From contig CT867994.1 in NCBI GenBank assembly GCA_000165425.1, positions 186,001 through 250,000 of the forward strand: a stretch of 64,000 nt of DNA, in the 5' to 3' direction. The notes below the pieces were generated by a model. The model worked only from the letters and a program-made list of their open reading frames with translations. It did not search any database and had not been told where the DNA came from. This stretch comes from Paramecium tetraurelia. Taxonomy: Eukaryota. Positions 1 through 64,000 of the stretch are shown here, one piece after another; position 1 is the first letter of the stretch, and every line of letters starts with the position of its first letter. A program made the translations under genes and the position numbers.

Positions 1-481
1 TTATTTCTTTTATTTTTACAGTTCTAATGATGACATAAGTGAGGGGTTTTTCAACTTCTACTTTTGCTACTTCTTAATTTATTTATATTGATTCCTCTAC
101 TTTTGGTTTTATTTAAGGCAAAGGTTTTTTTATTTTTTTATTTTTCGTTAACTTAGGCTTTTAACAGATTGTTTTCTTCTCTTCAATTATTTTAACTTTT
201 TCAATCGTTCCCTATGATTATGACTGTTGTTATTATAATTATGTGCTGAAATTATTTTATTATTTTTTAATAGGAACAAACTTTCTCTACTCAATTACTT
301 CAGGTTTAGATGCACTTATTTTAGGTACAAGGGGTATGAGGATTTGAGTACCAAAGGCTTGAAAGTTTTATTGTTTTTTCTGATTGATCATTTTCGATAA
401 GTTATGATTTTTGATATTATTTATAACAAAGAGGGGAATAGGATAATAATATTATAATTGAATAATTTTTGATTTGGACAT
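1..481 (-). CDS. Hypothetical Q/K-rich protein, runs off the window start
   Basis: ATG at 481; code-6 frame MSKSKIIQLQYYYPIPLFVINNIK...LIPLVPKISASKPEVIEQRKF; head-to-head with the Myb gene. Confidence 0.65.
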
Positions 482-516
482 GAATGAATTGAATTTTAAT
501 AAAAAAATTAATTATA

Positions 517-1653
517 ATGGCTTAGGTTAATAAGAGGAAGCAATCTAAATCTTTGGATGATAGTGAAGTAGCAATTATCAAATTAAGTGATAGTATAGGG
601 TGAAGCAGTGTAAGGTCGGTGGATAAAGGAAGAGCATTAGAGATTCGTAGAGGCATTGAGCTTACATGGAAAGAATTGGAAGAAAGTTGAGGAATATGTT
701 GGTACAAGAAGTGGAGCATAAATCAGGTAATTTTGTATACGATAGTTTCATCAGATCTCATGCTCAGAAATTTTTCAATCGTTTAGAGAAAGAGTTTAAT
801 TAATAATTTAATGGACTGAAGAGTTCGGAGATCAAGGAAATCTTCGAAAACAAGAAATTTCATTAATTTTCTGAAGGAGATTACATGCAAATGAAATAGA
901 AGAACAACTCTATCATGGGTATGACATCATATTTTTATATTTATTTTTAGATGTATCTGACGATGAAGTCCAGATAAATGTGGAGTCTATGCAAATGGAA
1001 TCCAACCAATAATAGCAATAAATTAAAGCCCAATTGCAATAAGGTATACTTGACCTCAATCTGCCTGACTCCCAAACTCATAATCCTACTAAAGAATAAG
1101 TCACGAAATATTAGTAATAATAAAGGAAAATCCAAAAAAAACTATAAGATGTTTAAGACATGAATCAACTACCAGATGAACTCCTTAAAGAAATTTGCAT
1201 TTTGCACAAAGAAAAAGGACAGATCATGGCTATTTAACAGATTCAAAATGCCTATCAATCCATCTCAGAAGTCAATCTGAATGATGAATTGCAGAATCAA
1301 CAAATACATCAAGAGTAGAAGCAACCCTCCACCCTGGATCAAGATAAAAACTAAGAATCTAGGCCAGGAAATGATGAGTCCTTTTTTCATTTTATCATGT
1401 ATTCAATACATCATTAAAATCCAGGGCCAAAATTTCAAAGTATTTAAAGAATAGGAAATTGAGTTTATCTGATTTAATAAATGTACCTAAATCTGAATAA
1501 GAGATCCAATTAGATTCTCATCCACAAAAATGTGATCAACAGCAAGAGGCTGAAGGACAAAGAAGTAGAAAACAATCATTTACTTTTTATAACGATTAAG
1601 ACGAAGATAACGAAGCTCGATATTAGAATCTTAAGAAAACTAAAAAAGATTGA
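517..1653 (+). CDS. SHAQKYF-class Myb-like transcription factor
   Basis: After splicing short GT-AG introns: GRWIKEEHQRFVEALSLHGKNWKKVEEYVGTRSGAQIRSHAQKFFNRL; TGA at 1651-1653. Confidence 0.92.
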
Positions 1654-1707
1654 GATGCAACTATTTAATATAGTTTATTTTATATTTTATTTAACAGAAT
1701 CCCTTAA

Positions 1708-4700
1708 ATGAACACTTACCCCGCTTCTCAATAATTCAGCCCTTACTCTGTTACCAAGCAGCCTTAAGCATAACAAGTTTAACGATCGACACCATTTGAT
1801 GAAGATAATGAAACTTCTAATAGTGGATCTTAAATATTCAATTAAGTTTAAGTCGGAGCCTAAAATGGTGTTAATTTGGATGAGTTATTTGATGATAACC
1901 CAGTCAAATCCAATCAAGATTTCCCTTTTTGGGAATAAGACTCACAAAAAGGATAACCTTAAATAAATACTAAGAATGCTGAAAATTCTTTGTTTAATTT
2001 TGAATAAAATTCTAACAATTAAATATTTGGAATAAATCCCTTCTATTAAACCTAAACACCTTAAGATGTAGGGAAATTGCAGCAATAGAATTAAGCCCAA
2101 AACACTTAAGGTGTAGCACAACTGTAAAAATCGAATATTAACAATAAAAATTAAATTCTAGACGAATTTGATGAAATGTTTGAAAAAAGTTCTCAGGATG
2201 TATCTCAACAAGGTGAATAAGGATTAAAAGTCCATTAAATTTAATAGAATAATCAACAGCCATTTAATTTTGAATAATAATAATAATAATAATAAATATA
2301 GCCTAAAGTTTAGAATACAGATTTAGATGGGTTCTCTTTTCCATTTTTTTAAGACACTTTACCACCCTTTTAAATTAATTAAAATACCAACTAATTTTAA
2401 GGGATTTAAACAACAAATTAATAAAATAGAGATGTAAATTAATTTAAATTTAATGAAATTTTTAATTAACCATCAGATACAAACCTATAATTGTAGGTTG
2501 ACAATAAATTACATACTCCACCCAGTTAGTCTTAAATAATCCAATCCTAGAAATCATTGAACGAAAAGCATATTCCCAATTCAAATAATAGCTCATCAAT
2601 TAAGCAATAGCCATAGTAAACATTATAATTTCCTATTTATAACAACATACCTCATCAAGAAGCAAACAAATAACCTTCACAATTAAATTTTAGCCTAGAT
2701 TTAGATTAAGGTAATAAACAGCAGAAAAGTGTAAGCAATTCTTAAAGAGATGATTCTGATCTACCTTGGGATGACGTACAAAAATCTTAGGCATAGCAAA
2801 AGGCTTTTGATTTTTTTTAAGGACCTAATTTCTTCGAAATTAATAAAGAATTAAATTAATAGCCAACTGAATAGGTTTAAAATAAGGAAAGGTTTAACTT
2901 ATGGCAAATAGATAATAATGAATAATTTAATAATAATCTGTTTTAATAAGCAATCTTCAATGATGAGTTAAACTTATAATAAAATTAAGACATTTTCAAT
3001 AAAGAGCATTAGGCTATTCCATCTTCCAATTCTTTTGATCAATTTAATTTGAATGAACATGACAATAAAACCTAATTTCAGGCATAAAACTAATAAGGTT
3101 CCAATTAATTTGATTTCCTTTAGTGGAAACAACAAAATACAGTCTAATCGGAAAGTGATGATGTATTGGGGTAATTTTAATAGAAATTAGACTTGCCTTA
3201 AAAAGAGGATGACTCAGATCAAAAAATATAGAATCAACAAACAAATTAATTTGAATTTCCATACTGGAATGAAAAATAAGCTAAGGCTTAATCGGAAAGT
3301 TAATCTTCAGTGAAAGATGCAGAGGAAAAATTTGAGTTTGGATGGAATAATATTTAATAGGGAAATTTCTAATAAGATAATCAATTTTCAAATTGGGATG
3401 GAGATGAAATGAATTAATAATAGAAGATTGACTATTTTCATAAGGATAACTTTGATCAACACAGGAAACCTTCACATGATTAGGAAGGCTCATAACATGA
3501 ACAACAATCAGTCCATAATTCTGAATCGCCTACTTAATAGATTACACTTTATGGGAATTAAGGTCAAGAGAAAGAAAATAAACTCAGATTTGTTTAGGAT
3601 GAAGGATTTTATGATTAGAAGGATAATCAGAAAATCAATTTTGATTCGTTTGATTAAAGGGAGAACTTTATTGATGAATCAAAGGTAATTCAATAATCTT
3701 AAAATAAAACACAGTCATTTGAATTTCCATCATCAGTTTAAATGGGTTTCCATAGTGTGAGAGAAAGCAAAGAAGATAATAATAAGGAATAAACATATGC
3801 TGATTAAATTATGGAATTATTATTGCCTAAAATTGCAGAGATTACTTAAACTTTGAGTAACGATTTTATGAACACTGCAGGCAATTATTAGTAAGAAGGG
3901 CAAAATGTATTATATGAGGGAATTTACAATATTTTATAAAATGAAAAGAGAAGAATTGGATAGAAGAAAGAGAAATATATAAATTAGTAAGTTTAGATAA
4001 TAGAGGATATCATCGTGCAATACGATAATAAGACTCATTAATTGTAGGAGTAAATTATCAAGGTCAAGGAGGAATAGCAAAAGGAAAGGTAGAAATCATC
4101 AGGTAATATGAGTTTTGATTCAATTGAGATAAAGAAATCTAAATAAATAAATGAGTAAATTGAAGAATCACCAATTTAGAATATTTAATTATAAGTTAGT
4201 CCAAACCCATATACGCCATAAAATTCTTAGGAGAAACCTCACATTCCATTTTAACTAATACACCAAACATAATCTAAGTTTTTAAATGAAAGTGTAATAA
4301 GTCAAGATAACAAAGAGGAAGACCTAATCAAATTTTAAACAAATTATGTGTTCTAAAGACAAATGTTGAAGGGATTGTAATTGAACGAAATACAGAAATT
4401 TAAAAAGCAATGTTTGAGTGATTAAGTAGTATTACTAGAAACACAAGAATTGATGGTTACATAAATTTCAGAGAAGAAGGATAGCTCAAATTAAGAATAT
4501 AAAACTACATTAATTTATAAAAATAAGGGGAGCAAAGGGATCTAAAATTTAATTGTTTGCTTTGAAGGAAAAAAATGTATAAGTTTACTTAATATTAGTA
4601 AAAAATGGCTTTTAAGCTTATCCATAGAAAATAGCCCATCAAATTTTAAAGCCTGGGGAATCAATAAAGTAAGAGATCAGATTTAGATGTTATGATCAAT

Positions 4701-5242
4701 TAGAAGTATATTTGAATTGCTATTTAATATACACAGTTATGGATAATAGATTTTATGGGAGTCAAGGATAATAGGGGAGTTAAAACAATGAGCTTATGTA
4801 TAGATCATAGGTGAGTTATCAAGGTTACAATAATTCATATTATAATTAATTCTCTTAAGGGTAAGGTAACACTTCATATGATAGGGATTCTAAGAGAACC
4901 TATCAATTTATAATAGGGAGACCAGTCAACAGATTCTTCGCATACAATTACTGGACGGCGGAGGAACTTAATGAATACAAGATGAGATATCAAGGGGAGG
5001 AATTTCCGTTGAAGTCGTTGGAAGAATTAATAATATATCACCCTTGGTTGGTGTAATTAGACAAATCGACTCTGTGTGGGAAGGTGTTGATTCGGTTGGA
5101 AGAGAATGATTATGACTTTGTTGTGAAGGTAGTGTTGAAGGATCAGAAGGGTGTGATAAAAATGAATCAGACGGATATGGAATAAAAGTTATGTGAACAT
5201 TTACTAAGTTTTTTAAGTTTTCTATTTTTTAAATTATATTGA
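1708..5242 (+). CDS. ~1170-aa protein with a long Q/N/F-rich disordered region and a C-terminal alpha-adaptin appendage (ear)-like domain
   Basis: Long code-6 frame with one 22-nt intron (~4577-4598). C-terminus FKKQCLSDQVVLLETQEL...LIYKNKG...LKPGESIKQEIRFRC...RPVNRFF resembles the AP-2 alpha ear sandwich and platform. Confidence 0.75.
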
Positions 5243-5262
5243 TTTATGTTAATGAAAATATA

Positions 5263-6417
5263 TCACAAGATCTTTCCTACATGGATTTTGTACCCAAATT
5301 TGTTTAATTCTCTGTTAATAATTTTGGCTGCATAGGGCAATCTATAGAATGGGATTTGAGGGAATAGATGATGTTCTGTTTAGAATTACATTCCTCCCAT
5401 TATTAAATTGGATAACCAATCTATATAGATTTAATTAAAATACCTGTCCAATCGTAATTTCTAGAGGTGATGATTTAATGTTCAATGAATGGTTTGTCAA
5501 TCTTTTTGTAGAATTTATATTCTCTTTCGTGGTTTCCAATTAGAATGCATGCACTGAAGAATCCTGCAATGTATTGGGCAACCAAATAGATCCAAATCTT
5601 CTATTAGAATACAATAATCTGATGTAGTAACACATAGAGGATGTCAATTTTGTTATAGGATGCAAGGACTGAATCGAATTTCCACCTGTTAAAATTTAAA
5701 TAAATAGTTACTTCAAATAGAGGAATCCGTATTACCACTTTTAATAGGTGTGATCTATGTCATCATCCTTACCAATTCGATTCGTGAAGATGTGATGGTT
5801 GTTGTGTTTGAATTACCACCAATCGGCAGAGAATCCGTGAATAATACCGTAGGGAATGGACAACTTATACAATAATGGATTTCGATTGTGATTTGTTGAA
5901 TGGCCTTACCATCTAAGTGTTATAATATATATATTAAATACCCAGCTATTATCTAAGTCAATGCGATTGTTGGAATGGCGATGTACCAATCAGTTGTGAC
6001 ACCTAGGTATAATCCGAGGCTCAAGGCTAATAAGAGAGCGATTTCGATAGTCCAATCTGGGTGAAAGAGATCCTTGACCTACTTCTTGATATGAGAATAT
6101 CGTTTGCTATCCTCTGATTCCTTGAGATCAGTGCGTACAACCTTTTAAGATTTCAATATTTTCAATGCCTTCTTTGAATGTAAGCATCTACCATATGAAT
6201 ACATAAATATACCTAAAATATTCTGTGATGTCCTGTTTCTCATCCTTCATTTTATCCAAGAAGCTTCTTCCTGCAGGGTGTTTAGGAACGTATTCTGTTA
6301 CATCATATTCTTTGTTCTTGTAAATGAATCTGAAAACCTAAGACTCAAAGTTAAGTTTACTTCTCTACTCTCGGGTGTTTAAATTCCATTATTGTTCGGT
6401 TCTGGTAATGGTGACAT
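5263..6417 (-). CDS. Cytochrome b5-fused front-end fatty acid desaturase (delta5/delta6-like)
   Basis: YDVTEYVPKHPAG heme motif; His boxes GHSTNHN, HNNHH and QTEHHLFP, whose Q is encoded by TAA. Confidence 0.93.
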
Positions 6418-6498
6418 CTGATATTCTAATAAATTAATAATATCTTTATTAAATTTGATTAATTTTTTCACTTTAAATTTGGTATTTATATATATATT

Positions 6499-7573
6499 AT
6501 GAATAAAAATAATAGAAGCGAAGAACTCTTAAGAGAACAATATTGTAAAACCCAAGCCGAACGGATTCTGGACAAACAACTATTCAAAAAGACTAAAGTA
6601 ATTTACTCTATAAATTAGGGATAACACTTGCATTAAATGGAAAAGTAGATTTATGGAGATTAGAATAAAAAAGTGAAAGTCGAGGAAAGTTCATAGAAAG
6701 AGCAAATGAGTTGCTAATAAGCAATGGGCTTAGTCCTCAAATATTTAAATAATGACAATAAGATATTCACTGCTCTTAATAAAATTAAGTTGCTAATTAA
6801 GGAATTTAAAAACAAGTTCTATGATTACCATTTATTGTAAATACTTTATTGCATATCAATAACTAAGTATTAATTCAAGCAACACGAATGTGATTAATTG
6901 GTTATCGAAATCTTTGATCTCTGTCAAATGCCTCAATACACATAGGTAATGGATATATTAAGAATTCAATTGCAAACCAAAATCAAACTTCAAACTGATG
7001 ACACCTACTTATTTAACAATATGCTTAAGGAATTGAAGAAGATAATAGATGATTTGAACACTCTTCAAGCATTACAACCAGTAGATATTCTCAAATTGAA
7101 CTCACTATCATAGATTGAGGCATATGAATACGAAATTCTACCTGAGTTCGATCAATTTATTGTAATATCTTTGATATATTGTAGAATGACAAAGAGACAC
7201 AAAGAAAATAACAACAATAGTATGTGATTAATTGTTTGGAAGTGTTGATTGATCAATTCAAATATCAATGGGCCAAAACAAGCATTCATACATTCATTCA
7301 GAATTTGAATTTTAATCAAAAGTAAGAGATGTTCTCACTTTTATTATTAGGCAATAATTTGATGAATCTTTCAGAAAATAAATTGATGATATTATAAGCA
7401 AGATTTAGAATGCTAAAATACTTTATAATGCTAGTAATGATAGGGAGATGGTTTAGAATGCGAAGGTGATGCAGGATTATTTGAAACCCATTCATGATGT
7501 TGTGGATAGTCGAGCTGTGGTGAATACAGGGGATGGTTTGGATTAGTGGGGTTTGAAATAGACTGGATTATGA
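6499..7573 (+). CDS. Hypothetical protein
   Basis: MNKNNRSEELLREQYCKTQAERIL..., several 21-30 nt introns, ends GLDQWGLKQTGL-TGA. Confidence 0.7.
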
Positions 7574-7610
7574 TAAAAATATATTCTTAAGTTCGTTATA
7601 AAATAAAATA

Positions 7611-7674
7611 AATTTCAGTCGGGAATTGTTATATCATGGTATTCATGTCGAAGCGTTAAAGATCATCATTATTA
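7611..7674 (-). ncRNA. Candidate box C/D snoRNA
   Basis: Intergenic. Minus strand reads C box ATGATGA (7669-7663), 16-nt guide, D' ATGA, 5-nt spacer, C' ATGATAT, 12-nt guide, D box CTGA (7618-7615). Confidence 0.6.
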
Positions 7675-7701
7675 TAGAGACTGATGTGATTATAAATAAT
7701 T

Positions 7702-9285
7702 ATGGAGTAAGAAGTTCCTCATAATAATATGGGTTTGATTCTAATTAATTTATGCTTTATAATAGTTTTTTTAAGTCAAAGAATCAGAGTCCTTATTCTG
7801 TCAAACCGAAATAGCAAATGAGATAGAGTTCATTTGAGAAACCGAAGAAAGAACGATTGCGATTGCAGTTATCTAGCAAAATTGATCAATTTGAAAAGGA
7901 AGCCATATTGAGTGTTGTGAATTCAAAAAAGAAATCAGCTAGCAAAAGATTTGTAATAGTGTTGATTAATTTAGAAAACAGAACAAGGAATAGATATAAT
8001 TGATGATTTCTTAACTTTGGATTCATGCATTACCAAATAACAATCTAAATCAAGATCTTTTAGCAACGCATTTCCTTCAAATAAAAGTGCAGATAGAAAA
8101 TCAAACATTCTGAATAGTGCTAGTAAAAGACAAAAAAGTAGTAATTAGAAACAGACACTGGATGAGGATTAACAATCAGATAATTTCCCAACATAATTTC
8201 AAAAGATTAAGTTACTTGGAAAGGGAGGATTCTCTCTGGTTTGGTTGGGAGAACACAAAACAACGAAAATGAGAGTTGCAATTAAGCAAATCAAACAATC
8301 CAATTCGAATCAAGCCTATCTAAGAGAGATTTGGTTTGGATCTCACTTTTTCGACAACGGAAATCCAAAACCTTAATTCAAATCCTCCGTTGGGATTAAG
8401 AGCTTATTGCAATATCTGGGATATGAGATAGGATCTACTGACACTTGGATTTTCACAGAAGTATGTGGAGAAAGTCTAAAAAATACACTTTACGAATTGA
8501 AAGGACAATAAATTAAAAATGAAATTGTATTCAAAGTAATTAATCATGTCAATATTCAAGATGATCTAAAAACCCTTATATCTACATTTAAAATCTGACC
8601 TTAATATTCTCAAAAAGATTATTAAAGATGTCGCTCAAGCCTTAATACTATTGACTGAATAGCGGATTGTACATTGTGATCTCAAAACAGAAAATATCCT
8701 CATTAAAAAATCGAAATGTCTGAATGGATCCTACCTTATCACATAAACCAAACTGATAGATTATGGAAGCAGCTTCATGTTTGATGATCTATCCTAATTC
8801 TCTATGGCTACTCCTGAGTACATGTGTCCGGAAATCTTGAATTATATACAATACGAAAATGGCAAGGAATACGATACCAAATTATTCAAAGTCCTATCAA
8901 ATTATTATAAACCTTGGGTAATTGACATATGGTCATTGGGATGTGTAATTTTAGAAATAGTTTATGGAATTCCCCTCTGGCTGAGCAATAAGATCATTGT
9001 TAGGCATCATGACAAGGATGTGATTGAACAAGGCCTATTTGCGGTGAAGAATAGAGAATTTGATCAGATTATACAGAGACAAGCTCATGTTGTTAAAAAT
9101 TTGGACCATTACCTAGATAATAATTATTCAGGTATTTTTATTGGTATACTTATTGTAGGGATCAAAGTCGATCTAGAAATTAGGCTCTTACTTCGAGAAA
9201 TGCTGACGATTGATCCAGACAAAAGGATTGCTCCGCATACCATAATTGAATTTCTTTAACCTACTAAGGAGAGATTGAGAACTGA
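7702..9285 (+). CDS. Ser/Thr protein kinase, DYRK/CMGC-like
   Basis: LLGKGGFSLVW, VAIK, HCDLKTENIL, DYGSS, TPEYMCPE, DIWSLGC motifs. Confidence 0.9.
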
Positions 9286-9799
9286 ATGATATATGATATT
9301 TATTAGATTTGATACCTTGATGTGACTATTATTTCCAAAATTAGAATTAATATATTAATCAATAATAAATATTCATTTCTGCGATAAATAAGACATATCG
9401 CCAACTCAGGAGTTAATTTAAAATGAGATCGCCTTTTAATTACTTAATTAAAATTACATTAAAGAGAAATAATAAATTCAAGAACAGAATTTAAATAGGA
9501 TACTTACTAAAGTTCCAGCAAAAATAAGTAAACGAATAGATTGGATATGCAATTCTTGTAAGTAATTTATTGAATTAAGCTTGAATCAATTAAATATGAT
9601 ATGCTAAAAAAACTTAACTTAGAGATTAACGGAATTTAAAAAGTCTCAATTTTAGGGCAAGTCAACTAATTCTAATTTCTTCGATATCTAACTATCTTAA
9701 ATCAGGTTATTTTTTAAAAATTCCTTAATTTTTCCAGACTACACGAAGAAGATCTGGATCGAATTTGATTATATAATAAATTAATTTTCAAAGAAATAA

Positions 9800-11360
9800 A
9801 TGAAAAAGAAATCTGTATCTACAAGTGCGTCGCTTCCAATGCCTTACTTTAATGTGTACTTCAAAATTCACTATCATACTCAACCAGGAAAGGCAATTTA
9901 TATAGTAGGCGATTGTAACATACTTGGTAATTGGGTCTCTACCAAAGGAGTGCGTCTACAATGGAATGAGGTATCATTTGAATGATAGTTTTGTAAGAAT
10001 GATGAATGGACAGTTTGTGTTAAAATAGATCGATCTCAATATGTGAAGATCGAGTACAAATTCATTGTTAATAATTATGATTATCCCACTTTGAATGATA
10101 CTTTATGGGAACCTGGAGAAAATAGAGTCATCACCAATCATATGATTGAGAATGAAACTAAATCTGAATATTTTAATTGTATTTAATAAATTAATTATTA
10201 AAGGTGAATACTGGGGATACAGAACAATTAAATTGAAATTAAATTACAATTTACCTGATAAGTAGAGAATGATGATAGTGGGCAGTATTGAATAATTAGG
10301 TTCATGGATTCACCCAGTACTCATGAAATAATAGTCTAAAATTGACATAAGTAATTTTGATTCAGTAAAAACTAGTAAGTAGAGAGATAGTGTAATAATG
10401 GTCGATCTCCTTTATTGTTGATTCTATGCACTTTTCATTCAGATATTTTTATGTTATTAGAAACGATGGTTCTATGATATGGGAGAGAGGTAACGGAAGA
10501 TATTTGAAATCTAGTGATCTCAAATCCTTCAGATTAGTTCAAGATCAATATTCGACATCCCCCATTAAAATCAAAACTTAAATGTTAACTGCCTGTCAAC
10601 ATCAGCGACTCCATAATAAGAAAAATGGGTCATTTTGCTCAGAAAAACAATAAAAGTTACAGAAATAAATCAGCATGGGATATTCATTTTCGGATAAAGA
10701 ACCATCCTTTTTTTATTATGAGTCCTTTGGGAGACTCAATAAATTGGACTGGAATTTTGTTGTATAATTCTCCATCACTCAAATAAATGAAAACATCATC
10801 ATCGGTCCTTATCCACAGAATGAATAAGACATAGTGGTATTAAAGGATTTTGGTGTTAAAGCTGTTCTGAATTTATAAACAAGATTGGATGTATATCATA
10901 GAGGAGTTGATTGGGATGAAATTTTATCGAGCTATAAGAAACATAATATTTAGATGAAGAACTTTGAAATCTTTGATATGGATCCATAAGATTTCGAAAA
11001 GAAAATACTTAAAGCTGTGTAAATACTCAAGAAATTAATCAATCAACATGAATCTGTATATATCCATTGCACATCTGGCATTGGAAGAGCACCCTCTCTT
11101 GCAGTAATTTATTTGTCCTCTGTCTTGCAAATTCCATTAAATGAGTCAATAGCCTTAGTGAAAAATAAGAGAGAACATTTTTATATTAACTTTAGTATTT
11201 ATTAGATATTTACATAGACATGTTGAAAAGGGCCCTCTAGAAAACTATGATTTATAATAGTGGGTTAGATTATGAAGACAACTTAGAAGTTATCGACTTT
11301 TAGATACAAAGCTCTGGCAAAATTAAAAAATAATAATTTGATTATAACCCACTTTATTGA
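9800..11360 (+). CDS. Laforin-like glucan phosphatase with two CBM20 domains and a dual-specificity phosphatase domain
   Basis: IVGDCNILGNW...EYKF...WEPGENR; second IVGSIEQLGSW...WERGNGR; DSP IIIGPYP, AVLNLQT, YIHCTSGIGRA. Confidence 0.88.
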
Positions 11361-11673
11361 GTTGAAGTAAAAAATGTGTTTAATTTTAAATCATATTTAT
11401 ATGAAAATATACCTTAATTCATTCAAGATCTACACTTTTATAAAGATTATAAAAAATTATGTAATGTAATAATTTAAATAATAATGATACAATAATTAGT
11501 TTGTTTAATTATAGAATATTATTAATTTATAATTAACAGTGTTTAATGCAACCAAAGAAGTATTTGAAAATTAACATTATGTTTTTCTAAAGTTGTTTTT
11601 CTACTAACAGAATATTTATTGAAATTATTTATTTCTTTTTAGTGATAAGATCAAAGTGATTTAATTATTAAAA

Positions 11674-13544
11674 ATGAAATATTTGTATAGAACCATCTTT
11701 CTCTTACTTATTATCATCAATGGAAGCTCAGCAGATAGAATCAAAGCTCGAAACAAACGGGTTCAAGAGGAAACTAACTAAACTACATGGGAACCAATTA
11801 GAATTTAATATTAGTTTGCCTAAGAAAATTATGAAATTGAGTACTAAGTGTTCTTTTAAAACTTATTATCTGTGGCATCTACATTCTTCACAAGATACTT
11901 TTTAGTACAAAGATTGACTGAGTAAATTACATTTGATACTCTTGATACAGAATACTTTGAAAAAAGAAATATTTCAACTTCACTTATCAGCAAACAGTTT
12001 GATGCAGACCTTGTAAATATCATAATCATTTAATGTTTAGCTCATCTTTTTCGTGATATTTTCAGATTCACAATCCTATAAAGCAAATTCTGGTTATTTT
12101 AAAACTGATCCTGAAACTAAAAGACCTACTGTAGGTTATATTTAATGGAATACATTTTACACCAATTTGACAAATATCACTAACTCTGATTTCGAATAGC
12201 ATGCCCAACGTTTAATTGCAGTTACTATGTATGATATGGGTTTCATTTTTTAAACATTTCCTACTTATTACGATAGTTCAACTAAGGAATCGTATTCTGA
12301 AGTTATTATTACTGAGGATGGAATTAGTTACTTATCGACACCTAGATTAAGAAATAAGATGAAATTGCATTTTAATTGCAGTTCGATCAAGGGAGCTTAA
12401 CTTGAAAATGAAGGTGGAAATGGTATTCAATTATCTCATTTGGAAAGAGCCGTGTTTTATAATGAAATTTTAACTAGTTCAATAATGGAAGGAAAAGTCG
12501 TTATATCTGACTTTACATTTTCACTATTTCAAGATAGTGGGTAATTGATCATTCAATAATTAGTTTCTATAATTTTATGGAATACTACCCAGATAAAGTG
12601 CAATGGGGAAAAAACAAGGAATGCGATTTTCTGACTAAATAATGTAAAGGAGAATTTGAAGAATTTTGTTAAGTAGAAAATGAGTAAGGATGCTCCTATT
12701 TAAATACTGGATAAGCAAAGTGTCAATCAGACAAGTATAGTAACGAATGCAAATATTTTTAAATCTAACTGGGATATGATTGTAAGGATAAATCATCTGC
12801 TGGAGGAGATTAAAACTAAGAAACATTTTAATATTTTGGATCTGATAGCATGTGTGTTAAAGGATCAATAAGTAAGAATTAAAGTGCTGCTAATTCATAA
12901 CAATCTAGTTGTTACTAATACTCTTGTGATTCAAATAATCAATTAAAGTTACTAATAGATGAAAAACAATATGATTGCTCATCATCTTAACCTTAAAAAC
13001 TAGATAAAGGTTATTTTGGATCATTGATATGTCCAAACAACCCTGAAGAATTTTGTAAATCATAAAATGATTGCGAAGATTAATGTAGTTAAAATGGATA
13101 TTGTTTAAATTAAATGGTATATAAATTTATCTATTAATTCTATAGTGCATATGTAAATTAGGATATTCAGGCAAAAGTTGTTCAGAAAATTGTTAAAACT
13201 ATAGATTCTAAAATGAATGTTTTGAATTGTGTCCAAAAAATTCATATGCTATTGCTTCTATTAAATATTGTGTTGGATGTCCTGGAGTAATTATTCAATC
13301 TATTTTATAGAATTGCTATATTTGTGAAAGTTATAATAAGTGTAAATCATGTCATTAAGGATACAAATTAAATGCAATAGGATTTTGTGATATTATCGAT
13401 CCTTTCTCTGACGGAGGAGAGGACGAGAATGAAACAGGCTCAGGAGAATAAGAGGATGAATAATACTTTGATCTATACTTTAACTATTAATATGAAAACG
13501 GATATATTATAGGAGCCACCATAATCTATTTGATATTATTATGA
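11674..13544 (+). CDS. Leishmanolysin/GP63 (M8)-like surface protein lacking HExxH, with a Cys-rich/EGF-like C-terminus and hydrophobic tail
   Basis: Signal peptide; WEPIRI, RPTVG, STPR, HFNC, GAQLENEGG, SHLE, FQDSG, WGKNKECDFL motifs. Confidence 0.88.
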
Positions 13545-13689
13545 TCTTTAGGATTAAACAAAATTTTATTAAAAAGATAAATCATTCTAAAATGAAAATA
13601 TTCTATAAACGAATTTATGAAGATTAAGAAAATTGAAAGTTAAAATTATATTTTTTTTATACTGATTAGAATAAATATAACATTTAAAA

Positions 13690-15279
13690 TCAATCTCTAA
13701 GAATTCTATCATTATATGCTTCCAAACCCATATTGAAAATTTAAGATAACTATTATTCATTAAATTAATTTTGATGCTGAACTGGCTACTGATAAGGATA
13801 TTACCAACAATAAGGATTATAATATGGATACATTACAGATGGATATTAGTAAGATTGCCCTAATTTTGGGAAATATGTAGGTTTCTATTCTTATTATGGT
13901 TTCTCTTCGCCTTTGAAGGAAAAGGATGATTGGTAAGATTCATCTGATGTATCTACTGTAATTGTTTTTGTGACTTTTTTTACTTTCTTCTTAGGAAAAT
14001 ATTCTTCCTTTTGTTGATTTCTTGCTATTTCTAATTTTAAATAGTCATCTAATTATTTTTATTTTGAAGGATTATTTTTCTACTTTTTGTTATAATTTGA
14101 ATTAATTCCTGAATAGTTCATTTATTATTATTATACTTATTGCTTCATATCTTTAGCCATCTTTCTCTTATCCCTTAGTTATTTATTAAATTCAATACGA
14201 TCAGCTAACATCCTCATTAATGGTTCATTATCATCCGGCATCAATTACTTTAAAATAGATGCAACAATTTCAAAAGTACTTTAATTAATTTAAGTTTGTC
14301 TTCTTATATTTTCAAGCAATTAAATTGCAAACATATGTGATTGAGCTAATAATTGATTTTAAGAATAGTTATGAAATCTTTTTATGACTCCTGTGAGAGA
14401 GAAAGTAGCTTCATTATCATTTATTTCAATAGTCGCATTTATTTTCATCATTTGTTTGAGTACTTAAAAAAGAATGGATAGAAATTCTAAAAATTACTCA
14501 TCAGCTGCTTCTAATATATTTAGATCTGTAAATTCAACATCCAAATCATTACAATTAATTAATTCTAGCAATCTTTGACATATCTATTCCATTTGGCATT
14601 TTGAAAATTCCATCTGTCTGTTCTATTAATTTATTGAATTATCTTGATTCTAGAATTAGGATTAGTTTTTTAAATCATGTAATCTTTGGACTAAAAGTGG
14701 GGCAATTTCAAAAAGAACGTTTTCAGCATCTGTTTCATTGTTTGTTTATGAAACTCTCTTATAAAATTGATTCCACCAAGGGTACTTAATGCAAAATCCT
14801 TTCAAATTTTCAACCAAATTACTTATACTGATTCCTATAGTCAGGGGTATATTTCTTTATAGATCTTCTGATAATTATGGAATGTTTTGTGTTTGGATGT
14901 TATTTTTTATAAATCTCCTCTCAAATTCAGTGGAATCATTTTGAACTTTTTAATCATTTTATGGTAATTACCTTTTTTCATTATTTTCTAGGATTTATTA
15001 CAAAATATTCTGGATTTCTTCTTAGGAATACACTTCTTTAATGAAATCTGTTTTGCTGCCTTAGACTTCAAGTATCTAAAATATTTTAGGGATTTCTTAT
15101 GGAAATCTAGTTAAAAGGAGCAATGAAATAGTTTTAATTTTTGTCTACCATTAATCTTTTGGTATTGTTTTACTGAAAGAGCCCAATATGACATTGATAT
15201 CGAATTTGCATGATTTAATTAAACTGTGAGTTCTGCAATCGTAAACAGAATTTGAGTCAATGATGATAATTGGTTACAT
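13690..15279 (-). CDS. Hypothetical protein
   Basis: Long code-6 frame MQPIIIIDSNSVYDC... with short introns; Y/P/Q-rich C-terminus; TGA at 13690. Confidence 0.7.
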
Positions 15280-15373
15280 ATATTTAAAAAAAAAGAAGGA
15301 AAAAGCAAAATAGAATTATTATTTTAATAAAATCCTGTTTATTTTTATTTTTAAATATTTAAAAATAATAATT

Positions 15374-16720
15374 TCATATTCTAAATCCAGATTAATAACT
15401 TGAATTTGGTTATCCCTATCTTATAAATTGAGAATCTCCTTATTTTAATAAGAGACCTTTTGGAATGAATTCTCCTACTTATTGCAAATGTTCTTGAAGA
15501 ATACGATTTTTTTCCTCCTCAACCACTAATTATTTATAAGCCTCTTCTCTTCTCTGCCTTTCTAATTATTCAAGTTCCTTTTGCTTTTCCATCTAATACA
15601 TTTCTAATTTCTATTGCCACAATCTTTCAACTTCCCTTTTATGTTCCACTTCCTTCATTCTTCGTTTTTATTATCCCAACTATTCTAATTTATCATCTTC
15701 AGCAAACTTCCTCATCATTTGATCTCTGAAATCTCTTTCCATCTATTATTCCTCCTCCTTCTATCTCTACTTTCTTAATCGTGCCTCCTGTTCAGCCTAC
15801 TGCATCTCTCTTTTTTAAAATTCCCTCTTATTAGCTTCATCAATATCTTTTTATCTCTACTATGCATCATACTATTCTTAATAAAGTTGAAATCTGAGTT
15901 CAGTTAACAATTCTGCCTCTTATCTCCTTCTCTCCTCTTCTTCCTTTAATTTTTGAAATATTTTATCCCTAATTAAATTGTTGAGATTAATGTTTACTTG
16001 GCTGCATTCTCTTCCTACTTTTTAACTTTGATTTCATGAGCCTATCTATCTTTCTCTTTCATAAAATCCAAATATTTCTAATTCTCCTCTCTCTCCCTTT
16101 ACTTCATTCTATAGATTAATTCAGCTTTCTCCCTCAAAGCATTCTGCATGTCTGAGAAGGCTATCTTCTTCTTTTTTGCCTGATCCTCTATAAATTTGCG
16201 ATCTTCACTTATTAACTGTTGAATAACTCTATTGACTTGATCCTTCTCGTAAATGTATTATTCTTTGGCTTCATCTCTCAATTGCTCATGTTCTTTCATT
16301 TATTTTTATAATGTCTATTGATGATGATGGATTCAAATACATATTTTCCCTCTAATCTCTATTGTAGTCTAAATTTCTCCTTAGACCTTTCTTCTTCTTG
16401 TTCTCTTTTCAGTTTTTCTAGAATAGCAGCTTCAATCTCACTTTCTTATTTCTATTTTTGAAAATATAACTGACTATATATACCAACTCTTAAATTCTTC
16501 TCAATTACTACTCAGCCAATTGTTAAGTTCTCTCCTTGGTCACATATGCAGTCTAAACTTTTTATTTAAGTAGTTTGATTTCTTCACTCTCGGCACAAAT
16601 TCTTTCGATTTCCCTTCTTTTTTTTTCCTCCTCAACTTTCCGTTTCTACAACTCTCTAGCCAGTTGATCTTCCAAGGAATAGGGATCTGTGATGGGATTT
16701 CTATTCGAATTATGAATCAT
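15374..16720 (-). CDS. MNS1: Meiosis-specific nuclear structural protein 1 (axonemal coiled-coil protein)
   Basis: SEEIKLLKQKVQTAYVTKERTQQLAE and C-terminal EEEKNRILQEHLQQVGEFIPKGLL match the MNS1 signatures. Confidence 0.85.
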
Positions 16721-16747
16721 ATGATAAATAATGTTAATTATAATATT

Positions 16748-18196
16748 TCATTTTAAAACACCAGCTTAAATAAGTGGGAGTAGATTAGCATTAGGCAAAC
16801 TTTGATTCCTATGTTTGTTCGGTCTAATCTTGCGTTTATTTGGAGATAACTCCTCCAGTATAGGAAGCTTTTGATTTTCCAATGAGATCTTAGATTACTG
16901 CTGAGTGATCACATCCAATAAACTCACCTCCTCTTGACTAGAATGTCTATTCGGTCGAATCTTCATTATTGGTTTTCGAATTTGCTAAATCAATTTCAAA
17001 TTTCTCATACTTTGTTCTGGTATTCGAGTATCATAAGAACTTCAGGCTAAGGCTTTCGATTAACTACATTAACCCCTCCCTTCTCTATCGACTTCTAACT
17101 AGTAACATCCTCGTAACTACCATTCACACTCATTATTGATCGAGGATTCGGACTAGCCTGTTGTGAATGAAGCGACTTTATCTGTTTCCTATTCATAAAA
17201 TCATAACAAGGCTTGGGTAATATAGATGTAAAGTAATGGTAGTTCTTTGGAAATTTGATTGTCGATAACAAAGTATTAGGTTCACTGTCTACTTTTTCTG
17301 TTTATGATATTTCCTCTTATCTTTATAATATTGAAGGAAATTGTAAGAGTTTATCACAATTAGGTCTTAGATTTGGTTTTACTTACAGCATTGATCTTAT
17401 TACATTATTGAGATCTTGAGAGTAATGCTGAGGTATTTTTGGATAGAATCCTCGTATTACTAGCTTATACAAGTCATCCATATCTTATGCTTAGAATGGA
17501 GGATTCAATGCTGACATCTCATAGATTACGCATCCCAAACTCCAGATATCTGACTTTTGATCATAAGGTTGATCCTTCCACACTTCAGGACTAGCGTAGA
17601 AGGGAGTTCCAGTCTAAGTGTAAAGCAATCCCTTCTTTGCCACCTTTGAGACATTCATATCTCCTAACTTCACATCTCCATTTTGAGATAAAAATATGTT
17701 GGCACTCTAAAGATCAATACTTCCAATACCTTCAAATCTCTATGCAGGATTTTCAATTCATGCAGTGCTTTCAAACCTCTCACGATTTAGATCAAAATAT
17801 TCCAAATTCTCTACTCTTCGATAGGTTTGTTGCTCTTTTTACTATTCATAATATTTTGATACAAATCACTTCCATCAGCAAACTCCATCACTATACTAAA
17901 TAACATAATTGCATGTCAGCATACCATAATGAATTACTCTATAAATCAATAAAGGCTTCCTTATAACAAATTATATTAGGGTGCTTAACTGATGCTAAAA
18001 TGCGAACCTCGTTCATTGCATTCTACTTCTCTTTATCATTCAGGTTCTGCAATTTTACCTTCTTCAAAGCATATTTGTGACCATCTTCCAATCTTTTTAC
18101 TTTGTAGACTGACGAGTATGCTCCTTCTCCTAAAAATTGCTAGTTTTACATTACAATACCTAATTTCGAGAGAACTTAAAAATCCTTCAAAGACAT
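16748..18196 (-). CDS. NIMA-related (NEK) protein kinase
   Basis: [51 protein letters not shown]. Confidence 0.95.
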
Positions 18197-18944
18197 TTCA
18201 GATTATGCTATATAATTTTGTTAAATTAAATTCGTATTATCAAATCAAAAACTCAATATAAAATTATACTCTAAAGCAAATTATGTACATTTACATACAC
18301 TGACAACATATTAAATCAGCTACAATAAATTAGGAGTACATAATTATCTAGAATCATTGAGTTGTTTGTAATTCTACATAGAAATTAACATTATGATTAG
18401 ATTCTCTTTACATTAAGTAATGTATACAAGATAGTTATATTTATTAAGATCTCTTTAAATTATAATCATGATAACCAGATATTCAATTTCTGAATTCTTT
18501 TAAACTATATTCTCTTTTTATTAGCTAAGCCGTTGAAATCATTTTTTGGTTTGAATATGTATATTATCAGGAAGGAGAATAATATGAGGAAACTTTGATA
18601 TCTTTGAGTTGAAATATAGTTAAGATTTAACTTAAAAAACCTATTTTTTCAATTTTATTATTGATTTGCATCTTCTTTAAAAAGAATAGTTATTATTATT
18701 GATTTATTCAAATAAATGAATATATTTAATTGGAGATTGAATTTCTATTATTTTATTTATAAATTAATAAAAATTAACAAAAAATCTGAATTGGAAAAAG
18801 AATTTAGATATTGTTGTTTTAAATCAGTTTGGAAAAGATGTATCAGTGAAAATGCTGCGAAATATAATATAATTAATTAAATATAGCAGCATTTTTAGAT
18901 ATTTATTCATAAATAAATTTTTATTTTATACAAAAATCCTTGAA

Positions 18945-19481
18945 ATGTACAATCACTCCAATATATCGTACACCAATACAAATAGTTTAAACCGATAGGA
19001 ATTGCAAGAGTTTAGAAACTATGTGCGCAAGACAGCATAAGCTAAGATGGATGGGACAGAAGACAAATCAAGATAAATTGCAAAAACTTTTCATATGGAT
19101 CACAAAAATTTGATGTCATTAAATTAGAGTCCATTACAAAGTAAGAAGTTACATGTAGATCATGACATATCATAACATCACCATCTAGCATCATTATCAG
19201 ATTGGAAGAAATTTGATAGATCTACATCATAAAGTTATGTCTCCTTTGATGCCAATACCTGGAAAGAGGATTAAAACAGTATGAGATAAAGAAAGTTGTA
19301 AACACCATCTTTGAATGCAGCTGATTTGATCAAAGTTAACAGAACACTTTCAGGGTTGAGTACAAAAGAAATCTAAAACCTAAGTGGCCAATATTATCAT
19401 TAGATTTAAGAGTTAGAACACACAGTAAGTTCAATGTTGAGAAGAATAGATTATATATAAGCTTCCAAAACCAATTATTGA
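18945..19481 (+). CDS. Hypothetical protein (~178 aa)
   Basis: Intronless code-6 ORF MYNHSNISYTN...ASKTNY-TGA. Confidence 0.7.
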
Positions 19482-19684
19482 ACATATTATAATGATTATA
19501 TTATAAATTGAGAGATTCCAAGTTTCTCTTTCTCTATTTCGAGGTGTTTTATGAGATCTAATCATAAAGGGGATTGTCATCTACCATCTTAGATAATATT
19601 GTTAATTAAAATAATTGATATAAAATCCATAATTTAATTAAAATTTCTTTAGACCCTATTATATTAATAAAAGTAATATAAAAT

Positions 19685-20447
19685 ATGGAAAGATATTGTT
19701 TAGTTCCAGAACATTAAAACTAACCCATTATGGCTTATTGTATTTCAGAACATTGTCGAAAATAAAATAGAGCAGTTTGTTTTAAGTGTATGACTGATTT
19801 GACACATCAATAACATACTATTATCTAAACAAATTAAGAAGAAAATTTCCTATAATAGGCCAATATAAATTATAGGGACATTTCAGATAAATTAAATGCC
19901 CTAAAACAGTAGTTTTCAACTGGGATTACTTACTTAGAAATGCTTTTGGAGAAATATTACAGACCTATGCCTTTAAGTAATTTTGGAAATAAGGAAATCA
20001 CCAATAAAATAGATTGCCTGTTAAAACTTGAAAAGGTTTAAAAACTTATAAACGACAGAATAGACAACATTTTTGAGCACACCTTGAAATCAATAAGAAT
20101 TACCTGCCATGATTTGACCTAGGGTTAAGAGTTTTAAGGTATAATCAATTTTAGAATTAGGCTATGAACTCTTGTCAAAGCAAAACTATTAGGAAGCATT
20201 GAAATTGGTAGATTAAAATTAGAAGGTCGACCCCAAAAGTGCGCTTTTGAGGTTGGCTAAAGGTAATAGAATAATAAATGTATATAGCTGAGATTTACTA
20301 AAATAGTAATAGAGTGTAAGAGGCGAGATTAATTTATTAGGAGATACTACAAACAGAATAATTTAACCCTTGGGCTTCGATTGAATTAAGTATTTGTTCA
20401 TTTCTATGGGATTAGACAAACTACTTGGTTAGCAAGAGAGAAGATGA
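19685..20447 (+). CDS. Protein with an N-terminal Cys/His zinc-finger-like motif and C-terminal TPR-like repeats
   Basis: CLVPEH...YCISEHC...VCFKC...H; later YQEALKLVDQ...DPKSALLRLAK; short introns. Confidence 0.65.
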
Positions 20448-20459
20448 TTATACAAATTA

Positions 20460-22619
20460 TCAAAAATTATCATTAACAATCTATATAAGTTTTTCAATGT
20501 CAGATTAGTAGTATTTCCAGCAATCGTCCCAAAACACTTAGACAAATCCCAACTTAGTCTTTAATTCAAATGAGGCTATGTTTCCAATAAAATGTTTAGT
20601 CTTCTTCCGATGTTTAACTGCCACTGATTAATCTTAATCAAATTATTTCTCTTTTCCTGCCAAGCTATCCAATCTAGCCGAAGTGTGCTTTGTATAAACA
20701 AATTACAATGTGAATGAGCATTTCATTTATTGCATGGTGGCATAATCACGTCTAATCATGTCCATTAATGAGTATTTATCATTCTCATCCAATAAGTAAT
20801 CATTCTTATTGAAAACGATGTTGAATTTCCCGTCCTTGACTTCTTAAGCCAAAAATCTTTTATTGTATACGCCATTTTCAATTGTGATCCAGCCTATGAT
20901 ATTTTGCTTAATTAAATTGTTTAGCACTGCCTGATGCGACCACAATTCTTCCAATAGAGGATATTTTAGTCTGAGCCTATTCAATTTGAAAACTATAGTA
21001 AAATAATTTCCATTTAAATAAAATGAATGTACTCCAAATATCACAGGTAGAAATATCCCAAGAGCACAAGTGTATTCTTAATCCCATCTTTACCATAACA
21101 ATTACAATCCACTACCTTTTGTTAATTGTCTTTTCTGATCTCGAGTTATGAACTCAATCGAAATCAAATTGTCATGAGTAATAAATAACGTGCCCTTCTA
21201 TGGCAATTCTTATGATCTCAAATTGTCTATGTTAAGAGATATATCCAGCGAATTCTTGATTTGCTTCAGATTAATACCAAAGTAATCTCTGACCTTCAAA
21301 CTCAATATGTCTTGACCATAGGTAGTTACCAAAATGTGCTTGGTCTAATTAATTTAAATTGAACGCTATTGAATCTTGTTGAATTGATAATAAGTCATCT
21401 CACTATTCTAACAATACTGATGGTCTTCTAACATCTCGTAACTTGCTTGCAACAATAATATTATTTCATTGTGTCCACTATGTTCTATGATATTCTGTAT
21501 CTCAATTTATTGAATCTATGTGGATTCCTAAGGCATCAAAGGTCCCACATCATATTGTTCTAAAGAGAGATTCAATTAGTTTTGTTTCTATTACTGGTAC
21601 AACTTAATCCCAATTATGTCTTGGCCTGAAGTTTAAATCATTATATTCTGATAAGACCTATTCTATAAATCCTCACTCTATAGATTGGTTTTGTCCAGCA
21701 GTCTCTCCTAGAGAACACAGGCCTTGGGTCTAAACAAATACTTGATATGGCGATGAATGATTGGCTCGTGGAGTCGAATTATTGTCATTGACAATGTCAT
21801 TATCGCTTGGATGATTGACAATATGTTTATCAGTTCTTTATAATTCTGGTTGTAATTCAGAATTATTGGCTAATGTATATATTAAACGTTGATTACAATT
21901 AGCAATCTTGACATTACGAATAGCCAACCGTAACTCACATTTACTTTAATGTAGGTATGCAAGTATTTCCGTATGAACTTATCCATCGAAGTCTTGTAAA
22001 TTTCAGTTTACAATATTTAAGGGGAATGTCTTTACAACTTTATCAATATTATCGATAATATTATCATCAAAACACCTCTAAGGTAGACCAAAAATTGAGC
22101 AAACACATTCTAAGATTCTAAATTGCAATCTCCTAAAATGCTTGTCACTTTATAAAAAATACCTAACACCTAGATCTTGACTCAGCAAAACCAGTAAAAT
22201 TGATATTATTATTATTAAGACCACTCCCAACATGACCTCCTCCTTCAAATTAAAACTCTTATAATTCTTGACATAAATTTGACAATATAGATTGGCTATT
22301 AATACAATGTTTAATATTGCATATAACATTGAAGCTATCAAAGAAGGGACAGCTATCAACTTACAACTTCGCTCAGTAATAATCAATTAAAAACTCTACT
22401 GCTTCGGCCCATCAACAACATAAAATTGACTCAAAATCATAAACATACTCATTATCTATTATATCAATTTTCATATACAGCTTGTGATAATAGTATGCTA
22501 AACAATATCGAACCAGGGTTATGCCTTAATCGTTTGACTTTCTACTAAACAATCATGATTATCGCGCTTAGCAATATAATAATTCCATATATTATGCTCA
22601 AAGATATAATTTTTAACAT
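20460..22619 (-). CDS. 7TM (GPCR-like) receptor fused to a degenerate PIP5K-like domain
   Basis: Seven hydrophobic segments, KRLRHNPG loop, LGVSILGDC, TM7 IRLHEP. C-terminal VRDYFGI..KNSL, LFITHDNL, LPVIFGVHS, IRRD follow the PIPK scaffold. Start codon approximate. Confidence 0.8.
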
Positions 22620-23140
22620 TAAATATTAAATCTATTTTATAACATAATTTATTTTTCAATCCTCAGCAGACATTTGCAGTTGCACAATCAAACTACATAT
22701 CCTTAAAACCCATAAAAGAATTTGGAATTTATATGTTTAGAAAACAGAAACATTAAAATATTGAATAATCCCTTACAAGTTAACTTAAGGTATATTATAT
22801 TTTTCATCTTAACTGTTACAAATATGGAATTTTCTTTTGTACTCTCAAGAATTTATATTTATAAAATCCTCTAATGGTACTTAAATACTTAGATTACCTT
22901 GTCTCACTATGTCTTTCATTCTCTTTCATAAATCTTTTATTAGCTTCAAAATTTAATGTTTATCAATTGTATTTTATAATAATATTTAATGTTAAGAAAT
23001 ATTTAATATATAATTTGATATGTGAGAAATTTAAAATTGAATTTAAAGATTTAGTAACGCTTAAATTATGACGTTTACTGTAAACTTAGTAATGTATAAT
23101 AAATAGTAATATACAAATTTCTTATAAATATTATTAACAA

Positions 23141-26100
23141 TCATTCCAATAGGATGGAACTTACACTTTTTACAGGGTGCATTCTTTTATATAGGTAAAA
23201 GAAGAAAGCTATCAATATGGCTCCTCCACAGACACTCACCAACACTATCCACCAGGTGTTTGATCTAATAATAGTTAACACATAAATTACGATTCTTCCT
23301 CTATATGATAATTGATTATATAATTCAAGGATTCTGAAGTAAAGTCGTTTCTACCAGTGATATTTATGTGCTGTCGATCTTATGCTCCTTTCACAACAAA
23401 GTATACGTAGTCATTTATGCAGTATTATAAGAAAATCTAATTTTATGTATCAACCATTAGATTATTACCCTTCAAGAAAAAGAATACAGGATCCTATTAC
23501 GATTATTCAATCTGCAAGCCTGATACTATTTTTAATTATTCAAATTCAACTGATTTTATATTGAAATTAATTTTATATACTCCGATTAAGACCTTATTTT
23601 CATTCTTATAAGAAATTGAAATTATGTTATTTCCAATATCAAACCTCTATGTTTCCCAAAATCCATACTAAATGATCATGAACTCCAAAAAGGGATTACT
23701 CTCATCATCATATACAATCCTAATTCCATATGATCCAGCATTATTAGTTAGAATGAGAAATCTTAGGTTTTGAATAAAATTCTTGGAGTGATACAAAGTT
23801 TTTATAAAAATGAATGAAGTATCACTTAGAATTGAGTAATTATTTTTTTTTATGAGGTATTTTGTATCAAAAGTCTTAATGTTAAATACTACGTAATTGT
23901 TTTCTTTATAGATTCCCCGCAATATTCCCACCAGACCAGTTTTATCTAAAAGTTAAACGATGAATTCATCTCCTTCACTCTAAATAATGTCAAAATCTAC
24001 TGTATGAAATAGACTTTGTAACTTTAGATAAATTTCATTGATTTAAATTATATTCTTAATAGAAAATTAACCATTCTCAATTACAATATCTCCAATTCTT
24101 AATGTGTTTCCAGTCAAAAATACGATCTTTTTATTTATGCATCCAATCTTCTTAGTTAAACCCTCAAATTAATATAGGAATCCTAAAGGGAAACCATCAT
24201 CAACTTTAGTAATATGAAGGTAGGATTCAGTCAAACTATTGCACAACGTGTAATAGAAAACGTTATCTTAAAATGTGTATGTGCAAGTGAATTAGGGCTT
24301 AACATCTAAATTAATGAGCGAAGTTAATTCGAATTATGAATCTAATAACATAAATGATTAAGCTCCTTGTAACAATTGAGTTACATTGTTTAGGGATATT
24401 AGATTATTAAATTGCAATCCATTTGATAATTAATCATCTGTCTTTTCTATTAGATTTTGGATTGTTACTACATCCTTAATCTCACTTTCAGCAATGAAAT
24501 CTATTACCTGACCTTCATACCATTTATGAATCATAGGTATTTTCAATTCATACTTATGTAGGTGTAATTTGTTTTTGTCTTTGAGTTCCTTTTCAAGAAG
24601 TTCTATTTATGTAAATGTATTAATCTATTTTATTGATTAATGTATTTCTAAGCTCTACTTTTTGTTATGCACCTATATTATTGCTGTCATTTCCTAGATA
24701 TATCTATTATTTTATTATTCAAATTGATATGATATGATTGGATTTTAATGAATCTGTTTTAGTATAAATTCATTTTAGTATAAAATTACAAATAACTGCT
24801 TATTTGATACGAAAGGAGATATTATAATTTTTTATTTTTAGATCTTTATATTCGTAGTGCTAATTGATATTTGAAACTTTAAAGAATTATGAGCTTAAGT
24901 ATTGAACTGATACACTAGTATCTCCTACTATTCAGTTTGAATCAATAAATAATTATTTATACATTTGGCATTTATTGGTTAAAATAATTGTTATGAATAA
25001 GTAGGAATTTTATGGATCAAATACACTTCTTAGTAAAAGTTATATTCAAATATGATATTATCTTTTATTAAAATAAATGTCTAATCTGATATTGCAAGGA
25101 AATCAGTTTCGCTTATTTCAAGATTTAGGTAATATTTGATGTAAAAATCAGTAAATAAATTTGTAATCAATAAGCTGTTTTTATTATTTATAAGCATTGT
25201 GTCTCTCTTTGAATTAATGTATAATCTTTGAGGTTCGAAATTGATATTGTAAGAACACATATTAAAAAATGATTCATCAATCAAAATATAATCATCACTT
25301 TTTATTATATTTTGATAAAACCGGATTTAATTATCAAATACCAGATATAATGATGAATGATCAAATAGTACTTATTTAACAGATTTCTCAAGAACAAGTT
25401 GCTTTATTGTACTATTAGCAGTCTATAAGGAAACCGTTTTTTAAGTCTCTAACACTACAAAATAAAGTATTTTATCTATCAACTATGATTAAAAGTTGTC
25501 TTCATTAAGATTGATCTTGATTTACATTGCTGATTAAATTGTACAGATTAATTAAGTTTATATTTCGCATTTATTTATATGCAATTGTTAAGTATTTTAA
25601 AATTATTGTAGTAAATAATAATAAATATTATCGATTTTTACAACATCTTAATAGATTATTGAATCTTTGAATTAAATATTAAAAGGATAGTTTGAAATTT
25701 ATTAGATGGAACAATCTGATATACATACATAATTTTAATTTGGCCCTGATATCATCAATTACAATTCTTATTAATGAAAAGGAGATCCAATAGTAATTGA
25801 TTTATTCTCATGATCAGATATAAGTGTTTCTTAATTTTCTTATATAGTTTGCAAAGTAATAGAAGTGTTGCATGAACCATGAATATCTTTTCCTTAAATT
25901 GTAAATTACTGATATGTATTAATTGTTTCACTATCATCTGTATTTAACAGTAGGTATCCATTATTTAGTAGATAAAAATGTGAATACTCGTTTGAAAGCG
26001 TAAGTAAATAATGTTATGAGCATAAATAAGTTATAATACCTTCGCTATTGATCTTTTGGAGTAGATATCCAGAATAAATACTATAGCTTGAGAAGTATCC

Positions 26101-27090
26101 TGTGTTATGCAAAATGATATATTGTCCTGAGATGTGAACCTTGCCTTTCTCATCCACATTGAAATCCAAAGAAATAGTTTGAATATAATGTTAATGTTGA
26201 TATACTATGATTTTTTAAGTTTGAAGGAAAATCAAAAACCCATTCTCTTCATCTATATCAAAAGATATAATCTTATCTGCCTTAATTGCTGTTGCTTGAT
26301 TACTTTCATATTTGAACAGGCCCAAAGTTTAATCAAGGAAGTAAATTTCATTATTCTTTAATATTTTGTACTGATTTATCTTGAGGGATATAGATTCTTT
26401 TTATGGAAATAGCAAATGAACTGTTGAATTGTTTATCTGTGATTTAAGATCTAATTTAGTGTAATCTTCATTCCATTTATAAATCGAAAGAACTGATTGG
26501 GATTAATTGCTTTCCAATTTGTAAAAATATTTCAAAGTATTAGTAATTTAAATAGATTTTACATTGAGAAAGTTTTCAAGTTCAATCTAATTTAATAATT
26601 CTCCATTTTTATTATGGATGTACACTAAGTTTTGGGTCTCTTTTTAACACACAATAATAAAACTATCATCCTTGAAATAATCAAAATCAAAGCAATTCAA
26701 AGATAGATCTTGCTTTTCTATATATAAAACTGTTCTAAATTATGGAGTATTTAAGTTAATTTATGGATTGGAATATGTAATATTTACAGAAATGAAGTTT
26801 TCTGCCATGTATGCAAATTAATTCAGCCATTTTTTGTTGGTATTAAGTAATGGTTTAAAACTAATGGGATATGTTTATTCAGGTAATTCTAGTTTATCAT
26901 ATTCGTCGAATGGTTAGATTATGTCAAAATCTGTTTGTATTGTAGAATACACTATGTTATTGCCAATAAACACTTAAGATAAATTTAATCTTATTGTTTC
27001 ATTCTATGTAATTACATAGAGGAGCTTTTCATTCATAGAAAAGCATGCCAAAGAGATGAAAATTGGAAAAATTAAAATTTATGTTAACAT
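23141..27090 (-). CDS. Large type-I membrane protein (~1300 aa)
   Basis: Signal peptide MLTQILIFPIFISLAC, long extracellular region, TM WWIVLVSVCGGAILIAFFFYLY, short tail ending SILLE-TGA. Confidence 0.75.
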
Positions 27091-27280
27091 ATTTTATTTA
27101 AAGAATATTCTAAACAAGTTTTCAGCTAGACAGTGTGTAAATAAATCAAATTTGCTATTTCAATTTTCTCTATCTATCTTTAAATTTAGTTCCTTCTCAT
27201 GAATATTTATACAACATATATTGCATAAAAATGTAATAATTTATTCTTTGTATAATTAATCTTTTTATATCTGAGACAGA

Positions 27281-27599
27281 ATGTAGAATTCGAATCTTTT
27301 AGTTCCAGTATCAATACATTTATTTGATGGACCCAAGATAAGAAAAGTTCTTGATGAAAAATTCGACTCTAGTACTGAATTATGGGCAATTGAAGATTAT
27401 TTACGACAAACTCTTTAACTCGAGTAAAGTTCTAAATTACATGTAGTCCTCAAAATGGAATCTTATTTACCATTGGTGAAAAAAAAATTCTATAGCACAT
27501 AAAATTGAGTTAAATTGTAACTAGTTTAATTCTATATATTAATAGTCGAACATGAATTAGACAAAAGAAATAGTAATGTCTATGAAGATCTAATATTGA
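27281..27599 (+). CDS. Small ubiquitin-fold-like protein (~88 aa; possible ATG12/ATG8-like)
   Basis: With two predicted introns: VSIHLFDGPKIRKVLDEKFDSSTELWAIEDYLRQTLQLDPQNGILFTIGEK...IVMSMKIQY; the fold assignment is by eye. Confidence 0.45.
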
Positions 27600-28059
27600 T
27601 TTGGATTCTGCAATTGTGGGAAAATAATAGCATATGAAATGGAAATATATATATGAATATTTCTATACATCATTAATCTAAAATATTGCTTCAAAAGCCT
27701 AGAATGGATTTTTCAATCTTAAATAACTAATTGACCTCATTACAATAGGTTCCAATGGTCTTAATACTTTTGAACGATTTGTTTCCACATTTTCTCTTAA
27801 TAATAATATAGTCTTTTTTCTAAGTACTTCCTTTGTTAATAACAATCCAAAGATCAAATCTTATAATATCAACACTGATATCACAAACTTAATTATTGAG
27901 GTAAAATAGCAAATAATTCAAATGTGTATAATATTATGATGTATATACGCTTTTCTTTTTAATTAAATTTAAGCATCTTTTTTCTATTCCTAAATACTGT
28001 AATTAAAATCAAAAAAAAATTAAATAATCATGTTTAAAGAAAATCGAATTTATAATAAT

Positions 28060-28870
28060 AATTTATCAAATTTCAAGTGGAATCAACCAACAATGATTTA
28101 ATGCTTATTAGGCTTTTAATCTTTGATCAAATTTGGTTTGACTTTTTTATATCATATCATTGCAGTCATTTGAAACTTCTTTGAATTCAGGAAGATCTAC
28201 TCTATATTTACAAGATTTAACAACATTTAAGATATCTGAATCAATTGTTAAGTTGAAATTAAGAGTACCAGCCAATAAAATGTACAAAATCACCCCAACT
28301 GACTAAACATCACTGAGTTCATCATATTCCATCTAAAACTTCTGGAGCTATATAGTGAGGCTAATTTAAATGGTATAATCATACTGTTTCTGCCTATGAT
28401 TTTATTTGTTTCTTGCCATCGAATGTTTTTTATTGATTATTATTTAAAATATACCAAGCATCAAAACCTATGACTTTTATTGTGAAATTGGGGGTTTAAT
28501 CTAGGAATAGCAAGTGTTCTGGTTTAATATCTCGATGATATATCCCTTGGTTGCAGCAGCAATAAATGGCTTGCATGATTTATAAAAATATTTTTAATCT
28601 TCTTTTTCTGTAAATTGATCTTTCTTGGTCACCATTTCAAACAAGCTTCCTCCTGCACAGAGTCTTTATAATAATTAATTATATATTTCTACTTCCTAAA
28701 TAAATATTGTCTGAATCTTTGAAACTTTCAAACAATTTGACTTTATTCCGATGATCCTACAATGAATCTATAATTCATTACTAAATTTTGCATGAGTTAA
28801 ATTGATCTCTTAAAATTGTCTGGATCTGTAATTTATTTTTTTGGAATTATCTTTACTGTACTTTAGAATC
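28060..28870 (-). pseudogene. Frameshifted CAMK/CDPK-type kinase pseudogene
   Basis: VKIIPKK, LCAGGSLF, HRDIKPE, YIAPEVL fall in different frames (shifts near 28590 and 28330); DFG lost, DVW changed to DVQ; no start or G-loop. Confidence 0.85.
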
Positions 28871-29036
28871 CTAAACACAAGTATCAGGAATAAATATTGA
28901 GGATATTAAAAATAATAAAATAGATATTAATTAGTAAAAATACAAAGTAAATAAAGATTAAAGAATAAAACTAAATGAATTAATAAAATTTTGCTATTAA
29001 TTGCTCAAATTAATGAGCGAAATAGAATCATTTTTC

Positions 29037-29753
29037 TCATTCTTGAACTTGAACCATGACTATAGTATCATAATTTTGTAAAACTTCCTTGACTTATCTT
29101 TCATCAAAACTATAATATTGTTGTTATTTCCCATCAATCATAAATGAAAAATTCTTTAAATTGGGCGATATTGCCTCCTTCAAATCTAATAAGGTTTTAT
29201 TTCTGTTAATTTCAATTTCTCTATCTTTGTTATTTAAAAAATTATCGATTATTTTTAATGTCCAAACTTCATGAATTAATTTAATTTGGAGGTTGATTTA
29301 TGGTTCATTAAAGAGTTCTCCAATAGCCGATTTTTTTTTGTTTTGATAATCTATTAAAACGCTTTAATTATTAGAAATTAAATATAAATCATAAGTGTCA
29401 AATTGTTCTTTTAAACCTTAAGTTAGAAAATAATTGACTTATTCTATTAAGTCTTCTAATAAATCATTTTCCTCTAAAAAGCTGATAAAGAATTTGCCTC
29501 CAGCATTGGCGACTGAAAATTCATAAAATTTAACTTAAGGCATTACATTTACTTAATATAATTCTTTGGTATCGATTATTTCATTCTCATCCGTAAAATT
29601 TTTATCATTCATTTCTACGGAAAATAAATGAGGCTTTATTCTGAGTTTCTAACTAATGATATTTTTTAAATCTTTTAATTTGCTGCTTTAAGATGGGAGC
29701 ACTGCTTCAAACTTTTCTTTTCTCAATCCGCTTTAAAAATACACTTTTTGCAT
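29037..29753 (-). CDS. Protein with three tandem ubiquitin-like domains (~238 aa)
   Basis: Intronless ORF with three ~80-aa units carrying SKLKDLKNII, LLEDLIEQV and KTLLDLKEAI helices. Confidence 0.65.
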
Positions 29754-30667
29754 TTTATTTTTAAATAATAAATTATAATAGTTTCATAAAGAGATTTCTG
29801 CTAAGTATCATCAAATTATCGCAATGATTTCTAATATGTCTTTTGTTTTAGAGTTAATATAGCTACCATAATTTTCATACGCGATGTAATATTTATCTTC
29901 GAACTTGAATTCCCTAAAGTATCATAGAATTATTTACTTCAACATTGATCATATTTTCAAGTCAATCTTATTTCCCCAATATTTTTAATGCCATATTTAA
30001 ATGATCATACAAATTTGAGATCTAAAATAAAACGATTCTTCTGATATACCATATATATTCATAAAAATGAATTTTGTCATATAAACTAATTCAAGAAAAA
30101 GCATTATTGATTAGAAGGTGTTTTCATTTGAAGTTAAATCTCTTGTTGGAAATTAAAGAACTCTATAAACCTGAGAAGTACCTAGTCTCATATTAATAGA
30201 ATAAGATTTTATTTTTTTATCATTCTAATTTACCAATATTATCTGAATTCCAATAATAGTTCACAAATTTGGCTAGGTTCTAAGTTTGAACTTGTAGAAA
30301 AAGACGATAATCTTTTTTTTTAATTGATCAATGTAAGATCTCTTAAATCCTTAATCACACAAATATCACTTCTCGATAGTTCAGGAATTTATGAGATAAG
30401 ATTCTAATTAAGTATGGGATTTTTACCAGACTTTTAAAACTATTCTTTTTATAATTATAATATTGCCATATAATGATGTTTTTTTGACAATTTAATGGTA
30501 CACTACAGCATTCAATATTGAGTGGAATTAAATGATTTCCTGTTCATATTAGACAAAAAGAATTTATTACTCTGGTAGAAATACTTATAATAATATTTAT
30601 ATTTTTCATTTCTAAACTTACATACAGATAAATAGAAATTTATAGGAATAGATTATTAATAATAATA

Positions 30668-31852
30668 ATGAATATTAAAATAGTATATAACTCCAAAACC
30701 CACAAAATAGCCCCTAAACTTCAAACACTTGAAGACATCAAAAAAGCAATATTAATCCTATATCCAAAGCAATTAGCAGACGGATTGGAATTATATGTAA
30801 CATTGCATCCCGGTAATTTTTTAAAATATTTAATAGAAATGGATCCTTTTAAAATTTTAGATGATTCATGCTTTTTAAGAATTCAAGAATTATATCATTA
30901 ATTGAACTGGAAGTCAATCAAATTTTTAGTTAAGGATTTAATAAATCCTGATCTAACAAATGAAGATTTATAGATACTAAATTAGAGTGTCATTGTTCAA
31001 TCAACTGTATAATTATCTACATTCAATAATATCTTGTAATAAAAACCACAACCTAAACAAGAAGTTATAGAAATTAAGAAATAAATCGTGATATTTGATG
31101 AGAAAAAACCTGAAAACTTTTTAGCTTAATAGTATTTTCTATTCTATTATAAAAATTAGAATTATCAATGAATTACAGAAATAGGAAGTTTAAGAATTGG
31201 ATTATGAATCAGAGGAATTTAAAAAATTTATCATTGATCAAATTGATGAAAGATTAAAGTATTATGGAATAATTGAGAATTAGAATAAACCCAAAGTACC
31301 AGAATATTAAATGTAATTATAAACTAGAAACCTTAAAATAACAAAATTTGTAAATGAACAATTTTTGTTCTAAGTTTAAGTAATGAATACTGGCACAGCC
31401 ATTTGGAAAAGAAGGGATGTAGAACTTATAGGACTTAGCGGATACTATAAAAATATTTCGGTTAATGTAAATCAATAATCTATTTACAGTTATATGAAGA
31501 TACTGCTCCAGGATAAATAGCTACATTTAAATGCAATGCTTTTTCACCTTCACAGCCAATTTAGAATATGAAAAATGAATTTTAAGTAATGTTATACAGA
31601 TTATCAGAATAGCTAGCTTATAATGATGGAAATTAACGTAGGTTCTTTGGTGAAATAATATTAGTCGAAGTCACATCCCTATAAAATGTTGTAATTTAGC
31701 CAAATGAGAAGAATGTCGATTAGAAGAAGGTATAGTAGCTGATGGAAAATGCATAAATTTCAAGAGTCAAAGCAATTGAATTTATTCAGTTTTATGGGGT
31801 AGATTCTGGAATAGATGAAATTATTATGGCTTATTTTGATTAACTTTAATGA
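30668..31852 (+). CDS. NBR1-like protein: PB1-like, FW (Ig-like) and UBA-like domains
   Basis: MNIKIVYNSKTHKI..LEDIKKAI; VMNTGTAIW...PGQ...SP...FFGE; C-terminal KVQQLMENAQISRVKAIEF. Confidence 0.7.
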
Positions 31853-31933
31853 AGTTTAAGTTTACATTTTAAATATCAATATATATCTAAATTATTTTAG
31901 TTTAGTTTCAAAAATTAAAATTATATAAATAAC

Positions 31934-33313
31934 TCATAAAATCGGGTAAATCGTATCTAATATTTTCAAATAAGTTTTTCAAATCATCTATGGACATACA
32001 TAGGATAATTTGATTATTTTCTAAATTCTTACTTTATTATTGAAGGGAAATGAATTTCTATTTAATTAAATTATCTAAAGCTTTATTCAACACTAAAGGT
32101 GTAAATTCACTGGCTGTTTTATGATGTTGTAATTTGTATGTTTACATGGCCTTTTTGGAATGCTAGATAATGTCATCAAACATGATTTGTGGCTTTTGAT
32201 GCATGATCAAATTATAGAAGGAAAATAAGATCACATACTCTGGTTAAGAGAGAACTAGATTAATAAAATTAAACAATTCATACGTTTTCCATTTTCCAAT
32301 TTAACATTTGGATATATCCATTTCAAGCTTTATTCCATCAACTCTTAGAGACTGATTGGTTCTGCTGAAACATTCCTCTCAAATTTAATGGAATCAACCT
32401 ATTTTTTATCAGGCCTATTGAAACGTGATCCGGCCAAAAAAAAGGAAGATCGAAACAAATAGATCAGTTTACTGATTGACACTTAAAGGGATTGCAATTT
32501 GGCAAAGTATTCTTCAAAGGATTTTGATAAAATGTAATTTTCGTATGTGTTGATGACTTGATTCCTATCTATTTATTCTAGTCTAGTTAATAGAACCTTT
32601 TGCACAAATTAGAAATCAAGATCCATAAAGAAATAGGGAATATTTTGAAATCTACTTTTAACTCTTTTTTCTAGTTTTTCTTAAAATAATAAATCTGAAG
32701 TGATTCCTACAAAGATGATTGGATACTTGGATTCTCTTATCCATTCAAGTATTGAATATAAGAAGAATTGTTTTTTGACAGTTGCTAAGATTTCCACTCT
32801 TTCAATTACAAGCACAATACCATGAAAAGCATTTTCATATTGTTTGAAATGTTTCATCAATTCATCAACAGAGAGCTTGTTAATTTTGGATTTGATTTGT
32901 GCTGTCTATAATAATTGATTGTTGATTGCAGATAGAATGTTGCCCTCAGATTTATGAAGCTAAGATGATTTAAATTTTATACATAGGCATTGACAAATAT
33001 TTTTATGATTTTTTTAGATTTCATCTGCAAATCTTATTCGCAATTATCTATAGCCTTTCTGATTGCAGATTTTCGACCAAAGCCTTCTTAGCCATAGAGC
33101 AGAATTGTATTATTGGTTTTGGTCTTCAATGAGTCTTTTAGACGATCAGTCAAATCTTTAATTTTGTCAGATTCATCAATGAGGACATTGTTGATAACAT
33201 CTTCAGAGAAGTATTAAGAAAATTAGGCATAAGAATCTATTCGTCTATTTAATTCAGCTCTTATTACCTGTTAAATCCTGACTCATGAATTGAGTCAACA
33301 AGAAATTTTGCAT
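31934..33313 (-). CDS. ORC4: Origin recognition complex subunit 4
   Basis: NNTILLYGQEGFGRK, KQFFLYSILE, LEKRVKSRF. Confidence 0.9.
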
Positions 33314-33350
33314 AAATTAAAAAATAATTATTCAACCAATTCAAAATGAA

Positions 33351-34667
33351 TCATAACTCTAGTTCTTCTTTGACCATGTTTACAATTTATTGGATTCCCA
33401 TTTCCGGATTCTTCTACATATAATCATCAACTTTGTTTCTGATTTCTTTTTTGGGGGTATCTGAGAAGAGACTCTTTGAGATCATTTCCACACACTTTTA
33501 AGCCTTTCTTTCTCTACTCAAATCCTTGATTTTGAATTCAGTGACACACTTAGAACCAATCCTCCTCTCTTAATCATTTTCATCTTTGTAAAACATAACC
33601 CAAGTGTAAGTGTATGCTCCAGCATTCTAAATACTTAATGACAAAAAGTACTATAGGCGATTAAAATTAAAGACTCAAACTTCGTTTCTCACCAGGATTT
33701 AATTAGGGAAGATATTGAATGTTTTGTGGATAATGTCCAACCTACTTAATATAAACACTCTCAGGCCAGCGTTTCAATCCATTATTAATAATAAAGATGT
33801 CTATTTTCGCATATGTATCAGCATTGAATTCTTAGATTTTCTCTTCTCGTTTTTCATACTTGACACAGAATTCTGGAAGATGGCCAGCAATAATAGATGA
33901 CCTAATATATGAACTTCCCGGATGCATCAATTGTGATTTAGGTATCTATTGTTATACTTCAGATTGGCGATGAATGTTGGTTGATTTATTCATGATATTC
34001 TGTTTATAAAATTGTGATTGGACTGGAGTGTTGGTTTGTCTGATAGCTGAGACTTATTGATTCTGTTGGATTTGTAACTATTGTTATTGAGAAGGTTGGA
34101 TAGCAATGATTGATTTTATTGGCTTGCTCAATTTGCTGAATTGTTCCAAGAATAAATCAATGTCTTAAATATTTCTCTTGAACTACTTTTTGCAACTATA
34201 TCAAACATACTATATTACAATGCTTGGAAATCCTCTTTGTCTATCAATTCATGAAGACATTCCTTAACCAATTGATTAAATTCTTCGGGTTTCACTTGTT
34301 TCTTCTCTTAACAAATCACACACCCTGACTAATCATTCTCGCAACAAACATTGTTGACAAATAACTATTACATGAAGAAATCGAAATAATTTTTATCCTT
34401 CTAATTGTCCTCTACTAAAAATAACTCTCTCACATCTCCGCTGTTAACCATATCCATATATTATTTCTCACTTTCAATATACACTTCAGTGTCCTTCTCC
34501 TTATAACTACACAATGATCGATACTATATTCATTACTATAATTTGAATTTCGCCAATTTAAACACCTGGCTCAAATAGTCCTTCAAAACATACAGCTTAT
34601 CGTATTCTTTGGACTCAATAACACAAGATTTCTAACCGTGATTCAATTTAATTTATTGCGAAGCCAT
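33351..34667 (-). CDS. Second NBR1-like protein: PB1-like, FW and UBA-like domains
   Basis: IKLNHGQKSCVI..LKDYLSQVF; INNGLKRWP...LNPGE...SP..AGAYTYTW...IG; helical C-terminus. Confidence 0.7.
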
Positions 34668-34761
34668 TTTATATAATTATATTTATTCTTATAATCAAAA
34701 CTTTAAATAAGAGATATCTAAATCCTGAAACATCTTTAATCTTAAATTATTTACATCCACA

Positions 34762-36180
34762 TCAAAAAATAAGTCCCTTTACAAATTTTTCAGGAATCTA
34801 TTCTAACAAACCCAGAATCTTATGGATTACTTAGGTATTTGACTCAAACTTATCAAAAATTCAACATGACTTTCAGTTCTTACAATTACTATTTGAATTT
34901 ACTCTCTCCCACTTATCTACGCAGCCATATTTATAATTTATAACCAAAAACTTATAAACTTGCTCTTGTATCCATTTATCTCTAAGTCTACGCAGCTGAC
35001 TATTTAGATGTTGCAGTGTCTACTTTTTTGATCAATCAATTTGACAATCTGTAGAAGAAGAGTTCTAGGAGAAAATCTTTTGATTGTCTAATCATCCTAA
35101 TAAAGAAGACATAGGTAATTGATGTTAAGATTTACGATTTTTGTGAATGAATTTTTGCAATTGAAGATTTTCTTTAGATTTTTCATGTAATTGAAAAGAT
35201 ATAATTGAAACGCCTACTTTTGCTTTAATATAAGTTCATTATTAATTTTGGACTGCGAGATTATGCTTATAATGTAAATATGAGCATCGCTAAAGATCTC
35301 TGTATATTCGATAAATAAGACGCCCTTTTTCTTGTTCTGACAACTCATTTCGAATCCCTGAATCAAAGGCACTCTGCTTTTGGCTCTCCTCAATATGTAA
35401 GACTCAAGAGTCTAATTTTGATAGGAGTACTCTCTTAATAGATTCCTTAGGTTGCATCCGTCACATAATTCCTACTTATATATCGGTATTTCTTCTTTTC
35501 TGTGAATCTTTTTGAGGAGAATTTGAGTGTGGTCGTATTCAAAATGAAAAAACGGTTTTCTAATCATGCTGGGTAAATAGTCATCTTATATTAAATTAAT
35601 ATATACCCCAATGATTGTTTTTGAGGGTTAACAAAAACTATTGTCTTCTATTTTAATCACTCCTAAATTGAACAAGGGCCAAAAAAATAGACATTGAAAT
35701 TGTGGTAAAAATGGTTAGATAGTCGATTTCCTCCAAGTAAATCAAGAGTGTTATTCTGGTAATGGCTATGATGAATATTTGAGTAACAGATAGGACGAAA
35801 TCCGATCTTTGTAAGAGTATCATTTGACTAGCCATTAGATTCGCACCGAAAATGAATATTTTTTGCTCCTTCTAATTTTTTAATAACTAAAATTGCATCA
35901 TGCATCCAACTATGTTTAAAATACAAAAGTAATAATTAAAGTGGGTGTTCTTGTAACAATAGATTACAAATAGTGTGACAAGGAGACAACTCAAAAGAAG
36001 CTCTAATTACATTACAAATTGATTGTTGGTTTCGATGATATTTTGAATATACGACACCGTATTCATAATAAGATAACTAAACAGTATTGCATAAAAGACT
36101 CGTTTCCGCATAAAAATCCTGGTTGCTTGATATTGGATTTCAAGATCACTATGGTAGAATGTGAGTGTGAATTTATTCAT
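34762..36180 (-). CDS. Multi-pass membrane protein (MNKFTLxF...ELE..YQ type N-terminus) with a cytosolic C-terminal half
   Basis: MNKFTLTFYHSDLEIQYQ followed by about six hydrophobic segments. Confidence 0.7.
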
Positions 36181-36288
36181 AAAGCGAAAATTTATTAATG
36201 TAATTCGGCTTTAAATGACAATTTTAATGATGGGTGAGAAATATATGAGGAAATTTCAATTAGTATTATTTATAATTTATATAAAACT

Positions 36289-38354
36289 ATGGATGGGGGC
36301 GGTTCTACTTTTGATCTCACTGCACCAGTGTAATTGATGCAGCCAAAAATAAACGTTTAGAAATAACAAGAACAAACAATCAATAAGGGATAGAAAGATG
36401 TAAGAAGCATTGAATAAATCAGTTACAGCCATAAAAGACTTAAAATTCAACCTCAAAGCTTCCCTAATTAAACAATAATCAGAATGCTTCGAAAAGTGTG
36501 AATCAGAAGGCTTAGCACTCTGGACATCAACATTCTCCAAAGTCGCTTTAGAAAGTAAAAAAGATGGAACTGTTTCGAGATGCTTTATAGTAGGCAACCA
36601 CGAAATTAATACGTCATTGATCACATTCCATCCTTAGCTCCTGGGAAGAAGGACAAGGAAAAAGCACAGAAACCCAAACCTTTACAGGAATCTCAATAGT
36701 AATAGATAGAAGAGATAAAAAAAGAATACGAGGATTTGGTGTAAAATCATTATAAAGATTTATATGCTCATATTGGAAATGAACAATAAAAAAGTTTGCA
36801 TGATTTATATAATAAAAGAATCTTTACAGCATTACAAGATTTAGAATCAAGGCCAAAAATATAGAGCGCCTTGGAAAGAAAAGAGGAATAATTGAATAAA
36901 TAGCGATTGTATAAGGATAGATTGTTGTATGAAATCAAACAGATGATAATTAAGAGTCGAAGAATGGATGAATTATTGAACGATTTAACAATTCAGAATG
37001 ATGACACTGAAGTCAAGGAATCAATTGAGGAATTGCTTCAGAAGGAACAGATGCAAGAGGAGAAGATGGCCAAACAGACATACGAAATAGCTAAACTCAG
37101 AGACATGTTTGGAAAGCGAAGTAATTAGAATAATTAAATCAAGGAAAATTGCTGTTGGAAGTCCAAAAACAATGTTAGATTACCTATGATGGATTGAAAA
37201 TCAAATACCAATAATATGAGGCTTCTTCGTAAAGTATGATGAGTCGTAAGAAGCAATTGGAATCGTTGTCAAAGATAGTGGCCAAATATAGGAGTGAATT
37301 TCAAAATTAATAGAACTTTTTTGGAGCAAGTCTTAAAAGGGGATTTGATCCCATGCTTGAGGAAATCTTGGAAGATGAATTATCGAAATGTGGTGATTTG
37401 TAAGCTTTGGAAATTGTTTAGTAAGGAGAGAAGAAGATCATTGCTATCAAAGAAGAGAACGAAAAAGAAGAAGAAGGGAGAGTAAAAGGATAAAGCTAAA
37501 TTAGCAATTGAGAATGCCACTCAAAACATCAACAAATAAAAAAATGATATTCAATAGGAATTAGAAAAGAAAGTAAAAGTATATGTATAATTTAGAAATA
37601 AATGTTTCAAAAATTGAGAGTGGTCACCAGCATTGCTAATCAAGAAGATATGCAGAAGTACAAACTCAATATGGATTTAGATTAGTAGGAATTGAAAAAC
37701 ATATAAGAATATGTAGGCAAAGAAATTGAAAGGTATGAAAGACAAAATGAAGAATTGAAGGGCTGAAATCAAGAAAGTTGAAATATGAGTAAGAGAACTC
37801 TATTTTGGATGCTTAAATCAATTTGGATGAACAAGAAAGAGAAGTCACTAAACAATAGGATCTACTTTAAGAAAAAGAAAAGTAAGTTAAAAAAGTTGAA
37901 AAGTCTATTGATGAAGTTACTATGTCATTATCCAGAATTATGTATCAATTAAGCGGGAAAGGAGTGAAACCCAAGAATATCGAAATTAAGAGACATGCCT
38001 TAGTTGCCACTGCCTCTACTATACAGTTGAGATTAGAAAGAATGCTCACTGTCCTATCAAAGACTTAGGAATTTCTGAATGAGGAATCCATCAATACAAA
38101 TCCCAGATATAGTAAAGTTGAAGACTTTATCTGTCTCAATCCTAAGGTAATCTTGGTCTCTATTTAAGAGTTACATCTATTAAGAGATCAACGATAATCT
38201 AGAAACCAATATTAAGTTTGTATACAAGGAAGAGGACAGCTCGGATGAGGATGGCAAAGACATGGATGAAGTCAGACAACAAGTCAAGGCAAGAGCATAA
38301 GAAGACAAGCCTTCAGTGGTAGTCCCATCCAAAAAGGATAAAAAACCTAAGTGA
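36289..38354 (+). CDS. Long coiled-coil protein (possibly ODA docking-complex/CCDC-like)
   Basis: Spliced code-6 ORF with E/K/Q heptads; FQKLRVVTSI segment; TGA at 38352. Confidence 0.7.
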
Positions 38355-38372
38355 TATATATATATATATATT
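38354..38372. repeat. (TA)n microsatellite
   Basis: atatatatatatatatat directly after the stop codon. Confidence 0.8.
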
Positions 38373-38437
38373 ATAAATTAATTATCCTTATAAAATAATC
38401 ATGGAAATAAAGGAAACATTTAGTAACTAACTACACC

Positions 38438-39415
38438 ATGGAATTTCAATAATAACAATTCGATGTCGAATTTGTTCACGGCAAACGATATCTCAATAGC
38501 ATTGAATACTATATTAAATGGGTTGGATATTCCAAAACAGAATCCACTTGGGAACCAGAAACTGCCTTTGAAGGAATTTCCAATTAATTGATAACTAGAT
38601 TTGAAAGATGCCAAAATTATAAAAATTATCATACCAAAATTTATAAAGCAAATAGCCATATCAAAATTAGAGTCCATATTATGAACAAAGGGTGCTAAGT
38701 CTATAAGAAATACACATCCGAAAACAAATATGCTCTATTAGGCCAAACCAACAAAACTGAACTCAATGGATAGAGTGTTAAATTCATATAAGAGCCTAAT
38801 AACAATTACAAAAATTACGAAAGTAACTCAATTCAATCACACTTTATAGATAGAAATGACGATAAAGAAGACTACGACTTCTATATGAGAAGAGGCAGAG
38901 GCAGACCAAGGAAGAGTGAAACTGATAGGGAATTCCTTTCTTATAAAAATGACTATAAAGTAGAGGCACCAAAATATTAGCAGAAGCAATACCCTATGTA
39001 AACTACAGAATGCAGCTTTAAGTATGGCCATTATAAAACGGAAAAAGAGTTCATTTAGGAAATGCTCATGGTTATTAGAAAGAAAGAGTAAAAGAAAAAA
39101 AGAGATGAAGAAGTCATTATTTATAAACCACAGGCTTCCTTACCTCCTGGTTATAAATGTCAATACACAGATTTGCCAAAGTTCAATCTCCTCAATCAGA
39201 AATATTATGATAAGAACTCCAAATGCTAAGTAAGTGATGGCAAAATTCCACTAGAATGTATTGTTTCTCATCATCTTATGCAAAACAAGCTCCTTGTATT
39301 TAAATGCAGAGACAATGATGAATAAGTTTGCTATTTTGATTTTGATACTCTAAAATCTTATTATCCTACCCTACTCCTTGATTATTTATCCATATCCTCC
39401 ATCTGGAAAAAATGA
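38438..39415 (+). CDS. HP1-like protein: chromodomain, AT-hook and chromo-shadow-like domain
   Basis: FDVEFVHGKR..IEYYIKWVGYSKTESTWEPE; RRGRGRPRK; C-terminal ..TLKSYYPTLLLDYL..IW; intronless, 325 aa. Confidence 0.88.
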
Positions 39416-39472
39416 ATTCAATTATTTATAATATTTAACATTTATTTGACTTGATAGCTCCTTATTTATAAA

Positions 39473-39670
39473 ATGGGTTGTAAAGAATCAAAATAGAATT
39501 AAATAATCTCTAGCCTCTAACTAAATGAACCCACAAATTCACTTATACTACTCACTTAAGGAGATGAACGCAATTCAACGAACACCCATTAAGATTAAAG
39601 AAAATCAAGTAATTAGTTAATAATTTCTTAAAATACCATTCTAAAGAGAAGAACCTAATCCCAGAAATGA
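39473..39670 (+). CDS. Small (65 aa) N-acylated protein
   Basis: MGCKESK myristoylation/palmitoylation-type start; ends NTILKRRTQSQK-TGA. Confidence 0.65.
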
Positions 39671-39779
39671 TAAATACTTTCATATTATCTATCATAAGTT
39701 AATTTTATTTGAATTCTGTGAAAAAATAAAATGGAGTTAATAATTGAATCAAAAATGAAGCTTAAGATAATGCTTATAA

Positions 39780-41734
39780 TCATTATTGATACGGCTGAAC
39801 ATGTTTCTTGATGATTCCGAATGACTTGTATTATTTCTAAAATTATTGTTGAAGCTTCACACCTCAGAAGTACTTCTATTTTTAGAATTCCCTTGTGATA
39901 CCTCTGTTAATTAATTTGACTTCTTTAGAATTTCAGGTTGCTTTTTCTGATCACTAAGATTGTATTTGAAGAGTTTGCTTATAAACAGTAAGTTTGTTTA
40001 TTTAATTCTTTTTTATTCTAATTTTGGTTCCCTTTAATGTAATCAAATTATTATTTTAATTTTCTGTATGATATTATATTCAAGAAATTATTAGATACTT
40101 TCTATTGTTTTAAATTAAGATCCTTATATTTTTGTCCATTTATTTTACAAGATTAACCAACAAGTTAATAATCATTAATGGTATAGAATTAATTAAATCA
40201 TATTATTAAAACTTGTTTGTGTATTATTAATCAATCTAATCTTCAGTTTAGTTTATATTGAAAGGTGAAATAGAAGTTTTTATTCAAAATAATTATGAAG
40301 TTTTCTCCACACTTTCACTTCCTTGTTTGTTAAATCAATTTGCTTTCTCAGTTAAATCATCGAATCTTATCAATCATTTAAAACTCTGGGATAAGGTGTT
40401 AATGAATTTCTGGGTATGAAAATAATGTTTCAATTTATATCCAAATATAAAGTTCCCCTTTGTACTTGCATGAGCTGAAAGACCAACGGAGTATAAACTT
40501 ATCAGAATTATGTATTCTTGGCTGATATTATATAATTGCTTAAATATGAAAATTATGCTTTGTTATTTATTCAAATAAAACGGTTGAGAATTTGTCTAGA
40601 TAAATCGATAATTTGTATCTTTTGTAAAGTCAGTCAGAATTTTATTGGGTCAATGTCGAAGTCAAATTCATTTCTAGTTGTTTTCTCTTCTTTATCATTT
40701 GAAAATAGCAAGAATTTTTCTGTCATATATCCTGATAATTTTTCCGAATAAAGTTTGGAGGGATTAATATATAACTCTTTTACCTCAATTACACTATAGA
40801 CCTCCACTTCTAAAAAACAAGTTATTATTAGGATATAAAGTTGAATTTATTAAATTTATCTTTTTTCGCTATAATTATAAAATAAGAGGTCTTGGGATAC
40901 CCTTATAACATGGTATTTAATAATACGTTGTTAATTTCCTCCTTATTATATTATTGATGTTATGATTTTCTATTTATTGAGAATATTTACATAGTCCTCA
41001 ATATGAATTGCATTACATCTCATAAAAGGGGAATCTCAAAATGTTTTTTATTTTTACTTAATTTTGTATATTCCATATAAAGTATTGATTTTACTTAAAA
41101 CAAAATAATTTCTAATTGATTCCTCAATCATTGCATGTGGTTACAATCTACTTGAAATTAAAATCAAGTCTGATGAATTTTCGGAGAGTTCATTCTTGAC
41201 AGATTTCAAATTTTGAAAATTACATTACTGTTAACTTTGATATTACAAATACTAAGTATTACTCAGGATTGGTAATAATTGACATCATAATCCATTTATT
41301 ACTATATTAATAGAAATACAACCAAATGATCTAGAATTGAAAAAATTAAATTTTTTTGAACATCTAACTTTGGCTATCATAATCAATCAATTCACTATCT
41401 AATTCAGACTCATAAAAACTATAATTTTAATCATTTTTGAGGTTGCAAATACAATCAATAGACTTTTTATTCTAAGAGAAAAAAGATGAATTCTAAATTT
41501 AGAATCTTTTAATTTAATCAACTCTAAAATATAGTTTAATCAAAACTATATTTCATTAAAATTTTATGTAAGAGATGGATTCAAATTATTTGAATGCAGT
41601 TGTTGCTTTTATTCTTGTTAATAAAAATAAATACCTTATAAAAAAAATCCAATAACTTATAATTATTAATTTTATTAAATTTTATCAGCCCTTCTTATTT
41701 TGGATTTAGAATTATTTTGTTCAACTTTGCCCAT
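39780..41734 (-). CDS. Hypothetical Q/N/I-rich protein; 5' structure uncertain
   Basis: Coding-like minus frames ending KKHVQPYQQ-TGA at 39780; start and introns ambiguous. Confidence 0.45.
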
Positions 41735-41824
41735 TATTTTATTTGAATAATTTAAATAAATAAACATCTCCAACTCCTAGATGTAAAATTTATAATATCT
41801 AATCCTTAAATTATTTCAAAATTA

Positions 41825-42785
41825 ATGGATTCCAAAATAGGGAAGACGTTTAAATTAACAAAAAAATTAGGAAGTGGAGCCTTTGGAGAAATATTTCACG
41901 GGATAAATGTATGCAATTTAGAGTCTATATAAGCTTAAAAATAACATAGAAGTAGCTATTAAATTAGAGCCTATAAGTGCCAAGCATCCTCAATTATACT
42001 ATGAGGCAAAACTCTATTAACATCTTAGTTAGGACAATGCTTCTGTAGAAAAGGGGATTCCCCAAGTCTATTATTGTTCGACTGAGGGAGATTACAATAT
42101 AATGGTAATGGATTTATTGGGACCATCCCTTGAGGAGTTGCTCACACAATGTTAACGAAAGTTCTCATTGAAGACTGTGTTAATGCTGGTTGAATAGATG
42201 ATCACTAGAGTAGAATTCATTCACTCCAAGGATTTTCTGCATAGAGACATAAAACCAGATAATTTCTTAATGGGTTTGGGGAAAAGAGCATAGATACTGT
42301 TTATGATTGACTTTGGGTTGGCAAAGAGATTCATTACAAGAGATGGGTCTCATATTCCTTATAGGGAGAAGAAGAATTTGACAGGTACTGCTAGGTATGC
42401 ATCAATTAACACTCATCTCGGATTAGAACAGAGCAGAAGGGATGATTTGGAAAGTATTGGATATGTTTTAATATATTTTCTGAAAGGGACATTGCCTTGG
42501 CAAAATTTAAAAAATAACAACAAGAAGGACAAATATGAAAGAATCATGGAATCCAAAATAGCCACGAGCATTGAATCATTATGTTCAGGAACACCAATGG
42601 AATTCTAATAATATCTCAAATATTGTAGAAATTTATAATTTACAGAGAAACCAGATTATGATTTTTGTAGACAGCTCTTTCGAGATTTATTCTAAAAACA
42701 ACGATTTGTTATGGATTATCAATATGATTGGAGTTAGAAAAGAATAGAACAAATTAATTCATAACAATAGACAATCTAATAATGA
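41825..42785 (+). CDS. CK1: Casein kinase 1
   Basis: [57 protein letters not shown]. Confidence 0.97.
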
Positions 42786-42830
42786 CAATAGTGAGTATAT
42801 AATAATATTTATATTACAATTTGTAATTAA

Positions 42831-43577
42831 ATGGCAAGTTTAACTTAGATGACAGGGTTTTTTACGAAACAAAGAAAAAACAACAAGACCTTCAAAATAT
42901 CGTATTTCTTTGTTGACTCTTATGGCACAATGTATTACCTATCAAATCTAGCACAATTAAACTACTATATCAAAAATAGTAATAGCGAATTAGATGTATG
43001 AAATGAATTTACTTAGATAATCTCTAAATTAGAGAGTTCAAATGCCATATCCAAAATGTCTATATAAAATTGCAGAATCTCAGGAATTAAAACTTTGTAG
43101 GCTTATGACAATGTCCCATTTTATCATCGATAGCATTTTGAACTTCAAATTTCATAAAAAAATGTCATCAAAGTCCTTCAAGTCTATTCAACAATCGAGG
43201 ATGACATTGAAATATTATAGGAAGTGATCAAATAAGGATCCCAAAAACAGAGACCAATTTAATAAATGCAATAAAATTTAGAAATTGAGAAGAAAAATGC
43301 ATTTATTGAGGAAATTTTGCAGTTGCTCAAAAAGTATGAAGGAGAAGTCATCAATGTTAATGCAAATGAAATATAATAAGATAGTAAATTGTATTACACA
43401 GGTCAAATAGTAGATGGAAAGCCAGAAGGATAAGGAACATTATTTTATAATTTGGAAGGCATTCATTATAAGGGTAGCTTTAAAAATGGCAAGAAACATG
43501 GTGTAGGTTACATAGCGAACAGTAATTTAGACCAAATAGATTGCGAATTCGAAGATGATATTTTAACTGGTATTTGA
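42831..43577 (+). CDS. Protein with a PH-like N-terminus and MORN repeats
   Basis: YTGQIVDGKPEGQG and YKGSFKNGKKHGVG; N-terminal GFFTKQ...YFFV...MYY pattern. Confidence 0.75.
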
Positions 43578-43607
43578 TAGTTATTATTTTTTCAAATATA
43601 ATTTAAA

Positions 43608-45137
43608 TCAATTTGTAGTCTCATCTTATTAAGTTTGGTTCTGCGACATCATGACAAGATTTGCCATTCCAGCATTCATTAGATTAATAGATAATTTAGC
43701 CTTTTCTTTTCTCACTAATTTTAATGATTAGTTTAATCTTTCAATTTCCTCCTCTTTATTGATTAAATCAGACTTCAAATTCTCATTTTCTCTATCCCTT
43801 TATCTCAAAGCTTCTTATAGATCTTAAAGAGAAACTTAGCTTCCTTATGTTTGTGCTAATTGTTATGACATCATCTGATTTTTTATTTTCAAGGTTTCAA
43901 TTTGGTTCTCTTTTTCTGTAATTGTCACACATTTGCTATCCAATTCCAAAACTAATTGTTTGTATTCAAATGTTTCTTTGACATTATACTAAAGAAGAAT
44001 AACAATATATTATACTTTTAACTACTATTATTAAGGAAGTTGATTTTATTTGTGTCTCTCTGATTGTTCAACCACTGTCAATTTGTTCTATGTTTCTTTG
44101 AGTGTTTTCTATTATAATAAGTCATTTTAAAGCAACTGTGTTATTTTTAATTCAAGTTCTTAGATAGTTTATTTATATTTAGTAATTTAAGTGAAATAAG
44201 CATTAATTTCCTTTTCCTTTTATTCTAAAATAGTATTAACTTATTATGATAGTTCATTATTTTTTTCTTAGGTTTTCTAATTAATAGATAGAATTTCATT
44301 CATTTTTTCTATCAACTGATTTAGTTCTCCCTTTTTTTACTCTAATTGATACTCCAACACTTATACTGCTTATTAAGTACTTGGATCAACTGGGAGTTAT
44401 TTTGACTTAAGCTGAGTCACTTCATCATTTAACTATAAGTTTTATTCCAAAAATAATTTATTTTATTCCACTAGGTTATTATTCTCATATGAAAGCTCTT
44501 AAGCCTTATTCTCCAAAAGATTGACTTAAGTGTTGTATTATTAAACTAAGAGTTCTTATTCTTTCATCAATACTTCTATCATGGTTTCATAATTCTTTTT
44601 TGGAGGGAGTGTTTTAATTAGTTATTAGCTTTGAGCAACACTCTTGCTACAAACTTTAAAAGGTTCTACGCAACTAGAACAAGCAACTTGCTATAACTGT
44701 TAAGATTTGGCAGGATTGTTTTAATTAAGAACAACAACACTCTATAATGTGGAAGGTATAGGGGAGACATGACTTGTAATAGGGCTATCATAGGATTTGA
44801 TTTCTATTAGTGAATCTAATTTAGCCATTAAACTTGTGGCATCTCTAATTCAGTATTTTATTGATAGCTTACTTTGTGCATGGATAGGATTCCTCCTGAT
44901 TCTGCTTAAAAATTGGAGTCTCTCTTGTTGACATTACGCGGTTCACTTACTTAAGAGGTATTAATGGGATGTTTTATTAAACTGATTTCTAGACTAGTTG
45001 AGTTGGATGCTGTTGAATGAGCACTTTAGGTTCTATTAGGTATTTTACACTTTCTTACGTTAGATGTATTAAGGAGATTATTTAGAATTTAAGGTAGAGG
45101 TAGATTTAAGACTTTTAGCTATCCGTTGATTTTCCAT
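43608..45137 (-). CDS. Coiled-coil protein
   Basis: S/P/T-rich N-terminus then E/Q/K/L heptads; short introns. Confidence 0.75.
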
Positions 45138-45344
45138 TATATAATTAATATTAATGACTGACTGTTAGTAAACTTAACTCATTTAAATTATTATCTTTAC
45201 CTAATATTAAGAATTATAATTGCAAAACATAAATGTCTTGGTCCTATTCTAAAATATTATAAAATAAGATTTACTGTTACTTTCTTATCAGAAAGTATAT
45301 CGAAGAAATTATTGTAATAGGAAATAAGAATTAATAATAAATTA

Positions 45345-46088
45345 ATGAAATAAGAAATAAATTAAAGGCCTCCACCTCCTAAATTCAATTGGAACATATA
45401 TGATCATTCATCATCAGATGATACAAAAACTCAAATATCCTTATAAAAATCAGATAAAAGAAGATTAAAATAAGTGAATCTATTAGTTGATGAAATGTTG
45501 GCTAAATTAAGCAATAATAATATATTAAATGGAATTAATATTGAGAACATAAGACATTAATGCATAGATTTATTGGATAACTCGGTAATTGAAAAAGTTA
45601 AATCAAAAAAATATCAATCAATAGCTTGTGCATTGATTATCTAATCCTTTAGACTTCTATTAATTCCTTTAAGAATAAAAGAAATAACTTAAGTATTGGA
45701 TTGTGACGAAAAATAAGTTCGCAAAATATTGATCTAACTCAATCAAATTAAACCATTCGATCAGGATGCCTTTACCTTACAATACATGACCAGAATTTGT
45801 GTTGCCATAGGATTTAATCAGAAATTTTAAACACTCTGTAGATTCTTCTATTCATACTTAAAGAATCAAAATTTAGTGTAAGGAGAACACGAACACGTCA
45901 TCGCTTCCGCTTTAGTTAAGTCAACTGGAGATTTTGTATTTCGTGATAAGGGTGGCATAAATTTAAATATAATTTCTGTCAATGCTGGATGTTGTGAAAT
46001 TTCTCTCAAAAATTTTCTGTAAAAGCTTCAGCCTCATACTCAAGTAATGAATGAATAAGCCTACGAGTTCTACAAAAAAACTATGTGA
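45345..46088 (+). CDS. TFIIB-like protein with the cyclin-repeat core only
   Basis: SIACALIIQSFRLLLIPLRIKEI, YMTRIC, LVQGEHEHVIASA, ISVNAGCCEISLK align by eye with both TFIIB repeats; 247 aa, intronless. Confidence 0.8.
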
Positions 46089-46347
46089 ATATTTGAAATT
46101 TTTCTATTTTCTAATTAAATATACAGAACTAATCACATAATTAAGTTTGAAACAGAACTTTTAATTAATTGACCGAAATGACATTATATATAATGGAGTA
46201 ATCCAATTAAACAATAATTCTATAAAATTCTAATTAAAATTAATATGTACTAATAATAATTTAAATGTATTTTATAATCCATATAAAATTTTTATATAAA
46301 TCGTATTTTAAGGAAAATTTGAGAAATACAAATATTGATAAAAAGAA

Positions 46348-47712
46348 TCATTTTTTAGTAAATTTAAGTTTTACAATTTATGATCCAACTTAAGGTTAGT
46401 TTAATTAGGAAATGTGTTTAAATTTCTTTGTTTCTAATTATTTAATTAAGGGTTCTATGGTTCTGTCCTCTCCGGTCTATTCGATTTAATAGACCGAGAT
46501 CTCATCATCCGCATCTTCTTCCTTAATGGATTCTGAACTCCTTTTTTGATGTTACATTTTTTTGAATTTGTTAGTTTAACTTTGGAATTGTGTCAATTGA
46601 CTTTTTTCTTGCATATTCATATGAAGCAAGGGATATGAGAGTTCCTTTTCAGTGTAGCCATTGGCTAATATGATTTTTCTAAAAAGCTGTTTAAATTTCT
46701 CGTAATCTTATGGATAATCGTTCGCATTACTGGTCCTCACAAGATGCAAGAAGTGAATGAATTCAAGGGGCACTTATTTAAAAGCAATTTCAGGAATAAT
46801 TGACAATTTGAGGTTCTCCAATTTTTTAAGTTTAAGTGTTCTATTTTCTGCCTTAATTTTGAATATATCGGAATTGGAAGCATAGATAAGTAATATGTAG
46901 GCTAAGGATTCAAGATCATCTTTTGGAGTTGGAACTATTTTATTAAAATGAATTAATTAATTACTTTAATTGAGATGTTGGTTTACACTTGAATATTTGT
47001 TTAGAAATAATTTGTTTGAATTTAATTTGTAACCTTCGTTTACCATAAATGCTCCATGTAATTTTTTAAATTTGCAAGCATATTTGAAATCACCTAATAA
47101 AATTTAATTTCCATTTGTTGAAAGCAGCAATTTCTTGGGCCTTAGATTTCTATGAACAATCTGATGTTTATGGACAATCTCCAGACAAGTAAGCTAAGAA
47201 TATACATGGGTAGGTACTGTTTAAATGGCAATCAAACATATAATGGGCAATGGTATATTTCTAGATAAATAATTGTATATAAGTTTAATGGAAGGACCGT
47301 GTCGTTCCATGATTTAGTAATGGTAATTGAACCCCTTGATCACTTACTCCCCATGAGTCATGAGAATGGGAACACAATTAACTAAATTACTACGATTTGG
47401 TTACATTCTTTCAATCTGATGAGAAATTGAAGTTCTGGTATTGCCTCATTCTGCTAGGTTTATCTAGAATATTGGAGTGAAATTTACCTCTTCATTTTAA
47501 TCAGATAATATTTCTCCTAGTGGTCGTATGTATCGATATCATCTGACTCTTCTTGTTTAATAGCTAACTAACTTTTAACATCACCATTTATTACCTAAGT
47601 AGAGATTATTCTATTTTCCTTTGTAAATATTCTTCAATATCACGTATTTCTAGTCAACAACCACGCGACTAATTGTTTCAGTGGTACTTCTAGTCTATGA
47701 TGTACTCAACAT
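46348..47712 (-). CDS. CK1-family pseudokinase
   Basis: MERHGPSI, HRNLRPKK, GDFKYA, YSSVNQH, PKDDLESLAY. Confidence 0.85.
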
Positions 47713-48029
47713 TTTTTAATAATTAATTATTCAAAAGAATGTTTATTTAGATTTAATAAATATAAACTAAGAAATGTAAATTCTTTATGTATTCTTTCCA
47801 CTTTTATTAGTATTATTAATTAAATTTGATATTTTCAAGAATTAGGCTATAAATAGAAATGAATATTTAATTGCAAACAAAATAGTAAATTCTATAAATA
47901 AATCATCTCTGTTTATTGAACTTCTATTAATCATATTATGGTTATTATAAAATTGCTTAATATAAGTATCCCAATTTTATTAGTTTTCAAATTTTATAAG
48001 TTTGTATATTCAAATTAAATATTTTAAAT

Positions 48030-48870
<841 letters not shown>

Positions 48871-49012
48871 GTATTTTGAGGATAATAATATATTAAGATA
48901 TATCCAAAATATTCATTAATTAAGAGACTCATTATGCATATATATATATAATTATTTGAAATTGAGCAGATTTTTATTTTATGTTGAAGTTTGAGCGAAA
49001 TAAAACAATAAA

Positions 49013-49606
49013 TCAACAACATAGAGATTTTTTTTATTTTTCTTCTGGTCCTTATACTTGGAGAGTTATGATTGTCTTCTAATCAAGACTTTCCATCTTT
49101 TTTATTTTAGTCTTTGCCAAAGTTCTAGCAACTCTTCGAAATAATTTATCTACATTATGTCCTGTCTTAGCTGAAGTTTGAATATATTTCATATGATTAT
49201 TTTCTAGAAATGTCTAATCAACCTCGAAATCACCCTTATCTTATTTATTTCCAACCAAAAATTTAACACAGTCCGAACTCAGATATTTATCAATTTCTTC
49301 CAACCATCTTTTCGCTCCTTCCAAAGTTTCGCTTTTTGACACATCAAAACAAATTAAGACTGCTTAAGCATTTCGATAGTAAATAGGGGCAATCTTTTTG
49401 AATTTCTCTTACCCAGCTGTATCCCAAATCTCAAGCGTTATTTTAATATTTTTTCTCTCCACTACCTTTTTATAAAAGGCCAGTCCAATGGTGGGAGCCT
49501 ATTGTTCTGAAAACGTGTCTTCTGAGTATCTTTTGAGTATGCTAGTTTTTCCAACATTAGAATCCCCCAGAAGGATTATCTTGAAAGTAAGAGACATTTC
49601 TTTCAT
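49013..49606 (-). CDS. Rab GTPase (Rab5/21/22-like)
   Basis: [32 protein letters not shown]-terminal CC; intronless. Confidence 0.93.
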
Positions 49607-49616
49607 TAATTAAAAT

Positions 49617-50678
49617 ATGCAATAAGAGGAAAAAGAAACTAAAAAAAAAGCAACTTAAAAAATTGAGTATCTATTTGTACTATTCATATCATTAATAAGC
49701 CTGGTATGTATAATGATGAATATTTGGGAATTTATTAAGCTAAAAAGAATAAGTATAAGAAGATATAATATAAAATTCCATCAACAGTGATAGATGATTA
49801 TGATAGGAAAATCTGTAGGTTCGAAGATAAGTTAACTAAGGTAGCTATGGAGAGACAAAGTTTGATAAGGTATTATTGTTACTACTTCGAGAGAATAGTC
49901 CAGGACCCCAAACAAGAAGGAGATTTTGAATAAAATAATCAACCAAATCTAGACGCATTTGTTGTAGAAGGAAAGAGAACTTTTTGAAAAATCACATTGT
50001 GATACTCCTGTGGCTTAGCTTGAAAAGAAAAAGTCATAATTTTTTTAGGCAAAATAACATTTATAATTATTGGAAACTATGGGATTTAAACTTGTGGAAT
50101 AGGGAACCAATAGGATGAATACAATTAATCCCAAGCAAGTACATTCTTAACCTTGCACTCCCAAAAAATCACAACCAAGATCTTAATCCATTCAAAATGT
50201 TGAATCTCAATTAAAGGAAGATAACAAAAATCAATCAAGTGAAAGAATCGAAAGAATTTAAAGCAAGGTAAACTAGCAAATGGCACGTTTAGGATTAAAA
50301 AGTCTAAACATATCTCCTGACTCAATTCCAACTCAAAGGAAACCACAAAAGCAAATAAAAAGAACAAAAAGTCAATCTCCCATTAAATCAGAAATAAGTT
50401 AACCTATACATTAGAACTTCGATTCAATTGCTAAAAAACCTTAAGTTTCTCTATTTAAGAAATTTCAATTGAAATTGGATCAAGAATTATAAAAGCCCTA
50501 GGATATTAAAGGAGTGATTAATTACTGTAACACTGAAAGATTGGATCTAAAGAATTTGACAAAGGACATTTAAAAAAAGAAAAGAGTTTAATTTAGAAAA
50601 TTTAGAATTATTCAAAAAGAATTGTCCACAGTGGGAGAACTAGGATTTGAAGGACTCAAAAATAAATATTTTTAATGA
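49617..50678 (+). CDS. Hypothetical K/Q-rich protein
   Basis: ATG at 49617, short introns, ends GFEGLKNKYFQ-TGA. Confidence 0.6.
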
Positions 50679-50763
50679 TGAATAAAGCAATATAAGTATA
50701 TAAATTATCCTAATCCAGTTTAGTTTAGACTTATGTTTTTATTACTTTTTAATAAGTATAAAA

Positions 50764-51225
50764 TCAATAGAAAAATGATTAGTTAAATTCTTTTTATTTT
50801 TAACTTAAACTACGCAAACCTCCTAGATTAATAAAGTATTGTTTCGTTTTATTCCATTCTTTATCAAAATGGTTTTTAGAATAATAGGATTTTTTATTAC
50901 TTATTTTTGACAAAAGTATTTGGTTTTCTCTTCTGATTTGTTATTATTCACTTTTCTTTCTACATTCAAAACTGGAAACACGCTTTGGTCTCCTCACTCT
51001 ACTGGTTTCACTCTTCATAATGTTAGTAATTTTCTCCAACAACAATCTATTATCTTTCTCAATTTATGTATATCTGTCTTCTAAAAGACGAATTTTTTTC
51101 ATATTGGGAACTTTATCCACTGTAGGATTTATCTGTATCAAAGGCTAGACCTATTACAATCTGCTGAATCCATCCAAAATGTCCTTTTCCTACTGAACTC
51201 GAATATGGGGTTTAGGTCGATGCAT
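50764..51225 (-). CDS. CFAP97/Hemingway (KIAA1430)-family protein
   Basis: EDRYTQIEKDNRLLLEKITNI...IRRENQILLSKI..KKSYY; 153 aa. Confidence 0.8.
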
Positions 51226-51453
51226 TTATAATACACAGTGATTTAATTAAATTAATCAGTTAATTATTATGCGATTATTGCATCTCAAATGTATGAATAG
51301 TCATGTTTCTCTTATCTAGAATAAAGAATTGCATCTAGATTTTGTAATTTATATATTTTAAATACCATCCACATATCAAAAAGACAAAATAATTATTATT
51401 ATACTTTTGGTATTTTATAATATCACAATGTTTAAGAATTCATAAGGGACGTC

Positions 51454-51696
51454 TCATTGCATTATGCTGACTGGAATTTCCTCCTATCTTATATAAAATG
51501 AATTCATTTACAACAACTCTAATTCATCATTACTCTCTTCCATATGATAAAACTAACTTTGCAAATAGGACAGATTTTGAATCAATAGATTGTGATTTGT
51601 TAGCACTCCCAATACTGGAGCCGCAATAAAGAATTTCTGTAATTATTTCTAAAAGATTGGCTGTCTAAACAAATTTGTTGCAATTCTTTAAAACAT
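51454..51696 (-). CDS. Small (80 aa) protein with a mitochondrial presequence-like N-terminus
   Basis: MFQRIATNLFRQPIFQKQLQKFF..., acidic C-terminus, TGA at 51454. Confidence 0.5.
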
Positions 51697-53062
51697 AAAT
51701 ATTAATAATGGTTTAATTTTTGTTAACGAATTTGTAACATTCTGCAGAACTATAGGAATCTTAGATAAATAATATGTATTGAAATTACCTTGGATGATTT
51801 TTGCTAATGTTCCTCTATACCTAGTAACCTTATTTCAGTAATCATTCATTCTAATTATCAAAAAAAGTCTTTATGGTTTGCAATCAAATAATCAAATAAC
51901 TTTTTTCCAAAGAGTGTCAAGTAGTTCATTGTAAGGAGTAAGAATGGTCAATTCATCCTTAGCAGTCTAAATAGGAGCATATGTCGATATAAATCCAAAA
52001 TAAAATATAACAATTCATACCTATGGATAATCATTAACCTTAAGGAGAATTCACAATCGAATGAAAATATATTAAATACCAAATGAATCAATTCCTAGAT
52101 AGAACTGCTCCTGTTTATAATAAATTTAGATTAATTCAAAAATGAAGCATAAATTAGTATGGAAATCAAACCAAAAAGCGAATTTAAATTATTCACTTTC
52201 TAAAATATATTGTTTGTTAAATTTGGAAGGGATTTTTGGAATGAGTCTTTATAAAGATTATTGAATTAGCAAGCGGAAGAAGATTTAAACTTTCAAATTG
52301 AAAATAAAATAATTTACAAATTAAATGACTGCAGTGCTTATCAATTTCTAATTAAGAAATATTTGATATTCACTTTTTACTAAAAATCAATTCTTGATAT
52401 GGTTATGGATAGGCTTAACTTGATAAAGATTAGCTCCATAAACTACTATATCTCTAATTTAAAAGGCTCTGAGTATATCATGAAAGTATTTTATAGACAG
52501 TATTATAAATTATCAACCCTTAAACACTCTTCAAAAGTTAAGCTTAAAATCCTAATTTATTTTTCATTTCAAAACAATCTATTAATATTCTAGAACTATC
52601 AATAATTGAATAACCGACATAATAGAATTGAGGAGATAAAAAATTTTAAAGAAAAATTTTCATTTTAAGCATTCATTCAAACCTGCTTTCTTTATTGCTA
52701 ATTTTCCAATATATCGGTGATTACAATAGATTTATTGTTATTATACTCAATGCTATATAATGCAATTGAAATAAAACGAATTATTTTATACCGTTTTGGC
52801 TACTTAAAATTATTATTCTACATACATAACATTGAATTAATTATTCACATAAATTTAAATACTTATCAATAATAATAGAATATGATTGATAGGATAAGTT
52901 TGAATATACTAAAGAGTAGATATATGATTAATGAAAAATAGATCCTAGGAGCCGTTCAAAGAAGACTCAAGTTTTTAATGGCGGAAGAATGATCATTACT
53001 GAAATTAATTTTAATAATTGCTATATAAAAAATATTCTTATATTGAACTCTAATTAGCCAAT

Positions 53063-53479
53063 ATGATTTCATCGATGCCAATAACACTTGATCAAATTTA
53101 TGGAGTGAATTTTAAGAGGGTGCCCATATTATATGGTGAAATGGAAGGAACTAATCCAATGCCAATCAACGAAACAGATGAAGACTAATATTCAGAAAAG
53201 AATTCTAGACAGTAACAAAAGCGGTCGTTACCTCCGCTATAGAAAGTAGATATCAGAGTTGTAGGAGAGAAACAGAAGAAAAAATAGAATATTCATCGCT
53301 CACCAGTTATATCTTCCCAATTTGAATAACATATTGGGTTTAGGAATACTTTTTATAGATATAATAAAGTCAATTTGGAATCCAGATGGAGAGTCGAAGA
53401 GATTAAAAATAAAGAGTAGGGGTTGTTCACAAAATATGCCTAACGATTCAATGTTCCTAAATCATAAATTTGGAATTGA
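53063..53479 (+). CDS. Hypothetical protein (138 aa)
   Basis: Intronless code-6 ORF MISSMPITLDQIYG...SQIWN-TGA. Confidence 0.6.
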
Positions 53480-53659
53480 ATTTTATTTTGAATATGTCTC
53501 CTTTTGATTATTTATCATTCAATTTTATTGTTGGTTTTCAATTGGTCGTACAATCCATTTGAGTTGTATACAATCTCAACAACTCAGGAGTGCTTCAATT
53601 AATTAGATGCAATTAAACTAGCAAATTTTAAATTACAAATCTTATATATAAATTATAAA

Positions 53660-54094
53660 ATGGATGAAGCTATCTATATCAAATAGTTTATTCTAAATGA
53701 GGAATTAGATGAGTATAATTAAGAATATCATTTTAGATTGCCATCACACCATGATGAAGAGGAATCTTTAGAGCATTTATACTATTCCATGATGTAATGG
53801 CAATCAACTTATGATTAGAATGATTCCAATAAAAATCTAGCTTAGAAAAGGAGGATCAATGATATGAGGTATTAACAACTATATGTTTGTATCTTCTCTA
53901 GATTCTCAGATCTGGAAGATTAGAGAATTTTAGAATTGGTTATTTAACTAGGTCCCAACTTCAATAAAATAGTAAAGTATTTCCCAGGGAAAACGATGAA
54001 TATGATCAAGAATAGATATTATAAGAAGTTAAGATTCAACAAGGAATACTATTTGGGTGATAAATAGAAGAGTAAAACAAAAAAGAACAAATGA
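53660..54094 (+). CDS. Single-repeat Myb/SANT protein
   Basis: RFSDLEDQRILELVIQLGPNFNKIVKYFPGKTMNMIKNRYYKKL after one intron. Confidence 0.85.
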
Positions 54095-54493
54095 AAGAGT
54101 CTCCATACCTACTAATATAAACAAATACTTTATTAATTTATATTTATTTAAAATTATAAATTTTAATACATAATCACTAAGGTGGAATTAAATTATTAGA
54201 ACGAATGGAATCTTTAAAACATATTAATGTAATAAACCAAATAAAATTGTTAAAAAGATAAGTAATTTTAATTATCAATTTAATAAATTAACTTAAGTTG
54301 GGTTACATTCTCTTGAAGATTCATGAAATCCATTGATTACTCATCTTTTTGGAATAACGAATTATATTTATTATTATGTAATTTAAATTGCCAATACAAT
54401 TAAGGGTGTGAATATATCTCTTTATTCCATAAATATGTTCTAAATTGTCAAATATTTATTGAACAATTATTTTAGAATATTTAATTATAAATT

Positions 54494-57400
54494 ATGTCAT
54501 CGGATTAAAAGAAATAGAAAAAAGAGAAAATAAAAATATAACCAAACTAAAATGTGAATATCGAGGATTACATTGTGAATAATACTCATAGTAATTTTTA
54601 AGAGTTTTTCGATTATAAGAAAGAATTATGTGGATTGCCCACTTACATCACAATGAATAATGATTTAGTGTTTGTTGGGATGGAATACTCTTACATTTAT
54701 GTTTTCTAATAAGTAATTATTGAGTGAGCATTTAGGATAATGATTTTAAATAAGGCTATAAAATACTCGGAAAGGATACTCAAATATATAGAGGTTAAGT
54801 GAAAATGATATAAATTTCTAATGATAACTAATTATTATTAGTGACATATTCCAACAATGAGTTTGTGATCTTTAGTTTGAAAGTAAAATCGTTATCTAAT
54901 TTATACACAAGTCCTTCAAAGAAGTCCTACAACACAGATACTAACATCTAAAATATGCCTATATGGTGCCTTTATCCATTAATTCAGACCACTTGCTCTA
55001 ATTAAGGAAGGAATAGTATTATGAAATTATGATTCATTTGGAAAACAATTATTTATTGAAGGTTCCCTTGGAAATAAATATCAATACATTAGAGCAGAAA
55101 ATAGGGATTCCTATTTATAAATTTGGCGAACCTTGTGAAAGATAGAAAGTAAAGGAGAATAGACATGCTGTATAACTTTAGCTTATTTTTTTAGAAAGTT
55201 ATTGAAAACGATTATGTGACACCTCAATCATCAATAATTCAAGATGTATCCATTATGGACTCGTGCTATGAAGAGTTTATCTAATGCATGGATGATAGAG
55301 AGAGTACTGCTTCATATGGCAGTCAATTGGATCAGTCTCCAACCAAAAAGAGGAAAAACAATTTTTTGAAATAAATATTTTCAAATAGTACTAATTCAAA
55401 ATAGGAATAACCAGAAGAGACAAACGAATATGTAATTAGTACACAGTTTGTAAGATATTGAATAATATTATTTCAGTACTTGATGGCTGTAGGATTCGTA
55501 AATAAAATTCAAGTAGTAAAAATATTTTTTGGTAATAAATTAAATGAGGAGCAATCAAAAATCTAGTTATTATTGAATTTTTAAAGACCTGATGCTTAGA
55601 TCTATAATATCGTTTTTAATTAGCCACAAGCTATCGAAGAATAACAAACTAGATGCTCATGTGCTTGGGGATTAGGAAGTTTTAAGGAAACCAATAAGAG
55701 ATATGTATTGTTAATTATCAATTGGGGATGCAGAGAATATTATGCATTTAAAGTGATGTCTAGTGATTACAAAATACAAGTCATTCAAGGAGGCCACTTT
55801 TATAACTCAGTTGATTTAACATAATTGAGAGAATTTCCAATGGTATGTAATTTCATTACGAATTCTGTGTTTTTTTCTGTTCTTCATAATAAATAAAATT
55901 AGACAGTAATGAAATTATTGACAACCTCCCAATTTGAATTTGGTGTGCCATTCACTCTTGGACAAATTGAGAAACATTTCAATTAGGAGAAACACATCTA
56001 AACATTGCAGAGTGGTCAATACAATCCAAAGTTTTATACTTTCATTAGAGAAAATAAGCAGGAAGTAATTATTAGTCAAAACGTGATGGACTCAATTAAT
56101 GACGGTTATCAAAAATCAAATGATATAGTTTTGAATTTTAAGTAATTGCATCCTAATTGTAAGATTTCTGCTTAAATTTAGTATAAATTATTTATAAAAA
56201 TGAACAGTGCTATATTTTGAATGGAACAGAATTGCTATCTATTCGACTGAAGAAATGGGATGAATTATTATATGAATAGAGTGATAACAATGAATGGGAG
56301 AAGTGTTTTTAGACTGCAGTTGATATACACAGAGGTTATTTGACTTTGTTATGCAATATTCCTGAGAATGACGTCCAAAGACATTTCTGTATTAAAGAGA
56401 CATGCTGTAAATTAGGATTGTAATATATGTTGTCACAATTACCAAATAAATAATTGAAAAATAGCTAATCAGTCTTAACTATCATGCATTTCCTCATAAG
56501 GACTTAAAATGAGGAATATCTATTTGAATCAATTGAAGATCTCATGGTTGGATGTGGTTATAGAAATGTGTTTTATGACTATCTTCGAGACTTACTATAA
56601 TAACATCAAGTTAACATTCCATATTAGCACTAATTGAAAGTTCTGAAAATGTTCACTGAAATGGATGATAAGGAAACTTGTACTAAATTAATAATGTCAA
56701 TTTAAAATATATAGCGTTATGATCCAAAAGGATTAATAGATTTTTGTTTAGAAAAGGATCTGATTGAACCTATGATGTACATTTGCTCTTAAATTAATGA
56801 CTTCCTGACTCCTTATTTAAGGATTATTACACTACTTAGTATTCTATCAAGTAAGAATACTTTGACCGAAGAAGAAAACAAGAGCATCACTACTTTAAGT
56901 TTAGATTAATGCAAGATCTGTCTCTTTAGGTATTCTTATTAAATAAATAAGTTTCTTATCTTTCTGTTTCACTGGACAAAACCAATCTAATCCTGAGTCA
57001 TTCTTCACTGATCGTTAGTTCAAAGCAATGTTTAAGGATTTATTCGAATACCTATTTGATCTTGAAAACATATAAAAACTGTTTGAAATAGATTACATCA
57101 AAACATTGGAAGTATTTCTGTAAGTCTTTTCAGAAAGGATTCAAGATAGTTTTAAGCAATTCATAAATGAAGGTAAGGAAATTAACATAGAATTATCAAA
57201 CACCTTAGTAAATGGCTTCTTGCCTGAAATATTAAGTATTATATCAATTAACAATAGATATTGAATAAACCGATCATCACTTAAGGATTTTGTCAAAAAT
57301 TTATGTTTTGATTAAAATGGCTGAATAAAAGTATTACGTCAAGTTAAATAATGCAAAAGTGATAGAAGAGTATATGCAGTATTCTAGTGCATTTTCAGCA

Positions 57401-58078
57401 AATGTTTTTGCTATCTGTCCATTTTACTTCAATATTAATCACATTATGCTTAACCTTATAAATTATATGGATGCCCTTAGATCATAGTAAACCACCTTAT
57501 TCGATATAACTTGGATTTTGAGAGGCAGAGTTTAAAAAGATTTACCAGCTGAATTAGTGAAGAATGAATTCTTGCATAAGGTGATGCTGAAAGTTGAGAA
57601 GTAATTTGATGGATAATATAAATTGCTAGAAGAATTACGGTTAAAGGCATAAGAGACTAATTGGTATGATTTGAATGTAATTAATAGGATTTGGATGGAA
57701 GCATTTTGTTTAATAAAAATGAAACGAGTGCCTGAAGCATTATATTTATATCTAAGACATCCTGATCCATTGTTATCTGAACGTGTGTTTACAGCCTTAG
57801 CAGTTCAATTAAGATCAAAACAACAAGATGAATTTGTTCAAGATTGGATTTATAAGAATTTGGCTTTGCTTGCTGCTGAAAACTCGCATAAACTATTTTA
57901 GTTGCTTTATACATATAAGAAAGATGACTTATAGGAAGTGTTCAAAGAGCTGAAATAAGTGGGAGTGGTGTAAGTAGATCAAAAAATAAAAAACTAACAT
58001 CAAATGGATCTCTTAGGTGGATTTGTGGAATATCTGAAACCAAGAATGTAGATAGATGAGCATCTACTTAAGATTTGA
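54494..58078 (+). CDS. VPS8: Vps8-like CORVET subunit (beta-propeller plus alpha-solenoid)
   Basis: GLPTYI..VFVG, CAWG, WDELL..EWEKCF..G, LIDFCLEKDLIEPMMYI..DFLTP. Confidence 0.72.
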
Positions 58079-58133
58079 AAGATAAATTATTTGTATATGC
58101 ATTCCGATAAATAATTATATATTTATTTGATCA

Positions 58134-60284
58134 TCATTCTTGATCTCCTTCCTATTAACCATCTCCTCCATCTCCTTGTTTTTAACCATCTCCATCATCG
58201 CCTTATTGTTAGCCATCATCACCTTATTGCTAACCATCATCTCCTTGTTATTAACCATCGTCTCCCTATTATTGACCATCGTCTCCATCTTATTATCCAC
58301 CATCTTGATCTCCTTCTCCTTCGCCTTCACCTTCACCTTTTCCTTAATCCTATTGATCTTGTTGTTATCCTCCATCTCCTTATTGTTACTACTTATCATC
58401 ATCTTTGGGTGATTATTTCTTCTCTTCTCTAAAAAGTATATTTAATTTATTTACTTCTTTTGAGTTTTGGGACTGAACTCTGACAAATCATTTAATTTAG
58501 CTTCTTCATCCTTTTTAACAATTTGACTAAATTATTACTCAGCCTCAGCAATTAATTCGGCCTTTCTTTGTTCCCATTTTTATTAGGCTGCCTTATTATC
58601 TTTAGGAACAACTTTCTTCATCAAATCTTGTTATTTTTTGATGGCTTCCAAGTTCTTTTCTTTTCTCGATTCTCTATCGAACATTTCATTCATCACATCC
58701 TTCTCTCTAAATTGTAATTAATACAATGAATCACATAATTCTAATAAAGTAACTGTACCATCCTAATCACCAATAGCTACCAATTTTCCAGCATTATGAT
58801 GAGCACCACCATTAGAATTTATCTTTATACAGGTAAGGGCTGTCTCACTTACCTTGTGACTGAATGCAATTTCATTCTATCTATAGTAATAATCCCAAAC
58901 ATCCATCCAACCATCTTTTCTAGTTAAAAAGAACACTCCATTTCTAGTGGGGGACCAACAACCATCTGTTAAATAACTACCATGATATTTAGTTCTCATT
59001 ATTGGTGTCTTGATATCCTCAACCCAAATCTTAGCACTCCAATCTCCAACTGTTAAGAAGAATTTTGGATTTGGAGGACTTCTATTAATCGACATGACTG
59101 GACCCAAATGTCTTCCACTCTCCAATCCATATCTAGCTGTAATTTCCACAGCTTTCTTTGGTTTTTTGTTAGCAACCATTAGAGAACCCATCTCTGTACC
59201 AATTAAATATTTTGTTGGACCGGCTTCTGTGTTATATTCCAATACTGTTGCACCAATCAAAGGATCATTTGGATTAGATCCCTCGGTCACATTTAATGAT
59301 TCAATAGGACCTTCATTCAATTTTCTAGTATCCCACCACAAGACACGACCATCAGTTGATGTTGTCACACATTCTGTACCAGTCTTGCTAAACAACCATT
59401 GAAAATGAGTGATTGGGTCATGATGAGATTTTTCAACAGGTGATGTCATTACCGGTTATTTACCTCTCTTTACATCCCAAACAGCGACTAGACCGTTATA
59501 GCATCCACCACCAATTTGATCAGACAATTTTGGATTGTACATCAAATTGGTAATTGGGGAATTGGTTTCTAAGTGGAATTCAGGACTATTTGGATTTTGT
59601 AAATCCCAAACATATGATGATTTCATCATTCCTTCTGGCATTTGTTAGAATCTGCTTATTGCATAGGAAACAGCTGCCTTTATGGGGCCTTCTGGATGCC
59701 AAGATATTTCAGACACAGATCTTTTAATTCCATCTGTTTGTTAATCCCTACTTTTGTATCAACTAATACTTGAATAACATCAAAGTCTTGGTGCTTAGAT
59801 TCTCAACTTGATGTTCACTTTCTTCGTCTAAGAAATACTCCTCGAACAAATCTATCTGGTTATTCTAAAGAATGCATTTCTCCACTGTATTGCTAAGCTC
59901 TTTAACTGCAACTGCAAATGCTGCATCTTTCTCGAACCTTCTTCTGTATTTATTTTGGTCTTGCTGCTCCATTGGGTCTATGCCTGCAGGCCACTAAAAA
60001 CTGTTGCATAAATAAAAATACCCCTCCTTCTTTATGGTACATCACTTTGTCTCCTGTCGACACTCTCTCTGTGTTAACCTGTATTTTTTAAAACAAATGC
60101 TTACAGAATGCTCTGAGTATTCTGCTATATTATCCAAGTCAATGTGATTGGGATTTCTTTTCACATAGTTTGGAATGACAGCGACTGTCTTTGTGTAACC
60201 TGCTATTTTTATTTCACTCTCCTAAAAATTGCAAGGCTTCCCCAGATCTCTTCGTTTCCTTTGATATGTATAATAATCTGCCAT
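58134..60284 (-). CDS. DNAI2: Axonemal outer-arm dynein intermediate chain 2 (IC2/ODA6 type)
   Basis: YTYQRKRRDLGKPCNF, QNNQIDLFEEYF, WD repeats SHHDP, STDGRVLWWD, FLTVGDW, GCWSPTR. Confidence 0.93.
58192..58296 (-). repeat. Coding 21-bp tandem repeat (GDDGQQQ)x5 in the DNAI2 tail
   Basis: Five imperfect ccatcatc-ccttattgttaa-type units. Confidence 0.9.
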
Positions 60285-60340
60285 TTAATTATTAATAATA
60301 AGTAAAAGTAATTCAAAATTGCATTATATACCTAATTAAT

Positions 60341-61764
60341 TCAAAACACTTTCGATCCTCCCATTCTCCCTTTCAAAAATATATTAGAGTACTTTACGCA
60401 ATTCGGATCATGATCTAATTAAATACAGTACTTACTTTCATCATTCTCCTCCTTAATCAATTCTTTCCTAAAAAATGATTTCAATTCCTCGTTAGGTTAG
60501 AACAGGGAAAATGCACTAGAATTTGAACTCATTGAATCTATAAATACTACTACTACTTTGTACCTTATTCTTCAAACTATGAAACTTACACCTCCTTCCC
60601 TGGAGATGAAACATTTTCAGCAGACTTCAAAGAAACTTACTATATAATTGGAGAATTTATCAACTTATCTGCCATCTACTTCAAACCTCCACTATGCTTT
60701 TCATAATTAATAGATTATTGAGTATTAATTTGAGTTCCTTAAGTCTTTTATCTTTAAAAGAATGAAAATGTATTCTCTGTTTATAAAACAGATTATTAAG
60801 ATTATTATTGTTATTGTTGTTATTATTATTATTGTTATTATTGTTGTTATTATTCATATCTATTTGGAGATTTTTTCTCTTTTTATTATGGTGTAGATTA
60901 CACTTTCTTTGTTGCCATTTAAGTTTAGATCTAATTAGGTTCTGACTTTTAATTTAATATTCCTTAATTTGTCTTTTTCTCCTAAACCTACCACGGTTTT
61001 TCTAGCTTATAATCAGGCTGGGTTTCAATTCTCCTCTTCAAATTTAATAGATCTTTCTAAGATTAATTATAGTCTTAAGATTGTTATTTTAATTATTGCT
61101 GTTATTTTTCAATTTCTAACTTTTGCTACTATAATTGTACCTACTATTGTAACTTTATATATTCCTTTATTTATTACTCCTAGAGGCTTGTTTCTGGAGT
61201 TTCCGTGTATTTTGTTGGGTTCTATTTTATTTCCTCCAACACACCCTAGTAATCTGCTATCAATTCTCTGGTTAAATTATTTTGCAATTCCTTTAATTTG
61301 TTTTCTGGTCCCCTTTTGGACTTTTAACTCTTCATCTCTATAAAGTATTGGATAGATTATTTCGGTGTTCTAATATTGGAAATTTCAGATTTTGGAGATC
61401 TGATTTGTTCTGTCTCCTCATATTATTAACTAAGTGCCATTCTCATTGCCTGATCGTCTAGATGGTGTCTAGATACAGCATTTCTTTGGTGGCTTAACGG
61501 AGTTGGAGCTTGGGATTCGGTAATCTTAGGAGTTAGAGCTCTTTCCTTTGATTTTACTCCTCTTATTGTGTGTTCTTCTTCTTTAGTTTAAATATTCTCT
61601 ATCTGTCTTTTGATGAGAGTAATTTATTCTCTGACTAATTTATTGTCATTATCCTAAAGAACACTTTCTATTCCTATCAGAGCCAATAAAGTTATAGTCT
61701 ATTAAGAGCTCTAATTAGGAAGAGTGTGCATGAATTGTTGAATGAGACTTTGCCGAATGCTCAT
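60341..61764 (-). CDS. Hypothetical Q-rich protein
   Basis: MSIRQSLIQQFMHT..., poly-Q tract near 60800-60850, ends GRMGGSKVF-TGA. Confidence 0.7.
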
Positions 61765-62149
61765 TTTGAAATAAATATATTTAAATTATCTGTTAATTAT
61801 TAACAAGACGACAAACAAAAAAGGACACCATTTGAGAGAATTGAACTATCACCTTTTGTCTTATAACTCAAATCTATTATAAGTTAACTCTTTCTGGACC
61901 TTGATTTCCAAAATTACAAATTTACTTGTCGAAAACATATCTTTGAGTTATTTTTGCTATTTTTATTAATTAATTTCATACTAGTACTAACAATAATCTT
62001 CAAAACCTTTCTATCAAGACCATTTAGGAATTGTCTGGTCTTAAAAATATAAAGACGATTATCAAATGGGCATTAATGATCTAATTATAAGTATGAAATT
62101 TTATTACTATTTAGATTATTTATTATATACATGAACAAACGATAACTAA

Positions 62150-63266
62150 TCAAATAATTGAAAATCTTGCTCTTTTGGTTTTTCGAGGATCAGCTTCAAC
62201 TGTGAGAACATTTTTATTAACTGATTTTGGTAGATTTCGTTAAGTAGATATTTCACCAACTTCAATTGATTGATCATCTTGATTATAATTGTTTTTTTCA
62301 ATATTAAATGTATTTAGATGTTTATTTTTCCTATTTTATGTAGTTAGTTATTCACCAAAAAGTTTAGATTTACGAAATGATTACTTGATATCTGAGATTT
62401 AAATATTTTTGTTGAGTATTGATTTCTTTATTGGCTTATATTCTAAGAGTTTCCAATACAAAATTTTTTCCATTATTAAAAGTCCCTTTACGATCATTGC
62501 AATTAACCATAGTAATACCAAAATTGTAATGATTGCAAAGACTATAAATATGATGAGAAAAGATTTGGAGTCTAGAAAGTTCTTCCTATCAGTAATTGAA
62601 TTAGCCTCTTTTCTATATTACAATAAAGTTCATACAATCGAATTCCAAGTAAGATTACAACAACTACTAACACAATTAAGAAGACCAATAAACAAAATAA
62701 AGGTAATTTATCCTTGCTATGAGACCATGCTGTTTACTAAAATGTAAAATTTTAATTTACAGGATCAAAAATCTTCTCTATTTTAAGTTCCATTTAATAA
62801 GTATCAGAACAAATTTCACATTTTGCTTTATTTAAGTTAATCCGATATTTTTATATAATTTGCTTTTTCAAACAATATTCATGGACGTATTTCTGAGATC
62901 TTATACATTTACATACACGAATAAGAGGATTTTCTTTCTATTCTGGAAATTCACATATTCTACAAACACAACCTACACTCTTAAATGAATCTAAGTTTAA
63001 ATATATACAAACTTCTTGCGTAAATGTCTTTATGATATATTAGTTATTGCTTGCTCTCTTATTTTTAAAGTGTAGAATCAATAATTTTTGAAGACTCAGG
63101 AATTTCATTAATGATGATCTCTATTATTGTATTTAAATATACACTCTTGAGATTAATTTTATTTTATAGCATACTTCTTCTAAATTATTTGTATAATATC
63201 TATTGGAGCAACTTGCGATTCTGAAATTTCATGTTTTTCTTCCTTGGAATTTTCAACTTTATTCAT
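62150..63266 (-). CDS. RING-CH (MARCH-like) E3 ligase with two TM helices
   Basis: CRICE...PLIRVCKCIRSQKYVHEYCL...CEIC followed by two hydrophobic helices. Confidence 0.88.
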
Positions 63267-63354
63267 AATTATAAACTTTATATTAAAATAATACAACGAT
63301 TAAATAGATTAAAACTGTACGATAAAATGATAGTACTTATGTAATATCAATTTT

Positions 63355-64000
63355 TCACCAACAAGTATTTGATATTGTATTTTCTCCAAGATGTTAATTT
63401 TATTGTAGTTACATCAAATTAGCAGTATTTTTATTCCCATGAGAATGTGCGCTTTCTTCTCTTCCTAATTTCACCCCAAAATTTTCTAATTAAGGGTCAA
63501 TTTCTCCTAGATTGACTTTTTCCAATATCATTTAAGTCATTCTTATAAATATTTCTTCAACGCTCTTTTTCACTTTAGAGCTGGTTTCAAAAAATTCAAT
63601 TCCACAATCCTTGGCTTATTGCAGTGCCTCATTATATGAAATTAAGCTTCTTTATTACTATTCAAAATCTCCTTTAATACCAACTAAGAGCATAGATAAT
63701 TTAGGATCTCCCTTCTATTTCACTTCATCAATCCATCTAGCCGCATTCTCATAGCTCTCCCTTTTTGTAACATCATAAGCTACAATAACTCCTGCTACAT
63801 TTCTAAAAAATGATCTAGTTATTGATTGAAAGGATTCAGCCTAATTTTACCCTCAAAATGAATACAATATTCCAAATTTGTAACTTTATGTTTAATCCAT
63901 CTAATTTGATAACTTTTGATCCAAGCTCCAAATAAATAGTCGTCTCTTTATTTTGTTTAGAATGTTAATCAGCAAACGAGAGCAAAAGATTCGATTTTTC
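63355..64000 (-). CDS. Divergent Rab2-like protein with degenerate G-motifs (5' end outside the window)
   Basis: KLQIW, ESFQSITRSFFR, YDVT, GVKLG typical of Rab2, but with EKS, WNIAE, GIKGD and a CW terminus. Confidence 0.8.

What the first reader, a model, noticed from the sequence alone, without database searches (positions are those of the whole stretch)
20460..22619. 7TM receptor fused to an apparently dead PIP-kinase domain (GPCR-pseudoPIPK)
Seen: seven TM segments, then a domain that keeps the PIP5K scaffold (VRDYFGIN..KNSL, LFITHD, LPVIFGVHS, IRRD). Every catalytic element is replaced: GKSGS is absent, the IIK lysine reads ISIE, DLKGS reads WITIENG, DYSLL reads SFTLQ. Known: GPCR-PIPK fusions occur in oomycetes, Dictyostelium (RpkA) and ciliates. 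Inference: an intact ORF with a dead kinase suggests a non-catalytic regulatory or dimerising receptor subtype.
Basis: partly seen in the sequence, partly recalled or inferred. Interest (0 to 1): 0.75.

Follow-up and report, generated by a model that had tools for sequence, protein, structure and literature searches.

The report
Paramecium receptor with dead lipid kinase
This Paramecium gene encodes a seven-helix membrane receptor whose inner tail is a lipid-kinase fold that has lost the means to catalyse yet is strongly conserved, and it belongs to an overlooked family of such receptors that probably regulate lipid signalling instead of performing it.

Summary
Real gene: P. tetraurelia GSPATT00028910001, minus strand 22619-20460, code 6, three short introns, 695 aa. 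It has seven TM helices, then a domain that Pfam misses but that folds as a PIP kinase (Z 17.8 to PIP5K1A; best non-PIPK hit Z 5.0). It is very likely dead: catalytic Lys is Glu (17 of 17 family sequences), DLKGS and DYS are gone, and G-loop and specificity loop are lost.

It is not a one-off. At least 7 such genes lie in this genome, beside 15 published active GPCR-PIPKs. dN/dS in the dead domain is 0.04-0.12, and relatives occur in unnamed eukaryotes. Dead forms group together in kinase and 7TM trees (7TM support moderate). No G-alpha passed cut-off.

Best reading: a non-catalytic receptor whose tail binds and tunes a partner, most likely active PIP kinases. That last step is inferred. Caveat: the one RNA contig spanning intron 2 uses a frameshifting acceptor, so this copy may often be mis-spliced. 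I found no paper describing a GPCR-pseudoPIPK. Verdict: new variant of a known kind.

The parts
22479..22619 (-). Exon 1 (ATG; TM1 and start of TM2). The public annotation GSPATT00028910001 lacks the first 48 residues.
   Evidence: full-length orthologue/paralogue N-termini
22456..22478 (-). Intron 1, 23 nt, GTA..TAG
   Evidence: removed in RNA contig X3; same position in two paralogues
22163..22455 (-). Exon 2 (TM2-TM4, conserved Cys at top of TM3)
22141..22162 (-). Intron 2, productive form, 22 nt, GTA..AAG (weak acceptor). A TAG 8 nt further on gives a 30-nt form (22133-22162) that frameshifts to a 187-aa product.
   Evidence: 22-nt form: frame, paralogues with 22-nt GTA..TAG, annotation P0003. 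30-nt form: RNA contig X3; product length
21897..22140 (-). Exon 3 (G-x-C loop, TM5, most of TM6)
21870..21896 (-). Intron 3, 27 nt, in frame and stop-free (hidden inside the long ORF)
   Evidence: removed in contig X3; 25 nt in paralogue L003
20460..21869 (-). Exon 4 (TM7 with IRLHEP, linker, pseudo-PIPK domain, TGA)
   Evidence: sense-strand polyA reads in 3 of 3 raw runs, depth about 1-7
21777..22610 (-). 7TM domain, residues 4-257, homologous to the 7TM of active GPCR-PIPKs
   Evidence: hydropathy; family HMM hits loci L035/L038/L033 at E 5e-13 to 1e-10, best shuffle 0.17
20463..21482 (-). Pseudo-PIPK domain, residues about 356-695
   Evidence: model and fold searches; graded alignment to active PIPKs
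21153..21155 (-). E465, at the site of the ATP-binding Lys of the IIK motif (K150 of PIP4K2B)
   Evidence: E in 17 of 17 family sequences; acidic in 4 of 4 distant fragments that cover it
21108..21137 (-). Family signature QKRQLTKG(S/G)G in the alphaC-equivalent helix, with invariant K472
   Evidence: K in 17 of 17; motif kept in distant fragments
20871..20990 (-). Hinge plus family-specific two-helix insert (KLNR..YP..W..NIIGW) and TIENG in place of DLKGS
20715..20717 (-). S611, at the site of the catalytic Asp of MDYSL (D278)
   Evidence: S in 11, N in 6 of 17; alignment
20526..20528 (-). D674, the retained IID Asp (D369). Only 21 residues follow it, against 45-50 in nine active PIPKs, so the activation/specificity loop is deleted.

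Best explanation
A maintained, non-catalytic offshoot of the GPCR-PIPK (type IV PIP kinase) receptors. Step 1 (shown): the protein is a 7TM domain fused to a PIP-kinase fold. Step 2 (shown by sequence; activity not measured): it cannot do normal PIPK chemistry, having lost the G-loop, the ATP-binding Lys, DLKGS, the MDYSL Asp and the substrate-specificity loop. Step 3 (shown for the family): the dead domain is under strong purifying selection, as conserved as or more conserved than the 7TM part, with its own invariant motifs around the former ATP cleft. Step 4 (inferred): such a domain works as a binding and allosteric module. Step 5 (inferred, the weakest): the partner is an active PIP kinase, most simply one of the 15 active GPCR-PIPKs in the same membranes. 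The dead receptor would raise or damp its PIP2 output, much as PIP4K damps PIP5K without catalysis, with the 7TM part supplying location or ligand control. My odds: steps 1-3 about 0.9, a non-catalytic binding role of any kind about 0.8, the PIPK-partner version about 0.45.
For: Fold. Motif loss; K150, D278 and D369 are called essential in PMC3823935 (section 13). Selection: dN/dS 0.115 (L002/L003), 0.043 (L007/L008), 0.094 (L052/L053); identity in domain vs 7TM 84 vs 72%, 76 vs 75%, 64 vs 60%. Family motifs persist in 16 fragments only 35-49% identical to any Paramecium member. Origin from GPCR-PIPKs: 7TM HMM hits, ESM Atlas neighbours, graded intermediates that still pass the Pfam PIP5K cut-off. 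No G-alpha over cut-off in this genome, so output through a G protein is unlikely. Precedent for non-catalytic control of PIP5K: PMC6619495 and PMC13416441 (abstracts). The same idea was offered for soluble pseudo-PIPKs in PMC3823935 (section 16).
Against: No partner, ligand, location or phenotype is shown. The PIP4K motif said to bind PIP5K (N-terminal VML-phi-FPDD, abstract) is not visible in the 695-aa sequence, so any heteromer would use another surface. Active-site correspondences rest on alignments plus the model's strand register; I had no coordinates to superpose. This copy's only spanning RNA contig is frameshifted and expression is low. No catalytic activity has been measured even for active GPCR-PIPKs (PMC12716839 section 17).
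Confidence: 0.45

Rival explanations
1. Non-catalytic, but the partner is not a PIP kinase. The remodelled cleft (E465, D674, invariant K472, TKGGG and YP/NIIGW motifs) binds a cation, a small ligand, a lipid head group or an unrelated effector protein, and so acts as the receptor's G-protein-free output or as a sensor that feeds back on the 7TM bundle.
For: The invariant residues are family-specific and map by alignment to the alphaC helix, the hinge and the insert beside the ATP site. The metal-site Asp is kept in both Paramecium subgroups. No G-alpha over cut-off.
Against: The distant group P0042/P0044-47 lacks that Asp and the TKGGG motif, so a shared ligand site is not clade-wide. The basic specificity loop that binds PIP head groups is deleted here. 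No binding data.
Confidence: 0.33
2. This particular copy is a weak or fading duplicate. Its intron-2 acceptor is AAG, most transcripts use the TAG 8 nt downstream and end at residue 187, and the work is done by the paralogues on C695 and C10.
For: The 1 RNA contig that spans the gene (of 4 runs laid) has the 30-nt cut; depth over exon 4 is about 1-7 against 10-60 for the neighbouring gene. The paralogues have TAG at the 22-nt acceptor. The syntenic twin region on C64 has no copy. G479S breaks an otherwise nearly invariant GGG. Two orthologue annotations skip this exon edge.
Against: No frame damage elsewhere in 695 codons. 94% identity to the P. octaurelia orthologue, like the other two orthologue pairs (95%, 94%), and no excess of changes (18 vs 15, p 0.73). 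Only 70-77% of Paramecium introns are GTn-TAG, and cryptic TAGs are purged mainly at 3n distances (PMC9612004 passages). Stop-bearing variants pile up when NMD is off (bioRxiv 114215 passages); the condition of run X3 is not on record. The three raw runs have almost no reads at this junction (depth 0-1).
Confidence: 0.14
3. An atypical but active kinase: invariant K472 replaces the lost Lys (as a moved Lys does in WNK kinases, recalled) and D674 still binds metal, giving low activity on a lipid or other substrate.
For: K472 and D674 are invariant, and the Lys at this position is shared by all 12 dead sequences aligned. PMC3823935 raises altered catalysis as a possibility.
Against: The MDYSL Asp is Ser/Asn in 17 of 17; DLKGS, G-loop and specificity loop are all gone. 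An acidic residue sits where ATP phosphates bind. No compensating invariant Asp lies near the DYS strand.
Confidence: 0.06
4. The domain is not PIPK-derived; the likeness is chance.
For: No Pfam PIP5K hit for the query. An HMM of 19 active P. tetraurelia PIPKs scores the family no better than shuffles. Direct profile-profile probability is only 69-70%.
Against: Z 17.8 over 258 residues from a model with no PIPK rows. Chain of intermediates: family to P0042 group 95%, P0042 group to active PIPKs 97%; C52 paralogue passes the Pfam cut-off.
Confidence: 0.02

Closest known systems
GPCR-PIPKs / type IV PIP kinases (Dictyostelium RpkA, Phytophthora GK1-12, 15 P. tetraurelia genes; PMC5784254, PMC3823935)
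   Same: N-terminal 7TM, linker, C-terminal PIPK fold. The 7TM is homologous to that of active P. tetraurelia members.
   Different: No catalytic Lys, DLKGS, MDYSL Asp, G-loop, specificity loop or LRxGI motif. Invisible to Pfam. Not among the 15 listed genes. PMC3823935 reports IIK, MDYSL and IID kept in all its group 2 (transmembrane) PIPKs.
Protist pseudo-PIPKs (Tetrahymena TtPIPK1c and d; PMC3823935 section 16)
   Same: PIPK domain lacking catalytic residues, degraded G-loop and activation loop; proposed to regulate active PIPKs by heterodimers.
   Different: Those belong to the EF-hand/coiled-coil PIPK1 group, score Pfam E 1e-45 to 1e-53 and lose both Asp residues. This one is receptor-fused, far more diverged, loses the Lys and one Asp and keeps the IID Asp. 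The paper's tables S2 and S3 could not be read, so a 7TM entry among its other pseudo-PIPKs is not excluded.
Mammalian PIP4Ks acting without catalysis (PMC6619495, PMC13416441, abstracts); PIP5KL1/PIPKH (recalled, not read)
   Same: A PIPK fold that controls PIP5K output by binding.
   Different: Soluble, PIP4Ks are still enzymes, and their binding motif is not seen here. This is a works-like comparison, not membership.
Receptor pseudokinases such as HER3 or plant BIR2 (recalled)
   Same: Membrane receptor with a conserved dead kinase domain beside active paralogues.
   Different: Single-pass, protein-kinase fold; here seven-pass and lipid-kinase fold. Analogy only.

Membership tests
GPCR-PIPK (type IV PIPK) | N-terminal 7TM domain | tested here: met
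   Seven hydrophobic segments in 4-257; the full-length model was low-confidence (pLDDT 48) and adds little
GPCR-PIPK (type IV PIPK) | 7TM homologous to that of known GPCR-PIPKs | tested here: met
   Family 7TM HMM hits active loci L035, L038, L033 at E 5e-13, 4e-11, 1e-10 among 1416 sequences (half shuffled); best shuffle 0.17
GPCR-PIPK (type IV PIPK) | C-terminal PIPK fold | tested here: met
   Z 17.8, rmsd 3.9, 258 aligned to 4tz7; next non-PIPK Z 5.0; Foldseek E 1e-10
GPCR-PIPK (type IV PIPK) | Pfam PF01504 match over cut-off (the published inclusion route) | tested here: not met
   No hit for the query; paralogue L008 17.8 bits, cut-off 27; paralogue L053 28.5 bits
GPCR-PIPK (type IV PIPK) | LR-x9-GI linker motif | tested here: not met
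   By inspection of the 695-aa sequence. Also absent from 9 of 60 published non-oomycete members, mostly ciliate
Active PIPK | ATP-binding Lys of IIK (K150) | tested here: not met
   Glu in 17 of 17
Active PIPK | DLKGS motif | tested here: not met
   TIENG; Asp site is Thr 11, Ser 6 of 17
Active PIPK | Catalytic Asp of MDYSL (D278) | tested here: not met
   Ser 11, Asn 6 of 17
Active PIPK | Asp of IID (D369) | tested here: met
   D674; Asp in 16 of 17, one truncated; register
Active PIPK | Activation/specificity loop with KK motif | tested here: not met
   21 residues after the IID Asp (29 in L007/L008) against 45-50 in 9 of 9 active PIPKs measured
Active PIPK | Measured lipid-kinase activity | not testable with these tools
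   needs an assay
Pseudo-PIPK (as defined in PMC3823935) | PIPK domain lacking at least one of the three catalytic residues, with degraded G-loop and activation loop | tested here: met
   Two of three lost; definition read
Functional gene (not pseudogene) | Purifying selection on the coding sequence | tested here: met
   Paralogue dN/dS 0.04-0.12; query vs paralogues pN 0.21, pS saturated at 0.81; protein relative-rate test. No orthologue DNA was available for a direct dN/dS on this copy
Functional gene (not pseudogene) | Productively spliced full-length mRNA | tested here: inconclusive
   Sense reads in 3 of 3 raw runs; introns 1 and 3 confirmed; intron 2 seen only in the frameshifting form, in 1 contig
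G-protein-coupled receptor in the strict sense | A G-alpha subunit to couple to | tested here: inconclusive
   5 weak PF00503 matches in the genome, none over cut-off; the search is exon by exon and its controls were prokaryotic

The most novel reading that the evidence does not exclude
An old, so far unseen clade of receptor pseudo-lipid-kinases arose once from GPCR-PIPKs, makes up about a third of this receptor family in Paramecium (7 dead beside 15 active), and works as obligate partners of the active receptors: a G-protein-free receptor/co-receptor system for PIP2 control. In its Paramecium-type branch the old ATP cleft has been rebuilt (Lys to Glu, new invariant Lys one turn of helix away, metal Asp kept) into a new binding site.
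Probability: 0.3. Interest if true: 0.75.

Novelty: new variant of a known kind. Interest (0 to 1): 0.58.

Why it matters
How GPCR-PIPKs signal is open: no ligand, no measured activity, no known link to G proteins (PMC12716839 section 17). A conserved clade that keeps the receptor and the fold but drops catalysis shows that these receptors have a job apart from making PIP2. It offers natural dead controls and candidate partners in a species where genes are easily silenced (recalled). It also shows that Pfam-gated surveys undercount the family: at least 7 genes in P. tetraurelia are missing from the published list of 15. Both ingredients are known separately (GPCR-PIPKs; non-receptor pseudo-PIPKs), so this is a new combination, not a new kind of system.

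Tried and rejected
Pfam and PDB sequence searches of the domain gave no PIPK hit. An HMM of 19 active P. tetraurelia PIPK stretches did not separate the family from shuffles. The near-full-length model (annotation P0003, lacking the first 48 aa) was poor (pLDDT 48), though it still matched PIP4Ks. Homodimer prediction of the dead domain: no verdict, neither support nor evidence against; no heteromer was tried. Two scans of JGI metagenome contigs confirmed no locus (0 of 364 and 0 of 37 pattern matches), so the distant relatives have no genomic context and no taxon. The sequencing-run search listed no holder on record as RNA. P0046 found nothing in this genome. The 7TM profile matched rhodopsin end to end only at E 0.19, not used. 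An apparent frameshift in paralogue L003 was rejected: it is a 25-nt version of intron 3. An eighth TM (493-511) was rejected as a kinase strand. P0038 (2339 aa, E 1e-4) was not examined. Literature: searches found no paper describing a 7TM-fused pseudo-PIPK. The library lacks most subscription papers, and tables S1-S3 of PMC3823935 could not be read. Earlier findings of this scan held nothing on this sequence or genome.

Full report
GENE. The window is G000:C11:186001-250000 of a 72-Mb, 697-contig genome. The protein database names the gene as Paramecium tetraurelia GSPATT00028910001 / A0BH58, annotated only as a transmembrane protein and lacking the first 48 residues. It lies on the minus strand from ATG 22619 to TGA 20460 and reads in code 6. 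It has three introns, of 23, 22 and 27 nt (22456-22478, 22141-22162, 21870-21896), and encodes 695 aa. The third intron is in frame and hidden in the long ORF. It is proven by a 25-nt version in paralogue L003 and by an RNA contig.

7TM PART. Seven hydrophobic segments lie between residues 4 and 257. An HMM of this region from 16 family sequences hits three active GPCR-PIPK loci of the same genome at E 5e-13 to 1e-10; among 1416 sequences, half of them shuffles, the best shuffle scored 0.17. Pfam gives no GPCR family for it. The two Cys typical of such receptors (top of TM3, second outer loop; the label is recalled) are invariant in 5 of 5 diverse members. PF00503 (G-alpha) has 5 weak matches in the genome and none over the cut-off, so 'GPCR' here names a fold, not a shown coupling.

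THE FOLD IS A PIP KINASE. Sequence tools largely miss it. There is no Pfam or PDB hit, and an HMM from 19 active PIPK stretches does no better than shuffles. Profile-profile comparison gives probability 70%, P 4e-5, against 0.36 for the reversed control. Structure settles it. A model of residues 335-695, built from 22 family rows and no active kinase (pLDDT 74), matches PIP4Ks by Foldseek (E 1e-10). Among 48,161 chains it matches PIP5K1A, PIP4K2C and PIKfyve at Z 17.8 (rmsd 3.9, 258 aligned), 16.0 and 12.8, with the next hit at 5.0. Intermediates close the sequence gap: family to the P0042 group 95%, P0042 group to active PIPKs 97%. All five P0042-group proteins and the C52 paralogue pass the Pfam PIP5K cut-off. 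The ESM Atlas puts PIP5K and 7TM-PIP5K clusters among the nearest neighbours.

IT IS VERY LIKELY DEAD, BUT NOT IN EVERY RESIDUE. PMC3823935 names K150, D278 and D369 as essential. I counted states in 17 sequences: 5 P. tetraurelia gene models and 12 database proteins from sister species, leaving out 4 database copies of the same P. tetraurelia genes. The Lys site is Glu in 17 of 17. The DLKGS Asp is Thr or Ser in 17 of 17. The MDYSL Asp is Ser (11) or Asn (6). The IID Asp is kept in 16 of 17, the other being truncated. The joint alignment fixes the register: VFWDDCW, IYFDNFW, GVLDQFW and GIIDYLQ stack on the same Asp. So 'every catalytic element is replaced' is wrong by one. The G-loop is gone, and only 21 residues follow D674 against 45-50 in 9 of 9 active PIPKs measured, so the specificity loop is deleted. 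In their place the family has its own invariant motifs: KxxLTKGGG in the alphaC-equivalent helix and a two-helix insert after the hinge (LN..YP..W..NIIGW). These correspondences come from alignments and the model's strand order; I had no coordinates.

A FAMILY UNDER SELECTION. Seven such genes were found in this genome, a lower bound: the query, C695, C10, C36, C102, C29 and C52. The last pair has Ser for the Lys and GYS for DYS, and keeps the IID Asp. None is among the 15 P. tetraurelia GPCR-PIPKs in table S2b of PMC5784254 (all 15 rows seen, cells cut at about 400 letters; 5 motif searches empty). dN/dS in the dead domain is 0.115 (95% bootstrap 0.07-0.17) for L002/L003, 0.043 (0-0.08) for L007/L008 and 0.094 for L052/L053. 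For the query against its paralogues pN is 0.21 and pS is saturated (0.81). The dead domain is as conserved as the 7TM part or more so (84 vs 72%, 76 vs 75%, 64 vs 60%). The query is 94% identical to its P. octaurelia orthologue and shows no excess of changes (18 vs 15 in 669 sites, p 0.73).

BEYOND PARAMECIUM. A profile search of 1.84 billion representatives returned 23 proteins: 2 Paramecium members, P0035, one unexamined long protein, and 19 short fragments. Sixteen of the 19 are only 35-49% identical to any Paramecium member yet carry the family motifs. The Lys site is acidic in 4 of 4 fragments that cover it and the IID Asp is kept in 2 of 2. A second group (P0042, P0044-P0047; open under the standard code) has 7TM plus a PIPK domain lacking the Lys, DLKGS and the IID Asp, and the MDYSL Asp in 4 of 5. 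Their organisms are not named and I got no DNA context. Dead forms fall on one side of a branch in the kinase-domain tree (12 dead vs 12 active, SH-aLRT 100) and in 7TM-only trees (91; 80/88 with the mixture model). Both trees have long branches, no outgroup and partly unspliced active rows. A single loss of catalysis is therefore suggested, not shown.

EXPRESSION AND A CAVEAT. Three raw polyA runs cover exon 4 on the sense strand at depth about 1-7, against 10-60 for the neighbouring gene. One assembled contig (run X3, RNA by guess) spans 20499-22595 with introns 1 and 3 removed as predicted. It cuts intron 2 as 30 nt, at a TAG 8 nt past the AAG acceptor, which frameshifts to a 187-aa product. 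The raw runs have depth 0-1 there. The paralogues have TAG at the 22-nt site and the same downstream TAG. Non-TAG acceptors are common (GTn-TAG is 70-77% of introns) and cryptic TAGs at non-3n distance are little purged (PMC9612004). Stop-bearing variants rise when NMD is off (bioRxiv 114215). With the protein-level evidence I read this as frequent mis-splicing of a low-expressed but live gene. A fading copy (about 0.14) is not excluded. It would not touch the family result.

MECHANISM. Shown: receptor plus PIPK fold, loss of catalytic and substrate elements, strong conservation. Inferred: the tail is a binding module. My best guess (0.45) is that it binds active PIP kinases, most simply its active GPCR-PIPK relatives, and tunes PIP2 output. 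Kinase-dead PIP4K does this to PIP5K (abstracts of PMC6619495 and PMC13416441), and PMC3823935 proposed it for its pseudo-PIPKs. The main rival (0.33) is that the rebuilt cleft binds another ligand or effector. Atypical catalysis (0.06) and chance likeness (0.02) are unlikely.

WHAT IS KNOWN. GPCR-PIPKs are known, and so are pseudo-PIPKs of the non-receptor PIPK1 group. PMC3823935 states that its transmembrane group keeps all three motifs. Six literature searches found no receptor-fused pseudo-PIPK; the library is partial and that paper's tables S1-S3 were unreadable. Papers seen: PMC5784254 (abstract, passages, section 8, supplement rows); PMC3823935 (passages, section 13 part 1, section 16); PMC12716839 (passages, section 17); PMC9612004, PMC10463195 and bioRxiv 114215 (passages); PMC6619495 and PMC13416441 (abstract and outline). 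HER3, BIR2, WNK and PIP5KL1 comparisons are recalled. By the defining tests this is a derivative of the GPCR-PIPKs and a pseudo-PIPK, not an active type IV kinase.

VERDICT. Observation partly confirmed, interpretation partly supported. New variant of a known kind; interest 0.58.

Noticed in passing
G000:C29:71724-73706 (L052) and G000:C52:202508-204491 (L053): A further pair of 7TM-pseudoPIPK genes (Lys to Ser, DLKGS lost, DYS to GYS, IID Asp kept; dN/dS 0.09), missed by the genome-wide PF01504 search; best intermediates to active kinases.
   Followed up: partly
proteins P0042, P0044-P0047 (unnamed assemblies): A second 7TM-pseudoPIPK group, open under the standard code, with the Lys, DLKGS and IID Asp lost but a Lys-rich activation-loop region kept; organism unknown.
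   Followed up: partly
L042 (G000:C64:64500-74450): The syntenic twin region keeps neighbours on both sides (88% and 70% DNA identity) but has no copy of this gene; only a 21-residue match to the C-terminus at E 1.0, in the expected place.
   Followed up: partly
L002; annotation GSPATT00026878001 (P0011): The public model of this paralogue appears to use the 30-nt acceptor and runs out of frame for about 35 residues; orthologue models P0004 and P0007 also drop five residues at this exon edge.
   Followed up: partly
window 17005-18244 (-): A NIMA/NEK-type protein kinase gene (label from its motifs, recalled); a similar kinase lies beside paralogue L002, which points to a genome-duplication origin of the pair.
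   Followed up: no
window 19627-20390 (+): Convergent neighbour with a Cys/His-rich N-terminus (CLVPEH..CISEHC), about ten times better covered by polyA reads than the receptor gene; its 3' end lies within about 70 bases of the receptor's stop.
   Followed up: no
window 23236-27159 (-): A 1307-codon frame with a signal-peptide-like start, upstream on the same strand; uncharacterised.
   Followed up: no
L029 (G000:C313:20654-21193): A PIPK with a degraded G-loop (GRNLQS) but intact Lys, DLKG, DYS and IID; long branch.
   Followed up: no
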